A stretch of DNA of 64,000 nt from an uncultured cyanobacterium (GTDB lineage Bacteria > Cyanobacteriota > Cyanobacteriia > Cyanobacteriales > CAWCAG01): positions 427,108 through 491,107 of the forward strand of contig CAWDOD010000004.1 of assembly GCA_963803805.1 (NCBI GenBank), written 5' to 3'. The notes beneath the pieces were generated by a model that was not told the origin of the DNA, ran no database searches, and was given only the letters and a program-made list of their open reading frames with translations. The position numbers and the translations under genes were made by a program. This document shows, piece after piece, positions 1 to 64,000 of the stretch; the first letter of the stretch is position 1, and each line of letters opens with the position of its first letter.

Positions 1-630
1 CTGCATACAAAATCTAAAGTAATAACTTAGCCAACTTACAATTCCCAGTATTTTAAATCCTTCTTCAACAATATGATGTCCTGGCAAATTACTAGGACCC
101 ATATCAACAATTGTTGAGAGCAAGAAGCAGGCAATAGCTAATAAAATAAACAAAAAATCGGAATAAAAAATTGTTTTCCAGAATTTATAGATAAATCCAG
201 AAATCAGTATTCCATAAAAGATAAAAACCAATAGCTCTGATAGGTTCTTCATTTTTCTGGGTATATCTCCAGAGCCGTACAAGATTAGATAAAAATTTTC
301 ATGAAGCAGAAACAAATCATCAAATAAAAGTAGCATTGATAAAAACCCGGATGATATTAGGAATAAAACTACCCGGCGCTTGCCCCTTGCTTCACCATAT
401 CGTGAAATCAGGAATGAGCTAAACAAGCATATAGTTACGGTTGCACACCAAAATAAATTGCCAATTTGAGATAAGACACCGGTGTAAGGCGCTTGTTGGG
501 CAAAGCCATTGGGATCTGCAACCAGTTGTTCGGGGTAAATACCAGTAGCTTTTGCTATGGAATAAGCTAGAACAATTAAGCAAATAACTGGAAGATAGAC
601 CTTCACTAGAGTTCGGAAAGGGACTGACAT
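1..630 (-). CDS. hypothetical polytopic membrane protein (3' end runs off the window)
   Basis: My own translation of the minus strand. ATG at 630..628 (MSVPFRTLVKVYLPVICLIVLAYS...) stays open in frame to base 1 (210 codons checked, no stop). Several hydrophobic helices. Absent from the supplied track because no stop lies inside the window. Confidence 0.45.
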   Translation of the reverse strand, partial: MSVPFRTLVKVYLPVICLIVLAYSIAKATGIYPEQLVADPNGFAQQAPYTGVLSQIGNLFWCATVTICLFSSFLISRYGEARGKRRVVLFLISSGFLSMLLLFDDLFLLHENFYLILYGSGDIPRKMKNLSELLVFIFYGILISGFIYKFWKTIFYSDFLFILLAIACFLLSTIVDMGPSNLPGHHIVEEGFKILGIVSWLSYYFRFCMQ

Positions 631-940
631 GGTATAGAAAAAACTGTAAACTTAATTTTGTTGAGTTAAACTAATCTTAACGTAACCATAACTTTAGCAA
701 AAATTGCTGTCATTCTTCTTTCACAGAAAATAAAGGAAGAGTTTGTTACTACCGTTGCCCCAAAACTAAGCGTAAAAGTGCTTAAGCCCAAAATAATACT
801 AAGCTTGTTTAGAGAAATAATTAAGTAATTTGAAGTTTTTTTTCTTTTCCTTAATAAACTTTTCTTAACCCTCAGCTTATTTAGTTTAATGAAAAAGTTA
901 ACAAGAAATTAAATTTTGATTAAACTAAATTTAACAAAAC

Positions 941-1672
941 ATGAAACTAGCCATCACATACTTAGCTGTAGCTGTAGGGAATATAGTTTTTTTCACTTCA
1001 CTATACATTCTGTTTCCTACCTTGAGAGATAATCTTGTTCAAGAAGACAAGTTTCTGGAAAATTTAACCGCTTTAGTCTTTTTCCAAGGTTTTATTGTCG
1101 GTATGATTGGACTCTACAAATTCAAGAAACTACCCAATAAAAAACTTTATATTCTCATACCCTTAATTTCTTTGCTAGGTTTTCTAGACGAGTTAAGCTT
1201 TGGTGAAAGAATAGTCAATTTTCAAGCACCTGTAATTGCTGGACAAAAAATAGATGCAGCCCATGATTTTTTTAATTTGTTCTATAAGGTAGGTTACAAA
1301 AAGATCGTCTATCCGCAATTTGTTGAGCCTCTCACAGAGATCTTGTTAAACAACGCTTTCATATTATTTCTTTTAGCTATTTGCTTATTAGGGGTGATTT
1401 TTAAATATAGAAAACTATTGTTTATATACTTAGCATCTCTCTGGTCTAAATTGCAGGATCTATTTGGCAATAAGTGGTGGGCAAACTTACCCTTAAAATT
1501 CTCTCTCGTCGCTCTGATTTTTCTCTTTATTTCTACAGGAATTGAACTTCGCTTGTTTGGCAAGCTTCCCGAAAGGCAATTTATAGAAGAGTTATCAGAA
1601 GTAAATATGGCAATAGGATTTTTGTTTGCTTCTCTTTCTTTATGGTATGGTTCAAGAATATTTAAGAACTAA
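941..1672 (+). CDS. hypothetical integral membrane protein
   Basis: 243-aa ORF with multiple hydrophobic segments and no recognisable catalytic motif. Divergent from the membrane protein at 1..630. Confidence 0.5.
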   Translation: MKLAITYLAVAVGNIVFFTSLYILFPTLRDNLVQEDKFLENLTALVFFQGFIVGMIGLYKFKKLPNKKLYILIPLISLLGFLDELSFGERIVNFQAPVIAGQKIDAAHDFFNLFYKVGYKKIVYPQFVEPLTEILLNNAFILFLLAICLLGVIFKYRKLLFIYLASLWSKLQDLFGNKWWANLPLKFSLVALIFLFISTGIELRLFGKLPERQFIEELSEVNMAIGFLFASLSLWYGSRIFKN

Positions 1673-1856
1673 ACAATAATACTAAACCAAACCAGGCTTA
1701 ATTGCAGAGATTGTTCGTTAGGGTAAGCTAGAGGCCGTACCGCAGCATCAAGGAAACCATTGTATCTCATGTGCCATGTGATTTGTAATTGCTCTATTTC
1801 AGATGGCTTTAGTGCCGAAAAAAAGGTTAACTGGAATTAAAAAAATAACTTAAAGT

Positions 1857-2702
1857 TTAGGACTGCTTGAAGCGATGTTGGCGCAGTAAACCATATTTGG
1901 GGGCAAACACCATAGCAGCAACAAAAAATACTGTTAGTAGTACCACAATGCAACCACCTGTTGGTACATCCAAATGATAACTAAAATAAACTCCTAACAG
2001 GCAAGATAAGACACTGCTAGCAACAGAAATCATTAGCATTCTCTCAAAGCGATCTGTTAATAAATAGGCTGTTGCCCCAGGAGTAACTAGCATGGCTACC
2101 ACTAAAACAATGCCTGCGGTTTGTAGGGCAGTAACAATAGTTAAAGCTAATACTGAGAGTAGAGTATAGTACATAAACTGGGTATTCAAACCAATAGCCT
2201 TAGCATGATTGGGATCAAAACAAAATAACAATAGATCCTTGCGTCGTAAGGTGATTATTATCAAGGTAAGCAACCCGGCAATGAGAGTTTGCAGGATATC
2301 TTGGGGGGAAATCCCCAAAACGTTACCAAATAAGATATGAAATAAATCTATATTGCTAGGAATTTTTGTTGAGAGGACTAAGCCAAAAGCGAAAAAGCCT
2401 GTGAACACTACTCCAATTACCGCATCTTCTTTGAGGCGGGTTTTAGATTTTACATAACCGATTGCTACCGTTGCCCCAAAACCAAAGATAAAAGCACCTA
2501 CAGCAAAAGGTATACCGAGTGCATAAGCTACTACTACCCCAGGTACAACAGCATGGGAAACGGCATCTCCCATCAATGACCAGCCTTTTAGGGTAATGTA
2601 ACAAGATAGTACAGCACAAACTATACCAACAAAGGTGCTTACCCATAGGGCTTTAACCATAAAACCACTTTGCAATGGTACGACAAACCAATCTAATAAC
2701 AT
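1857..2702 (-). CDS. metal (Mn/Zn) ABC transporter permease, ABC-3 family (ZnuB/MntB/TroD-like)
   Basis: 281 aa, about 8 TM helices. Family-typical stretches WSLMGDAVSHAVVPGVV and LVVAMLVTPGATAYLLTD. Starts 18 nt downstream of trpS on the same strand. Confidence 0.85.
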   Translation of the reverse strand: MLLDWFVVPLQSGFMVKALWVSTFVGIVCAVLSCYITLKGWSLMGDAVSHAVVPGVVVAYALGIPFAVGAFIFGFGATVAIGYVKSKTRLKEDAVIGVVFTGFFAFGLVLSTKIPSNIDLFHILFGNVLGISPQDILQTLIAGLLTLIIITLRRKDLLLFCFDPNHAKAIGLNTQFMYYTLLSVLALTIVTALQTAGIVLVVAMLVTPGATAYLLTDRFERMLMISVASSVLSCLLGVYFSYHLDVPTGGCIVVLLTVFFVAAMVFAPKYGLLRQHRFKQS

Positions 2703-2720
2703 CTTTTTCCCCAGGAGAAT

Positions 2721-3725
2721 TTAAAGAGCAAAACCTAAAGCCTTTTTTACCCTAATCAGAGTTGCTTGTGCCACGGTTTCTGCTTTTTGTTGCCCTTCTT
2801 TTAAGATAGATTGCAAATAACCTTTCTCTTCTTTTATCTCTTGATACTTCTGTTGAATTGGTTGTAAAGTAGCAATAGTCGCTTCTGTTAATAGGGGTTT
2901 AAATTGTCCCCAACCCATACCTTCAGCTTCTGCTGCTACCGCTTCTTTAGTTTGATCAGAAAGTAAAGTATAAAGAGTTAAAAGATTATGACATTCTGGT
3001 CTTTCAGGATCATCAAAAGCTAAACCTTTAATGGGGTCAGTTTTTGAGCGTTTAACTTTTTTAGTGATTACTTCGGGAGGATCAAGAAGGTTAATGCGAC
3101 TTAAATCTGAAGGATCAGATTTAGACATCTTCTTTGTACCATCGCTTAAACTCATAATCCTCGCCCCTTCTTTACGGATCAAAGGTTCAGGAAGTTTTAA
3201 AACCGGCTGTTTTTTCTTACCAAAACGGTCATTAATTCTAATGGCAATGTCGCGAGTTAGTTCTAAATGCTGTTTTTGATCTTCCCCTACAGGTACTTTA
3301 TCTGTATCGTAAAGCAAAATATCCGCTGCCATCAGCACCGGATAATCTAACAAACCAACACTAACATTTTCCCCTTGCTTAAGGGCTTTTTCCTTAAACT
3401 GGATCATTCTTTCTAACCAGTTAAGGGGAGTAATGCAATTAAGTAACCAAGTTAACTCACTATGGGCAGTAACTTGAGATTGAATAAAAAAGGTTGAACA
3501 AGAAAGATCAATGCCACAAGCAAGACAAATAGCAGCAATATCTAATGTATCTTCTGCCAGACGTTTAGGATCATGGGGGACAGTAATCGCGTGTAAATCC
3601 ACCACACTAAAAAAGTTTTCATAATCACTCTGTAATTCAACCCAATTACGAATTGCTCCAAAATAGTTACCTAAATGGGGGTTTCCGGTAGGTTGAATGC
3701 CAGAAAATACTCGCTTTTTAGCCAT
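2721..3725 (-). CDS. trpS: tryptophan--tRNA ligase
   Basis: 334 aa. N-terminus SGIQPTGNPHLGNYFGA (HIGH-type class I motif) and KMSKS motif (KKMSKSDP). Confidence 0.95.
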   Translation of the reverse strand: MAKKRVFSGIQPTGNPHLGNYFGAIRNWVELQSDYENFFSVVDLHAITVPHDPKRLAEDTLDIAAICLACGIDLSCSTFFIQSQVTAHSELTWLLNCITPLNWLERMIQFKEKALKQGENVSVGLLDYPVLMAADILLYDTDKVPVGEDQKQHLELTRDIAIRINDRFGKKKQPVLKLPEPLIRKEGARIMSLSDGTKKMSKSDPSDLSRINLLDPPEVITKKVKRSKTDPIKGLAFDDPERPECHNLLTLYTLLSDQTKEAVAAEAEGMGWGQFKPLLTEATIATLQPIQQKYQEIKEEKGYLQSILKEGQQKAETVAQATLIRVKKALGFAL

Positions 3726-3798
3726 GTTAATTTTGAAGTTTACTACTTAATAACTGCCCAAGAATTTTGATTATATCCCTTTTCTTAGGAGTAAACTT

Positions 3799-4293
3799 AT
3801 GTACAGTATGAGCGATGGTGCAAAAGTTGCCAGACAAGCAACCAGAGACATTGAAACCTGGCTGCGGAGTATCTCTCAAACTCTTAGTGTCGTTAACGTA
3901 GAAGATGATCCTCTGTATCAAAAAGTAGATGTAGATTTAATCCTAAATACAAAAAAAGGTTCCTACAAAATTGAGATAAAAGGCGATCGCTACCATAAAA
4001 CAGGCAACTTTTTCTTTGAAACCCACAGTAACCAGGAAAAAGAAACTCCCGGCTGCTTTCTTTATACTGAAGCCGACTGGATTTTTTACTACTTCGTTAT
4101 TCCTGGCACTCTTTACCTGCTACCTATGCCAACAACAAGAGATTGGTTTGTTGCTAACATTACCCGCTTTCAAGAAAGAGCAACCACTACCAAAACTGGT
4201 AACAGTTTTTATACTACCCTAGGAAGACTGGTTCCTATTACCGATGTCCGCACAGAAGTAGAAAAAGTACAGCAATTTAGTCTCCCAAAATGA
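3799..4293 (+). CDS. hypothetical protein with PD-(D/E)XK nuclease-like motif
   Basis: 164 aa. VDVDLIL...YKIEIKGDRY gives a D...E-x-K arrangement typical of restriction-endonuclease-fold proteins. No other motif recognised. Confidence 0.5.
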   Translation: MYSMSDGAKVARQATRDIETWLRSISQTLSVVNVEDDPLYQKVDVDLILNTKKGSYKIEIKGDRYHKTGNFFFETHSNQEKETPGCFLYTEADWIFYYFVIPGTLYLLPMPTTRDWFVANITRFQERATTTKTGNSFYTTLGRLVPITDVRTEVEKVQQFSLPK

Positions 4294-4296
4294 AAA

Positions 4297-4809
4297 CTAG
4301 TCGGGTAAGCTAGACTTAAACTGTTCTAAAGCCATAGGAGTGAGGGTAACTTTAATATCTAATTGTTGCTTCTTGTCTCGCATCAAAAAAACAAAATTCT
4401 CTCCCACTTTATCCCCGACAAATTGCGGATCTTTTAGTTCAATTTTTTGATAAATAAGCTGGGGATTAGCGATGCGGATCACGATTTGAGGCTGAGATTG
4501 TGGATAGACATAAAGTTTCTGATTTTTGGGGTCAAAAGTAAGCTGGCGGGGAGTCATATTACGCTCATCTTCAGAACCAGATTTGCGCCAATACAAAGTG
4601 ATACCACGAACTTGAGGATTTTCAATAGTTAACTTTTCATCAAACTTCTGCTTTTCCCAATTGATATCACTCAGACTGCCACTTTCCGGGATTAATCTTT
4701 GGGCCCAGGCAATCTCTCCTAAGCTTTCCCACCACTGACTAATAGTAGCAAAATTCTCTGCTCCTTGAGGATCATTACTATTAGCCTCCCAAGTAAATTG
4801 CTCTTCCAT
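4297..4809 (-). CDS. hypothetical protein
   Basis: 170-aa ORF, soluble-looking, no motif recognised. Its stop is 3 nt from the stop of the convergent gene 3799..4293. Confidence 0.45.
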   Translation of the reverse strand: MEEQFTWEANSNDPQGAENFATISQWWESLGEIAWAQRLIPESGSLSDINWEKQKFDEKLTIENPQVRGITLYWRKSGSEDERNMTPRQLTFDPKNQKLYVYPQSQPQIVIRIANPQLIYQKIELKDPQFVGDKVGENFVFLMRDKKQQLDIKVTLTPMALEQFKSSLPD

Positions 4810-4895
4810 AATTTTCGGCTCATCAAAAGATTTTTTTAACTTAGAATTATTGCTAGTTTAATCTCTCGTGCTACAATAACAAAGGACTGAAAAAA

Positions 4896-4969
4896 CGGGG
4901 CGTAGCGCAGCTTGGTAGCGCACCACTTTGGGGTAGTGGGGGTCGTGGGTTCAAATCCCGCCGCTCCGA
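4896..4969 (+). tRNA. tRNA-Pro (anticodon GGG)
   Basis: Hand-folded cloverleaf. Acceptor CGGGGCG/CGCTCCG, D stem GCGC/GCGC, anticodon stem CCACT/AGTGG with loop TTGGGGT (GGG, G37), T arm GTGGG-TTCAAAT-CCCGC, discriminator A. CCA not encoded. Confidence 0.9.
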
Positions 4970-4997
4970 CTTAACAAATCGACAAAAAGCACCCCAA

Positions 4998-5040
4998 AAA
5001 AGCTTTCTCATTTTTACAATATGGGAAGGCTTTTGTTTTC
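4998..5040 (+). terminator. possible terminator hairpin after tRNA-Pro
   Basis: AAAGCTTTC ... GAAGGCTTT (9 bp including one G-U pair, 17-nt loop) followed by TGTTTTC. Confidence 0.3.
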
Positions 5041-5154
5041 AAGAGTTAATAGTTTTCTCCTTAGATAGCAGACAACAACTAACCCTTGACCTAATATTAT
5101 GAATATTTAGCCGGATTTAGATATTCTCTTAAAAGGAACAAGCAAGGAACAAGC

Positions 5155-6645
5155 ATGGCATCCATTCGCGAGTTGCACAAACAACTGGTTCGTAAAGAAC
5201 GCTCAGCAGTTGAAGTTACCACAGAAACTTTAGAGCATATAAAGGCCTTAGAGCCGAAACTCCAAAGCTTTTTGTGTATAACAGCAGATTTAGCCCTAGA
5301 AACCGCAAAACAGGTGGATGCGAAAATTGCTGCTGGGGAAGAAATTAGCTTACTAGCAGGAATTCCCATTGGCATAAAAGACAATATGTGTACCCAAGGT
5401 ATTCCTACTACCTGCGCTTCCCAAATCTTAAAAAACTTTGTCCCTGCTTACGAATCAACAGTTACCCAAAAATTAAAGAATGCGGGGGCTGTTATGGTTG
5501 GCAAAACTAACTTAGATGAATTTGCCATGGGTAGTTCCACAGAAAACTCTGGCTACCAAACTACTAGCAATCCTTGGGATTTATCACGAGTACCAGGAGG
5601 CTCCTCTGGAGGCTCAGCAGCAGCCGTCGCTAGTCAAGAATGTGTGGTTGCCCTTGGTTCCGATACAGGTGGCTCCATTCGTCAGCCTGCCTCCCTGTGT
5701 GGGGTTATTGGCATGAAACCTACCTACGGTTTAGTTTCCCGTTACGGTTTAGTTGCCTATGCCTCTTCTTTAGATCAAATTGGTCCTTTAGCCACCTGCG
5801 TTGACGATGCAGCTATTTTATTGGGGGCGATCGCCGGTTACGATCCCATGGACTCCACTAGTTTAAAGGTGGAAATTCCCGACTATAGCAATTTGCTTAA
5901 ACCGAACTTTCAGCCTAAAGGAAGATTGAGAATTGGCGTAATTAAAGAAACCTTTGGTAGCGCCGTAGATTCAGCCGTAGAAGAAGCAGTCAAAACCGCT
6001 ATTGAGAAGTTGCAAGAATTAGGGGCAGAAATTCAAGTAATTTCCTGTCCTCGCTTTCGTTACGGCTTGCCAGCTTACTATATTATTGCCCCTAGTGAAG
6101 CCTCTGCTAACCTAGCCCGTTACGACGCTGTTAAATATGGCATACGCAGCGATGCAGACAATCTCCTTGATATGTATACCCAAACCAGGGCTGAAGGGTT
6201 TGGTACAGAAGTTAAACGGCGAATCATGCTCGGAACCTATGCCCTTTCTGCTGGTTATTATGATGCTTATTATCTCAAGGCCCAAAAAGTTCGTACCTTA
6301 ATTAAACAAGATTTTGAAGCAGCTTTTGAAAAGGTTGATATTTTGGTTTGTCCCACTTCTCCTACCACCGCCTTTAAAGCTGGGGAAAAAACCACCGATC
6401 CTCTAAGTATGTATGCCTCTGATCTGATGACAATTCCTGTTAATTTAGCAGGCTTACCTGCCCTCAGCATACCCTGTGGCTTTGATAAACAGGGATTGCC
6501 CATCGGGATGCAATTTATTGGTAAAGTGCTACGAGAAGATTTGTTACTGCAAGTTGCTTATGCCTATGAGCAATCTACGGATTGGCATTTTAGCAAAGCA
6601 CCTATTTCAATAATGCCTAACGGCAACGGCAAAGCCTTACAATGA
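5155..6645 (+). CDS. gatA: Asp/Glu-tRNA(Asn/Gln) amidotransferase subunit A
   Basis: 496 aa. Amidase signature region [12 protein letters not shown]...[12 protein letters not shown]. The last ~12 codons ([12 protein letters not shown]) and the stop lie inside dispersed repeat copy A. Confidence 0.95.
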
Positions 6646-6657
6646 TCATTGATTCAG
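6609..6657 (+). repeat. dispersed ~45-nt repeat, copy A (AATAATGCCTAACGGCAACGGCAAAGCCTTACAATGATCA...)
   Basis: Alignable by eye with 12331..12378, 17306..17351 and 48549..48600, all on the same strand. Confidence 0.55.
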
Positions 6658-6734
6658 TATATGGCTTGCGGTTATTCATTGTGTTAGGTTTTTTGCGAGT
6701 GCAGTTGAGGGCAGTGTCGTAAACTTGATTTGCA

Positions 6735-8282
6735 TTGTACTGGTCAGGATTGATACAAGAAATGGAAGATTGGACTCAGGGTTACGTTGCCGATGTCAGC
6801 TATGACTATAGTTTTTTTCCCGAACTAGCCCCCATTAACATTGCTTTCAACCTTCTAGATAGTCGGTTTTGGCCGCCATCCCTAGAGAAAGTTAACTACT
6901 GTGAGTTAGGCTGTGGCCAAGGGTTCACAACCAATGTCCTAGCCGCTGCTAACCCACAGAGTGAATTCTGGGGACTCGACTTCAATCCCACCCATGCAGC
7001 AGAAGCCCAGCGTCTCGCTGAAGCTGCTAACCTCAAGAATATCCACTTCTGTGATCAGAGTTTTGCAGAGTTTCTCAAAACGGATACGCCTCAATTTGAC
7101 TTCATCACCTTACATGGCGTGTATTCCTGGATTAACGATGATAATCGACGTATTCTTGTTGACTTACTGCGACAAAAACTGAAATTTGGAGGTGCTGTTT
7201 ATCTCAGCCATAATACCCTACCAGGTTGGTCAGCAATAATGCCTTTAAGAGAACTCATGGTGCAATATGCAGGTAGCACCAGTAATTCAAGTATTGGGAA
7301 GGTAGAAAAAGGACTTAAATTTGCTCAACATCTCCAAACCCTTAAAGCTAGATATTTCCTAGAAAATCCTGTGGTTAAGCAAGATTTAAAAGAGATGCAG
7401 GGAGATTCCCGAAATTACCTAGCCCATGAATACTTCAACAATAATTGGCGACCTTTATACCATTTTGAAGTGGCACAGCAACTGGCTGAGGCTAAACTCA
7501 CCTTTGCTACCTCAGCAGATATTGATGATCAATTCCATGATCTGAAACTGGATAAAAGTCAGTTAAATCTTTTGTCAGAGACGACAGATTTAACCCTACG
7601 TCAAACTATCAGAGACTTTTTATTCAATACTCGCTTTCGCAGGGATCTTTATATCAAGGGGCCAATTAAGCTACCAGCTTTGGAACAAGTTGAAATTCTC
7701 AGTAATTTTCGCTTTGCTCTAGTTGTTGATCCAGAAGATATCGAATATGAAATTGACCTTGTTGGTCGCCCAATTAGGCTGGATCAGAAAATCTATCAAC
7801 CTCTGATTGCGGCCCTAGCAGAGCGTCCCCAGACCCTCAGAGAGCTGATGAGACAACCTGCTTTAACAAAGCTAGATTTCGCCTCTATTGTGCAAGCACT
7901 GAAAATATTGATAACCAACTATAGTGCTGTTCCTGCCTTACCAGAGGAAGGGGAAGCGGAGCGGAAAGAGTCTGTAGCTGGCTTTAATGCTGCTGTCCTG
8001 AAGCGGGCTAGGTTTGGGGCCGATACACAAATTCTTGCCTCACCAACGACGGGAAGTGGCATCGATATTAGTCGCTCTGAACAACTCCTGCTGTTGGCTC
8101 ATCTGCGTCAGGGAGATCCGGTGCAGTTTATCTGGAATATTTTGCAGGTTCAAGGAGAAAGGCTGATTAAAGATGGCAAACCTCTAGATTCCCCAGAGGC
8201 GAATCAAGCTGAGTTAAAGGAGCAGATTCAACAATTTGGAAGGACCCGTTTACCCTTACTAAAGCGTTTAGGATTAGTCTAA
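6735..8282 (+). CDS. class I SAM-dependent methyltransferase with C-terminal methyltransferase-regulatory-type domain
   Basis: 515 aa. SAM motif I ELGCGQGFTTNVLA and DFNP. Long C-terminal domain as in PF10119-type proteins. The listed start is TTG; an ATG at 6762 is an alternative. Confidence 0.7.
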   Translation: MYWSGLIQEMEDWTQGYVADVSYDYSFFPELAPINIAFNLLDSRFWPPSLEKVNYCELGCGQGFTTNVLAAANPQSEFWGLDFNPTHAAEAQRLAEAANLKNIHFCDQSFAEFLKTDTPQFDFITLHGVYSWINDDNRRILVDLLRQKLKFGGAVYLSHNTLPGWSAIMPLRELMVQYAGSTSNSSIGKVEKGLKFAQHLQTLKARYFLENPVVKQDLKEMQGDSRNYLAHEYFNNNWRPLYHFEVAQQLAEAKLTFATSADIDDQFHDLKLDKSQLNLLSETTDLTLRQTIRDFLFNTRFRRDLYIKGPIKLPALEQVEILSNFRFALVVDPEDIEYEIDLVGRPIRLDQKIYQPLIAALAERPQTLRELMRQPALTKLDFASIVQALKILITNYSAVPALPEEGEAERKESVAGFNAAVLKRARFGADTQILASPTTGSGIDISRSEQLLLLAHLRQGDPVQFIWNILQVQGERLIKDGKPLDSPEANQAELKEQIQQFGRTRLPLLKRLGLV

Positions 8283-8350
8283 TTTAGTTCTTGGTAATAC
8301 CTGAATAAATTTGTGGGTTACTGATATAGAATAATAGATTAAAAAACAAC

Positions 8351-10252
8351 TTACTCCACAGTCACTGACTTAGCTAAATTACGAGGCTGATCCACATCTA
8401 AACCCCGCCTTGCCGCAATGTGATAGGAAAGCAGTTGTAAAGGAATAACTGCCAGGATTGGGGAAAGTAACTCTTCTACTACTGGAACAGATAGAATATC
8501 ATCAAAAGTTTCCACTGCTTCAGAGTCTTCCCCTGGGGCAACACCAATTAAGCGAGAATCCCTTGCCTTGGCTTCTTGGGCATTAGAAATCACTTTCTCA
8601 TAAACCATTCCTGGCATAGCGATCGCCACTACAGGAACTTTATCATCCAACAGGGCAATGGGACCATGTTTCATTTCTCCAGCAGGGTAGCCTTCAGCGT
8701 GAATGTAGCTGATTTCTTTGAGTTTCAAAGCCCCTTCTAAAGCAATGGGGTAGTTGATGCCTCTACCTAAAAAGATGAAGTCGCGGGTATCACTAAATTC
8801 ATGGGCTAACTCTTCAATTTGCGACTCTTGGGTAGTAAGAATTTCTTCCATTTGCCCTGGTAATTGCCGTAAACCAGCGATAATTACTCCTAAACGTTCT
8901 GGGGTAATGGTTTTACGTTGATAAGCTAAATCTAAAGCAAGGAAGTAAAAAGCCATTAATTGGGCGTTGAAGGTTTTAGTTGCGGCGACACCAATTTCAA
9001 TACCGGCATGGGTATTAATAATTTGCCCTACCATTTGGGCAATAGTACTTTCAGGACGATTAGTAATACCTAACAAACGGGCTTGGAAATGGGGTTCTAA
9101 AGCTTTACGACGTTCCTTTTCCGTTTCTAAAGCGGCGATGGTATCGGCAGTTTCTCCTGACTGGGTTACGCCGATGGTGAGGGTATTCGCAGCGATGGGG
9201 GAAGGGGCATAACGAAATTCTGAGGAATATTGAACGATGGTGGGAATGCCTGCTAACTGTTCCAGAAGATATTTACCAACTAAACTAGCGTGCCAACTTG
9301 TGCCACAAGCGAGAATTTGGATTTGTTGAATATTTGCTACTAAGCCCTCATCTAAGGCTAAATTGATGGGAGCTACATCAGGATTTTCTTGAGGATGCCA
9401 GAGAGGGTTAAGATAAGCTTCGATACAAGTACGCACTACTCCTGGTTGCTCATAAATTTCTTTAAGCATATAGTGGCGGAAGCCTTGCTTTTCCACCAAG
9501 ATGGGGTTTAAATCTAAAGTGCGAGGAGTTTTGCGGAGGCGGTTTCCCTCTAAATCGTAGACTTCTACTCCCATGGGAGTTAGTTTGGCAATTTCCCCAT
9601 TTTCTAAGGTGAGGACGGCATGGGTATGGGGAACAATGGCGGGGGTATCAGAGGCACAGAAGAATTCTCCTTGTCCAAAACCAATGGATAAAGGTGCTTG
9701 TTGCCGCACAACAATTAATTCATCGGCGTAGTCAGCGCAAACCACAGCAATAGCAAAGGCTCCTTTAAGTTTACTAACAGCCATTCTTACGGCTTCTAAA
9801 AAGGGGCTAGGTTCGCGAAAATCAGTAGGAGGGGTTGCGGGCAAAAATTGGGAAATGAGGTGGGGAATAACTTCTGTGTCGGTTTCAGAGAGGAATTGGC
9901 AACCTTGCTTCTTCAGGCTTTCTCGTAGTTCCCGATAATTTTCCACAATACCATTTTGTACCACTGCTACTCGCTTTTTGGTATCTAAGTGGGGGTGGGC
10001 ATTATGTTCTTCTGGTTTACCGTGGGTAGCCCAACGGGTATGTCCAATACCTATTTTTGCTGGGTTGACTTCCCTTTCTACTTTTTCTCGGAGATTAAAA
10101 AGTTTACCCTTAGCCCGAACACAATTGATTTCTCCTTCTAATACCGTAGCTACTCCTGCTGAGTCATAACCGCGATATTCGAGTTTCTCCAAGCCTGCAA
10201 TTAAGATGTCGGTAGCTACTTGAGTGCCGATATAGCCCACAATTCCACACAT
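8351..10252 (-). CDS. glmS: glutamine--fructose-6-phosphate aminotransferase (isomerizing)
   Basis: N-terminal MCGIVGY (catalytic Cys must follow the initiator Met, so I place the start at 10252 rather than 10264). SIS domains. C-terminal KSVTVE. Confidence 0.95.
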   Translation of the reverse strand: MCGIVGYIGTQVATDILIAGLEKLEYRGYDSAGVATVLEGEINCVRAKGKLFNLREKVEREVNPAKIGIGHTRWATHGKPEEHNAHPHLDTKKRVAVVQNGIVENYRELRESLKKQGCQFLSETDTEVIPHLISQFLPATPPTDFREPSPFLEAVRMAVSKLKGAFAIAVVCADYADELIVVRQQAPLSIGFGQGEFFCASDTPAIVPHTHAVLTLENGEIAKLTPMGVEVYDLEGNRLRKTPRTLDLNPILVEKQGFRHYMLKEIYEQPGVVRTCIEAYLNPLWHPQENPDVAPINLALDEGLVANIQQIQILACGTSWHASLVGKYLLEQLAGIPTIVQYSSEFRYAPSPIAANTLTIGVTQSGETADTIAALETEKERRKALEPHFQARLLGITNRPESTIAQMVGQIINTHAGIEIGVAATKTFNAQLMAFYFLALDLAYQRKTITPERLGVIIAGLRQLPGQMEEILTTQESQIEELAHEFSDTRDFIFLGRGINYPIALEGALKLKEISYIHAEGYPAGEMKHGPIALLDDKVPVVAIAMPGMVYEKVISNAQEAKARDSRLIGVAPGEDSEAVETFDDILSVPVVEELLSPILAVIPLQLLSYHIAARRGLDVDQPRNLAKSVTVE

Positions 10253-10423
10253 GATCCCCTTCACTCCTACTCTGGTTTCGATTCAGACTTCAAACATTTT
10301 AGGTGGTATTCGGGATAATTGATAATTGACAATTATTGAATCTGTGTGTCTTTTGATACCTTTACTAAATCAGCAAATAGCCATTAACGGGGAAATCTGA
10401 CTGTTTGGGAAGGCGATCGCAAT

Positions 10424-12310
10424 TCAGCTATTCAAGTAAGTATAACTATTCAAACTACGCTCATAATTTTGCAGTAAAAGTCGCGACTCCGCTAAGGTAA
10501 TCTTCTCTTCTTGCAGGGCTTTTTCTGTACGCTGACGAATCTTCTCTATTAAAGCTTGAGCATCATATTCTACATAACTGAGAACCTCAGCGATTCCATC
10601 CCCTTTCACAACTCTTTCTACTTCATAACCTTTGGCTGTCGTTTTAATATGCACTAAATTAGTACTACCAAATAGGTTATGAAGATTGCCCATAATTTCT
10701 TGATAAGCTCCAACTAAAAACATTCCTAAACAGTATTGAGAGTTATTTTTTAAGGGGTGAAGTTCTAAAAGGTTTTTAGGTTTATGGGTATCAATGAATT
10801 GGTCAATTTTGCCGTCACTATCGCAAGTCAAGTCTGCCAGAAAGCCTTTTTGGGTGGGCTTTTCTCCTAAGCGATGGATGGGCATAATGGGAAAAAGTTG
10901 GTTAATTGCCCAGGTGTCAGGGGCTGAACGAAAAACAGAAAGGTTTATATGATAAATAGATGCTAAAGATTGAGCTAAATTCTGCAAATCTTCAGGAACA
11001 TATTCTTGATGTTCGGTAATTTGAAAAATCTTTTCGCAACAAGCCCAATATAACTGTTCTGCCCTTGCCCTTTGTTGCAAACTTAAATAACCAAAACTAA
11101 ATAAACTAATTGCTTCTTCTTTGAACTGAATAGCATCGTGGTAACTTTCTTGATAATTTTCTAGGTTAATTGTGTGATAAGTTTCCCAGAGATTGCGAAT
11201 AATTAAATGTTCTTTTTCGGTTAAAACTTGAGGTGGTTGAGAAAGGATATCACTGGTATCAAGAACATCAAAAATAAGTATCGATTGATGGGAAGCGATC
11301 GCCCTGCCACTTTCGCTAATCAAAATCGGCGCAGCTATATTTCTTTCTTCACAAACTTCAGATACTTCTGCCACAATATCGTTGGCATAGTTTTGCATAT
11401 TATAGTTTTTGGAACCATGAAAGTTCGTTTTAGAGCCATCATAATCTACTCCCAAACCACCACCCACATCAAGGTATTGCATATTTGCCCCTAACTTCAC
11501 TAGTTCCCCGTAAATCTGACTAGCTTCGCGAATAGCATCTTTAATGACACTAATGGCGGAAATTTGCGAACCAATATGGAAGTGAAGAAGTTGCAAACAG
11601 GACAACATTTCTGCTTTGTCTAATTGCTTAACCACTTCTAAAATTTGCGGTATGGTTAAGCCGCACTTTGCCCCGTCTCCAGTAGAATTGCCCCAATGCC
11701 CTGAACCTCTACTGTTGAGTTTCGCCCTTACCCCCAAAGTGGGGGCAATACCTAGTTTTTGACTAATTTCTAAAACTAAAGCTAATTCCGATTGCTGTTC
11801 AATGACAATTACCGGATTTTGCCCTAGACGCTTTGCTAACAAGGCAGTTTCTAAGTAGGCATAGTCTTTATAGCCATTACAAATTAATAGTGCTTCTGAA
11901 GGTTCTAAAGTTGCTAGGGCGATGGTTAATTCTGGTTTTGAACCTGTTTCTAAACCAAACTGGTAGGGTTTACCAAAATGAACTAAATCTTCAATGAGAT
12001 AGCTATGTTGATTGCATTTAACCGGATAAACACCGCGATAGGTATTTGGATAGTTATATCTAGCGATCGCCTTAGCAAAACAGCTATTTAAACGTTTGAG
12101 GCGAGTAGCCAGGATATCCGGGAAGCGAATCAGTAAAGGAAGTTCAATATCCCTTTCTTGTAAGGATTGTACCAATTCCCACAAATCTAAAACCTGACTG
12201 GAATCCCCTTGAGGAGAAACTATCACATGACCATGAGAATTAATACTAAAGTAAGGTTCTCCCCAACTTTGAATGCGATATAATTTTTGACTATCTTCAA
12301 TAGACCACAT
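10424..12310 (-). CDS. speA: biosynthetic arginine decarboxylase
   Basis: 628 aa. N-terminus WSIEDSQKLYRIQSWGEPYFSIN and PLP-fold region YPVKCNQ, LQLLHFHIGSQ, typical of SpeA. Confidence 0.9.
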   Translation of the reverse strand: MWSIEDSQKLYRIQSWGEPYFSINSHGHVIVSPQGDSSQVLDLWELVQSLQERDIELPLLIRFPDILATRLKRLNSCFAKAIARYNYPNTYRGVYPVKCNQHSYLIEDLVHFGKPYQFGLETGSKPELTIALATLEPSEALLICNGYKDYAYLETALLAKRLGQNPVIVIEQQSELALVLEISQKLGIAPTLGVRAKLNSRGSGHWGNSTGDGAKCGLTIPQILEVVKQLDKAEMLSCLQLLHFHIGSQISAISVIKDAIREASQIYGELVKLGANMQYLDVGGGLGVDYDGSKTNFHGSKNYNMQNYANDIVAEVSEVCEERNIAAPILISESGRAIASHQSILIFDVLDTSDILSQPPQVLTEKEHLIIRNLWETYHTINLENYQESYHDAIQFKEEAISLFSFGYLSLQQRARAEQLYWACCEKIFQITEHQEYVPEDLQNLAQSLASIYHINLSVFRSAPDTWAINQLFPIMPIHRLGEKPTQKGFLADLTCDSDGKIDQFIDTHKPKNLLELHPLKNNSQYCLGMFLVGAYQEIMGNLHNLFGSTNLVHIKTTAKGYEVERVVKGDGIAEVLSYVEYDAQALIEKIRQRTEKALQEEKITLAESRLLLQNYERSLNSYTYLNS

Positions 12311-12330
12311 GAGGGATAGTTATCAGTTAT

Positions 12331-12378
12331 CAATGATGCCTAACGGCAACGGCAAGCCGAACAATGATCAGTTACTAG
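12331..12378 (+). repeat. dispersed ~45-nt repeat, copy B (CAATGATGCCTAACGGCAACGGCAAGCCGAACAATGATCAGTTA)
   Basis: Closest to the consensus. Lies in the divergent speA / 12455 intergenic region. Confidence 0.55.
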
Positions 12379-12454
12379 CAACTAGCCATTGATCATTTTA
12401 TTAACAAAGAATAAACTGATATGGTCACATTATCGAACATTTAGTAGGTAAAGG

Positions 12455-13084
12455 GTGAGAGCATCAATGCTCAGTTCAACAAATAATTCTCTACCAAAAC
12501 AAGAAAGTCCTAATATTGTCAAAAAGCTAGTCAGTCATTATCCTGTGGCTTTTTTTACTACCATAGGCATTTCCGTAGCCATTGTGGGAATTAGTGCTAT
12601 GACTGCACTATTAGATCCTGGGGAAATTGAACCTCCTGCTTCGCGATCTTTACCTTCCCCAACAGTTTTTGAAGAACCTGAACCAGAATATAATCTACCT
12701 CCTTTGTGGTTAATTGGGGCGATTATAACTAGTGGAGTAGTGGGTGTTGTTTTGGTGAGGCAGGGCTGGAAACATAAAGCTTTGTTAATTAAGCCCCTCA
12801 AAAACTTAAAATTCAACCTGCCCAAACCGCAGAAGAAGCGGCGAATTGTTCGTAAAAAGCGCCCGAAAGCAAGTTTAAACCTGCCTCAGATTTCTGCTGG
12901 TTATAATCAACAACCAAACCTAGAACCACAAGTTACAGTACTACCTCCTCATCAACCCAACTCTTTAGATGACAAAAAACAAACTTTAGCCGAAGAAATG
13001 GACTTGCGTAAGGAGTATTCTCTGATTTCCTTAATGCGGACAGGAGAACTTAAAAAATCTCAGCAAATAGAATTAACCCCTTGA
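12455..13084 (+). CDS. hypothetical membrane-anchored protein (Pro-rich, basic cluster)
   Basis: 209-aa ORF with two hydrophobic helices and a KPQKKRRIVRKKRPK stretch. GTG start listed; an ATG at 12467 is possible. Confidence 0.4.
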   Translation: MRASMLSSTNNSLPKQESPNIVKKLVSHYPVAFFTTIGISVAIVGISAMTALLDPGEIEPPASRSLPSPTVFEEPEPEYNLPPLWLIGAIITSGVVGVVLVRQGWKHKALLIKPLKNLKFNLPKPQKKRRIVRKKRPKASLNLPQISAGYNQQPNLEPQVTVLPPHQPNSLDDKKQTLAEEMDLRKEYSLISLMRTGELKKSQQIELTP

Positions 13085-13156
13085 CAGAAGAATAATTCTC
13101 ATCTTAACTCCTAGTATCGATATGGGCTGCGATCGCTCTTTCTATATAGGAAGGTT

Positions 13157-14401
13157 TTGGCTATGGGTAATCCTTTTACTAATTGGTTGTATTCTCTTAA
13201 GTTTCGTGGTGCTTTGAAACAAGGCAACGAAAGAAAAGCGAAACAAATTTTGCAGGAAAGGGAAGGGGCAGGGGCTAAACTTTCTTTGTTACAACAGATT
13301 TATCGTAAACAGTTAAAGACAGAACAATCTTTAGATTTTTATAAGCGAGAGTTAGCCACAGCATCAGGGCGTTGGCAACATGATTTACCAGAAGAAGTTT
13401 CTCAACCGAGGCAAGAAAATTTAGTTTCTCCCAACTCAGAATTTATTCATTTTATTCATACAAGCTACAAAATTGTTCAACAAGGTGAACATGAATTGCT
13501 TTGTACCGGCATAGAAAAACGAACTTTTAGAGAGTTTGAATCAGCCTTAGCAGACTTTCTACAAAAAGAATTTGCTAAAGTGCCAGAAAGCAGACTTAAA
13601 GAAGAATTGAGTTTAGCTATAAACGATTTCCAACATGAACAAGAATATAATTTTAAGCTTAGTCCTCACACTTACTTAATGAGCGGTTTTTTGGATAATG
13701 TTTATAGTAATTATCTCGCTTGGTTTTTGATTTATGAAGCAGGTTTAATGCCCCAAACTATTCGGTTACTAGATATCGGGGCAGGGGTAGGAAATGTAGT
13801 TTACGGGTTGGCTTTACTTTTAGAAAGTACTAAATATTTTTCAAGGATGCCACGTTTACATATTTCCTATTACTCGTTAGAAAAACAATCTTTGCTTCAA
13901 TTAAGAGGATTGCAATTTTGGCGCAATTACCTAGAATCACACCAAGCTGTAACTAATACTTATTTCCGCCTCGACACTACCGATATTCTTACCTATGATC
14001 CTAAAACCAGTTCTATACCTAATAATTTCTTCGATTTTATTGTTATTTCCCACTACTCTTTTTCAGAAGTAGCACAGCAAGAAAAAATTAATCAGATTTA
14101 TCAACAAATTTGGCAAGCAAGTTTAGCCGATAACGGTTATGTTTTGCTTATAATAGATAGAAAAAATTTGGGGAGTGACCAAGATGATTCTCAAAAAGAA
14201 AGTTGTGATACAGAAGATAGTTTAATAATTCATTTACTAACAGAATTGGGTTTAAGTTTAGAATGGTATAAGCATATTAGTTCTACCCAAGATAGTTTAG
14301 TAGAAAAACAATATCTTAATCCTCTTAAATCTCAATACTTACAAGAGGAAATCAAGCCATATTATAGCATTGATGACTATATAATTTTAGCTAAAAAGTA
14401 A
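13157..14401 (+). CDS. hypothetical protein, possible SAM-methyltransferase fold
   Basis: 414 aa. LLDIGAGVGNVVYGL resembles SAM-binding motif I. No further assignment possible. Confidence 0.45.
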   Translation: MAMGNPFTNWLYSLKFRGALKQGNERKAKQILQEREGAGAKLSLLQQIYRKQLKTEQSLDFYKRELATASGRWQHDLPEEVSQPRQENLVSPNSEFIHFIHTSYKIVQQGEHELLCTGIEKRTFREFESALADFLQKEFAKVPESRLKEELSLAINDFQHEQEYNFKLSPHTYLMSGFLDNVYSNYLAWFLIYEAGLMPQTIRLLDIGAGVGNVVYGLALLLESTKYFSRMPRLHISYYSLEKQSLLQLRGLQFWRNYLESHQAVTNTYFRLDTTDILTYDPKTSSIPNNFFDFIVISHYSFSEVAQQEKINQIYQQIWQASLADNGYVLLIIDRKNLGSDQDDSQKESCDTEDSLIIHLLTELGLSLEWYKHISSTQDSLVEKQYLNPLKSQYLQEEIKPYYSIDDYIILAKK

Positions 14402-14411
14402 TACGACTCTG

Positions 14412-14446
14412 TTGACTATTGACTATTGACTATTCCCTATTCCCTC
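14412..14446. repeat. STRR-like heptamer tract (TTGACTA x3, TTCCCTA, TTCCCTC)
   Basis: Tandem 7-mers between convergent genes. On the minus strand they encode the last residues (GIGNSQ) and the stop of the acetyltransferase. Confidence 0.7.
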
Positions 14447-14998
14447 TTTAATAACTCGACAAGGATTACCTACTGCAATAACATTATTTGGTATATCCTT
14501 CGTCACAACACTACCTGCACCGATAGTTACATTTGAACCAATAGAAACTCCAGGACAAATAATTACTCCACCACCAATCCAAACATTATCTCCAACTTTA
14601 ATAGGTGCAGCTAGTTCTTTACCAGACAATCTAACTTGGGGGTTAGTAGGATGATAAGCCGTATAAATTTGTACTTTTGGTGCTAATAAAACATTATCTC
14701 CGAAGTGTACTGTATTGCAATCGAGAATTGTACAATCATAATTTGTATAAAAGTTATCACCAGCAAAAATATGACAGCCGTAATCACAGTAAAACGGAGG
14801 ATTAATGATGGGATTTGTACCAACTTTACCAAACAAACTACGAACAATCTCTTTTCGCTTATTTACTTCATGGGGTTGAGAAAAATTGAAAGAGTACATT
14901 AGCTGACACGCTTTTTCGTGCATCATTGCTAATTCTTTGTCTGTAGGCAAATATAACTCTTCGCTGAGCATTTTCTCCCTTTCTGTTTTTTCTTTCAT
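14423..14998 (-). CDS. sugar O-acetyltransferase (maltose/galactoside acetyltransferase family, left-handed beta-helix)
   Basis: 191 aa. Mac-type N-terminus (MLSEELY) and hexapeptide repeats (GDNVWIGGGVIICPGVSIGSNVTIGAGSVV). Confidence 0.85.
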   Translation of the reverse strand: MKEKTEREKMLSEELYLPTDKELAMMHEKACQLMYSFNFSQPHEVNKRKEIVRSLFGKVGTNPIINPPFYCDYGCHIFAGDNFYTNYDCTILDCNTVHFGDNVLLAPKVQIYTAYHPTNPQVRLSGKELAAPIKVGDNVWIGGGVIICPGVSIGSNVTIGAGSVVTKDIPNNVIAVGNPCRVIKEGIGNSQ

Positions 14999-15741
14999 AA
15001 AGCATCCTTAATAACAGAATCAATCAACTTTTGCATTTGTTCATAATGAGAACCTCGCCAGTAAATTTGATCGCATTTATTACAACGGTGGAACTCATTA
15101 ATATATTGTCTAGTTTTTGGGGGGATACGCTCAAAAACCTCCTCTTTTTCAACTGCTTCCAAACTCCCATTACAACGAATACAACGTCGGAAAGGTTGTA
15201 TTAAATTACTAAGCTTGAAACGCTTCAAAACCTCCGTTAATTGTTCTTCTGGATTAGTAGAACGAACATAATAACCGTGGGTAACTAAGCTACGCATTAA
15301 TAGCCCCGTATCGCGAGTTAATAAAATGCGATTTTCGCGATCAGAAATTATTGCTAACTCCTCGTCATCGTAATCATTACGATACCAAGTATCAAAACCC
15401 AACATCCGCAAAGAAGAAGCAAGCTTACCTAAGTGAACATCTAAAATAAAAGTAATAGTTTGCGGTAAATCTGGTCTTAATTTGATTAAGGAAATATTTT
15501 CTGGGTTTAATGAAATTGGATAAACTTCAATGGAATCGCCATCTTTAACGGAATAAGAAAAATCTACACTTTGCCCATTAACTACAATTTTATCAACTTC
15601 AGTATGAGGAACGCCCAAAGACTCTATAGTATCTTTAATAGAAGGGTATTTTTTAAAATCGTAGTCAAAACTAACTTCCTTCTTTCGAGAAAGCAAAAAG
15701 AAGTTCAACTCCCCATAAAACCTATAATTTGCTTTAAACAT
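14995..15741 (-). CDS. Mut7-C RNase domain protein with N-terminal ubiquitin-like domain
   Basis: 248 aa. ILDVHLGKLASSLRMLGFDT (PIN-like Mut7-C core) and a C-terminal zinc-ribbon pair, CIRCNG...CNKCDQIYW. Confidence 0.7.
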   Translation of the reverse strand: MFKANYRFYGELNFFLLSRKKEVSFDYDFKKYPSIKDTIESLGVPHTEVDKIVVNGQSVDFSYSVKDGDSIEVYPISLNPENISLIKLRPDLPQTITFILDVHLGKLASSLRMLGFDTWYRNDYDDEELAIISDRENRILLTRDTGLLMRSLVTHGYYVRSTNPEEQLTEVLKRFKLSNLIQPFRRCIRCNGSLEAVEKEEVFERIPPKTRQYINEFHRCNKCDQIYWRGSHYEQMQKLIDSVIKDAL

Positions 15742-15816
15742 TGATCATTTATCATTAATGATAGCTTTTCTTTCGTCTAAGCTAAGTAGTGCAAGATTCG
15801 ATTTACCCATTACCCA

Positions 15817-16323
15817 TTACTTATCCCCATTCCCACCACCTTGAATATGAACTAAATTATCAAGATTATCCCCATTGATTTTATAAGCAGCACCAAAACC
15901 AACTACAAATTTACCTTCCGTTGGAGTTAGTTGAAAAATACGAAAATCAGGTAAATCTCGGAAAACATTAATCAATTCTCCAAAGCGTTTCTCAAAAAGA
16001 TCAGCTAATTTATGCCACTCTTGGCTTTCCCTAATTATTAATTCCGCAATACAATCAAAAGTCAAGCGGCGACGAGCAAAAACTTGTTGACTTTTAGACT
16101 CATCCTCGATAAACATAACACTTACTTTACCAACAGCAGATAAATTGCGAGTATGGGTAGAAAGACCACTTACAAAAATATAAAAGTTTTTTGATTCATC
16201 TTCGACAAAAGGTGCATAACTAGCATTAGGTTTACCTTCCGTATTCACTGTACTAAGAATAATACTTTCAAACAAGCTGGTAAAATCTTGATAAGCAGCT
16301 TGTGCCTGTTTAATGTCGCTCAT
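15817..16323 (-). CDS. pyridoxamine 5'-phosphate oxidase-fold protein (HugZ/HutZ-like)
   Basis: 168 aa. Split-barrel-like pattern (ILSTVNTEGKPNASYAPF...FIFVSGLSTHTRNL). Function not assignable. Confidence 0.55.
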   Translation of the reverse strand: MSDIKQAQAAYQDFTSLFESIILSTVNTEGKPNASYAPFVEDESKNFYIFVSGLSTHTRNLSAVGKVSVMFIEDESKSQQVFARRRLTFDCIAELIIRESQEWHKLADLFEKRFGELINVFRDLPDFRIFQLTPTEGKFVVGFGAAYKINGDNLDNLVHIQGGGNGDK

Positions 16324-16428
16324 GAATTTTGTTAGAAACTGTAAACTTTCAACGATTTTAACAGCATTAAGTTGAGGGATAATTTTGATAAAAGGTTATC
16401 CTTATACCCCTTACCCTAACTAAACCCA

Positions 16429-16737
16429 GTGTTTAAATTCCTCAACTCACTCCTCAACAGACATCCAGAACAAGTTAAAGCCAACGTAGAAATCTATACT
16501 TGGCAAACCTGTCCTTATTGTATTCGTGCCAAAATGCTTTTGTGGTGGAAAGGTGTTAACTTCACAGAATATAAAATTGACGGCAACGAAGAAGCAAGAA
16601 ACCAAATGGCCCAACGTGCCAACAATAAACGGAGTGTACCGCAGATTTTTATTAATAACCAACATATCGGTGGTTGTGATGATCTTTATGCTTTGGATAG
16701 TCAAGGAAAGTTACAACCTTTGTTGGCTGATAGCTAG
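16429..16737 (+). CDS. grxC: glutaredoxin (GrxC type)
   Basis: CPYC active site, SVPQIFI and GGCDDL motifs. The listed start is GTG, so the true start is uncertain. Confidence 0.85.
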   Translation: MFKFLNSLLNRHPEQVKANVEIYTWQTCPYCIRAKMLLWWKGVNFTEYKIDGNEEARNQMAQRANNKRSVPQIFINNQHIGGCDDLYALDSQGKLQPLLADS

Positions 16738-16825
16738 TTGCTAGTTGCTAATAGGAAACAGACTAAAGATAATACTTTTTCCCCATTTCCCCCTGCTGCC
16801 TACTCCCTACTCCCTTCCATTAAGT

Positions 16826-17311
16826 ATGATTCCTGATGAAGCCAGCTATTTAATTCATAGACGTTGGATGGGTAGGGCTTTGGAACTTGCTAAAGAAGCG
16901 GGTGAAGGGGGTGATGTACCTGTAGGTGCATTGGTAACAGATGGGGCAGGAAAACTGCTTGCCGAAGCTAGCAACCGTAAAGAACAAGATCAAGATCCTA
17001 CAGCACACGCAGAGATATTGGCTTTGCGTTCAGCCGCTTTAACTTTAGGTAACTGGCATCTTAACCAATGTACCCTATATGTGACCCTAGAACCTTGTCC
17101 TATGTGTGCTGGGGCAATTATTCAAGGACGGCTAGGTTTGCTCGTTTATGGGGCAGATGACCCCAAAACAGGAACCATTCGCACTGTTGCTAACTTTCCT
17201 GACAGTCCTTTCTCTAACCACCGTTTGTCCGTCATCGCTGGTGTCAGGGAAGCAGAATGCCGCAAGCAGCTAAAAAGTTGGTTTATGCAAAAGAGAATTA
17301 GTAATCAATAA
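16826..17311 (+). CDS. tadA: tRNA adenosine(34) deaminase
   Basis: CMP/dCMP deaminase zinc motifs HAE and PCPMCAGA. I prefer the ATG at 16826 (MIPDEASY) over the TTG at 16745. The stop lies inside dispersed repeat copy C. Confidence 0.85.
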   Translation: MIPDEASYLIHRRWMGRALELAKEAGEGGDVPVGALVTDGAGKLLAEASNRKEQDQDPTAHAEILALRSAALTLGNWHLNQCTLYVTLEPCPMCAGAIIQGRLGLLVYGADDPKTGTIRTVANFPDSPFSNHRLSVIAGVREAECRKQLKSWFMQKRISNQ

Positions 17312-17351
17312 TGCCTAACGGCAACTGTAAGCCGAACAGTTACCAGTTATC
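17306..17351 (+). repeat. dispersed ~45-nt repeat, copy C (CAATAATGCCTAACGGCAACTGTAAGCCGAACAGTTACCAGTTATC)
   Basis: Begins at the tadA stop codon, on the same strand as the other copies. Confidence 0.55.
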
Positions 17352-17439
17352 TTAGTTGTTACTTAACTTCATAATTATTTTGACAGCTTACTAGTACATA
17401 AGTACTATAATGTGAACGATAACTACCTCCGCATTAATT

Positions 17440-17922
17440 ATGAAAGTAGTCTGCCCCCAAAAAGCTAACCCTGTTGAAACAAGAAGGGAGGAAACAAAGA
17501 CTTTTCAGACATCTTCTCAAGTAATTCAGTCTTTACCCATAGAGAAATTTGCAGTACAAAGAGGTACGACAATCAAGCAACGGTTAGGAGAAAGCTTAGA
17601 AGATTTAGAAACCCAAGTACAACAGGTTAACTTATTATCTGTTCAACTAGAAAAATCTGTTTTACGTTTAAAAGCGATCGCCGATTATATTGACTTGTCT
17701 AGTCGTTATCTTAGTCCCCGCCAAAGCCAAAGAAAACACGTGAGTATTTGCGAATATCCTTCTACCCAAATCCCCACTATTAGACAAAAAAACGATGGCC
17801 ACTTTGTTTTAGTATCTCGTCATATTGATATATTTAAAGCTGAACGCGAAGCTCGTTCTGTTGCTCAAATGCTGCGACGATGGACTCATAAAAAGCGTAA
17901 GATTCCTAGAAAAGAAGAGTAA
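17440..17922 (+). CDS. hypothetical protein
   Basis: 160-aa ORF, basic C-terminus, no motif recognised. Confidence 0.4.
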   Translation: MKVVCPQKANPVETRREETKTFQTSSQVIQSLPIEKFAVQRGTTIKQRLGESLEDLETQVQQVNLLSVQLEKSVLRLKAIADYIDLSSRYLSPRQSQRKHVSICEYPSTQIPTIRQKNDGHFVLVSRHIDIFKAEREARSVAQMLRRWTHKKRKIPRKEE

Positions 17923-17935
17923 AATATTTAAGTAG

Positions 17936-17965
17936 CAAGTAATAAACTTTACTTGTTATTTATAT
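17936..17965 (+). terminator. possible terminator hairpin between convergent genes
   Basis: CAAGTAA-taaact-TTACTTG followed by TTATTTAT. TTACTTGTTA occurs again 20 nt later. Confidence 0.3.
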
Positions 17966-18016
17966 CTATTACTTGTTACTTCTCTTCTGCTTTCCAATGT
18001 TTAATAATAAATGATA

Positions 18017-19576
18017 TCAGTCTTCTGAATTCTGACCTTGAACTCCCCTGACAATTCTCGATAATTGCGACTTTTCATCAACAGCAATACGAGTAGGAGA
18101 ACCACTAATAATCCGTTCGTAATTACGGAAAGAATCTTGAATTTGTGGGCCGTCTTTACTAATTATATACTCTCGAATGCCTTTATCATGCCAAGAACCG
18201 CGCATTTTAAACACATTTATTGCCCTAGACATTTCTCCTCTAATTTCTACATACTGCAACATAATAATTGTATCTGTAATTGTAGAAATATGAGACTCGG
18301 TAATCGAATCTGACCCCATAAAACGGTCTGTTGTATTAGTAAAGAAACCGGTTATTTCTTCTTGTTTAGCATAACCAGTAACACCAATCACAAATTGTCG
18401 AAAAGCATTGTTACTAACTCCTCGTGCTAAAGCAGAAAGAGAGTCAATAGCAATACGGGATGGTTTAAACTCAGCAATTTCTGATTTAATAGTTTGCAGG
18501 TGATCTTCTAAACCAGCAGATTCTGGATAGCAACAAAGAAGTTTTAATAAACCCTTATTTTCCATCTCTTCAAAATCTATACCCCAAGAAAAAGCATTGC
18601 GAGAAAGTTGCGCCCGCGATTCTTCATAGGCAAATAAAATACACCTTTCTCCTTTGGCTCTACCTTCTTGCAAAAACTTACTAACTAATAAAGTTTTGCC
18701 TGTCCCTGTTGCCCCTGTCGCTAAAATAATTGAATCTTTAAAAAAGCCGCCGCCACACATTTCATCTAAGATTTTGATGCCGGAAGAACGACGTACATTA
18801 GAAGATCTTTGGGTAAGGCGCATAGCACCCAGAGGAAAGATATTAATGCCATTATTAGTAATAGTGAAAGGGTACTCTCCTTTCATATGAGTTGTTCCCC
18901 TCAGCTTCAATATTTCTACAGTTCTGCGGCGACGTTCTCCTTCCAAAACATTACGCATTATCACTACATTATCAGAAACAAATTCTTCTACTCCAAAACG
19001 AGCAACTCCTCCATATTCATCTGTTCTCTCCGTTGTCATAATACTTGTTATACCTATTTGCTTAAGCCTAGCTACCAAGCGAAATATTTCTCTTCTAACT
19101 ACAGAAGCACCATCATATTGTTGAAAAACTGCTGTCACTGAATCAATAGAAATTCGCTTGGCTTTGTACTTACGAATAGCATATTGAATACGCTCTATCA
19201 AAGCAGAAAGATCGAAATTTCCAACTACTTCCTGCCCCTCTGGATCAGGAGAAGCATCGAGAATAAATAATTTACCTGCATCAACAAGTTTTTTTAAATC
19301 CCAACCAAAACTATAGGCGTTTTTAATAATATCTGTAGGCGATTCTTCAAAGGTAACAAAAATTCCTGGCTCATCGAAATACTTAATACCAATATAAATA
19401 AATTGAACAGCCAAAAGAGTTTTACCAGTTCCCGAAGTACCACTCACTAAAGTTGTTCTATGTACCGGCAAACCTCCGTGACTAACTTCATCAAAGCCTT
19501 CAATCATTGTCCGAATCTTTTGGACTCCTAGGGAGGCTAAATCTTTTTTTTGTTGATCTTGATTAGAATTACTCAT
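18017..19576 (-). CDS. kaiC: circadian clock protein KaiC
   Basis: 519 aa. Duplicated RecA-like halves with Walker A motifs GTSGTGKT and GATGTGKT. Phosphosite region ESHISTITDTII. Confidence 0.97.
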   Translation of the reverse strand: MSNSNQDQQKKDLASLGVQKIRTMIEGFDEVSHGGLPVHRTTLVSGTSGTGKTLLAVQFIYIGIKYFDEPGIFVTFEESPTDIIKNAYSFGWDLKKLVDAGKLFILDASPDPEGQEVVGNFDLSALIERIQYAIRKYKAKRISIDSVTAVFQQYDGASVVRREIFRLVARLKQIGITSIMTTERTDEYGGVARFGVEEFVSDNVVIMRNVLEGERRRRTVEILKLRGTTHMKGEYPFTITNNGINIFPLGAMRLTQRSSNVRRSSGIKILDEMCGGGFFKDSIILATGATGTGKTLLVSKFLQEGRAKGERCILFAYEESRAQLSRNAFSWGIDFEEMENKGLLKLLCCYPESAGLEDHLQTIKSEIAEFKPSRIAIDSLSALARGVSNNAFRQFVIGVTGYAKQEEITGFFTNTTDRFMGSDSITESHISTITDTIIMLQYVEIRGEMSRAINVFKMRGSWHDKGIREYIISKDGPQIQDSFRNYERIISGSPTRIAVDEKSQLSRIVRGVQGQNSED

Positions 19577-19750
19577 TTTTATAGCTAAAAATCTTAAAAT
19601 TCGCTAAATTAACTTTTAATAACTTGATATTGTATGGCAATTGCTTTTGAGGTATGAAAACAAAGATGGCTAACACTCTTACTCTTAAGCAATCTCTTAC
19701 TTACCAATATATTTAGAACTGCTATAGGTTAATCAAATATTTTGAAGGCT

Positions 19751-20065
19751 TCAAGTTTCAAAATCTCCATCTCTGATTTCTTCATAAAGAAGATCTAGAC
19801 CAATTAAAACCTTTTCACGATCAGAAAGATCACCAATGATTTTTCTTAAAGGTGGGGGCAAAACCTTAGATAAAGTAGGGGTGGCTAGTATTTTATCTTC
19901 CTCAGCAAGTTGAGGATTTTTAAGAACATCAATTACTTTAAGGGCATAGACTCCTTTAAAATCTTGTTCAAGAATGTTTTTGAGAGTTTTTAAAGCCCTA
20001 ACGGAGTTAGGAGTATTTCCAGCTACATAAAGTTTGAGAACGTAGGTTTTTTGAGAGGCACTCAT
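19751..20065 (-). CDS. kaiB: circadian clock protein KaiB
   Basis: 104 aa. [14 protein letters not shown]...LATPTL thioredoxin-like KaiB pattern. Confidence 0.95.
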
Positions 20066-20084
20066 AATAGTCTTTACCTATTCA

Positions 20085-21068
20085 TTAATCTGTTAAAGAT
20101 AAAGCTTCCAAGCTAGGATTTTTTCTGGGTATAGAACGACGATACATTTCACCAAGATGAGCAATAATATCAATCAAAGTGAGACGATAGTCAAGTAAAA
20201 TATCTTCACTACGACCTTCTATTTTAAGTTGTTGTGAGAATTCATCCATTATTTCCATGTGAATTTCGACAATTTTGGCTACAGAAAGGTCAGCAAAAAA
20301 AACTTTATTAACAAATTTATCAATTAATTCGTTTACTTGAGTATCAGAGTTAAAATAATTAAGAATGATTTGGCGGTATTCATAACGAAAATTCTTCAAT
20401 AAATCATCTTGCTGATCACGAGTAAGGTTCTCAAAGAAATCGTGAGGATTTCTTTTGTAATATACGCCTAAGTAGCCTAACCTTTCCTTTAGTTTTTCTT
20501 CTAAACGTTGCTGCTGTAGTTTGAGGGATTTGAAGCTAGTTTTTGGAGAAGCATTTTTCCAAGGAATAGACTGCGTAGGTAAAGCTTTATTTGGGGTTAG
20601 TTTGATAAATTTAGTTAGTGCTTGCTCAATATTAGTAATGATTTTATCGCTTCTCCTCAAAGGTAGTTGAACCTCGGCTGTATGATAATAATGGATTATG
20701 CAGCAAGGGTAGCTATCGGTCGCTTTTTGAGATAAGTTATTGCTTTGGTATTGTTCTGGTAAATTATTGGGTTTGATAATTACTGCGGGTAAAAGAACTC
20801 CTAATTCGCACAACCTTCTAGTTACCTCTAGTAAAAATAGGGGTGGTGCTTGATGTAAAATTAAACAATCAATTTGCTCTTGATTTGGCTCCACAAATTC
20901 AAAGAAGTCTTGAGATGAACCTAAAATATTTAAGTTATAATACTCATCCTCTAAATATTTTTCTAGGGAAGATATTAATTCCTTTTTTTTGGTCAAAGCA
21001 CAAATTGATAGTTTTGACAATATAGGATTATCGGTATTAGAGTCTATAGATATTTCTTGATCTGCCAT
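20085..21068 (-). CDS. kaiA: circadian clock protein KaiA
   Basis: 327 aa. C-terminal KaiA domain EIHMEIMDEFSQQLKIEGRSEDILLDYRLTLIDIIAHLGEMYRRSIP. N-terminal pseudo-receiver-like region (IDCLILH). Confidence 0.9.
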   Translation of the reverse strand: MADQEISIDSNTDNPILSKLSICALTKKKELISSLEKYLEDEYYNLNILGSSQDFFEFVEPNQEQIDCLILHQAPPLFLLEVTRRLCELGVLLPAVIIKPNNLPEQYQSNNLSQKATDSYPCCIIHYYHTAEVQLPLRRSDKIITNIEQALTKFIKLTPNKALPTQSIPWKNASPKTSFKSLKLQQQRLEEKLKERLGYLGVYYKRNPHDFFENLTRDQQDDLLKNFRYEYRQIILNYFNSDTQVNELIDKFVNKVFFADLSVAKIVEIHMEIMDEFSQQLKIEGRSEDILLDYRLTLIDIIAHLGEMYRRSIPRKNPSLEALSLTD

Positions 21069-21388
21069 ATTTCATAGCTAAGCTCATAACAGCAATTCCT
21101 TAATAAAAACTTAACATTTATCGGGCTAACAAAAAACCAACTTTTATTGATAAAGCCCTCGTAATTTTAATTTATTGTAAGCTTTATGCTTTTTAGGCTC
21201 TCTTCAGGGCAATAATTAGATTGGTATCATCTGATTCCTCAAGCAAATATACTCACTATTTCTTTGAATTAACTCCTCTTAGCCTTGAGGCTGAATAATT
21301 TATTTTCTTAAACGTTTCAATACTCTCCAACCTGATGGAGATTTTCTACTTTTAGCTAGATTATGTCTTTTCTTTAAGCAAGTTTTTT

Positions 21389-24300
21389 ATGTTTAGCCCT
21401 AACCTCACTCTCAAGCAATTCATCAAGCAAGTTCCTAAATGCGACTCCTCAACAAACTTAGAACAGTTGTTGGCTATATTTAATGATTCCCAAGCCCAAA
21501 TAGTCGCAGTTGTAGATCAACAGCAATCCTTGCTGGGAACCTTACAGTTAAAAAGTTTAATCCCCTATCTACTTCAACGACTCCTACCCCAAAATCTCAA
21601 CTCTCAAAAAATATTTAACCTTAGTCAATTGCCAATTAGCTCATTAATCAAGTCAACCATTCTTCTCAAAGGGGAGATGAGTGTTGAGGCATTTTGGTTA
21701 TATTTACAAACTCATAAAGGCAACTCAAAAGAGCATTGCAACTACGCCCTAGTAGATGAAGAAGAACGATTTCTAGGCTTTTTGGATAGCTGGTTACTAG
21801 TAAAATCTTTATTACCCCTAGCTATTCAAAATCCAGAACCATTCACCACAGCACCAATTAACATAACTCAAGCAATCAAACTCTTAGAACAACTACCTCT
21901 TCCTTTGATGCTAGAAAGTCCTGAAGGGGAAGTACTCAGCCAAAATTATACCTGGCGATCGCAAATTGGTGAACAGCATAATCAAGAATTAGTTAGACCG
22001 ATGGCTAGTATGAGCGCTATTTCTGCTCCAACTTTAGATCATCGTAGTCCATTAGCAGTGGGAACTGCGGTTAATCGTTGGTGCAGCTTAGCTCAAAATC
22101 AAGAAGATTCTTTAGAACAACAAAATACTCCTTCCCACCTAGCTTTTCAAATTGCCAACGAACAAAGATTAGAGGAAAGAGACTGCCAAGTACAAGATCA
22201 CTTTAATAATCGGGAAAATTTCTCTTCTTATTCCAGAGTCACTAGAACTAAAACAGAAGGTGCTTGGCAGTTTGATCGTCTCCCCTTTTACCTTCATGAT
22301 CTTCAACAGCACAATAATACTTTAAACTACAGCAGATACAATCATCCTCTGTGGTTAGTAGTTGCTACGGATGTCACTGAACAGCAACAACTTTGTAAAG
22401 AACTAGCTGCAAAAAACGCCGATTTAATTCAGCTTAATCGTTTAAAAGATGAATTTTTAGCTTGTATCAGCCACGAACTAAAATCTCCCCTCACTGCTGT
22501 AGTTGGACTCTCTAGTTTGCTTAAAGAGCAGCGCTTAGGAGAACTAAATCAGCGCCAAGCCCGTTATGCCGGCTTAGTTTACCAAAGTGGTCGTCATCTG
22601 ATGACCTTAGTAAATGATATCCTAGACTTAACTCGCTTAGAAACAGGACAGTTAAAATTAAATCCTGATGTTGTCAAAATTAGAACCGTTTGCGAACGAG
22701 CTTATCAACAAGCCTTACCACAACAATCCACAGAAAACAGCCAAGACAATTCCCAGCAACATCAACCTCAATTTAACCTGGAAATTGAACAGGGCTTAGA
22801 GATGATTGTTGCTGATGAATTACGTCTGCGTCAGATGCTCAGCCATTTATTAGACAATGCTCTTAAGTTTACACAAAATGGGGGAGAATTCGGTTTAAAA
22901 GTTAGTCTCTGGGAAGGCTGGATTGCTTTTACAGTTTGGGATACAGGCATTGGCATTCCCGCCGATTCTCAACATTTAATCTTCCAAAAATTCCAGCAGT
23001 TGGAAAATCCCCTTAGCCGTCAGTTTGAAGGTACTGGCTTAGGATTAGTTCTAACTCAACGGCTAGCACACGCCCATGGGGGAGATATATCATTTACCTC
23101 CCAACCGGGACAAGGAAGCCAATTCACCTTGCTATTGCCTCCCACCCCTCCTTCTGATAACCTTAACCAAAGCTCAGAGCAAGACTTCCCTGATGCCAAT
23201 CACAACTGCTTAGTATTAGTAATTGAAGCGGTTCCTAAATACATCGAAGACTCCACAGAGCAACTGAGAAATCTTGGTTATCGTGTCGTTATTGCTCGTT
23301 CAGGAACAGAAGCTCTAGAGAAAGCTCGGCAACTACAACCTAGAGCTATTTTACTTAATCCCTTGCTACCCTTACTATCAGGCTGGGATGTTTTAACCTT
23401 ACTCAAAGCTGATAGTCAAACTAAAGATATTCCAGTTTTAATAACAGCAACCAGAGCAGACAAAAAACGAGCAGAACAAAATAATGCTGACGGCTTTTTG
23501 AATCTACCCATAGCTAAACAAACTTTGAAAAAGAGTCTAGCTTGTTTAGGAGAACTACCTAACTTAGAGTTGAAAGGTTTAACTATTTTGCGGCTTAACC
23601 CTAATCCAAGTCAAGGAGACTGGATTAACTCCAGCTTTGAATCAGCCTTGAGTCGTTATTCATCTCACCTAAATTATCGTATCTTAGAAGCTGACGATCT
23701 TGAACAAGCAGAAATAATCGCCCGAGTCTGGAAACCTGATGTTATGCTCCTTGATGGTGTAGAACTAGAAAATCCCTATAATTACTTACAAAGTCTCAGC
23801 CAGTATAGCTACATCGCCTCTCTGCCTTTGGTTACTCTAGATCATAAAAATACCCAGGCAGCGAACCAAATTCCAGGCTTATCAGTATTTCCCTGTTTGG
23901 TTCCTTTCCAAGAACAAAATATTCCTGCCTTAATCCAAGTTATCCAAGTAGCAGCAGGAATGAATCCTCAACAGAATATTTTGGTGTTCGGAGAGTGGGG
24001 TAGAGAAGGTTTGGCTGAACGTCTTAATTTACAACTTTCTGTCTCAGGGAGTAGTGATGGTGAGTGGTTGCAAGCATTAACTCATTACCTACAAACTGCA
24101 GGGTTGAAAACCTCTCTTTCTCATTCCTGGACGGAAGTAGAAAGTCAAATCGAACACCAAAGTATTAGCCTGCTGCTACTTTATTTAGAAAATGTTACCC
24201 TTAGCCCTAGTTTAGTAGCAGGGTTAAAAAGATTAGCTACTCAGGAAATAAAGCCTCAAATTCTCCTTTTAGACTGTCGCTATCAAGAACAAGACCTGAA

Positions 24301-24445
24301 ATCTGTAGATTCACAACTAGAATCTTTACTAGAAAGTGTAGCAACAAAAATTATTCGAGGTCGCTCTCAACCCACAAGCAAGTTACTTGAACAAATTAAT
24401 CAAATGTTTGGAGAATGGTCGCCAGTAGAAAGCAAGATAACCTGA
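21389..24445 (+). CDS. multidomain sensor histidine kinase (CBS pair - HisKA - HATPase - three receiver-like modules)
   Basis: 1018 aa. H box ISHELKSPLTAV; N/G boxes LLDNALKFT, DTGIGIP, GTGLGL. In the first receiver-like module the phospho-acceptor position reads N (AILLNPLLPLLSGWD) and the acidic pair reads IEA. Confidence 0.85.
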   Translation: MFSPNLTLKQFIKQVPKCDSSTNLEQLLAIFNDSQAQIVAVVDQQQSLLGTLQLKSLIPYLLQRLLPQNLNSQKIFNLSQLPISSLIKSTILLKGEMSVEAFWLYLQTHKGNSKEHCNYALVDEEERFLGFLDSWLLVKSLLPLAIQNPEPFTTAPINITQAIKLLEQLPLPLMLESPEGEVLSQNYTWRSQIGEQHNQELVRPMASMSAISAPTLDHRSPLAVGTAVNRWCSLAQNQEDSLEQQNTPSHLAFQIANEQRLEERDCQVQDHFNNRENFSSYSRVTRTKTEGAWQFDRLPFYLHDLQQHNNTLNYSRYNHPLWLVVATDVTEQQQLCKELAAKNADLIQLNRLKDEFLACISHELKSPLTAVVGLSSLLKEQRLGELNQRQARYAGLVYQSGRHLMTLVNDILDLTRLETGQLKLNPDVVKIRTVCERAYQQALPQQSTENSQDNSQQHQPQFNLEIEQGLEMIVADELRLRQMLSHLLDNALKFTQNGGEFGLKVSLWEGWIAFTVWDTGIGIPADSQHLIFQKFQQLENPLSRQFEGTGLGLVLTQRLAHAHGGDISFTSQPGQGSQFTLLLPPTPPSDNLNQSSEQDFPDANHNCLVLVIEAVPKYIEDSTEQLRNLGYRVVIARSGTEALEKARQLQPRAILLNPLLPLLSGWDVLTLLKADSQTKDIPVLITATRADKKRAEQNNADGFLNLPIAKQTLKKSLACLGELPNLELKGLTILRLNPNPSQGDWINSSFESALSRYSSHLNYRILEADDLEQAEIIARVWKPDVMLLDGVELENPYNYLQSLSQYSYIASLPLVTLDHKNTQAANQIPGLSVFPCLVPFQEQNIPALIQVIQVAAGMNPQQNILVFGEWGREGLAERLNLQLSVSGSSDGEWLQALTHYLQTAGLKTSLSHSWTEVESQIEHQSISLLLLYLENVTLSPSLVAGLKRLATQEIKPQILLLDCRYQEQDLKSVDSQLESLLESVATKIIRGRSQPTSKLLEQINQMFGEWSPVESKIT

Positions 24446-24467
24446 GTTAAAATATTTCCGAGTTAGA

Positions 24468-25055
24468 ATGAGGGCGATCGCACTCAAAGTTTGGTCTTTA
24501 AGGAGGATTTGGGTAGTGGAGCATTTATGGTCGAATTTAAGTAAATCAACAGGATTTGTAGGGATTACTTTAACTACTGTTGCTATTTTAAGCTTCAATA
24601 GTAAACCCGCTACTGCCCAAGCTGCCTATGGAAGTTATGTTGGTGTCGGTCCGACTTTTGGTTTAACTGAAGCTAGTGATGGTGAAGGGGGATCAGAAGG
24701 AAGGCAAGTTGGCGGAGTCATAGCTGTGCGCTACAAGCTACTAGAAGTGCCAATTTCTCTACGAACCCAAGCTTTAATTGGTGAAGGAGTTGCCGTTGTA
24801 CCAACAGTTTCCTATGATATTCCTATCAACTGGCAAACGGACGCTTACTTAGGAGCAGGGGTTTCCTTTGCTAACGGCAGTGATCCTTCCCCGGTGGGAG
24901 ATCAAACGAGTTTTGCTCTACAACCTGGTGTTGATTATGTCATTCCCAATAGCAACACAGTGGTATTTGGCAATGCTGTAATCGCTTTTGATGCCTATCG
25001 TAACGGTGGTGGTACGGCTATTTCTATACAAGGCGGCGTGGGATTGAGGTTTTAA
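24468..25055 (+). CDS. hypothetical secreted / small beta-barrel-like protein
   Basis: Signal-like segment ITLTTVAILSFNSKPATAQA. Gly-rich alternating pattern and terminal aromatic residue (GVGLRF). Start uncertain. Confidence 0.4.
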   Translation: MRAIALKVWSLRRIWVVEHLWSNLSKSTGFVGITLTTVAILSFNSKPATAQAAYGSYVGVGPTFGLTEASDGEGGSEGRQVGGVIAVRYKLLEVPISLRTQALIGEGVAVVPTVSYDIPINWQTDAYLGAGVSFANGSDPSPVGDQTSFALQPGVDYVIPNSNTVVFGNAVIAFDAYRNGGGTAISIQGGVGLRF

Positions 25056-25159
25056 TCAATAATTCAGTTATCTAATGATCAATAATGCCTATTAGTTGTA
25101 TAACCTATCTGCTAGATATTGGTGTCTTATCTGAATATTTTTAATCCTTGGAATTTAGT

Positions 25160-26038
25160 ATGAATGAAAGAATTGCTTTTTTAGGATTAGGAGTTATGGG
25201 CGGCTACATGGCTGCTAACTTAGCTAAGGAAGGTTATCTGGTTAAGGGTTGGAATCGTACTCCTGATCGTCCTGGAGTTGCAATTGCTACCGATGGTGGT
25301 GTCGAGGTTGTTTCCTCCTTGGAAGAGGCAGTTAAGGGGGCAGATGTTGTCTTTGTTTGTGTGGGAGATGTACCGGATGTTGAGGAAGTTATCTTAAGCA
25401 AGGAAGGGGTGGCCGAATATGCTGTTTCTGGTACATTGGTGGTGGATATGAGTACCATTGGTACTGAAGCTGCCAAGAGAATTGGCACAGCCCTAAAAGC
25501 AAAGGATATGCACTTTCTGGATGCCCCTGTTTCCGGAGGAGACGTGGGGGCAAAGCAAGGAGTCCTGACGATTATGGTAGGGGGAGAAGAAGAAGATTTT
25601 GTCCAATGCCAACCCTTGTTTGCAGCTATGGGTAAAAATATTCGCCTTTGTGGACCGGTAGGTAGCGGACAAGCTGTTAAAATGTGCAATCAAGTTCTTG
25701 GTGCTGTTCATATGGTGGCTTTGTGTGAAGCAATGCAACTGGCACAAAAGTTGGGTATTGACCCTAACTTAATTATAGAAGTTTGTAGTACCGGAGCCGC
25801 TAGTTCTTGGGCCCTTTCTAATTTAGGAGAGAAAATTATTCAGCAAGATTATCAACCTGGTTTTGCGATCGCACATATGCTCAAAGATTTGCGATTAGTG
25901 AAAGAATCTGGTGCTGTAAAAGACTTACCGGGGGTAGAAATTGCGGAACGATTATTTAAAATAGTTGAGGAACTTGATGGCGATGGGGGGAAAGAACAAG
26001 GTACTCAAGCAATGATTCGAGCTTATTTAGAAACATAG
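25160..26038 (+). CDS. NAD(P)-dependent oxidoreductase, 3-hydroxyisobutyrate / tartronate-semialdehyde reductase family
   Basis: IAFLGLGVMGGYMA Rossmann motif, DAPVSGG, and a catalytic-Lys region. I prefer the ATG at 25160 to the TTG at 25148. Confidence 0.85.
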   Translation: MNERIAFLGLGVMGGYMAANLAKEGYLVKGWNRTPDRPGVAIATDGGVEVVSSLEEAVKGADVVFVCVGDVPDVEEVILSKEGVAEYAVSGTLVVDMSTIGTEAAKRIGTALKAKDMHFLDAPVSGGDVGAKQGVLTIMVGGEEEDFVQCQPLFAAMGKNIRLCGPVGSGQAVKMCNQVLGAVHMVALCEAMQLAQKLGIDPNLIIEVCSTGAASSWALSNLGEKIIQQDYQPGFAIAHMLKDLRLVKESGAVKDLPGVEIAERLFKIVEELDGDGGKEQGTQAMIRAYLET

Positions 26039-26184
26039 ATGAACCAACAAAAATATCTCTACTTTTTTATTATTTTTTATCTATAAAATAGTAGCAAAAA
26101 AATCAAGAATCACTCTGGATTTTGCTCTAACAATTTAATGTAGTTAGCACTATACTAAGTTAGCTACGTAATAACAAGTAACCT

Positions 26185-26793
26185 ATGGATATACCTGTTA
26201 AATCAAGCTACTTGCTGATTCAAGATGCGAATATTCATTATCTCGAAGCAGGGAAAATTGATGCTCCTAGTGTTGTTTTCCTTCATGGAGCCACTTTTAA
26301 TGCCCAAACTTGGCAAGAAATTGGTAGTTTAGAAATCTTGGCTAAACAAGGTTATAGAGCGATCGCCGTAGATTTACCTGGTTGTGGCAACTCAGAAAGC
26401 CTTTCTACAGGATCTTTACAGGAATTTATTCCAGAGTTTTTTGCCAAACTTAGTCTTGATTTGCCAGTTTTAGTAGCCCCTTCTATGAGTGGCGGTTACA
26501 GTCTCCCTTTCATTGTCAAACATCAAGAGAAATTAAGAGGTTTTGTACCTATTGCTACAGTAGGAATCTCTCGACTAGCTGAACAATTAAAAAAGGTTAC
26601 CACTCCTACTTTAGTCATTTGGGGCAACCAAGACCCGCTCATTCCCCCCACCCAAGCAGATGTTTTGGTAGGAATAATGCCCAATGCCCAAAAAGTAATT
26701 TTAGAAGATTCTGGTCATGCTTGCTATTTAAGCGCTACTGAGCAATTTCATGAATATTTAATGAACTTTGTAGCTAGTTGTACGTCTATATAA
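26185..26793 (+). CDS. alpha/beta hydrolase
   Basis: 202 aa. VVFLHGATF, nucleophile elbow APSMSGG, C-terminal DSGHACY (His). Confidence 0.7.
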   Translation: MDIPVKSSYLLIQDANIHYLEAGKIDAPSVVFLHGATFNAQTWQEIGSLEILAKQGYRAIAVDLPGCGNSESLSTGSLQEFIPEFFAKLSLDLPVLVAPSMSGGYSLPFIVKHQEKLRGFVPIATVGISRLAEQLKKVTTPTLVIWGNQDPLIPPTQADVLVGIMPNAQKVILEDSGHACYLSATEQFHEYLMNFVASCTSI

Positions 26794-27012
26794 ATCAATC
26801 AGTAATTGCTAGTAGGTGCTAATTCCTGCAATTAAAATCTGCTCTTTGGAACCAATTAAATAAAATAATAACCAGAAAGTATCTGGAGTAAATTTGCTAT
26901 GATAACAGCCATTAAGCTAGGGTATTTCTGGCAAGAAATTATCTTCAACTTAAGTGAAAAGCAAATCTCCTTACCCTAGCCAGTCAAATAATTAACTTCA
27001 AAAATATCTTTT

Positions 27013-28641
27013 ATGAAAGTTTTACTTCTTTACCCTTTATTTCCCAAAAGTTTCTGGTCTTTTGAAAAAACCCTAGAGTTACTAGGCCATAAAGCTATGC
27101 TTCCCCCTTTAGGGTTAATAACCGTAGCTGCTATCCTACCCCAAGAATGGGAATTTAGGTTAGTTGACCGCAATGTGGGGGATGTTACTGAAGCTGATTG
27201 GGAATGGGCAGATTTAGTTATCCTTTCGGCAATGATCGTCCAGAAAGAAGATTTACTAAACCAAGTTAAAGAAGCAAAAAGAAGAAATAAAAAAGTAGCA
27301 GCAGGAGGCCCCTATGTTACGGCTTTATCAGAGGAAGTAAAAGCAGCAGGGGCTGACTATCTTATTTTAGATGAAGGGGAAATTACCATGCCCCTTTTTG
27401 TTGAAGCTTTAGCTAGGGGAGAAACATCAGGAACATTTAGTTCTGAAGGTGTCAAACCTGATGTTACCAGCACTCCTGTTCCTTTGTTTGAATTATTAGA
27501 TTTTGATGCCTATTCAGAAATGGCTGTACAGTTTTCCCGTGGCTGCCCTTTCCAATGTGAATTTTGCGATATCATTGTTCTCTACGGTCGCAAACCCCGC
27601 ACCAAAGCACCAAAACAGTTGATTGCTGAGTTAGAAAGACTCTACGAACTAGGCTGGCGACGCAGCATTTTCATGGTGGATGATAATTTCATTGGTAATA
27701 AGCGCAACGTGAAATTATTACTCAAAGAATTGCAACCCTGGATGGCAGAAAAAGGCTACCCCTTCACCTTCGCCACAGAAGCTTCTGTGGATTTAGCTAA
27801 TGATCAAGAATTAATGGATCTTATGGCTGCTTGCAACTTTGGGGCAGTTTTCTTAGGGATTGAAACCCCCGACGAAGGCAGTTTAGCTGTCACAAAGAAA
27901 TTCCAAAATACCAGAGATCCCCTTACTGAGTCGGTGGAAAAAATCATCCATTCTGGTTTACGAGTTATGGCGGGATTTATCATCGGTTTTGATGGAGAAA
28001 AAACTGGGGCAGGCGATCGCATTGTGAGGTTTGTAGAAAAAACCACCATCCCCACGGCAATTTTCAGTATGCTACAAGCCCTGCCTGATACGGCACTGTC
28101 ACACCGCCTCAAAAAAGAAGGAAGGCTACGGGAAGAATCAGCGAATATTAACCAGACTACCTTAATGAACTTTGTTCCCACCCGTCCCTTAGAAGAAATT
28201 ACTGGGGAATATATACAAGCATTCTGGGATTTATACGAACCAAAACGCTTTTTAGAAAGGACTTATCGCCACTATCGCCTGTTAGGAGAAGCACCTTGTC
28301 ATAACCAAGCCCGTCCTAAAAGAAAGAAAAGTTCCGGGGGACAAAAGCGTCCTATCGGAATGCTAATTAAAGCAATGTTGACGATCTTCTGGCGACAGGG
28401 AGTAGTAAGGGATACTCGTTGGCAATTTTGGCCTTATTTATTTAGTATGCTGAAGCATAACCGCCGAGGCATCGGCAGCTATTTAGGAGTTTGCGCCCAA
28501 ATTGAGCATTTTCTGGAATATCGCCAAATTGTTAAAGAGCAAATTGAAGCCCAGTTAGCTATATTTTTAGCAGAAGAAGAGAAGTTGCAAGCTAAGTTAG
28601 CCCAACAAGAAAAAGAAGAAAGCTTAAAAGTGACTGCTTGA
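27013..28641 (+). CDS. B12-binding domain radical SAM protein (DUF4070-type C-terminus)
   Basis: 542 aa. N-terminal cobalamin-binding-like Rossmann segment and the radical SAM cluster motif CPFQCEFC. Confidence 0.85.
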   Translation: MKVLLLYPLFPKSFWSFEKTLELLGHKAMLPPLGLITVAAILPQEWEFRLVDRNVGDVTEADWEWADLVILSAMIVQKEDLLNQVKEAKRRNKKVAAGGPYVTALSEEVKAAGADYLILDEGEITMPLFVEALARGETSGTFSSEGVKPDVTSTPVPLFELLDFDAYSEMAVQFSRGCPFQCEFCDIIVLYGRKPRTKAPKQLIAELERLYELGWRRSIFMVDDNFIGNKRNVKLLLKELQPWMAEKGYPFTFATEASVDLANDQELMDLMAACNFGAVFLGIETPDEGSLAVTKKFQNTRDPLTESVEKIIHSGLRVMAGFIIGFDGEKTGAGDRIVRFVEKTTIPTAIFSMLQALPDTALSHRLKKEGRLREESANINQTTLMNFVPTRPLEEITGEYIQAFWDLYEPKRFLERTYRHYRLLGEAPCHNQARPKRKKSSGGQKRPIGMLIKAMLTIFWRQGVVRDTRWQFWPYLFSMLKHNRRGIGSYLGVCAQIEHFLEYRQIVKEQIEAQLAIFLAEEEKLQAKLAQQEKEESLKVTA

Positions 28642-28675
28642 TTTTCAAAGGCTAATAGCTAATTGTCTTACTTTT

Positions 28676-28712
28676 CCATCTCTCTAGCTTATAAAACCGC
28701 TAGGTGAGATGG
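28676..28712 (+). terminator. probable Rho-independent terminator of the radical SAM gene
   Basis: CCATCTC-t-CTAGC ... GCTAG-gt-GAGATGG hairpin (12 bp with a small internal loop, 10-nt loop) followed by ATATTTTG. Confidence 0.4.
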
Positions 28713-28978
28713 ATATTTTGTTAGGATTATGTTCAGTAATTAGGGACAGAAAGGCAATATTTTAGGATGCTTTGTGTGATGAAATGCTATTCCTTGCCCC
28801 CTTAACCGTCAATTTTCAATTATACAGACCACTAGCTTGCACTTAAGTTTTTGACATCCTCTATAGGGATAAATCTAGAGTTATAAACAAGGTTATTTAG
28901 AATCTCTAGAGACAGATGTACTAGGACAAAGCATTTAATTAAGCTAACGAAGTATCATTAAAATGCCTTGAACCTATC

Positions 28979-30493
28979 ATGACCTCTTTACCTGGAAAAC
29001 CAGCTTCTTTTTGGATTGATTCTACTCTAGAAACTAATTATCCCACCTTAATTAATGATGTTACTGTTGATGTGGCTATTGTGGGAGGTGGGATTGCTGG
29101 TATAACCGCAGCAATGCTTCTTAAAAATGCTGGTAAAAGCGTTGCAGTTGTGGAAGCCAAAAGTATTGCTACAGGAGTTAGCGGACATACTACAGCGAAA
29201 GTTACCTCTTTGCATCAACTAATTTATGCTGACTTAATTAAAGAGTTTGGTGAAGATAAAGCGAGGATTTATGCTGAGTCTAACCAAGCAGGGGTTGAAC
29301 AAGTAGCGGATTTGGTTGCCCAAGAAGGAATTGATTGTGACTTTAGTCGCCAGAGTACCTATACCTTTGCAGACTCTGCTAAACATCTTGACAAAATTGA
29401 AGCTGAATGTGAAGCTGCCCTGAAAGTTGGCTTGCCTGCTTCTTTTGTGACAGAAACTTCCTTACCCTTTGCAATTGCTGGGGCAGTTAAAGTAGATAAT
29501 CAAGCCCAGTTCCATGTTCGCAAGTATCTACTCCACCTAGCTGATAAAATCGCTGGGGAGGGTAGTTATGTTTTTGAGAATTCGAGGGTAGAAAAGATTG
29601 AAGAAGGTACGCCTTGTGAGGTAATTACAAGTCAAGGGAAGGTAAAAGCCCAAGATGTTATTGTCGCTACCAACTTACCCATCCTTGATCAAGGGTTATT
29701 CTTTGCTAAATCCTATCCTAAACGTTCCTACATTATTGGTGCAGCTATTGACCCAGAAAAAGCACCGGAAGGGATGTTTATTGGCGTAGGGGATGACTAT
29801 CATTCCATTCGCACCACCCCTTACCAAGGAGGCAAACTCTTACTCATTGGTGGTGGTGGACATAAGGTTGGGGCTATTTCCAATACAGAAGAAAAGTACC
29901 TTGCTTTAGAAGCATATGGACGTTCTCAGTTTGGCATCGATAATTTTGATTATCGCTGGTCTAGTCAGGATATGGTTTCTTTTGATAAGTTACCTTACAT
30001 TGGTAAACTAACCCCAGCTAACAAGCATATCTATGTGGCCACAGGGTTTAGTCTTTGGGGTATGAGTAAAGGTACAATGGCAGGAATGCTGCTGAAAGAT
30101 TTAGTTTTAGGGCAAGAAAACTCTTGGGCTGATCTTTACGAAGCCACCCGTGCAACTCCTTTTGTGACTAAGGAGTCTTTGAAGAACAATGCTGAGGTAG
30201 GATTAAATTGGATTGGCGATCGCTTAAAAGCCTTGAAAAATCCTTCCTTAGCTGATGTTGGTGTGGGTGAAGGTAAAATTGTTCTTGTGGATAAAGAACC
30301 TACGGCGGTTTATAAAGACGAACAAGGAAAAATCCATGCTGTTTCTCCCGTTTGTACTCATTTAGCTTGTATCGTTAATTGGAATAGTGCCGAGAAGAGT
30401 TGGGATTGCCCCTGTCATGGGGCGCGTTTTACTTGCGAAGGTCAAGTAATTCAAGGGCCAGCAATTAAAAATTTGGAGAAGAAAGTTATTTAG
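28979..30493 (+). CDS. FAD-dependent oxidoreductase fused to a C-terminal Rieske [2Fe-2S] domain
   Basis: 504 aa. DVAIVGGGIAGITAA dinucleotide motif. Rieske ligands CTHLAC...CPCHGARF. Confidence 0.85.
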   Translation: MTSLPGKPASFWIDSTLETNYPTLINDVTVDVAIVGGGIAGITAAMLLKNAGKSVAVVEAKSIATGVSGHTTAKVTSLHQLIYADLIKEFGEDKARIYAESNQAGVEQVADLVAQEGIDCDFSRQSTYTFADSAKHLDKIEAECEAALKVGLPASFVTETSLPFAIAGAVKVDNQAQFHVRKYLLHLADKIAGEGSYVFENSRVEKIEEGTPCEVITSQGKVKAQDVIVATNLPILDQGLFFAKSYPKRSYIIGAAIDPEKAPEGMFIGVGDDYHSIRTTPYQGGKLLLIGGGGHKVGAISNTEEKYLALEAYGRSQFGIDNFDYRWSSQDMVSFDKLPYIGKLTPANKHIYVATGFSLWGMSKGTMAGMLLKDLVLGQENSWADLYEATRATPFVTKESLKNNAEVGLNWIGDRLKALKNPSLADVGVGEGKIVLVDKEPTAVYKDEQGKIHAVSPVCTHLACIVNWNSAEKSWDCPCHGARFTCEGQVIQGPAIKNLEKKVI

Positions 30494-30588
30494 CTTTGTT
30501 AGCAGAAAGCCTACTTTTTACCCAATCTGGCACAAAATTGAGATGCTGGATTGGGAGGGGTGTGATTGCAATTATGACTTCCCCATTC

Positions 30589-30624
30589 TTACATCTTTAG
30601 AACGAGTTACATCTTTAGAACGAG
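30589..30624. repeat. perfect tandem duplication 2 x 18 nt (TTACATCTTTAGAACGAG)
   Basis: Read directly from the sequence. Lies ~70 nt upstream of the MFS transporter start. Confidence 0.8.
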
Positions 30625-30695
30625 TGCAGTAAGGAATCAAGAATGTTAAGAAGGGTAAAGAAAGTGAAATTTACCAGACTACTGCACAGAACAAA

Positions 30696-31934
30696 TTGAG
30701 ACATCTAAGAGACATCCACTTAAAAAACTTACTTCTTCTGTTTAGTACAGGTCTATGCTTTTGGTTAAGCATAACTTCCTTGCTGCCTGTTCTACCCGCT
30801 TATATTCAAGATGTAGGGGGAACACCTCAGCAAGTAGGTTTTGTTATGGGTAGTTTTGCCATTGGTTTGCTACTTAGCCGTAACCCCATGGGAAATCTTG
30901 CTGATCAACGCAGCCGTAGGCTAGTAATCTCCATTGGTACTCTAGTAGTAGCGATCGCACCTTTAGGCTACCTATTTGCTAAATCAATTCCGATTTTAAT
31001 CCTCCTACGATCATTCCACGGCATTAGTGTAGCTTCTTTCACCATTGGCTATAACACCTTGGTTGTCGCCCTGTCTCCCCCTAAACAGCGAGGGCAAACC
31101 ATTGGTTATATGAGTTTAGTCATTCCCCTTGGTTTAGCATTGGGGCCAGCTTTTGGAGGATTACTACAAGAACAAGTTGGTTACGCCTCCTTATTCCTTT
31201 TATCTTCTGGCATTGGTTGGCTGGGTTTGCTTTTATCTTGTCAAATTCATGAACCAGTTAAGGAAAACAATGCAACCAACTCTCACAAGCAGGAAACTTC
31301 CCCTCCAAATTCTTTTTGGCAAACTGTCTCCAGTCCGCGTTTAAGGGTTCCCACTACAATTCTTTTACTCATTGGTTTAGTCTTTGGTACTTTAATAACT
31401 TTTTTGCCTTTATTTATCCGTCATATTCATCTAAACCTCAACTCAGGTTGGTTTTATACTGCTGCGGCGATCGCCAGTTTTAGTGTACGCATCTATACAG
31501 GTAAAGCCTCAGATTATTATGGCAGGGGAATATTTATTACAGGTAGTTTGGTTTGCTATGCCGTTTCCATGGCAATTTTAGCTTCAGCAAATAGTTCAGT
31601 AGCTTTTATTATTGCCGCAGTATTAGAAGGGGCAGGGGCAGGAATCCTCATACCAATGACTATTGCTTTAATGTCTGATCGTTCCCTAGATGATGAACGT
31701 GGTAGAATTTATGCTATTTGTTTAGGAGGATTTGATTTAGGTATTGCTATTGGTGGTCCAGTTTTAGGTTCTTTAGCTGAGTTTTTGGGTTATCGAGGAA
31801 TCTTTGGCATAGCCGCTATTTTAGCAAGTTTAGCCCTAATTGTTTTCCTAACTCAATCAAGCAAAAGTTTCGGTCATTCTTTACGCTTTGCTACAGGAAA
31901 AGAGAAAGATATTTATGCCTTAAAACAATCTTAA
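30696..31934 (+). CDS. MFS transporter
   Basis: 412 aa, about 12 TM helices. Loop motif GNLADQRSRR between TM2 and TM3. TTG start listed. Confidence 0.85.
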   Translation: MRHLRDIHLKNLLLLFSTGLCFWLSITSLLPVLPAYIQDVGGTPQQVGFVMGSFAIGLLLSRNPMGNLADQRSRRLVISIGTLVVAIAPLGYLFAKSIPILILLRSFHGISVASFTIGYNTLVVALSPPKQRGQTIGYMSLVIPLGLALGPAFGGLLQEQVGYASLFLLSSGIGWLGLLLSCQIHEPVKENNATNSHKQETSPPNSFWQTVSSPRLRVPTTILLLIGLVFGTLITFLPLFIRHIHLNLNSGWFYTAAAIASFSVRIYTGKASDYYGRGIFITGSLVCYAVSMAILASANSSVAFIIAAVLEGAGAGILIPMTIALMSDRSLDDERGRIYAICLGGFDLGIAIGGPVLGSLAEFLGYRGIFGIAAILASLALIVFLTQSSKSFGHSLRFATGKEKDIYALKQS

Positions 31935-31982
31935 TTTCATGGCTCATTAAATTTGGGTTTGATTTTCACAGATGTCTATTAG

Positions 31983-32549
31983 TCACTTACGAACAATAAC
32001 TACCGTACCTTCACTAACTTGTTCATACATCTGTTCAATATCAAGATTACGCATCCGCAAACAGCCGTGGGAGACGGCTTCTCCTATTGACCCTTCTTGA
32101 TTACTACCATGGAAACCAATTTGGTGAACATCGTCTCCATCAGACCAAAAACCAATCCACCTTGAGCCTAAAGGATTGTCGGGGCCAGGGGGAATTACTT
32201 CTCCGGTAATAGGTTGATACCAAGCCGGGTGATCATTCATGTCCTTGACTAAAAAAGTACCTGTGGGGGTTTCCCAACCATCTTTACCAACGGCTACAGG
32301 ATAGCTAGTAACTAACTCGTCAAACTCATATAAAGATACTTCGCGATCGCTTAAATCTACTACTAAACGACTACTTAAAGAAGCTGATAGTCGTAATAAA
32401 GGTGAAGAAGTTAGTTCTGCTGGGGTAAACTCTTGTTCAGAAGTTGCGGCGATCGCCCGTTCGGTTTTTGGTCGCTTTCCTTCCCAAAATAAGGCGCCAG
32501 CAGTCATAAAACAGAGAAACATGATACTAAATTGCACAGAATTAGTCAT
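31983..32549 (-). CDS. L,D-transpeptidase (YkuD domain)
   Basis: 188 aa. N-terminal signal/anchor and catalytic motif SHGCLRMRN. Confidence 0.85.
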   Translation of the reverse strand: MTNSVQFSIMFLCFMTAGALFWEGKRPKTERAIAATSEQEFTPAELTSSPLLRLSASLSSRLVVDLSDREVSLYEFDELVTSYPVAVGKDGWETPTGTFLVKDMNDHPAWYQPITGEVIPPGPDNPLGSRWIGFWSDGDDVHQIGFHGSNQEGSIGEAVSHGCLRMRNLDIEQMYEQVSEGTVVIVRK

Positions 32550-33229
32550 TGGTCACAACTAAGCATCGCTACGTAATTTTGAACCTGGAGGTCAATGCCT
32601 GTAATAGCAGTTCCTACAACTACAGCATAGGCTCCCCATTCTAGCGCTTTTTTAGCCATAGATGGAGAGGCAATTCCTCCTTCACAAATGGCGGGGATAT
32701 CTAATTTTGTGACCATTTCTTGCAGTAATTGCCAACCGGGAGGAGATAAATCTTTAGTTTGGGAAGTGTAGCCATAAAGAGTTGTACCCACAAGATCCGC
32801 CCCTGCTTGTGTGGCGGCGATCGCATTTTCTATGGTATCAACATCAGCCATGACTAATTTATCTAATTCTTGGTGAATGCGACGAATTAATTCCTCTAAA
32901 GTTTCGCCGTTAGGACGTTTTCTGTTTGTCCCGTCAATAGCAATAATATCAGCACCCGCTTGGGCGATCGCCACAGAATCACTAAAGCGCGGAGTTATAT
33001 AAACTTCGCAACCTGGAATTTGCTGTTTCCATAAGCCAATAATTGGTACATCTCCAATTTTCTCTCGTACGGCTTGAACATGATCAGGAGTATCCAACCG
33101 TACCCCCATTGCACCACAGTTGATTGCTGCTTTAGCCATAGCTGCAATTATTGAAGGGTGGTGTAAAGGTGAATTTGTTGGTGCTTGACACGAAACAATC
33201 AGACTATTTTTTAAGGAAGTTAAGATCAT
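32546..33229 (-). CDS. nanE: putative N-acetylmannosamine-6-phosphate 2-epimerase
   Basis: 227 aa. TIM-barrel NanE pattern (LIVSCQA..., GADIIAIDGT, ICEGGI). Its stop overlaps the start of the downstream L,D-transpeptidase (ATGA). Confidence 0.75.
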   Translation of the reverse strand: MILTSLKNSLIVSCQAPTNSPLHHPSIIAAMAKAAINCGAMGVRLDTPDHVQAVREKIGDVPIIGLWKQQIPGCEVYITPRFSDSVAIAQAGADIIAIDGTNRKRPNGETLEELIRRIHQELDKLVMADVDTIENAIAATQAGADLVGTTLYGYTSQTKDLSPPGWQLLQEMVTKLDIPAICEGGIASPSMAKKALEWGAYAVVVGTAITGIDLQVQNYVAMLSCDQ

Positions 33230-33346
33230 TGATTATTAATCATTAAGCATTAAACCCACATTGGGCCGATAGTTCATCAAAAACAATAATTAAAAGGTTT
33301 GATCGTCAATCTTGTCAAGAAGTTCTTCTCTCTCATGAACAGGACA

Positions 33347-34330
33347 CTATCGATTAACTCTAATCTTAGCTAAATAAATAAAGAAAGGCGCACCTACTAA
33401 TGCTGTCATAATACCAACAGGTATTTCTTGAGGTTGTATAATTAACCTAGCAGCAATGTCCGATGCTAAAAGCAATATGGCTCCTAACAAGGCGCTGTAG
33501 GGCAAAATCCAACTATAGTTGACCCCAACTAAAAACCGCGCTACATGGGGTACAACTAAACCCACAAAACCAATTGCACCAGCAACAGCAACAGCACTAC
33601 CATCTAACAGAATAACACAACCCAAAGCCGCTAGTTTGACCAAAGCGGTTCTCTGCCCCAATCCCTTTGCTACATCTTCTCCTAAATTCAACACCGTGAT
33701 TTGCCGCCCAAGGATGAGACTTAAAGCCATGCCTATGGCTATATAAGGAATAATTTGCCCAAATAGACTAGCATCAGCACCGGCTAAGGAACCAGCTAAC
33801 CAAAAACGGATTTCTTCTAGGGTGCGTTGACTAATAATTAAGATAGCAGTGGTGAGGGAAGTTAGGAAAGCACTAATGGCTGCACCAGCAATGGTTAAGT
33901 TGAGGGGGGTAATACCACTGCGCCCTAAAGAGGCTAAGAAATAAATACTAATAGCTGTGATACCAGCCCCGGCAAAGGCACACCAGATATGAAAACTTGG
34001 TGAGCCTGTACCGAACAAAAAGATTCCCATCACCACAGCAAAGGCTGCACCGGAATTAATGCCTAAGATGCCAGGATCAGCTAAGGGATTGCGAGTGATG
34101 CCTTGCATAACAGCCCCGGAAGTAGATATGGCTGCACCCACAATCATAGCAGTTAGGGAGCGCGGCAAGCGAATGCTACGAATAATCAAATGTTCCGTTG
34201 AACCGTCAAAGGCAATTAAGGATTGATAAATACTCTTTCCCGGAATAGCCGTTGTCCCAAAGGAAATACTCAGTAATAAGCAGGTTAGGAGTAGGATAAG
34301 TCCTGCAATTAAGCCATAAACTCTTTTCAT
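33347..34330 (-). CDS. iron-chelate / siderophore-type ABC transporter permease (FecCD family)
   Basis: 327 aa. FecCD-typical LPRSLTAMIVGAAIS, NPLADPGILGI and GPVGFVGLVVPH-like segments. Confidence 0.85.
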   Translation of the reverse strand: MKRVYGLIAGLILLLTCLLLSISFGTTAIPGKSIYQSLIAFDGSTEHLIIRSIRLPRSLTAMIVGAAISTSGAVMQGITRNPLADPGILGINSGAAFAVVMGIFLFGTGSPSFHIWCAFAGAGITAISIYFLASLGRSGITPLNLTIAGAAISAFLTSLTTAILIISQRTLEEIRFWLAGSLAGADASLFGQIIPYIAIGMALSLILGRQITVLNLGEDVAKGLGQRTALVKLAALGCVILLDGSAVAVAGAIGFVGLVVPHVARFLVGVNYSWILPYSALLGAILLLASDIAARLIIQPQEIPVGIMTALVGAPFFIYLAKIRVNR

Positions 34331-34434
34331 TGCTCATTTTTCTATTATTGAATGAGTTAACCTAATCTTCCGCAAGTTATTGGAGTTGGGCTTACACATT
34401 TGACTTCTCGAAACTTCTATTGACTATTAACTAG

Positions 34435-36381
34435 TTAAAGCAAACTTGCCACTGCTTGAACCACTTGTATCGGCATAACTGGCTTAGATAAGTGTAGGGC
34501 AAATCCGGCTTTTCTAGTCCGTTGCTGATCCTCTTCACTAGCATAGGCTGTTAGGGCGATCGCCTTCACAAGAGAGCCGTTAATTTCTTGACTTTGCTGT
34601 AATTGGCGCATCAAATCATAACCATCCTCTGTGGGCATGGCGATGTCACTAATCAAAATCTCTGGGCATTGTTCCTGAAAGGCAATTAAAGCTTCCTGTA
34701 CAGAAGCAACGGCAGTTACCTGGGCGCCACAATCACCTAGCACCAAAGCTATTAATTCCCGACTATCAGTATCATCTTCTACTAGCAGTATCTTGATATT
34801 TTCTAGTTTAGGAAGTTGAGTTTTTGCCCCTCCTTGACTAGAGATATTTGTTTGTTTAGTTGAGTGAGTTGTTACATACAAAGGTAGTTGTACAGTAAAA
34901 GTTGAACCTCTTCCTCTACCTGCACTGTAAGCAAAAATTGTGCCGCCGTGCATCTCAACTAAATAACGTACAATTGCTAGCCCCAACCCCAATCCACCAT
35001 ACTGACGCTTCGAGTCACTTTTTACTTGGCGGAAGCGATCAAAAATATAAGGAAGAAACTCCTTTTCAATACCAATGCCTGTATCCTTAATTTGAATTTG
35101 AGCATAGTCTTTTACCTGTTCAATCTCAATGCTAATTGTTCCCCCCTCTGGGGTAAACTTAATGGCATTGTTAAGCAAGTTCCAAATTACTTGTTGCAAC
35201 CTATCAGGATCGCCAGAAACCAAACCGACATTTTTCTCTAGGTTAGTTTGCAATTCAATTTTCTTAGCTTGGGCTGCGATACGAATAGTATCAAGGGAAG
35301 CATTGATAACCCTTTGCAGCGGTAGTGGCATCACTTTTAGTTGCATTTTGCCACGAATAATCCGAGAGATATCAAGCAAGTCTTCAATCAACTGGGCTTG
35401 GGTGTAGGCACTGCGTTCAATAACTTCCATTGCCCTGGTGCTATCTTCGGGACTCAGTTGGTTGCCCTTAAGTAGCTGTAACCAGCCCAGCATACCATTG
35501 AGAGGAGTCCGCAACTCGTGGGAAAGGGTAGCAAGAAATTCATCTTTGAGGCGATTGGCTAATTCGGCTTCTTCCCTAGCTTGCTTTTCCCTTTTGAGAA
35601 GTTCAACCCTCTCTTGTTCAGCTTGTTTTTGCGCTGTTATATCTTGTAAAGCTCCTTCATAATACAACAACTTTCCTTGATCATCTTTAATTGCTCTAGC
35701 GCTGTGGCGTACCCAAATTAAGCTATTGTCATAACGGCGCAATTGTGCTTCATAGTTGTTAAGCTTGCCTGTAATGTGGAGTTGATTTTTCCAAGCATTA
35801 TAAGTTTCCCCGTCAACATGGGAATTAATTTGTTTATTTAGCAATAACTCCTGGGGATTTTCATAACCCAGTAATTGAGTTAAGGTACTATTTGCTTCGA
35901 TAATTTCTCCGGTGGAAGTGAGGCGATAAAGTCCTACAGGTACGCCTTCAAACAGCCGACGATAGCTTTTTTCTAGTTCTTGTTTTGCTCTGTGTTCTTT
36001 TTCCCTTTTCCAAACTGAACGCACTACTTTAGCTAAACGTAGATAATGCTTAGGAGATTTGATTACATAGTCATCTAAACCACTCTTCATGGCTTTAACA
36101 GCAATTTCTTCACTACCAGTACCTGTAAACATGACTACTGGACATCTAGGCTTGCGCTTTTTGACTCTGTGCAAAATATCAAGCCCTGTTATCCAACGTA
36201 ATTGGTAGTCAGTAATTACGAGGTCAAACTCTTCTTTTTCTAGTAAAGTAGCGAAAGTTGCTCCGTCGAATGTTTCTATCACTTCTAAAGAATTGAATTC
36301 CCGGTTGAGTTCCCGTAAGGCAAGGGCCCTATCATTAGGGTTATCATCAATTAATAATATCCGTAATTTTTCACCAGTCAT
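34435..36381 (-). CDS. hybrid sensor histidine kinase / response regulator (REC-PAS-HisKA-HATPase-REC)
   Basis: 648 aa. N-terminal REC (ILLIDDNPND...VITDYQL), H box LSHELRTPLNGM, DTGIGI, GGLGLGLAIV, C-terminal REC (ILLVEDDTDS...ILISDIAMP). Confidence 0.85.
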   Translation of the reverse strand: MTGEKLRILLIDDNPNDRALALRELNREFNSLEVIETFDGATFATLLEKEEFDLVITDYQLRWITGLDILHRVKKRKPRCPVVMFTGTGSEEIAVKAMKSGLDDYVIKSPKHYLRLAKVVRSVWKREKEHRAKQELEKSYRRLFEGVPVGLYRLTSTGEIIEANSTLTQLLGYENPQELLLNKQINSHVDGETYNAWKNQLHITGKLNNYEAQLRRYDNSLIWVRHSARAIKDDQGKLLYYEGALQDITAQKQAEQERVELLKREKQAREEAELANRLKDEFLATLSHELRTPLNGMLGWLQLLKGNQLSPEDSTRAMEVIERSAYTQAQLIEDLLDISRIIRGKMQLKVMPLPLQRVINASLDTIRIAAQAKKIELQTNLEKNVGLVSGDPDRLQQVIWNLLNNAIKFTPEGGTISIEIEQVKDYAQIQIKDTGIGIEKEFLPYIFDRFRQVKSDSKRQYGGLGLGLAIVRYLVEMHGGTIFAYSAGRGRGSTFTVQLPLYVTTHSTKQTNISSQGGAKTQLPKLENIKILLVEDDTDSRELIALVLGDCGAQVTAVASVQEALIAFQEQCPEILISDIAMPTEDGYDLMRQLQQSQEINGSLVKAIALTAYASEEDQQRTRKAGFALHLSKPVMPIQVVQAVASLL

Positions 36382-36495
36382 GATCTTAAGTCAGTGTTGA
36401 GTTAGACAGGTTATTTTGGTGAAGGCAGGGAGTGGGAAGGGACAAGTAGGAAGGAGGAGTAGAGGTTTAGTCCTATTCCTGTCTTTTCTAGAAGC

Positions 36496-36951
36496 TTAGT
36501 TATTAAGTAGTCTTGGTCTTTGGTTAAGATTAAACCAGTATTTGTGGACTTGATCAGTTAGTTCAACTAAATCTTCAAAGGTGACAGGTTTAACTAAATA
36601 AGAATTAATTCCTAAATCATATGCTTTATCAATGTCAGGACTTTCTTTAGAAGAAGATAACACAATTACAAGGGTACGTTTAATTTCGGGCTGTTGGCGC
36701 AACCAAGCAAGGACTTCTAAACCAGAACGACGAGGAAGTTTGAGATCAAGAAGAATTAGTGCCGGCAGAGGGTAGCGATTACGATTATTATAGGGCTCTT
36801 GGCAAGACAGGTAAGCAACAGCTTGATCACCATCAGTAATGGTTTCTAGATTAGCGTTGACTTGAGCTTTACGAAAGGCCCTTTTGATGAGCATTATATC
36901 GTTAGAGTCATCCTCTACAAGCAAGATTGTTTCTCGTTCATTACTCATCAA
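36496..36951 (-). CDS. single-domain response regulator (Rcp1-like)
   Basis: 151 aa. ILLVEDDSND, LILLDLKLPRRSG, LSSS...K. Confidence 0.85.
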   Translation of the reverse strand: MMSNERETILLVEDDSNDIMLIKRAFRKAQVNANLETITDGDQAVAYLSCQEPYNNRNRYPLPALILLDLKLPRRSGLEVLAWLRQQPEIKRTLVIVLSSSKESPDIDKAYDLGINSYLVKPVTFEDLVELTDQVHKYWFNLNQRPRLLNN

Positions 36952-37036
36952 ATTTTGCTCCTGTCTTGATTTTTTAGCCGCTCAATAACTAACTAAATTC
37001 TCCTTATTATCCAATAAATCTAACTCTATATTAAAT

Positions 37037-39205
37037 CTATTCAGTATTCAGTACGTTTTCGATCCAAAAGCGACTACCCTCTCCTAATGTCGATTCTACT
37101 CCGGCACTTCCCCCCAGACGTTCCATACCTCGGCGAACAATGGCCAAACCAATTCCAGTGCCGGGATAGGTTTCGTTGCCATGCAAGCGTTCAAAAACCT
37201 GGAAAATACGCTCTTGATGTTCTGGGCTAATACCAATACCGTTATCGACTACCCAAAGCCTAACTAAGCCATCATGTTCAGTAGCCCTAATTCTGACCAC
37301 TGGTGTTTTTCCCCCCGCGACAAACTTGAGGGCATTACTAATTAGGTTACTGACAACCTGTACCAAAACTGTACGATTGCCAAGCATTTCTGATAAAGAT
37401 TCTTCGACAATTATTTGTGCTTGTCTGGCTTTAATCTCTTTGTTTAAAGGCATAATCGCCTCGGAAACAACATTATTGAGGTCAACCCCATAGAGGCGCA
37501 TTTGAGTTTCACTGAGGCGAGAATAAGCCAGTAAATCTTGAATTAATTTGTCTAATTGCTGGGAAGAGTTGACTAAGCGAATGGCGTATTCTCGCCCCAA
37601 ATCATCGAGTCTATTGCCATAGTCTTCCAATATAGCAGTGGCAAAGCCTTGCAAAGAGCGTAGGGGCGCTCTAAGATCATGGGATACAGAATAAGTAAAA
37701 GCTTGTAATTCTTGGTTAACTTCTTCGAGTTGAGTAGTGCGTTGGGCGACACGCTCTTCTAATTCGCTAGTATAGCTCTGGATTTGCTGATACAAACGGG
37801 CTTGGTTAAGAGATATCGCTACTAGGTTACTTACTTCACTAGCAATGTCTATTTGCTCAGAAGTGATTTTTTCTGGCTGTTCTAACCATAGTTTGAGAAT
37901 ACCCAAGGTTTCGTCTCCCACTTGTAAAGGAAAGCCGATAAATTTATTAACTCCTTGAGTTTCTAAGCTAGACATTTCCGGGGAAGAGAAGAGAGAAACC
38001 TCTCCAGAGGCATAACTTGCTCCTTTTTGAAACTGCTCAATCATGGCTCCAAAAACATCAAGATTTTCCTGAAAACCCACCCCAGCTATACTTTCACCAC
38101 GTCCTTTAGTCATGAGGATTGTTGCAGTTTGCTCCTCAAAGTCAAAAGTAGCGATGGTAACTCGCTGACAGGAGATTAATTGCTCTATACGTTCAATGGC
38201 AATAGCAGCAATCTCCGCCGGTTTTTGCGCTGCTAGAATCGCTTTATCAAGTTGGTGTAAGCTTTCTAACCTTGTAATGGTTTGGCGGAGAGATTTTTCT
38301 AATTTCTTGCGCTTACTGACATCCTTAGCGATGGAAATTACCATGCGCCTACCATCAGATAATGTACCTAAAGGGGCTGAACTAAAATCCCAGACACGAG
38401 TTTTCCCTCTGGCAGTATTAATGGTAAATTCCCCTTCATTCACCCTGCGTTTTAAGTCGTAGAGTTGATTGATTGTTGTTTGTACAGTTTCTTGTTTTTT
38501 GCCGTAGGCTTTTTCTACCCATTTGCCAATGGTGGGGATGTCGGCCAAAGTATAACCTGTCAAATCTATCCAAGCTTGGTTAATTTGCAAAACTGTACCA
38601 TCTTCAGCATGGATAACAATGGGGTAGGGGGCATTCATAATCGCCCGACTTAAACGGGCTTCGCTTTCTTGTAGTGCTTTCCTAATGGCGATGCGATCGC
38701 TAATATCTTCGATTACGGAAATAAAATACTTAGGTTTCCCAGTTAAATCTCGGAAAAGGGAGACTGTTAGATCAATCCAAATAATTGAGCCATCTTTGCT
38801 AATGTAGCGTTTCTCCATAGAGTAATTGCTAATTTCCCCTGCTAACATTTGTTTCACATAACCTAAATCTGCGGCTAAATCTTGGGGATAAGTAACCTCT
38901 TGAAAAGTTTTCTCTAGTAATTCTTCGCGGCTGTAACCAATGATGCGACACATTTTCTCATTAACCCGCAACCAGCGCCCATCTAAGCCCACGTGGGCAA
39001 TACCAACAGCCGCTTGTTCAAAGGTACTCCGGAACCTTTCTTCACTTTCAGTGAGGGCAAGATCACTTTTTTGGGAATCCACCTTTTCTCGATGAATATT
39101 TGATTCCTGAAGTTGAGTTAGGGTGATGTTCTGCCATCGCAGTTTAAGAGCAAGATAGATGACTAAAATGATTAATAGGACAATAACAACGCTAGCAAAG
39201 ATCAC
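37037..39205 (-). CDS. sensor histidine kinase (TM - PAS - PAS - GAF - HisKA - HATPase)
   Basis: 722 aa. H box VSHDLRAPLRSL, DNGIGI, GTGIGLAIV, two PAS-like repeats. The GAF domain lacks a Cys-His bilin motif. Confidence 0.85.
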   Translation of the reverse strand: MIFASVVIVLLIILVIYLALKLRWQNITLTQLQESNIHREKVDSQKSDLALTESEERFRSTFEQAAVGIAHVGLDGRWLRVNEKMCRIIGYSREELLEKTFQEVTYPQDLAADLGYVKQMLAGEISNYSMEKRYISKDGSIIWIDLTVSLFRDLTGKPKYFISVIEDISDRIAIRKALQESEARLSRAIMNAPYPIVIHAEDGTVLQINQAWIDLTGYTLADIPTIGKWVEKAYGKKQETVQTTINQLYDLKRRVNEGEFTINTARGKTRVWDFSSAPLGTLSDGRRMVISIAKDVSKRKKLEKSLRQTITRLESLHQLDKAILAAQKPAEIAAIAIERIEQLISCQRVTIATFDFEEQTATILMTKGRGESIAGVGFQENLDVFGAMIEQFQKGASYASGEVSLFSSPEMSSLETQGVNKFIGFPLQVGDETLGILKLWLEQPEKITSEQIDIASEVSNLVAISLNQARLYQQIQSYTSELEERVAQRTTQLEEVNQELQAFTYSVSHDLRAPLRSLQGFATAILEDYGNRLDDLGREYAIRLVNSSQQLDKLIQDLLAYSRLSETQMRLYGVDLNNVVSEAIMPLNKEIKARQAQIIVEESLSEMLGNRTVLVQVVSNLISNALKFVAGGKTPVVRIRATEHDGLVRLWVVDNGIGISPEHQERIFQVFERLHGNETYPGTGIGLAIVRRGMERLGGSAGVESTLGEGSRFWIENVLNTE

Positions 39206-39222
39206 AAAAAAAGTGCCATTAG

Positions 39223-39411
39223 TTATGGAGGAAACTCATACTCTTCAGGATACCGAAATACAGAGGCTAATGACTTCAACATCCAACTACCCTGTCGCCC
39301 GTGACTTTCAAAATGATGTTGTACAACCCTCACAGGATATTGTTGAGCAATTTCTATAGTGCGATCGCCGCTAAAAGAATCTACAACAATAACATCATCT
39401 CTATCAACCAA
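39223..39411 (-). pseudogene. remnant of a family-2 glycosyltransferase gene
   Basis: Only about 35 residues (DDVIVVDSFSGDRTIEIAQQYPVRVVQHHFESHGRQ) match the GT2 N-terminal region. No upstream Rossmann start and no downstream catalytic part. Confidence 0.4.
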
Positions 39412-39567
39412 AATTCCTAAATCTTAAATCCGAAGCTTCCTTTTAGTTTAAAAAACCTTTGTTGGCACTTGGGTATGAATTAGGGTTTACATTTGTTTTC
39501 AGGGATAATCAAGAAATCACAGAAAATTTGTAAGCAATATAACTTATTAGTTATTAGTTGAGAATAA

Positions 39568-40573
39568 ATGCAGTTCATAGATCGAGCAGAAATAGAAGTA
39601 GAAGCTGGTAAAGGCGGCAATGGTATAGTCGCCTTTCGCCGGGAAAAATACGTCCCCGCAGGAGGTCCTGCAGGGGGTAATGGGGGGCGAGGTGGTTCAA
39701 TTTTCTTCAAAGCAGTAGAAAATTTGCAAACTCTGTTGGACTTTAAATATGCTCGTCATTTTAAAGCAGATGATGGTAAGCGAGGAGGGCCAAATAATCG
39801 TACCGGGGCATCAGGGGATGACTTAATTGTGGAAGTTCCTTGCGGTACAGTAATTTATGAGCTTGAGAGTGGAGAATTATTAGCAGATTTAGTTACCCCT
39901 CAACAAACCTTTTGCGCTGTCAAAGGAGGCAAAGGAGGCTTAGGAAATCAACATTTCTTAAGTAACAGCAATAGAGCGCCGGAATATGCCTTACCTGGTT
40001 TGCCAGGGGAGATTAAAAGTCTGCGCTTAGAATTAAAACTACTAGCAGAAGTGGGCATAATTGGCTTACCTAATGCGGGTAAGTCTACCTTGATTGCGGC
40101 CCTTTTCAGCAGCCCGTCCCAAAATAGCCGATTATCCCTTCACCACTTTAATACCTAACTTAGGTGTAGTTCGTAAACCGACTGGGGATGGTACTGTATT
40201 TGCAGATATTCCTGGTTTAATTGAGGGCGCTCATACAGGAGTAGGATTGGGTCATGACTTTCTACGCCATATCGAACGTACTCGTCTTTTATTGCACCTA
40301 ATTGATCTTACTGCAAGCGACCCCATTGCTGATTATCAAACTATTCAAGCAGAACTAAAAGCTTACGGCCACAGTTTAGCTGCTCGACAGCAAATTATTG
40401 GTTTAAATAAGTTGGATGCAGTAGACAAAGAAACCTACACCCTAATTGCCGAAGAAGTTTCGCAATTAACGGCTGCACCCATTTTTGGTGTTTCTGCGGT
40501 GGCAGGAATTGGGCTTGATGCTTTGTTGCAAAAGATTTGGCAAACTTTAGATGATTTGCCGGATACTCAATAG
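39568..40573 (+). pseudogene. obg: GTPase Obg/CgtA, reading frame broken by one extra base in a T run
   Basis: ORF 39568..40158 gives the Obg fold (Gly-rich GKGGNG, GGRGG) plus G1 [12 protein letters not shown] 40094..40573 (+1 frame) continues [15 protein letters not shown]...DIPGLIEGA...NKLD. Deleting one T of TTTT at 40103..40106 restores [21 protein letters not shown], about 334 aa. Confidence 0.85.
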
Positions 40574-40753
40574 TTTTTCCGGGACAACTACTTGATTTGC
40601 TTGGAAAAGGGCAAGTGTTATTTCTTTAGACAGTTAAGAGTCAGACAAAAATTATTTCTTCTGGCATAGAAAGCAAACTTAAGCCCAAGACATTTTTCGC
40701 TATATATAAAGATTGCTTTCGGTCAGTTTACAGGGAAAATTAGTTTGTGAAGT

Positions 40754-41290
40754 TTGCAAAAATGTCGAATGAATAAAATGAATAAAATAATTTCAGCTTA
40801 CAAACGTCTAGGATTGGCTCGGATTTTGAGCGTTTTCCTCGCAGGAGTCTTTTTATTGATCACTACAGCTTGCGGGGATTCATCTTCTCTTAATGCTTCA
40901 CCAGGAAATACAGATAAGGTAATTCCTAACCAAACTGAACTTTATGACACTATTCAACCTCGTGAAGGGGGAATGAATCAATATAGCGATACCGATCCTC
41001 GCCAAAACACCTCTGGGGTAAAAGCTAAGTCAAAAGCAGCTATGGACAAAGCAAAAAGCAATCTCAACAGATCAGAAAACCCTCAAGAATTTGCCGAAAG
41101 TTTTAAAAAAGGTGAACCAATAGGAGAAAGAGTTGAAAACTTCGGTGAGGATGTAGGTAGTTCGGTTAAAGATTTCTCAAGCAATGTTTCCGAAGGTGCG
41201 AAAAAGAATTTTGAAAATCTGCAAGAAAATATTAAATCAGCCCCAGAATCTTTGAGTGAGAAAGCTAAGGTACTTAAAGAGAATATGTAA
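40754..41290 (+). CDS. hypothetical lipoprotein
   Basis: Signal peptide with lipobox LITTAC. Hydrophilic Lys/Glu/Asn-rich mature part. Several candidate Met starts. Confidence 0.5.
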   Translation: MQKCRMNKMNKIISAYKRLGLARILSVFLAGVFLLITTACGDSSSLNASPGNTDKVIPNQTELYDTIQPREGGMNQYSDTDPRQNTSGVKAKSKAAMDKAKSNLNRSENPQEFAESFKKGEPIGERVENFGEDVGSSVKDFSSNVSEGAKKNFENLQENIKSAPESLSEKAKVLKENM

Positions 41291-41426
41291 GTCTAATCGA
41301 TAGGTAAAGGGTAAAGGAACATTTTTAACTACAAAAACTATCCTTTAACTTGCCTAGACATACTAGCTAATTTTCTGGCGTTGCTGAATTAAAGTTATGA
41401 ATTGCTTTTGTTGACTATAATTAATG

Positions 41427-41512
41427 CCCCCTAAATCCCCCAATTTAGGGGACTTTGAGTTTTGGGGGACTTGAAATTCTTTTCTCCCCCCAGATTCCGA
41501 GGGCAGGGGGAC
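41427..41512. repeat. G-run / C-run intergenic element
   Basis: CCCCTAAAT-ccccca-ATTTAGGGG hairpin. GGGGACTT occurs twice. Further CCCCCC and GGGGG runs follow. Confidence 0.45.
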
Positions 41513-41548
41513 AGAGTTATCTCGACGATCAGCAGTGCCATTTTTTTT

Positions 41549-41585
41549 TAATGTAGAGATATTTCTTAGAAATATCTCTACATTA
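41549..41585 (+). terminator. 37-nt perfect palindrome (candidate terminator or protein-binding site)
   Basis: TAATGTAGAGATATTTCT-T-AGAAATATCTCTACATTA verified base by base. Preceded by T9 and followed by TTATTTTGTTT. Lies 42 nt beyond the stop of the minus-strand haloperoxidase gene. Confidence 0.45.
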
Positions 41586-41626
41586 TTTTGTTTACTAATG
41601 GATAATTATCTATTGATAAAGCCCCT

Positions 41627-43639
41627 CTACAAATCGCACCAATTCACTTCTTGCCCATTTTCAGTAATGCAGCCATCCTTAATCTTTAACTCCCTACCTA
41701 AAAATGTCGTTAAGCTGAAGCTAGGACGAACATTTACTGGATAAATTTCGTAGGCTAAAGATTGTTCTAGCAAAATGCCAATAGCTACTTTTTCCCCCAT
41801 CACCAGGCTGTCGATATAGTCGGTGTAGTAATGTACCCCAGCCATATTTCGCCCCATGGAGATGTTGGCAGCAAGCTTGTTTAACTCATTCCCTACTGTT
41901 AAGGGTGTTTGTCCTAAATTCGTCGCTTCTCCCAGTTGCTTTCCCTCAGATACATAGGCAAGGGGTAGATCACTATCCTTCTGATACTTATCACGAGGAA
42001 TAATTGCTAAATTTCCCTCACGCTTCACCAACAAAGCATCAGTATCAAAAAAGGCTTTAAGCATAGTCACACAAGCCCCTGCAACGGTAGCGTGTCCTGC
42101 ACCATAGGATGGGTGCATTGGTGAACCTTCCGGGAAAGCCATGGGTAGTAAGGCGGTTTTATCTCCTATATTCTCATTAGGATGCTTGAGATATTTTCGC
42201 AGGTCATTCTTTTTCTCACTATTCTGCTCACCATTGTGTTCTTTGATAAGTTCGAGAAGGTTAATGCCTCCTTGGAGGGTATTGAGAACATCATATGTCT
42301 GCTGTAATTCCTCAATCCCTGTAATTTTGTTCAAGTTAATTGCTTCCATCCAACCCCCAAGGGCCTCTGGACGCTGGCGACAGTGGACGTTAAACTTTTG
42401 ATACCGTACTGCTTTCAGGGCGCGAGTTGCTACTTCTGTAACTAAGTTAAGAATGTGGGGACCACCAAACAAAGCGAAGCCATCAACTCTACCCAAACCA
42501 CTAGCACTCTTTTGTTTAGCTTGGTCTGAGAAAATATTACTAAGCTGTAAAATGCCTGGCTCGAAGGGTGCTTTGTGGCCTAGAAGAATTAAACAAGCAT
42601 TGAGATAAGCTTCGTAGAGAGCATCAAAGTGAACGTAGGTTGCGAGATCCCGCAGGGTAGTTATAAAGCGTTTATCCTGCTCAAATTTATCAAACCCCTT
42701 CAAATTGGCCCCATCTTGAACATCAAGAAAAACATCCCAGGTAGTCAGGTGATCCAGCCCTGAAAAGGCGAGAATGACCTTTTGCTCAACTTTTACTGCA
42801 CCATAGTCAATTAATCCCTTTGTAATATTTTCCTGGCTATTTTCAGGCCCAGGAGTACCAATAAGAAGAAACTGGGATAAATAAGGGCCAATTAAATCCC
42901 CTGATGTAGCACCTCGGAAAATAGTTTGCTCATCTAAGTACTTCTGAGAATTCAATTGGCGTTTACGTCGTTTTAAGCCCGGTGCAGTGGGCATCTCGTT
43001 TTGCATCCAGGGTAAGGAATTGAGGTGTTGGATCGCCTTTTGAACCTTGTCGTTACCAGTTCCTTTTTGCAACTCACTAAAATAAACATCCCGTAAAAGA
43101 GCTAGCCAGTAAACCTCTGCCATTTCAAAAGTGAGTTGCTCTGAACCCAATTTTGGGGCTGGGGGCATGGTGACGCTGTGGCTGTCGGGGCCGTGCATTT
43201 CAAAGGTTAAGCCTGCTGAGGAAGTTTCCCAACCTCGTTTTTTGACACGATCCTCAACACTTCGCCAACTAATTTCACCATTGGCTTCTGGGGTTTTACC
43301 AAGTTGTAATTGAGGATCATTAAAGAAATCACCTTTGTGGGTTGCTACGCGGAAACGTTTAAATTGTTCGGGTTCGACTAAACCGTTTTCCTTATGGGGT
43401 AGCCCTTTGGTAAAAGAAGCTACAAACGATTGGTTTTGGAATTTTGCTTCATCACCGTTGGCTTGGTGTTTAGCCCCACAGTTGGTTAGCCTTATTGCTT
43501 GCCACCGTAGCATTTTAACCCTGAGTTCCCGTAAATGCCTTAGCCCAAAGAAACCACCCAGAAAAAATTTGCGTACTAGGTTTTCTTTTTCTAGCTTCTC
43601 TCTGTCCAGGAAATCACTTAACTGATTGCTATTATTCAT
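41627..43639 (-). CDS. vanadium-dependent haloperoxidase homologue (algal bromoperoxidase type, PAP2 superfamily)
   Basis: 670 aa. KFNVHCRQRP (K-x7-RP), FPEGSPMHPSYGAGHATVAG and GRNMAGVHYYTD correspond to the three vanadate/phosphate-binding motifs. Confidence 0.8.
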   Translation of the reverse strand: MNNSNQLSDFLDREKLEKENLVRKFFLGGFFGLRHLRELRVKMLRWQAIRLTNCGAKHQANGDEAKFQNQSFVASFTKGLPHKENGLVEPEQFKRFRVATHKGDFFNDPQLQLGKTPEANGEISWRSVEDRVKKRGWETSSAGLTFEMHGPDSHSVTMPPAPKLGSEQLTFEMAEVYWLALLRDVYFSELQKGTGNDKVQKAIQHLNSLPWMQNEMPTAPGLKRRKRQLNSQKYLDEQTIFRGATSGDLIGPYLSQFLLIGTPGPENSQENITKGLIDYGAVKVEQKVILAFSGLDHLTTWDVFLDVQDGANLKGFDKFEQDKRFITTLRDLATYVHFDALYEAYLNACLILLGHKAPFEPGILQLSNIFSDQAKQKSASGLGRVDGFALFGGPHILNLVTEVATRALKAVRYQKFNVHCRQRPEALGGWMEAINLNKITGIEELQQTYDVLNTLQGGINLLELIKEHNGEQNSEKKNDLRKYLKHPNENIGDKTALLPMAFPEGSPMHPSYGAGHATVAGACVTMLKAFFDTDALLVKREGNLAIIPRDKYQKDSDLPLAYVSEGKQLGEATNLGQTPLTVGNELNKLAANISMGRNMAGVHYYTDYIDSLVMGEKVAIGILLEQSLAYEIYPVNVRPSFSLTTFLGRELKIKDGCITENGQEVNWCDL

Positions 43640-43813
43640 GATTCGCTTTGTTTAAAAGAATCCAAATGACCCAATAGTAGTAATCACATCTTGATGAGCT
43701 ATATGTGAGTTCACAAGACGCGATATTAATATTGCTCATCAACAGGAGTTATGTGAGTTCCGGGGTGGATATTAGAAGCAACATAAATCTTTACTTTTTT
43801 GCAAAGATGTGTA

Positions 43814-44626
43814 TTACTCCAAAAAGTTACTACTAATCAAATCTACTTGAAATACCTCAGCAAATGCTTCAGCTATATCTTGCTGCACTACCTCAAACTT
43901 AATTCCTTGTCTAAACTGAGCTAAACTAGCAACTGGTTTGTTGGCAATACCACAGGGAACAATGCGTTCAAAACCCGTAAGATCAGGACAGACGTTAAGG
44001 GCAAAACCGTGCATAGTAATCCAGCGACTAACTTTAATACCAATAGCCGCCACTTTATTTCCTTCTACCCAAACTCCTGTTAAACCAGGTTCCCGCACTC
44101 CAGGAAGCCCGTAATTTTTTAAGACTGTGATAATTACTTCTTCTAATTGGCGTAAATACCAATGCAAATCCTGCTGATAGTAACGCAGATTAAGAATAGG
44201 ATAACCGACTAGTTGCCCTGGACAGTGGTAGGTAACTTCTCCTCCTCGCTCGATACGATGAACTTCCCAATTGCTATAGTGAGGGGAAAATTTGAGAAAA
44301 TCTAATTTAGCTCCTTTGCCCAAGGTATAAACGGGGGGATGCTCTAACAATATAAGTACATCATTAAGGTTAGGGTTTTCTTTTCTTTGGGCAACTAAGG
44401 CAAGTTGTTCTTGCCAAGCAGTTTTATAGGCTGTTAAGCCTCGATTATATAGCACACATTGCCTGTTCAATTCAACAGCATTTATAGCTTTTACCTGGGA
44501 ATTTAGTTTAAAAAATGTCAAGGGATGCAAAGGATAATAAAGAGTATTTCCGGAAAATATGCTTTCATCTATACAAAGTGTTAAGCTAAGGTTATAGAGC
44601 AAGTTGTCAAGGAGGAAACTTCTCAA
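43814..44626 (-). CDS. lipB: lipoyl(octanoyl) transferase
   Basis: [29 protein letters not shown] and the KV..IG... region. The listed GTG start gives an overlong N-terminus; the real start is probably internal (a TTG near 44470 gives [12 protein letters not shown]). Confidence 0.85.
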
Positions 44627-44963
44627 ATCTCACTCCAAAGCTTAGCCAGAGTATAGCTGAAGAAGAACTATCTTTTTAGTTTAAACGCACATATTGCACA
44701 TATACATTCAAAGTCCTTTTTCAGACAAAATCATCTCACAGCCTAGTAAGAGTAGTAAAGTTGAGCTTTGTTGTCAAGATTTAGAGACAATTTTTATCTT
44801 CAATAAATGTTTCAATTAACCAATTTTCTTAGTTGGGGAAAGATATAGGCTTTATACCATATCAATGGCAAAGATTTAATTGAGTATCTCCAGCTTAAAA
44901 AGGAGACAGTTTTCTTCTTTGCTGCCAACAGAAAACTTAGCAGAACGAAATGGAGTATCCAAT

Positions 44964-45629
44964 ATGAAGCTTTTAATCCAGGGCAATAATATTGTAGTCA
45001 CCGATGCAATTCGTGAGTATGTTAATACCAAGTTAGAAAAATCTGTTCGACACTTTCAAAATATCACCAGTACTATTGATGTACACTTATCGGTAGGACG
45101 CAATCCCCGGATCACAGGCAGACAAAAAGCAGAGGTTACAGTTCATGCTAATGGTACTGTCATACGCGCTCAGGAGAGTAGCGAAGATTTGTACGCTAGC
45201 ATTGATTTGGTTTCTGATAAAATAGCCCGTCAGCTACGCAAGTATAAAGAAAAACATTTGCATAATAAGACTCATGCCCAACCTAAAACTGGGGTTATGA
45301 TTGAAGATGAGCCAGTGGTAGGAGATTTAGTGGGCGATCGCACCCCTGAATTACCTAGTGAGGTGGTACGGACAAAATACTTCACTATGCCACCAATGAG
45401 TATAGAGGAGGCTTTAGGCAATTTACAGTTAGTTGACCACGATTTCTATATGTTCTGCAACGAAGAAACAGGACAAATCAATGTTATTTACCAACGCAAT
45501 CATGGTGGTTATGGTGTGATTATACCCCGCCCTAGTAATAGTGAAAGCAATGGTAAGAATGGTAGTAATGGCCATGTTAAAGAAGCAGACTATGAATCAT
45601 TAGAGGCATATCCTGCTGCCCAGGTTTAG
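44964..45629 (+). CDS. hpf: ribosome hibernation promoting factor, long form (LrtA-like)
   Basis: [21 protein letters not shown]-terminus preceded by GGAG. C-terminal dimerisation domain ([17 protein letters not shown]...DHDFYMF). I place the start at 44964, not 44880. Confidence 0.9.
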
Positions 45630-45666
45630 GATTTAGGGTAGTAGCGGCAGTGGGGGAAAGAAGTTG

Positions 45667-46686
45667 TTAGTTTTCTCGAATAATTAGAGTATACTTTCCC
45701 TTACTGCCGGACTCATAACTATTAACAATAATGCGATAGGTATCTTCTTTTGGTAAAGTAATCGTTAGCCGAGAATTTTTATTTTCGTTGCTAATATCGT
45801 CATTTTCGCCGATTACCTGATTATCAGAATTAACTATAGCTAAATAAGCATCAAAGTCTTCGCTTTTTAAGGAAATAGTTATTGATTGGGCTGTAGTTCC
45901 TAGAAAAGGATAACTATCATATAAACTGCTATCTGAACTAAGAGCGTTATCTCCTTCTTCTAAAGCTCCTTCTTTTACCATTAAAGGTAGGGAATCTTCA
46001 TAGCTTTGGGCATAAGCGATCGCACAGAGATTGCCAAAAACAGAATGAACATCACAAGCAACTCCTGTGGCACTGTAGTTTGGTTCAAGGATATTTTGTC
46101 GATGGATGCGGTTAGGAATACCATCATCAATAACCATCAACATAACAATATCCTGAGCGGAACTACCGCCGTAACTAATATTTTCTCCTCGCTTTCCTGT
46201 GACAATACCGTAGAGGGTAATCTTTTCCTCAAGTTTAATAGAATCCCTAGGTATCCCCTGATTCGTACTAATCCCTTCTTTTACCAAATCCTTTGCTGCC
46301 ATAGACATACCGTCAAACGTTGTTAAAGGCGGCAGAGGTTGCCTTTGGCGTAGTACGGTAATTGCTTCATCTAAAGCACTAACCCCTTCTTTTGTTAAGA
46401 CGATAGTACGACCAGGTATTCTTAATAAAGTATCGCTGTAATATTGTCTCATCTCCTCTAGCTGATCAGCATAAGCAGCCGGGTTTGTTCGTACCTGGTT
46501 AATTTGGGCAATAATTTCTTGCTCCAAAACTGATTGTATGATGGGGCTGACTCGTGTAGGATTCGGTATTTCGCTTTGTGCTATCACCTCCCTATCTTTT
46601 TCATTGGCGAAGGATGATGTAGCGTCGACTCCACCCCATAACAGGGAACTCACTAACAAGGTTGAAGATATTATTTTTAGCTGCAT
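45667..46686 (-). CDS. secreted CAP (SCP/PR-1) domain protein with C-terminal pre-peptidase (PPC)-like domain
   Basis: 339 aa. Signal peptide, CAP region INQVRTNPAAYA...HRQNIL, and a C-terminal beta-rich segment YTLIIRE. Confidence 0.65.
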   Translation of the reverse strand: MQLKIISSTLLVSSLLWGGVDATSSFANEKDREVIAQSEIPNPTRVSPIIQSVLEQEIIAQINQVRTNPAAYADQLEEMRQYYSDTLLRIPGRTIVLTKEGVSALDEAITVLRQRQPLPPLTTFDGMSMAAKDLVKEGISTNQGIPRDSIKLEEKITLYGIVTGKRGENISYGGSSAQDIVMLMVIDDGIPNRIHRQNILEPNYSATGVACDVHSVFGNLCAIAYAQSYEDSLPLMVKEGALEEGDNALSSDSSLYDSYPFLGTTAQSITISLKSEDFDAYLAIVNSDNQVIGENDDISNENKNSRLTITLPKEDTYRIIVNSYESGSKGKYTLIIREN

Positions 46687-46850
46687 AGTTAATTTTAGTG
46701 ATCCTCAAGGTTAAGCCATTATAAAAGAAAATTCCCGAATCTTCCTAGTGAAAAGCAAATTATTTAGAAATGTATCAATGGCTTATTGCTATTAAATATC
46801 AATATGCTATCCTAAGCTTATTGTGAATAATTACTATCAAGAGGTGCATC

Positions 46851-46988
46851 ATGACAGTCAAATCCCAGCCAGTAAAACAGAGTAAGATTGAGATTGAAGT
46901 CAAAAATCTTGCCCCGGAAACTAATACAGATACCACCGTTAAAGGTTATCAAAGTGGAGCCTTTGATGGGGATGATGGCTCTGATTAG
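46851..46988 (+). CDS. candidate small ORF (45 aa), not in the supplied track
   Basis: ATG preceded by AAGAGG at -12. Product MTVKSQPVKQSKIEIEVKNLAPETNTDTTVKGYQSGAFDGDDGSD. No homology evidence available to me. Confidence 0.25.
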   Translation: MTVKSQPVKQSKIEIEVKNLAPETNTDTTVKGYQSGAFDGDDGSD

Positions 46989-47020
46989 TTAAGATACTTT
47001 TTAAAATTGGTTTAGATTCA

Positions 47021-47127
47021 TATAGCAATTATTAGTACCATGAGGTAAGCCTTAGACTCTATTTTTGCTAATAGCTAGTGGCGAATGGCTAATAGAAATG
47101 TACCTCCGCAGCTTGGGAATTGCTATA
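47021..47127. mobile_element. MITE-like hairpin element, copy 1
   Basis: Terminal inverted repeats TATAGCAATT / AATTGCTATA, inner pairing GAGGTA / TACCTC, degenerate GCTAATG-type heptamer core. Homologous to 62087..62196. Confidence 0.55.
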
Positions 47128-47243
47128 TGTCTTTTTTGGGGAAGTAAAATTGTTACAATTTTGCTTCCTTCCTTAGTTTAAGTAAAAGAGATAACTTAAT
47201 CTATTGCTGAAAAAGTATTTATAGCAATCATCCAAGAAATAAC

Positions 47244-48424
47244 ATGGAAAATCTCTCTATTAACTCTGTGATCGCAGAAATTTTATCTCCCTACGAATTA
47301 GTCGAATTTTTTGAGAAGTATTGGACGCAAAAGAGCATTTTTATTCCTAATAATGGTCGTCGCTTCAACCAGATTTTCTCCTGGCAAAAACTCAACCATT
47401 TACTTAACTTTCATGAGTTCGATTACCCCTCTCTACGTTTAGCTAAAAATGGAGAAGTTTTACCTCCGAAAGAAAACGCTCATTTCCTGAAACATTGTCA
47501 AGAGGGAGCAACTTTAATCATTGATCGTTTACACAAACTGGTTCCTGAAGTAGGGCGTTTTGCCGCAGCAATCAAAGATGATTTAGGTCATCCTTTACAA
47601 GTAAATATGTATTGTTCTTGCCCCAAGTACAGGGATTCAAGTGTCATTATGATACCCACGAAGTATTTATTTTACAAGTAGATGGCTGTAAACAATGGCA
47701 TATTTTTGCTGATACAGTTAAGTACCCTTTAAAAGAAGAGAAATCATCTGCTCATTGCCCCCCCGAAAGTGAACCTTATTTAAGCTGTATCCTCGAACCT
47801 GGGGATGTTCTCTATATTCCGAGAGGACATTGGCATTATGCTAAGACAGTAGATCAACCATCTTTACACCTTACTTTAGGGGTACATTGTTTAACGGGAA
47901 TAGACTTTTTGCAGTGGTTAACAAAACAGCTAAAGGAAGAACAAGAATGGCGAACTAATTTACCGGTGATTAATAATAACTGTTCTGTTTCTCTCAACAA
48001 ATACTTAGATAGTTTAACAGGGAGTTTAGCTAATTATTTACACACTAACAACTCTAGTGCTGAATATGCACAATATATAGCCAATTCAGAAAATCTCATT
48101 CCTAAGTATGCCTTTCCCTATCAAGCGGGCTACCAAATTTTTGCCCAAGGTATCAACACAAAGTTTATGCGTCCAAAGTACCAGCGATCGCAGATTATAG
48201 AATTACCAGGACAGCAAGGTTATAAAATTATAGTTTGGCACAAAGAAATCATCTTAAAAGGTGTCCCCAAATCTTTTGTTAATAAGTTATTTCATCAAGA
48301 AACTTTTACTGGTATAGATGTAGCCAGTTGGTTGTCAGAGGATTTTGATTGGGAAGTAGATATTGCCCCGACTCTACGGCGTTTAGTTACAGAAGGAATT
48401 ATTTTTGTTGTCAATGATGCCTAG
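47244..48424 (+). pseudogene. JmjC / cupin-4 family oxygenase, reading frame broken near 47610
   Basis: ORF 47244..47681 (N-terminal half) and ORF 47612..48424 (-1 frame) together form one cupin-4 protein. The Fe ligands HYD (CHYDTH) and RGHWHYA lie downstream of the break. Adding one base after 47611 gives NMYLFLPQVQGFKCHYDTH. Confidence 0.75.
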
Positions 48425-48459
48425 TAAGCTGGCAGGTATTTATATTGTCGATGGGGGGA

Positions 48460-48487
48460 GGTAATGGGTAATAGGTAATGGGTAAGA
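48460..48487. repeat. STRR-like heptamer tract (GGTAATG GGTAATA GGTAATG GGTAAGA)
   Basis: Read directly from the sequence, just after the cupin gene stop. Confidence 0.7.
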
Positions 48488-48548
48488 ATTACAGCTTATC
48501 ATCTTAGTTAATTCAACAATATAAGGCTTTGTGATCGCACAATTTTTT

Positions 48549-48600
48549 TGCCTACAAGTAACATAAAATACGGCAAGCCGAACATTGCTCAGTTATCAAT
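48549..48600 (+). repeat. dispersed ~45-nt repeat, copy D (interrupted: TGCCTA...CGGCAAGCCGAACATTGCTCAGTTATCAAT)
   Basis: The 3' half matches copies A-C. The 5' half is separated by about 16 unrelated nt. Confidence 0.45.
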
Positions 48601-48756
48601 AAATATACTTAAAAAATAAAATCCATAATCTCTCTGAAGTTAATTGCTAAATTCTTGCATTAAGATGAAAGTCAAGATTTACTCAAATTCCTTATTAAAC
48701 CTAGGAGGAGTGAGAAATCATCTTTTAGTAACAAAAAATTAAATCCCATCTAATTT

Positions 48757-49764
48757 ATGACTCCTTTCTTCTGTGCCAACCTGTCTCGTCAGCTAGGGGA
48801 AGACATCATTGGTAGCGCTCCCTCTTACCAAACCTACATCATGGTAGAATGCCCTTATCCTTGGGCAGAAAATGCCTTTAAATCTCAAGGCGTTCCCCAA
48901 AACTTAAGGGAGTTGGTAGCAGAAGTTAAGGAAGCCAACTTATCTATTCGCTTTCTTTTAACCTTACCCCCGCAACCAGATCCAGAAAATCAGACGCGGG
49001 TATTAATTTTCCAGAAACAGTCAGGGCTAGCTGTCGGTTATAAGAAACAAGCAATTAAGGTAAGCAATATCACAGATGTTGCACCACTATTAAATAAATA
49101 CTTAACATCAGAAGGTTTGCAAATTGAAGGTAAAGCCAGTAGAATCAGAGATTTCTTTGTTTGCACCCATGGAAGCCATGATAAATGTTGTTCTCGCTAC
49201 GGTTATCCCTTCTTTCGCCAAGGTGTAGCTATGGTTGAGAAGCTAGGTTTAGAGGATGTAGGTTTTTGGCAAGTAAGTCATATTGGGGGACATAGGTTTG
49301 CCCCAACCTTAATTAGCCTACCTGATGGCAGGTATTATGGGGCTTTAGACCAGGAATCTTTACAAGCAATCCTCTTACATCAAGGGGATATCACTTGCTT
49401 AAACAGAGTTTATCGCGGTTGGGGGCTTTTACCCAGAAAAGTCCAAGTTTTAGAAAGAGAATTAATCTTACGCCACGGTTGGGAATGGTTATCTAATTCT
49501 GTTAGTTGTCGTATTCTTCAAGATTTTCCTGAAAAGAATTTAACCCAAGTAGAGTTATTTTGCCAAACCAGCAACGGAGAGACTTGTGCTTACCAAGGAG
49601 ATATTATCATAGATGAAAGTAAAACTCTGACTATGCCAGGTTCTTGTCATGCAGACAAGGCATCAACCTTTGTTAAGTATACTGCTACAAATATTCGTCA
49701 AGTAACTAAAGTACAATCTCTAGATCATAAGCGTTCTGTATCTAGAGTCGAAAAATCAGCTTAG
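48757..49764 (+). CDS. sucrase/ferredoxin-like (thioredoxin-like [2Fe-2S]) family protein
   Basis: 335 aa. FVCTHGSHDKCCSRYG and SHIGGHRFAP motifs characteristic of the family. Confidence 0.7.
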   Translation: MTPFFCANLSRQLGEDIIGSAPSYQTYIMVECPYPWAENAFKSQGVPQNLRELVAEVKEANLSIRFLLTLPPQPDPENQTRVLIFQKQSGLAVGYKKQAIKVSNITDVAPLLNKYLTSEGLQIEGKASRIRDFFVCTHGSHDKCCSRYGYPFFRQGVAMVEKLGLEDVGFWQVSHIGGHRFAPTLISLPDGRYYGALDQESLQAILLHQGDITCLNRVYRGWGLLPRKVQVLERELILRHGWEWLSNSVSCRILQDFPEKNLTQVELFCQTSNGETCAYQGDIIIDESKTLTMPGSCHADKASTFVKYTATNIRQVTKVQSLDHKRSVSRVEKSA

Positions 49765-49792
49765 AGGCAATAAATACTATGATAAATGAGAT

Positions 49793-51700
49793 ATGGTGGT
49801 ATTGAAAAAATGGCAATGGCTCTTACTAATTAGTCCTATTGCTGGATTAGTTACCTTCTTGCTAATCTCCGCAGGGTGGCAAATTCATCAATGGGGTATT
49901 AATTGGATATGGGGGCTATTTATCCTCATCTTAGCTGGGTGGCGTTGGTTATTGGTAAAATGGACTCGCCCTGGTATTGGGGAAATCGAGACTGCTGTAG
50001 CCGAAGCAGAAGCAGAATTAGCCACTGTCCAAGCAGAAACAGCCAACCTTTTAGCCTCAAATGATCTGATTACCAAAACGGTAGAAACGGCCTTACAAAG
50101 CACCTTAGAAACCGCTAGAAATGACCTTCCTATTTGGGAAGATTGGACTGCATTTTGGCAACGTTGTCAAGAATTAATTGTTGCTGTTGCCCATGCCTAC
50201 CATCCGGAAGTTAAATATCCTCTACTCAACATCTATATTCCCCAAGCTTACGGCTTAATGCGAGGAACTGTAGATGATATGGATCGTTGGATGGAACAAC
50301 TATCTCCAGCCTTAAATAAAGTTACTGTCGGACAAGGCTTTGAAGCCTATGAAGTTTATCGTAAACTAGAACCATCAGCACGCAAACTCCTGCGCGTCTG
50401 GAATTTTGCTCAATGGTTCCTAAATCCCGCCGCCGCTTTAGCGAAACAAGCTAGTCAGGGTTATAATAACCGTGCAACGGAACAACTTTTAGGGAATTTG
50501 GGGCAGATGCTGCGAGAAGTCGCCCTACGGAATCTCTGTAAACAAGCTGTAGCCCTTTATGGTAGTGACTCCTTACCAGAATCAACCTTTAACCTTTCTA
50601 CCCCTAGTTTACCCAAAGCCCAAAGCCAAACTCTCCAAGAAATTTTAGCAACCGCAGAACCGACTGAAGTTGTAGAGCAAAAACCTGTTAATATTCTGTT
50701 GGTAGGTAGAACTGGTTCAGGTAAAAGCAGTCTGATCAATACCCTCTTTCAAGCTGAAAAAGCCGAAGTAGATGTTCTTCCCAGCACCGATAGATTGCAA
50801 AGTTACCATTGGCAGGTTCCTAATGGAGAAAGCCTCACCCTTTGGGATACTCCAGGATACGAACAGGCAAATCGTACTGAGTTAAGGGAGTTAGTACTAG
50901 ATTATGCCATTAATGCCGACCTTCTGCTACTCGTTACTCCCGCCCTTGATCCTGCCTTACAAATGGATGCAGACTTCCTAGAAGAAGTTGCAACAGTAGT
51001 AACAGAACTTCCTACCATTACCGTAGTGACTCAAGTAGATAGGTTGCGCCCCATTCGTGAATGGCAACCTCCTTATAACTGGCGAGATGGTAACAGTGCC
51101 AAGGAGACATCGATCCGAGAGGCAACAAAGTATCGCGCCGAACTTTTAGGGCAGTTTTGCAACCTCATTCTTCCTACCGTTACCAGAGATGCCAAAACAA
51201 ACCGCAATCCTTGGAATATCGAAGAATTATCTCTAGCTTTAGTAGAAGCGATCGCCCCGGCTAAACAACTACGTTTAGCCCGTTTCCTGCGCGATCGCGA
51301 AGCCCGCAGTCTTGCTGCAGCGAAAATAATCGATCGTTACACATTACAAATGGCTACAACCCAAGGGCTAACTGCCTTGCTGAAAAGCCCTGTCTTGCAA
51401 TTCATCTCTACCATGTCTACGGGATCACCCACCTTAGCCTATGCACTCTCCCAAAAAATTCCTGTAGAACAGTTACCCGTAGTTATTGGTAAACTGCAAA
51501 TGGGGTACGAACTTCATTCGCTTTTAGAGCCAGATAAATCCTTCGACTTACTTTCTCTTTGGAATTTGTTATTAGAGAACTCTCAAACCCCGGATCGCAA
51601 TGCTTGGGCTTTCGGTCATAGCTTGGTAGAATACTGGACACAAAATCTGACAAAAGAGCAATTGTCAGAAAGATTTGCTTATTATTTACAACGAACTTAA
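49793..51700 (+). CDS. membrane-anchored GTPase (HSR1/MMR1-type G domain)
   Basis: 635 aa. Two N-terminal TM helices, P-loop GRTGSGKSS, DTPG, TQVD. Starts 28 nt after the preceding gene. Confidence 0.7.
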   Translation: MVVLKKWQWLLLISPIAGLVTFLLISAGWQIHQWGINWIWGLFILILAGWRWLLVKWTRPGIGEIETAVAEAEAELATVQAETANLLASNDLITKTVETALQSTLETARNDLPIWEDWTAFWQRCQELIVAVAHAYHPEVKYPLLNIYIPQAYGLMRGTVDDMDRWMEQLSPALNKVTVGQGFEAYEVYRKLEPSARKLLRVWNFAQWFLNPAAALAKQASQGYNNRATEQLLGNLGQMLREVALRNLCKQAVALYGSDSLPESTFNLSTPSLPKAQSQTLQEILATAEPTEVVEQKPVNILLVGRTGSGKSSLINTLFQAEKAEVDVLPSTDRLQSYHWQVPNGESLTLWDTPGYEQANRTELRELVLDYAINADLLLLVTPALDPALQMDADFLEEVATVVTELPTITVVTQVDRLRPIREWQPPYNWRDGNSAKETSIREATKYRAELLGQFCNLILPTVTRDAKTNRNPWNIEELSLALVEAIAPAKQLRLARFLRDREARSLAAAKIIDRYTLQMATTQGLTALLKSPVLQFISTMSTGSPTLAYALSQKIPVEQLPVVIGKLQMGYELHSLLEPDKSFDLLSLWNLLLENSQTPDRNAWAFGHSLVEYWTQNLTKEQLSERFAYYLQRT

Positions 51701-51865
51701 TACCATTCACCATTGAACATTAGACATCTCCGGAAAAGACGGAACAGGGAACAAAAGGAACAATTGATGATTCTGAATAGGAAAATTGATGTTATTTTTG
51801 ATTTTAGGAGATATCTATTACAAGTCTAATATATCTTTGAGACAACTAAAGAAAAATGGTATAAC

Positions 51866-52132
51866 CTACTCAACCACAATACACCATTCATGAAGCTTAT
51901 ATTCCACACAACCATTCTTAACTAAAGGGTCTGCGGCTACAATTTCTTTTGCCTGTGCTAACGAAGTAGCTTCAAAAAGTAGCATTCCTCCCCCTAATTC
52001 TCCCCAATAACCACTCCGGGCCTGATGCCCTTTAGTAATCAAATCCTTAACATAAGCTTTATGGGCAGGAACGTATTGATCAAAGGTAGATTTATTAACA
52101 ATTCCTTTCTCTATTTTGACAAACCAAGACAT
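51866..52132 (-). CDS. YciI family protein
   Basis: 88 aa. HKAYV...GGMLLFEA...A..DP pattern. Confidence 0.75.
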   Translation of the reverse strand: MSWFVKIEKGIVNKSTFDQYVPAHKAYVKDLITKGHQARSGYWGELGGGMLLFEATSLAQAKEIVAADPLVKNGCVEYKLHEWCIVVE

Positions 52133-52176
52133 TTTTTATTAAGGCTATTTTTAACTAAATAATTGATAATTAAATT

Positions 52177-52377
52177 ATGTCTAAATCTCAACATCGCTTT
52201 TTTATTGCCTTGCTACCCTCTGTGGCAGTACAGCAATATGCTAACCAAGTCAAACATAACTTCGTGGAAGTTTACAACTCCTGTGCGGCCCAAAAATCTC
52301 CTCCTCTAGAACTAGCAACGTTTCTGCCTACCCTACTTTATCGCTTCTATAATACTATTTGGTCAGCTTTTGGCTAA
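52177..52377 (+). pseudogene. truncated 2'-5' RNA ligase (LigT/2H phosphoesterase) family gene
   Basis: The first ~41 residues (HRFFIALLP...AAQKSPP) match the family up to the point where the first H-x-T-x motif (SPPHITL) is expected. The sequence then diverges and stops, overlapping the next gene. Confidence 0.45.
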
Positions 52378-52396
52378 TTTAATCCAATCACCAATT

Positions 52397-53590
52397 ATGT
52401 ACAGTCGTCGTTATTTCTTGTTAGGTATAGGTTCAGTAGCTCTGGGGCAAATGGCTTCGGGGTGTAGCATTGGTGCTAAGCTTGACCTAAGAGTACGATT
52501 GCTGAAAGACTCGATTCCACCTCAACTGTTACGCAGCTTTCGTCAAGAATCACAAGAGCGCATTGCTTTAAATTTTAGAGCAGAAACTCAATTAGCTGGT
52601 TTGTTTAAGGATCTAGAGATTTGGCAAGAAGAATCTCAGCAAAAAAACACTCCAAACAAGCTAGTTCTCCCTTTACGTAGGTTAGTACGCTTAAGTCCTC
52701 CGGCAACACCAGATTTACTAAGTTTAGGGGATTTTTGGTTAACTGGGGCAATCAAGGAAAAATTGATTCAACCTATTGATGTTAAACAACTTCCTTTATG
52801 GAAAGAATTACCTCCCCGTTGGCAAGAATTAGTTAGACGCGACGAAAAAGGACAACTAAGCAAGTCTGGAAAAATTTGGGGCGCACCCTATCGTTGGGGT
52901 TGTAGCGCGATCGCCTATAACCAAGAAAAGTTTAACTCCCAGGGTTGGGATTTACCAACGGATTGGCAGGATTTGTGGCGGCCAGAATTACGTAATCGTC
53001 TTTCTTTATTAGATTCACCAAGAGAAGTTATTGGCTTAACTTTAAAGAAGTTGGGTTTAAGTTACAACAGCCCTAATTTAACAGAGGTAGCTAACTTAAA
53101 AAAAGAACTCATTGCTCTTCATAAACAGGTCAAATTATATAGTTCAGACTCTTACTTACAGCCCTTAGTTCTTGAGGATACAGATATTGCTGTTGGTTGG
53201 TCTACAGATTTTCTTTCCCTCAAAGCTAGCTATCCTAACATTAAAGTGGTGATACCCAACTCAGGAACTGCTCTCTGGGCAGATTTGTGGGTAAACCCCA
53301 TCTCTTCTCAAAATAGTACTTCAAAAACCAAAGATGCCCCTTCTCTTTCTCAAAAATGGCTAAATTTCTGTTGGGAATCTCAATCAGCACAGCAAATTTC
53401 TTTATTCACCTCTGGTTCATCTCCTATGTTAAGAACTATCGATAAAGATAAATTACCTGCTGATCTTCGCAAAAATCCTCTTGCCTTACCCAAAGAAAGC
53501 ATTTGGCAGCAAAGTGAATTTCTATTACCCCTTTCCGCAAAAACCACACAACAATATGAATCCTTGTGGCAAGAAATTAGGAACAATTAA
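52397..53590 (+). CDS. ABC transporter substrate-binding protein (polyamine PotD/PotF-like)
   Basis: MYSRRYFLLGIGSVALGQMASGCS signal with Cys. GAPYRWGCSAIAYN and GTALWADLW segments. I prefer the ATG at 52397 to the TTG at 52370. Confidence 0.7.
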   Translation: MYSRRYFLLGIGSVALGQMASGCSIGAKLDLRVRLLKDSIPPQLLRSFRQESQERIALNFRAETQLAGLFKDLEIWQEESQQKNTPNKLVLPLRRLVRLSPPATPDLLSLGDFWLTGAIKEKLIQPIDVKQLPLWKELPPRWQELVRRDEKGQLSKSGKIWGAPYRWGCSAIAYNQEKFNSQGWDLPTDWQDLWRPELRNRLSLLDSPREVIGLTLKKLGLSYNSPNLTEVANLKKELIALHKQVKLYSSDSYLQPLVLEDTDIAVGWSTDFLSLKASYPNIKVVIPNSGTALWADLWVNPISSQNSTSKTKDAPSLSQKWLNFCWESQSAQQISLFTSGSSPMLRTIDKDKLPADLRKNPLALPKESIWQQSEFLLPLSAKTTQQYESLWQEIRNN

Positions 53591-53620
53591 ACAATTAATA
53601 ATTGATCATTGATCATTGCT

Positions 53621-53839
53621 TTAAGCTAGCTTCAAAGAATTAACAGGAACCTCATCCCAAGATTCTACAGTCCTCAAACGAGCAATCCAACCCGCAGATT
53701 TTTGTTGTTGGGTAAGATTATCCCTAAAAGATTGATGACAAGCTTGGGCTAATTCTTGATTACAACTAGCAATACAGCAATAAAGCAAACCGGAAGGATC
53801 TATTTGTTCATTGACCCAAATGATCATAGTATCGCTCAA
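53621..53839 (-). CDS. hypothetical protein
   Basis: 72-aa ORF, no motif recognised. Confidence 0.3.
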   Translation of the reverse strand: MSDTMIIWVNEQIDPSGLLYCCIASCNQELAQACHQSFRDNLTQQQKSAGWIARLRTVESWDEVPVNSLKLA

Positions 53840-53991
53840 TCTCCTATCTTATTAGTACTTGCCGTTAATTGAGGGAGTCCTTCCCCAGTAACCCGGCAAA
53901 TTCTCCACTCTTCCATAATCGCAGATCCTAAGCTTTATGGGTTATATAAAATAGATCAATTCGAGGTTAACAAGGAGAGCGAGAATGATCA

Positions 53992-55197
53992 ATGATAGTT
54001 TTAGTTCTTAATGCTGGTTCTAGTAGTCAAAAGAGTTGTCTTTATGGTTTGGGTAACTCTTTGCCAGACACCCCTGCTGAACCCCTATGGTCAGCTCATA
54101 TAGACTGGACAGTTAATGAAAATGAGGGCATTCTTACTGTTAAAAGCAACGATACTCAAAAACAAATAGAAGTAAAAGAAAGTGATAGTGCATTGGGAGT
54201 TTTGCTAGATACTTTAGTTACAGGAAAAACTAAAGTTTTAGATAGTTTAAATGATATTGATATTGTTGCTCATCGAGTAGTTCATGGTGGCGCTAAATAT
54301 CATCAAGCTACTGTCATTACTCCTGAAGTCAAGGCAGCGATCGCCGATTTAATTCCCCTTGCTCCTAATCATAATCCGGCCCATTTAAAAGGAATTAATA
54401 CCATAGCAGAAATTTTACCCCAAGTAACTCAAGTAGCTGTTTTTGATACAGCTTTCCATACAACCCTTCCCCAAGCAGTGAAAGTTTATCCTTTACCCTA
54501 CAAATGGTATCAAAAAGGTATTCGCCGCTATGGATTTCATGGTATTAGTCATGAATATTGTGCTAAACGTAGCGCCCAGATTTTACAAAAACCCCTTGAA
54601 ACTCTAAAGATTGTTACTTGTCATTTGGGCAATGGTTGTTCTTTAGCTGCTGTTAAAAATGGTATTTGCCTTAACACAACTATGGGATTTTCTCCCTTAG
54701 AAGGACTAATGATGGGAACTCGTTGTGGTTCAATTGATCCGCAAATTCCTATTTATATGATGCAAGAATATGGCTTAGAAGCAGATGAATTAAATCAAAT
54801 ATTTAATCAAGAATCAGGCTTAAAAGGAGTCTCTGGTATCTCTGCTGATCTCAGAACTATTTTAGAGGCGATTACGGAGGGAAACAAACAAGCAAAGCTA
54901 GCTTTTGATATTTATATTCAGCGCTTAAAAACCGCTATTGGTGCAATGGTTGCTAGTCTTAACGGTTTAGATGTTTTAGTGTTTACCGCTGGAGTAGGAG
55001 AAAATTCTAGTGTTGTTCGTGAAACAACCTGCAATGGTTTAACTTACCTGGATTTGCAGTTAGATTCAGCCAAAAACAATGCTCATCCTCTAGATAAAAA
55101 TATTGCTACAGAAGATTCCCAAGTGCAAGTGTTAGTAATTCATACCCAAGAAGATTGGGCGATCGCAACTCAGGCTGTCAAGAAAATTTGTAGATAG
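53992..55197 (+). CDS. ackA: acetate kinase
   Basis: 401 aa. VLVLNAGSSSQK, HRVVHGG, GFHGISH, and the EDW segment near the C-terminus. Confidence 0.95.
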   Translation: MIVLVLNAGSSSQKSCLYGLGNSLPDTPAEPLWSAHIDWTVNENEGILTVKSNDTQKQIEVKESDSALGVLLDTLVTGKTKVLDSLNDIDIVAHRVVHGGAKYHQATVITPEVKAAIADLIPLAPNHNPAHLKGINTIAEILPQVTQVAVFDTAFHTTLPQAVKVYPLPYKWYQKGIRRYGFHGISHEYCAKRSAQILQKPLETLKIVTCHLGNGCSLAAVKNGICLNTTMGFSPLEGLMMGTRCGSIDPQIPIYMMQEYGLEADELNQIFNQESGLKGVSGISADLRTILEAITEGNKQAKLAFDIYIQRLKTAIGAMVASLNGLDVLVFTAGVGENSSVVRETTCNGLTYLDLQLDSAKNNAHPLDKNIATEDSQVQVLVIHTQEDWAIATQAVKKICR

Positions 55198-55242
55198 TCT
55201 ATTCTTCAACCTCAACAGGTGATCTAAATGCTTAACAGCTTA

Positions 55243-56253
55243 CTACCCTCCATTTCGGGGATTCCAACGAGAACGTAATTCTTCAATGTGCATATTCTCT
55301 TTATCCTTCTTAAGATGTCGAGGACTGCTCTCAAAAGATAAAGAGGATGGCAGTACATCTTGTCCATACTCTGCAAGGATAAACGCTTCTACCTCTTTGT
55401 AGGAAGGAGAAAAGCTATCCTTAAAAGGCTGAGATCCTTGGGATTGAGAACGCCTCAATGCAGCAGAAAACAGACCAGTTCCATCATCGAAAAATCGTTC
55501 AGTGGTTTCCCCGTATTCCTGATAAGGATAAAAAGCTAAGTCTTTAGGGGCTTGGGCAGCAACCCAGGAAACATAAGACCAGTATTCGCTAAAAGTACCA
55601 AATTCATTGGCAGAGCGCATCATTAGTAATAGCCAGTGGTCTTGAGATTCATAGTATCTGTTCACTTGTTGTTTAAATGATTTGAGATACTCCTGCTTGA
55701 ACCACATATGATGGGGGACAAAGCTGCCTTCCGGGTTGGTAAGGGGTTTAACCCCAAGTACCGAGGAAATCCACTTGTCCCACTTGGAGACGATGCTAGC
55801 ATTACCCCAGCCATTGTTTTGAATCAGTGCAAAGGTATGTTGAACCTTTGAGTCATTTTCGCGAATAAGTGGCCAAGCATCTACAGGAAGTAAGTCACTA
55901 TCCCAAACAACATACCACTCACTCAAATTATCAATACCTTCAAATGCCCCAAGCTTTAATAACTGTTGATAGAACCAACCTGGAGTGTAAAGGGATAACT
56001 CTAAATCAAGTTCTGCACAAATTTTGTCTTTAGTAAGATCGCTCTTTGCAAAGAACTGTTCTTCCTCATAACTATAGAGGGGGGCAACTTGCCATTCCTT
56101 AGCTGCTTTTTTGAGCGATCGCGCTTCAACCGCAGGGGCAATGACATGGATGCTGCGAGGTTGGTAATGGGTAGTAATCCCCTCTAATACCGCTTGGGTA
56201 TTCCAACGCAAGCGATAAAGAGGGATAACAAAATCAAATGTTTCTTGTGCCAT
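55243..56253 (-). CDS. hypothetical protein, possible nucleotide-sugar transferase-like (DxD)
   Basis: 336 aa. YVVWDSDLLP resembles a DxD motif. Starts 24 nt downstream of the cyclase-like gene. Confidence 0.45.
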   Translation of the reverse strand: MAQETFDFVIPLYRLRWNTQAVLEGITTHYQPRSIHVIAPAVEARSLKKAAKEWQVAPLYSYEEEQFFAKSDLTKDKICAELDLELSLYTPGWFYQQLLKLGAFEGIDNLSEWYVVWDSDLLPVDAWPLIRENDSKVQHTFALIQNNGWGNASIVSKWDKWISSVLGVKPLTNPEGSFVPHHMWFKQEYLKSFKQQVNRYYESQDHWLLLMMRSANEFGTFSEYWSYVSWVAAQAPKDLAFYPYQEYGETTERFFDDGTGLFSAALRRSQSQGSQPFKDSFSPSYKEVEAFILAEYGQDVLPSSLSFESSPRHLKKDKENMHIEELRSRWNPRNGG

Positions 56254-56277
56254 GAACTTAGAAAGAAGTTACTTAAT

Positions 56278-58110
56278 CTATACTGCTGATAATTGGGTTT
56301 TTTCTAGCTCATCTGGGGTGCTAGCTACCGTTGAAGGGTCTTCTAATCCGACATCACTACACAACGGTTCAATGCCTAAGCCTTGTCTGGGGTAATCGGC
56401 ACAAATTTGTTCATATGCGGCGATCGCCTCGTAAAGTTCATCGCGGCTGAGGGAGTTAAGGTAAGCACATTGACCAATTTTTCCCTTGGGTAAAGGTATT
56501 GCTAAATTCCCCCCTCGCTTTTGGAGGATTTTTTCTTGGGAAGACCAGAGGGTTTCTTTTTTGAGTAGAATATCGTGCCACAAGCTCAATCCAAAGGAAC
56601 TAATGAGACGAAGAATCCTCTGAAAATCCTCTAAGGTGATCCAGTTTAGGCGATAGCTTAAATAAGCTCCAAAGCCCATACCAATAGAAACCGCATGACC
56701 ATGCAACAACCCAGCTTCAATTTCAAAGCCTGGTGACCAAGTATGACCATAGGCATGGGGACGACACTGGTGGGTTTCATAAAGATTATCGTATTCAGCC
56801 GCCACATAGCTACGTAATGCAGCCCCAAGAATTTTCTGGGAGAGAAGGTTGATTTCCTCATCGGGCTGACAATTCATAGTCCCAAAACGAGTAGTAATAA
56901 GCTGTGCTTTAGCTTGCTCTAAATAGCCAAACAGTTCTGCATCTTTAACCACAGCCATTTTGATAATCTCGATAATACCGTGCCTTAACCATCCTTCCCG
57001 CAGGGTTTTGAAGAAAAAGCGGTCGGTAATCGAAAGAATTGGTGGATGGTAAGCCCCGAAAAGATTCTTATAGCCAAAGCCATCGCAGCAAGTTCGTGGA
57101 GAAGGGCCAGCATCAATGCCTGCCACAATTGATGTAGACAACATGACATAAGGAGTGTTGCGGTGATACAAGGCGCAGGCAAGCCCTGCCGTATCCGCAA
57201 GGACACCACCACCGACAATTAATACAGGTTCATTGCGGGACACTCCAAGGGACTTGAAGTCACCGAGCATTTTCTCAACAGTGTAGATACCTTTGTCTAC
57301 TTCCATCGCCCGATAGACTAGCTTCTCTAAATGAATATTGTGGTAATGGAAGTAATGTTCAATTTGTTCACCGTAGTATTGTTCTACATTCTTGTCTACC
57401 AAACAAACACAGCGTCTGAGGGAGATGTACATATCTCTGAGAATATGCTGTTGCGGGTCTAGGGAGTTGTCAATGAGTTTGATTGAGGTAAAGGTACTTG
57501 ACCTCATCACCGCTTCAATGGTTTGGTCATCAGGGGTATTTACGACATAACCACGACTTTCTCGATAGCTGGAGGTTGGATACACTGCATGGGGATTTAC
57601 CTCAACGAGATCATCGGCCAATTTCTGATAAAATTCCCTATCCTTACTACGTAGGAGGTAATCTAATAACTTATTCGTACCTAAATTAGATAGGTGCATT
57701 CTGTTAGCAAATTCTAACCACTCTAAGCCAACAGCTTCGTCAAAAGCACAGGTCAATTCAGCAAGCAAAGCAAAAAAGCTACTAAGAGAGAGATTAAGAG
57801 AACTTCGTAGCCTGCGACAAGCTGATAAAGCTTTTACTGCACCAGCTACAGCGAATTCTTCTCCAAGTTCCTCAGAAAATGCTGGACTATCAATAAGCGA
57901 AAGCAATAAGCTTCTGAAATACTCGCTGCTACAAATAGCTTCAATGGCATTCTCCAAGTTTTGATCTGCCAGAGGCTCACTGTCATAGTTGGCAATAAAA
58001 GCCTTAACTGCCGAGGTAGTCTTTATCATAATTCTGGGAGAAACAATATTTGCAATATCAGTCAGGGTTTTATAACTACCTGTTTGAATTAAGTTAACAT
58101 AACTATTCAA
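56278..58110 (-). CDS. dehydroquinate-synthase-like sugar phosphate cyclase superfamily protein with ~190-aa N-terminal extension
   Basis: 610 aa. The C-terminal ~400 aa carry LIVGGGVLADTAG, AGIDAG...YKNLFGAYHPP, GIIEIIKMAVVKD, AYGHTWSPGFE and LLHGHAVSIGM (NAD and metal-site pattern). The N-terminal part is unassignable. Confidence 0.7.
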   Translation of the reverse strand: MNSYVNLIQTGSYKTLTDIANIVSPRIMIKTTSAVKAFIANYDSEPLADQNLENAIEAICSSEYFRSLLLSLIDSPAFSEELGEEFAVAGAVKALSACRRLRSSLNLSLSSFFALLAELTCAFDEAVGLEWLEFANRMHLSNLGTNKLLDYLLRSKDREFYQKLADDLVEVNPHAVYPTSSYRESRGYVVNTPDDQTIEAVMRSSTFTSIKLIDNSLDPQQHILRDMYISLRRCVCLVDKNVEQYYGEQIEHYFHYHNIHLEKLVYRAMEVDKGIYTVEKMLGDFKSLGVSRNEPVLIVGGGVLADTAGLACALYHRNTPYVMLSTSIVAGIDAGPSPRTCCDGFGYKNLFGAYHPPILSITDRFFFKTLREGWLRHGIIEIIKMAVVKDAELFGYLEQAKAQLITTRFGTMNCQPDEEINLLSQKILGAALRSYVAAEYDNLYETHQCRPHAYGHTWSPGFEIEAGLLHGHAVSIGMGFGAYLSYRLNWITLEDFQRILRLISSFGLSLWHDILLKKETLWSSQEKILQKRGGNLAIPLPKGKIGQCAYLNSLSRDELYEAIAAYEQICADYPRQGLGIEPLCSDVGLEDPSTVASTPDELEKTQLSAV

Positions 58111-58168
58111 AAGTTAACAAAATATGATTATTTAGGCTTTAGCGGCTCGTTGTCTTGGAAATGGAGAG

Positions 58169-58795
58169 CTAGGGAGAAGATTTTTCGATTTCTCCCTCTA
58201 TATTTTTCCTTGCCTGAGTTTCAAATTTATGATAGCAATACTCAGTAAAATAGATTCTTTCTCTATCTAAGAAAACTTGTAAGATTTCCTGTCTCTTTTG
58301 CTTATATTCTTCTTGGGGAACCCAAGCATATTCTTGGCGTATTTTGTGAGCATAACTTTGATAAATACTTGATGTTGCTCCCAAAATAGCTAAATCAGCA
58401 TCGAGAAAAATATATTGATCTATATTGCCTATTTGAGGTAAATGTTTTTTAGTAATTAATATTAGTTCAGTGACTGCTTTTATCAAAGATATTGGCAGGT
58501 TCAATTTTCTTAAATAAATTTCTGTTTCAATAGCACTTTTTTCTTCATTATCTTGGGCTTTAGAGTCATAAACAAAATCATGAAACCAAGCTGCTAAAAG
58601 CAATGCTGTTGTATTTGAACTCAAAAAACTCATCTGGTCTATGATTATCAAAACCTGCTCAATATGCTCTAAATTGTGGTAAAAACGACCAGGGGCAGAA
58701 TAGGCCCTGGTCAAATCAAGAAAAACTTGGTTAGTAACTTCAGATTTCCTTGCTAATAGTGCTAGAGTCTTTTCCCAATAATATTTAAGATTCAT
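58169..58795 (-). CDS. HD-superfamily phosphohydrolase (COG4339-like)
   Basis: 208 aa. YHNLEH and AAWFHDFVYD metal-binding motifs. Confidence 0.6.
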   Translation of the reverse strand: MNLKYYWEKTLALLARKSEVTNQVFLDLTRAYSAPGRFYHNLEHIEQVLIIIDQMSFLSSNTTALLLAAWFHDFVYDSKAQDNEEKSAIETEIYLRKLNLPISLIKAVTELILITKKHLPQIGNIDQYIFLDADLAILGATSSIYQSYAHKIRQEYAWVPQEEYKQKRQEILQVFLDRERIYFTEYCYHKFETQARKNIEGEIEKSSP

Positions 58796-59010
58796 GAGGG
58801 AACAGGACAGGGTTCACACTTATGGTTGCCGTAAGGCTACAGTTGTATTCTCAACTTATGCTTATTACCTATTAGAGAACTCCAATAAATAAAATATCCT
58901 CACAAAGTAGAAGATTTTAGCAACTAGCTTATCCCTTTTGGACAAGTCTTTTCTTGACTCTCTGTTACTTCCCCCTGTCTCCCTCTCGTTTCCTTGGTGA
59001 AACCCAAAAA

Positions 59011-60912
59011 TTATAAGTGAGCCTCCAATGCTTCAGCAACAATCTGACTCATAGGTTTGCCTTGGGCTACCGAAGAAGCTTTTAACTTGTCGTAAATATA
59101 TTCTGGGACACCAATACGATGGCGTTTTTTACTTGCTTTGGGAGGTTGATAACTACCCAGATCATAGGTTGCCGAAAACTCTCGCAAAGCGTCAAAACCA
59201 ACTCGGTTGCAGAATTCACCAAAACTTTCTTCTAGTTTGCGAAATTGCTTAAAATAGACAAAAAGCGGCTCTAAAAAAGATTCTAGCTTTTCCACAGGTA
59301 ACTTATCAACAAATGGTCTAGCTAACTTAGTTTGATTGGGTGTTCCTCCTAACCAAATTTGATAGGTTTCTGGGGCGCTACCTACAAAGCCTAATTCTGC
59401 CATATAAGGGCGGGCGCAACCATTGGGACATCCTGTCATACGGATGACAAAATGCTCTTTTTCCATACCTAGTTTGTTAAGTAGGCTTCGGATGCGTTGG
59501 ATAATACTTGGTATGGCTCGTTCTGATTCTGTGATAGCTAAACCGCAGGTGGGTAAAGCTGGGCAAGCCATGGCGTAGCGCACTAAGGGATCGATTTTGT
59601 CTGGGGAAACTACACCATGTTGTTGCAGGATCTGTTGAATATTTTCCTGCCAAGCTGGTTCAATTTCGTACAAAATGATATTATGATTTGCTGTTAAACG
59701 TATGGGTAACTCATACTGCTCAATGATTTTTTTCAGGGCAGTTTTAAGTTGAAAGTCGCCTTCATTTTTTACCCGGCCATTTTCTACAGAAATACCTAAA
59801 AATAGTTTGCCATCTCCTTGTTCTTGCCAACCAAGAAAATCTTCATACTTGAAGTCTGGCAAGGGTTTGAAAGGAGACAATTCTTTGCCAAAAAATCCTT
59901 CAACTGTGGTACGAAATCTTTCTATTCCCCAGTCGTGGAGGAGATACTTCATCCTGGCATGACGACGTTGTACGCGATCGCCATAATCTCTTTGGGTGGC
60001 AACGATGGCTTTGAGGAGATCAAAAACATCTTCTTTGGCTACATAACCAAGGGGATCGGCTAAGCGGGCAAAGGTTTCTTCTTTGTTATGGGTACGCCCT
60101 AAACCACCTCCCGCCAGGACATTAAAACCCTCTAATTCCCCTTGTTCGTTGGTAATTACCACTAAGCCAACATCGTGGGTATAAATATCAATGGAGTTAT
60201 CCCCTGGTACGGTAACGCAGCACTTAAATTTCCGAGGCATATAGTGGTTGCCGTAAATGGGTTCCTCGGCATCGGGAAAATTCGTACCATTAATATCCTT
60301 TTGCATTGCTGCTTTAACTTCTGGGGCAACTTCAGAAGTTACGGCTTTTTCACCATCTAACCAAATTTCGTAATAGGCTTCAGTTTGGGGAGTGAGTAAA
60401 TCAGCGATTTTATCAGCATATTCCCAAGCGTATTGATACTCTACCTTATTTCTAAACGGTGCAGGGGGAGCCATAACATTGCGGCTAACATCTCCGCAAG
60501 CCCCCAGAGTCGAACCCATGTTTTGGACAATTGAGGAGATCACCGTTTTGAGATTTTTCTTAAGAACCCCATGAATTTGAAATCCTTGGCGGGTAGTAAC
60601 TCTCAAGGTTTGGTTGCCCAACTCTTCAGAAAGCTTTTCTAGGGTAAGATATAGCTGTGGTGGAATATATCCTCCGGGGTTACGGGTACGCAACATCATT
60701 TGGTAGTCTTTTTCTTGGCCCTTTGTCCTATTATCCCGGTCATCTTGCTGATAAGAGCCATGGAATTTAAGGATTTGTACTGCATCTCCAGAAAAGTGAG
60801 TTGTGTCTTCACCAATTTCTGTGGCTAGGGGTTCACGCAGGTAGTTGCTACGCTCTTTTATACCTTCTAATTTAGAAAGTTTTTTGGCAGGAGAAATAGG
60901 TGTTTTGACCAT
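59011..60912 (-). CDS. sir: ferredoxin--sulfite reductase
   Basis: 633 aa. ERSNYLREP...[13 protein letters not shown]-terminus. Siroheme/4Fe-4S Cys cluster ([21 protein letters not shown]). Confidence 0.92.
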
Positions 60913-61222
60913 GATGTTAAAAAAATGCGATCGGCAGGTAAATGGTTATTTCTGGTAAATCAGTCAGAATTGCGGTGATTTACCATTATAATCTGAATGC
61001 TTGCCTCTAATCTCAGCAAGGCTTAAAAAGTCCATCATCCGGAGAAAATTGCTTCCGAATCAGGTCAGTATATTTAACACTCAACTGCTACTCAATATGT
61101 ATCAATATCCCGAAAAATAAACCTTGACGTAGTACTCGTACAAATTCTAGAACTTACTCACAATATAGAAATAGTAAAATAACAACTATTGCTACTTACC
61201 TCAAATCTAGAGGACTTTCGCC

Positions 61223-62023
61223 ATGTTACAGTACGATTTGTCCCATCTTCCTACAGCAGAAGAATTACCTTCAGTTGACTTTGAACCTGTGGATAATGAA
61301 ATACAAAGGGCTGTCCCCTTTCTACTACAACAAATCCTCTTGTTTATCTGGCCAGAGCGAGAAGACTTTTTCTTTGGTATGGACATAGCCTATTACTATG
61401 ACTCAGCCCAACCAGCCATCTCTCCAGATGGGTTTTTGAGTATTGGTGTTAGAAAAAGGAAAAGCAAAACCAATAATCCTAACCAAGATGGACGTATTAG
61501 TTATCTGTTGTGGCAAGAAAACTATGTCGTTCCCACCTTGGTAATAGAATGTGTCTCTCAGAAATACCGAGGTGAGTACGATACTAAAAAAGATCAATAT
61601 GCCCAATTAGGAATACTTTACTATGTTATCTACGATGGTGGTCGCTACTACAGTGAAAAAGGGGCAAAGAGTAAAGGAGATCCTTTTGAAGTCCATCGCT
61701 TGGAAAATGGTGTCTATGTAAGGCAAGCAGGGGAACCGGTTTGGTTGCCGGAAGTTGGATTAGGAATAGGTAGAGAGCGTAGGGAGTTTAATACTTGGAC
61801 AAGGGAATGGTTGTATTGGTATAACGAGGAAGGGAAGCGTTATCCTTCTCCAGATGAAGCGTTTCAGATTGAAAGAGTTCGGGCTACCGAGGAAAGACTC
61901 AAAGCAGAGGAAGAAAGACTTAAAGCAGAGGAAGAAAGAATGAGGGCTGAACAACAAGAAGCTAGAGCAGAACTATTAGCAGCTAAATTACGGGAGTTAG
62001 GTATAGATCCAGAGCAACTTTAA
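61223..62023 (+). CDS. Uma2 (DUF820) family restriction-endonuclease-like protein
   Basis: 266 aa. Uma2 core (PTLVIECVS...) and the coiled-coil tail EERLKAEEERLKAEEER...LRELGIDPEQL. Confidence 0.75.
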   Translation: MLQYDLSHLPTAEELPSVDFEPVDNEIQRAVPFLLQQILLFIWPEREDFFFGMDIAYYYDSAQPAISPDGFLSIGVRKRKSKTNNPNQDGRISYLLWQENYVVPTLVIECVSQKYRGEYDTKKDQYAQLGILYYVIYDGGRYYSEKGAKSKGDPFEVHRLENGVYVRQAGEPVWLPEVGLGIGRERREFNTWTREWLYWYNEEGKRYPSPDEAFQIERVRATEERLKAEEERLKAEEERMRAEQQEARAELLAAKLRELGIDPEQL

Positions 62024-62086
62024 TTGAAGGATGCTTTTGTTGAGGGATAAATAATAATTATTCCTTCAAGCCTACTTAAGGAAAAA

Positions 62087-62196
62087 TATAGCAATTCTTG
62101 ATAGCATGAGGTACAGTCTAGACTTTGGTTTGTTGCTAATGGCTAATGGCTAATGGCTAATTGAAATGTACTTCACCAAGTGTGGGAATCGCTATA
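62087..62196. mobile_element. MITE-like hairpin element, copy 2
   Basis: TATAGCAATT / AATCGCTATA termini, inner GAGGTAC / GTACTTC pairing, four tandem GCTAATG/GCTAATT heptamers (62135..62162) at the core. Confidence 0.55.
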
Positions 62197-62443
62197 ACCC
62201 TCTTATGTCAGACTCCGATTTCTCCTGTTATTTGAACTTTCTGGACAAAGGCTATACTAAGGAGTACAGAGTTCGATGGGCGAATTTTAGCAATTTTGCT
62301 GCTGGCAAGAATTTTTAGTCAGAAAAAACAAGCGCGATTGCGCTCCGCGCACCAGCAGAGCTGATCGCATAATATACAAAAGCTCCAGGACTCAGAAATG
62401 ACTTTTGTTTCCAGAGAGTGACTAAAGAGGGATAAATGGCATT

Positions 62444-62854
62444 ATGCAACTACCAGAAGAACCAGAGCAACCTTTCTCTATTAACATCTTGCCTGCTATT
62501 GATGTTATTTTTGTGATTCTTACTTTTGTGATTCTTTCTACTCTTTATTTAACTCGTTCCCAGGTACTACCAGTTAATTTACCAGAAGCGGGAACTGCTC
62601 AAACTCAGCAGACTAAAACGATTAATGTTACTGTCACCAAAGAAAGAACTATCGCTATTAATCGTCAGCCAGTTAACCTAGAACAAGTTCAGACACAATT
62701 AAGTAAATTGGTGCAGCCAGGAGTTGAATCTTTGGTGTTAGTTAATGCTGATGAGAAAGCTTATCATGGTGATGTTGTAGCAGTGATGGATCGCATTAGT
62801 CAAGTTGAAGGGGTTAAGTTAGCGATCGCAGTGAATAAAGTTGATAGAAATTAA
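62444..62854 (+). CDS. exbD: biopolymer transport protein ExbD/TolR
   Basis: 136 aa. Single N-terminal TM (PAIDVIFVILTFVIL) and periplasmic domain (VLVNADEKAYHGDVVAVMD). Confidence 0.85.
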   Translation: MQLPEEPEQPFSINILPAIDVIFVILTFVILSTLYLTRSQVLPVNLPEAGTAQTQQTKTINVTVTKERTIAINRQPVNLEQVQTQLSKLVQPGVESLVLVNADEKAYHGDVVAVMDRISQVEGVKLAIAVNKVDRN

Positions 62855-63025
62855 GTAAATAATTTGTGATTAAGACGAAACGCAATCTCAAACTCTTCAC
62901 AAACGTGGGTTATTTTTTTGATTTGCCTTAATAATTTTTTCTTCCCTAGTTATTCCCGATTGCTTTTTACTGTAGTAATCAATTGAGTCATCACAAATCA
63001 ATCGATTAACTAAGGAGACAAAACC

Positions 63026-63202
63026 ATGAAACTTACCTATCGTGGTATCAACTACACCAGCAATTCTAGCCAAGTTGAAGTTGTACTAGGTAACAGTAAT
63101 TGTAAATATCGGGGTGTTTCTTATCGTACTCCACTGGTAAAAAGAGTTCCTACCCAAGACAAAAAAGAAATGAAATATCGAGGTATTTCTTACTCAACTT
63201 AA
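63026..63202 (+). CDS. DUF4278-type small protein (58 aa), not in the supplied track
   Basis: ATG preceded by AAGGAG. MKLTYRGINY with two further Y-R-G-(V/I)-S-Y repeats, the hallmark of this cyanobacterial family. Confidence 0.6.
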   Translation: MKLTYRGINYTSNSSQVEVVLGNSNCKYRGVSYRTPLVKRVPTQDKKEMKYRGISYST

Positions 63203-63246
63203 GAGAAATAAAGTAATTACAAACTTAAAATTGGGGTGAAATTATT

Positions 63247-63393
63247 ATGCAACTAACTGAACTTCCTGTAGTTAAGGTTTCCGGCAAGCAAACTAATAGC
63301 AAACCGCAACATAAAGAAGGGCGTTTGCTTGCACGGTGGATGAGAGATAAAAATTATCATCTCTATTGTCGTTGGGTAAAAATGGACTTCTAA
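63247..63393 (+). CDS. candidate small ORF (48 aa)
   Basis: MQLTELPVVKVSGKQTNSKPQHKEGRLLARWMRDKNYHLYCRWVKMDF. Starts 45 nt after the DUF4278 gene. No homology evidence. Confidence 0.25.
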   Translation: MQLTELPVVKVSGKQTNSKPQHKEGRLLARWMRDKNYHLYCRWVKMDF

Positions 63394-64000
63394 CTAACCA
63401 ATTCTTTTGCCCGCTTTACAAAAGCCTCGGCAGTTAAACCATTAAGTTCCATCACTTGGGTTGCACTAGAAGCAGTTTCTCCTCGCTTCCAAGCAAAGGT
63501 ATCTCGCTTGCTGTTGCTGCGTAGCATAACAGGTTCCAACATGGCACTGCTACCCCCTGTGATACCTAGCAAAGCATCCCCAGCAAACAATTCCTCGAAC
63601 TTAGCATCATCAAGAAAGTTATTATCTGCTTCACTGCAAGTCTCCGAAGCTGTATCAGTGGGACGATATAAGCGGCGGGGGCTAATCACAGAAACAATTT
63701 TTGTACCAATACCTGCGGCTTTAAGATGTTCCGCTGCTTCATAAACGGGAAGTAACGTCATATCGCCAATAACCGCAAAAACCACTTGCTTGCTGCCTTC
63801 GGTTTCCTGCAAAACTACTGCACCTTCTCGTAAGGCTTGGCGGGTTTGTTCAAAGTTGGTACGAATTGGTAAGGGTGACTTGCTTGCAGTGATAGTAACT
63901 CCTTTGTTTTTAGTCCCTAATGCCCATTCATAACAAGCTTGAATACTATTGGCATCGCAGGGAAATAAGGGGAAAATATTACCATTACGCATCATCCCGG
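63390..64000 (-). CDS. phosphoketolase/transketolase-like protein, C-terminal part (5' end outside the window)
   Basis: The layout ...PCDANS...ASKSPLP...AVIGD...VSVISPRRL...WKRGETASS...NGL parallels the XFP C-terminal domain only loosely. The listed Met is probably internal. Confidence 0.4.
   Translation of the reverse strand, partial: GMMRNGNIFPLFPCDANSIQACYEWALGTKNKGVTITASKSPLPIRTNFEQTRQALREGAVVLQETEGSKQVVFAVIGDMTLLPVYEAAEHLKAAGIGTKIVSVISPRRLYRPTDTASETCSEADNNFLDDAKFEELFAGDALLGITGGSSAMLEPVMLRSNSKRDTFAWKRGETASSATQVMELNGLTAEAFVKRAKELVS

Follow-up and report, generated by a model that had tools for sequence, protein, structure and literature searches.

Two copies of a compact intergenic repeat, each bounded by inverted termini and centred on a run of heptamers, lie 15 kb apart in the 64-kb stretch of cyanobacterial DNA analysed here (hereafter the window; G+C 39.7%), and they raise the question of what this repeat is and how it came to be there. 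The initial annotation had offered two answers, a MITE of IS630/Tc1-mariner origin or a structured small RNA family, and had suggested that such an element might account for the spread of heptamer arrays. The ExbD encoded in the window shares 92-93% identity with proteins attributed to "Spirulinaceae cyanobacterium" MAGs.

Alignment of the two ~108-bp copies (Table 1) confirmed that they match from end to end and carry the termini originally described, with 80% identity by blastn (E = 1e-17) and identity in 85 of 110 alignment columns (77%). Both begin with TATAGCAATT, and they end with AATTGCTATA in copy 1 and AATCGCTATA in copy 2. Further in, a second pair of blocks is formed by GAGGTA/TACCTC in copy 1 and by GAGGTAC/GTACTTC in copy 2, and the core of copy 1 (GCTAATAGCTAGTGGCGAATGGCTAAT) consists of degenerate heptamers. 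Similarity ends sharply at the terminal TATA, beyond which the flanks are unrelated. The longest ORF inside the element spans 38 aa, and all such ORFs are spurious. Searching the 64 kb with an nhmmer profile of the copy pair revealed no third full or partial copy, and a family TIR profile detected the four TIRs of copies 1 and 2 and none beyond; the TATAGCAATT decamer itself is mildly over-represented in the window, with 19 matches at up to one mismatch as compared to 9.7 expected.

Both copies are intergenic and lie downstream of + strand genes, in gene contexts that differ entirely between the two loci. Copy 1 sits 33 bp past the stop codon of a conserved 45-aa ORF (46851-46988) and is followed after 10 bp by a terminator-like hairpin of 15 pairs (47138-47170), also conserved in a sister genome, the element having been inserted between the two. 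On the far side of this hairpin, a JmjC_2/cupin gene (47244-48424) is broken over two frames (47244-47681 and 47612-48424), and its counterpart in the sister genome is intact (392 aa; L125:1512-2690). The split in the window gene reflects a frameshift, decay into a pseudogene or an error of sequencing.

Table 1 Coordinates of the MITE copies, their TIRs and heptamer arrays in the window, and of a full-length relative.
Feature	Position	Strand	Details
MITE copy 1	47021..47127	+	107 bp with both flanking TA; element proper 47023-47125, 103 bp
MITE copy 2	62087..62196	+	110 bp with both flanking TA
Copy 1 left TIR	47021..47048	+	Bipartite, TA+TAGCAATT-N8-CATGAGGTAA; family TIR profile E = 5.7e-5
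Copy 1 right TIR	47100..47127	-	Reverse complement TATAGCAATTCCCAAGCTGCGGAGGTAC; family TIR profile E = 2.7e-4
Copy 2 left TIR	62087..62114	+	TATAGCAATTCTTGATAGCATGAGGTAC; family TIR profile E = 1.2e-5
Copy 2 right TIR	62168..62196	-	Reverse complement TATAGCGATTCCCACACTTGGTGAAGTAC; family TIR profile E = 5.4e-4
Copy 1 degenerate heptamer array	47067..47093	+	GCTAATA GCTAGTG GCGAATG GCTAAT; aligns column for column with the copy 2 array
Copy 2 heptamer array	62135..62161	+	GCTAATG x3.9, 100% matches (TRF)
Full-length IS, Crocosphaera chwakensis	L025:4369-5402		1,034 bp; ends TATAGCATTTCCCTGACTCATGAGGTAC / GTACCTCATGACTATGGGAATTGCTATA

A scan of one genome per prokaryotic species for the pattern TATAGCAATT-N6-10-CATGAGGTA returned at least 117 loci, of which at least 113 are cyanobacterial and come from ~40 genomes, often with many loci per genome. 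The orders Oscillatoriales, Chroococcales, Pleurocapsales, Nostocales and Synechococcales are all represented, and the signature occurs in Moorena, Laspinema, Okeania, Symploca, Crocosphaera, Microcystis and Halothece, as well as in Pleurocapsales and Nostocales. The ~4 non-cyanobacterial matches comprise one contig labelled "uncultured bacterium" and matches in Arcobacteraceae, Flavobacteriaceae and Chloroflexota, which have an odd spacing and look like chance. When TIR-profile matches were paired across 800 kb of these loci, two length classes were revealed: at least 60 short elements of 90-211 bp with a mode of 105-110 bp, at which both window copies fall, and at least 9 long elements of 816-1038 bp. 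Each TIR is ~28 bp long and bipartite, with conserved blocks at positions 1-10 and 19-28 (TAGCAATT and CATGAGGTAC, ~8 bp apart), and the short class has the layout TATAGCAATT-N8-CATGAGGTAC, a variable core and GTACCTCA-N8-GAGAAaCGCTATA. The right-arm consensus, which was not fixed by the search pattern, reads TATAGCgTTTcTc...tt.gTGAgGTAc, and the GTACCTC/GTACTTC difference between the window copies is a common right-arm variant in the family. The window TIRs match the family TIR profile with E = 1e-5 to 5e-4.

Scanning metagenomes with a strict subfamily pattern (TIR + TAGACT) gave 0 matches, while the array/TIR junction ATGGCTAATNGAAATGTAC gave 9, of which 8 look like chance and the ninth (L139) belongs to the family but has another core. 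A scan of viral contigs gave 0 matches. A literal literature search for TATAGCAATT returned irrelevant matches only, and our search, which did not extend to ISfinder and several key papers, found no published account of the terminal signature or of heptamer-bearing cores. Two further arrangements were observed among the listed loci. In many Moorena, Laspinema and Oscillatoria members (e.g. L001, L013, L020) the core holds nested GGGGGA...TCCCCC palindromic units in place of heptamers, such as GGATCCCCCTAAATCCCCCTTAAAAAGGGGGACTTTGAGG; these units, which are sometimes duplicated, have the look of a distinct and very small repeat carried within the MITE. Elements also occur head to tail with shared or abutting TATA ends (GCTATAGCAATT, GCTATATATAGCAATT; L016 ~5677-5704 on the - strand, and the right flanks of L013 and L107), which suggests that one copy was inserted beside, or into, the TA that flanks another.

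The long class encodes a transposase. After the same 28 bases, long elements contain an opposite-strand coding sequence ending ...IRNWFTHCCYCTS*, with its stop codon within CATGAGGTA, and full elements of ~1,031 bp encode a two-ORF IS630-family transposase of the DDE_3 type. In the Crocosphaera chwakensis IS (L025; Table 1), orfA has HTH_32 and PAX-like (paired-box) matches, and orfB matches DDE_3 (E = 4e-36) and the NCBIfam model NF033545 "IS630 family transposase" (111 bits against a cutoff of 100); the two ORFs overlap at an A8 slippery run and the stop codon lies within the right TIR. An IS630 transposase abuts the terminus at 24 loci among the at least 117 listed. Related genes, annotated by PGAP as "IS630 family transposase", lie on Nostoc and Oscillatoria plasmids, and the copy on the Nostoc punctiforme plasmid pNPUN03, with 55% identity at the protein level, has the ends TATAGCGGTTCCCGGTCTACTGAGGTAC / GTACCTCACTAGACTAGTAAACGCTATA. 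The copy 1 left TIR matches the ends of the IS630-family ISs in L025 and L141. An IS630-type transposase with matching TIRs, as the MITE proposal called for, is thus present in other cyanobacteria, and the reported absence of a transposase gene from the window holds: tblastn with the family transposase found no homologue in the 64 kb. A PDB sequence search with the same protein gave no match. A full-length family IS in a Pleurocapsa MAG (L103 ~2710-3018) has a short insert, CCTAAAGGATTAGCTTCGCGTCAC, that breaks the 3' end of its transposase gene; the same insert recurs in the cores of MITEs from other genomes (L019, L082).

We then considered the flanking TA, which had been read as a target duplication. 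The terminal TA is invariant in 46 elements, while the bases just outside TATAGC...GCTATA vary freely, as expected if TA is the duplicated target. A sister genome (ERZ25039505 contig_4227 = MFD03250.bin.1.162; L125, also L126/L127) provided an empty site for copy 1. The sister locus (L125/L126) keeps the 45-aa ORF, the JmjC gene and the terminator-like hairpin, and homologues of the nearby CAP/PPC protein of the window (45667-46686), one of them encoded in this sister, are 72-74% identical. Once 47023-47127 is taken out of the window (105 bp, i.e. the 103-bp element plus one TA), the remaining sequence aligns gaplessly with the sister, whereas taking out 107 bp would need a 2-nt gap. The junction sequences are GATTCA-TA-TGTCTT in the window and GATTAA-AA-TGTCTC in the sister, so that the target dinucleotide of the sister is AA and not TA. 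A substitution would be unsurprising at such divergence, and the duplication of TA is supported by the length fit and by precedent in the family rather than by an identical target. Blasting reconstructed empty sites for the at least 117 loci found no more filled/empty pairs.

In the sisters L118, L119 and L142 a sulfite-reductase gene lies directly beside exbD, and a ~1.4-kb stretch with a 266-aa gene and copy 2 is absent or diverged; the surrounding intergenic DNA has diverged as well, and no clean empty-site junction for copy 2 was found in these sisters. The corresponding part of the window (~60998-62440) holds the 266-aa gene (61223-62023), a 21-bp x2.3 repeat at 61892-61939 and copy 2, and may be an inserted block.

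Before turning to mechanism, other explanations of the two copies must be weighed. Their number and proximity, two copies just 15 kb apart, might suggest that chance or a local segmental duplication made them alike. We give this practically no credence: the blastn match between them is far too strong for chance (E = 1e-17), identity breaks off at both TATA termini with unrelated flanks, which speaks against chance and segmental duplication alike, and the same bounded unit is found in many unrelated genomes. The small RNA proposal, by which the copies would be genes or motifs of a structured RNA family with pairings that are helices under selection, draws on the long hairpin that both copies can form, with the terminal 10-bp pairing at its base, on their intergenic position downstream of + strand genes, and on the fold of the copy 2 + strand (z = -1.97 against shuffled sequence). 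The other three strand/copy combinations, however, differ from shuffles by about one standard deviation or less (z = -0.59, -1.07 and -1.29); Rfam, at the gathering score and at E <= 1, returned nothing but a meaningless 20.6-bit plant miRNA match; and no promoter-like site adjoins copy 1 or copy 2. The same ends, moreover, flank a transposase gene in the full-length elements. Comparison of the arms of 46 elements bears most directly on the claim of selected helices. The reverse complement of an element's own right arm matches its left arm no better than that of a random partner, with identities at the variable positions 11-20 of 0.09-0.85 for true partners and 0.12-0.69 for random ones, position 12 being the sole clear excess for true partners (0.85 vs 0.69); the left arms of this set were fixed by the search pattern, so that their conservation is partly ascertainment, and the right arms were loosely constrained. 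Essentially equal identity with true and random partners indicates that each arm is conserved with no compensatory covariation, which is how transposase-binding sites behave and not how RNA helices do. The inner pairing, described earlier as maintained through a G-U change, was therefore rejected as RNA-type pairing; it is the inner block of the ~28-bp bipartite TIR. A structured small RNA family is, on this evidence, very improbable.

Two further alternatives accept that the copies are MITEs. In one, the host has exapted them as a 3'-UTR stabiliser, terminator or regulatory site and retains them for that function. Lying 33 bp past the end of the 45-aa ORF, with the conserved terminator-like hairpin starting 10 bp beyond it, copy 1 would be co-transcribed, and such roles have been reported for ERIC and Correia elements (PMC3184786). 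Against this, the orthologous site in the sister genome is empty, the copies differ by ~20%, core included, and no gene context is common to the two loci; we consider exaptation improbable, if less so than the small RNA. In the other, the repeats are not derived from IS630 and represent another MITE family of cyanobacteria, for instance the ISNpu3-related Nezha, which is found in Anabaena and Nostoc, is ~130-170 bp long and has TIRs and a stable hairpin (PMC3184786). The reference copy of Nezha carries a 10-bp direct repeat, CATTATCTAC (PMC6042816), whereas here TA alone is repeated and the bases outside it are variable, and the window ends match an IS630-family IS. Judged from its description, membership in Nezha was rejected (PMC6042816), and we hold an origin of this sort to be highly improbable.

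The IS630-derived MITE is thus the reading that we retain. Long and short elements with common termini give the classical picture of an autonomous IS plus its MITEs: full-length ISs share their termini with dozens of elements that have no transposase and no coding capacity, and one of the insertions in the window has an empty counterpart. The window element accordingly shows the features of a type I MITE of IS630/Tc1-mariner derivation, namely TIRs matching an IS630 IS, TA flanks, small size with no transposase, dispersed copies and, for copy 1, an empty site. We regard it as very likely that the repeats of the window are a decayed, non-autonomous MITE from an IS630/Tc1-mariner sub-lineage that is widespread in cyanobacteria. 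In the mechanism that we propose, the two TIR blocks would be recognised by the paired helix-turn-helix domain at the N-terminus of the cognate transposase, and this enzyme, encoded at another locus, would release the element in a cut-and-paste reaction and so mobilise it in trans. The excised element would then be inserted at a TA dinucleotide, which would become duplicated and so leave an invariant TA on each side. The window's genome would have, or would formerly have had, an autonomous partner, and the ~50-bp core would be unconstrained filler between two ~28-bp ends. The ~20% divergence between the copies gives no sign of recent activity and suggests that copies 1 and 2 are old insertions.

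What remains is the heptamer core, and the proposal that MITEs and STRR-like arrays are linked. In the window copies, the core arrays consist of four units each and are in register, which indicates that the array was already present in their common ancestor; that of copy 1, with its four degenerate units, falls below the TRF threshold. The association recurs elsewhere in the family with other units: GGGAGCA and GGCAAGA in Moorena, GGGAACA in Okeania, CCTATTC in Symploca and Caldora, CTCCCTG in the sister genome and CCCTTTC in a freshwater MAG, while some subfamilies carry GGGGG/CCCCC palindromic units in place of heptamers. Unit number varies greatly among related Moorena elements, and between Moorena and Okeania elements of one subfamily, and is constant between the two window copies and among Symploca/Caldora copies. 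Period-7 repeats are abundant in general: they make up 17 of the 43 TRF rows of the window, nearly all of them outside the MITE copies, and 227 of the ~310 TRF rows with at least 3 copies across the 800 kb of listed loci. At these loci, array density is 3.05 per kb in cores and 1.00 per kb in other non-ORF DNA, and 14 of 219 arrays lie within recognised elements, leaving 94% outside; the core units of Moorena are also found outside elements. The suggested link is genuine but limited: it recurs in several subfamilies with a ~3-fold enrichment in cores, yet most arrays lie outside elements.

That the unconstrained cores of IS630-lineage MITEs, lying between ends able to form hairpins, are preferred sites for the birth and expansion of STRR-like arrays, which they then seed at new intergenic sites and in new genomes, could be argued from the at least 5 subfamilies that have different units in different taxa, from the ~3-fold higher array density in cores and from the large differences in unit number between Moorena and Okeania. 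We nonetheless think it unlikely. Since 94% of arrays lie outside elements and units are shared with arrays outside, generation in situ by a genome-wide process fits the data at least as well, and MITEs are not favoured as the main source of arrays. A survey of G-rich heptamers in Nostoc reported no general association with mobile elements (PMC4692102). In our reading, arrays arise and grow wherever the non-coding DNA of these genomes is free of constraint, with some preference for MITE cores, and when an element transposes, its array is copied to the new site as a by-product. Among the period-7 arrays of the window (e.g. 14412-14445, 15803-15820, 16733-16815 and 48460-48485), units such as GCTAGTT and GGTAATG resemble the MITE core unit GCTAATG. 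The window also contains a second dispersed repeat of ~45-53 nt, TCAATGATGCCTAACGGCAACGGCAAGCCGAACAATGATCAGTTA (6607-6650, 12322-12374, 17297-17349), mostly at gene ends; at 48413-48595 it is split into halves ~140 bp apart with a GGTAATG x3.7 array between them.

The element of the window is one more IS630-derived MITE, that is, mobile DNA of an ordinary kind with its heptamer repeat as a mild curiosity, and, abundant as IS630 elements and MITEs are already known to be in this phylum, a single case matters little by itself. Its terminal signature, TA|TAGCAATT-N8-CATGAGGTAC, identifies one IS630 sub-lineage together with its MITEs across many cyanobacterial orders and should be useful for repeat annotation and for the assembly of cyanobacterial MAGs. 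Copy 1 and its empty counterpart form a clean pair with which insertions could be dated in a Spirulinaceae-like lineage that has received little study. That heptamer arrays travel within transposon ends in several lineages is a small lead on the distribution of STRR-like arrays; if an origin in MITE cores were true, it would offer a partial route for their unexplained origin and spread, also by way of plasmid-borne parent ISs.

Among known systems, MITEs derived from Tc1/mariner elements, such as Stowaway of plants, are ~100 bp long, intergenic and non-coding, with TIRs taken from an autonomous element, a TA duplication and the capacity to form a hairpin. The window element has its size, TIRs, TA duplication, absence of coding sequence, intergenic position and hairpin potential in common with these and with the type I MITEs of prokaryotes; unlike Tc1/mariner MITEs in general, its lineage is cyanobacterial, with a TIR sequence of its own and a core of tandem heptamers. 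With the IS630/Tc1-mariner ISs of cyanobacteria it shares TA on both flanks and termini of the type found on elements with an HTH + DDE_3 transposase, from which it differs in lacking the transposase and in length (~105 bp as compared to ~1,030 bp). The cores of the window resemble STRR heptamer arrays in being built of tandem 7-nt units in 3 or more copies (x3.9 in copy 2). Mazel et al. are said to have described the classical STRR units in 1990, reportedly CCCCAGT, TTGGTCA and CAACAGT; GCTAATG is not known to be among the classical units, for which reason we call the core STRR-like, and the array here is embedded between transposon ends. Further afield, the Correia elements of Neisseria and the MITE-like units of Thiomargarita, which belong to other phyla and are likened here by description, may be related: they resemble the window element in their TA flanks, TATAG... 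termini and length of ~100-150 bp. The units of Thiomargarita are TATAG-ended and TA-flanked (PMC4853749).

Nezha of Anabaena variabilis and Nostoc PCC 7120 is likewise a cyanobacterial MITE, of similar size, bounded by TIRs and represented by empty and filled sites in relatives (PMC3184786); it has a 10-bp direct repeat and ISNpu3-type TIRs where the window element has a TA repeat and IS630-type TIRs. ISY100 of Synechocystis PCC 6803 is the cyanobacterial IS630 member that has been studied biochemically, and its TIR of 24 bp is comparable in length to the ~28 bp found here (PMC2170065). Its transposase binds the TIRs via two N-terminal HTH motifs and requires no other protein, 30 bp from either terminus are enough for transposition, and cut-and-paste insertion takes place into TA with duplication, 2 of 39 insertions having gone into AA/TT (PMC2170065). 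Both IS630 elements and MITEs have been amply described from cyanobacteria (PMC2779907, PMC3542288, PMC2246112), and the repeats of the window join them.
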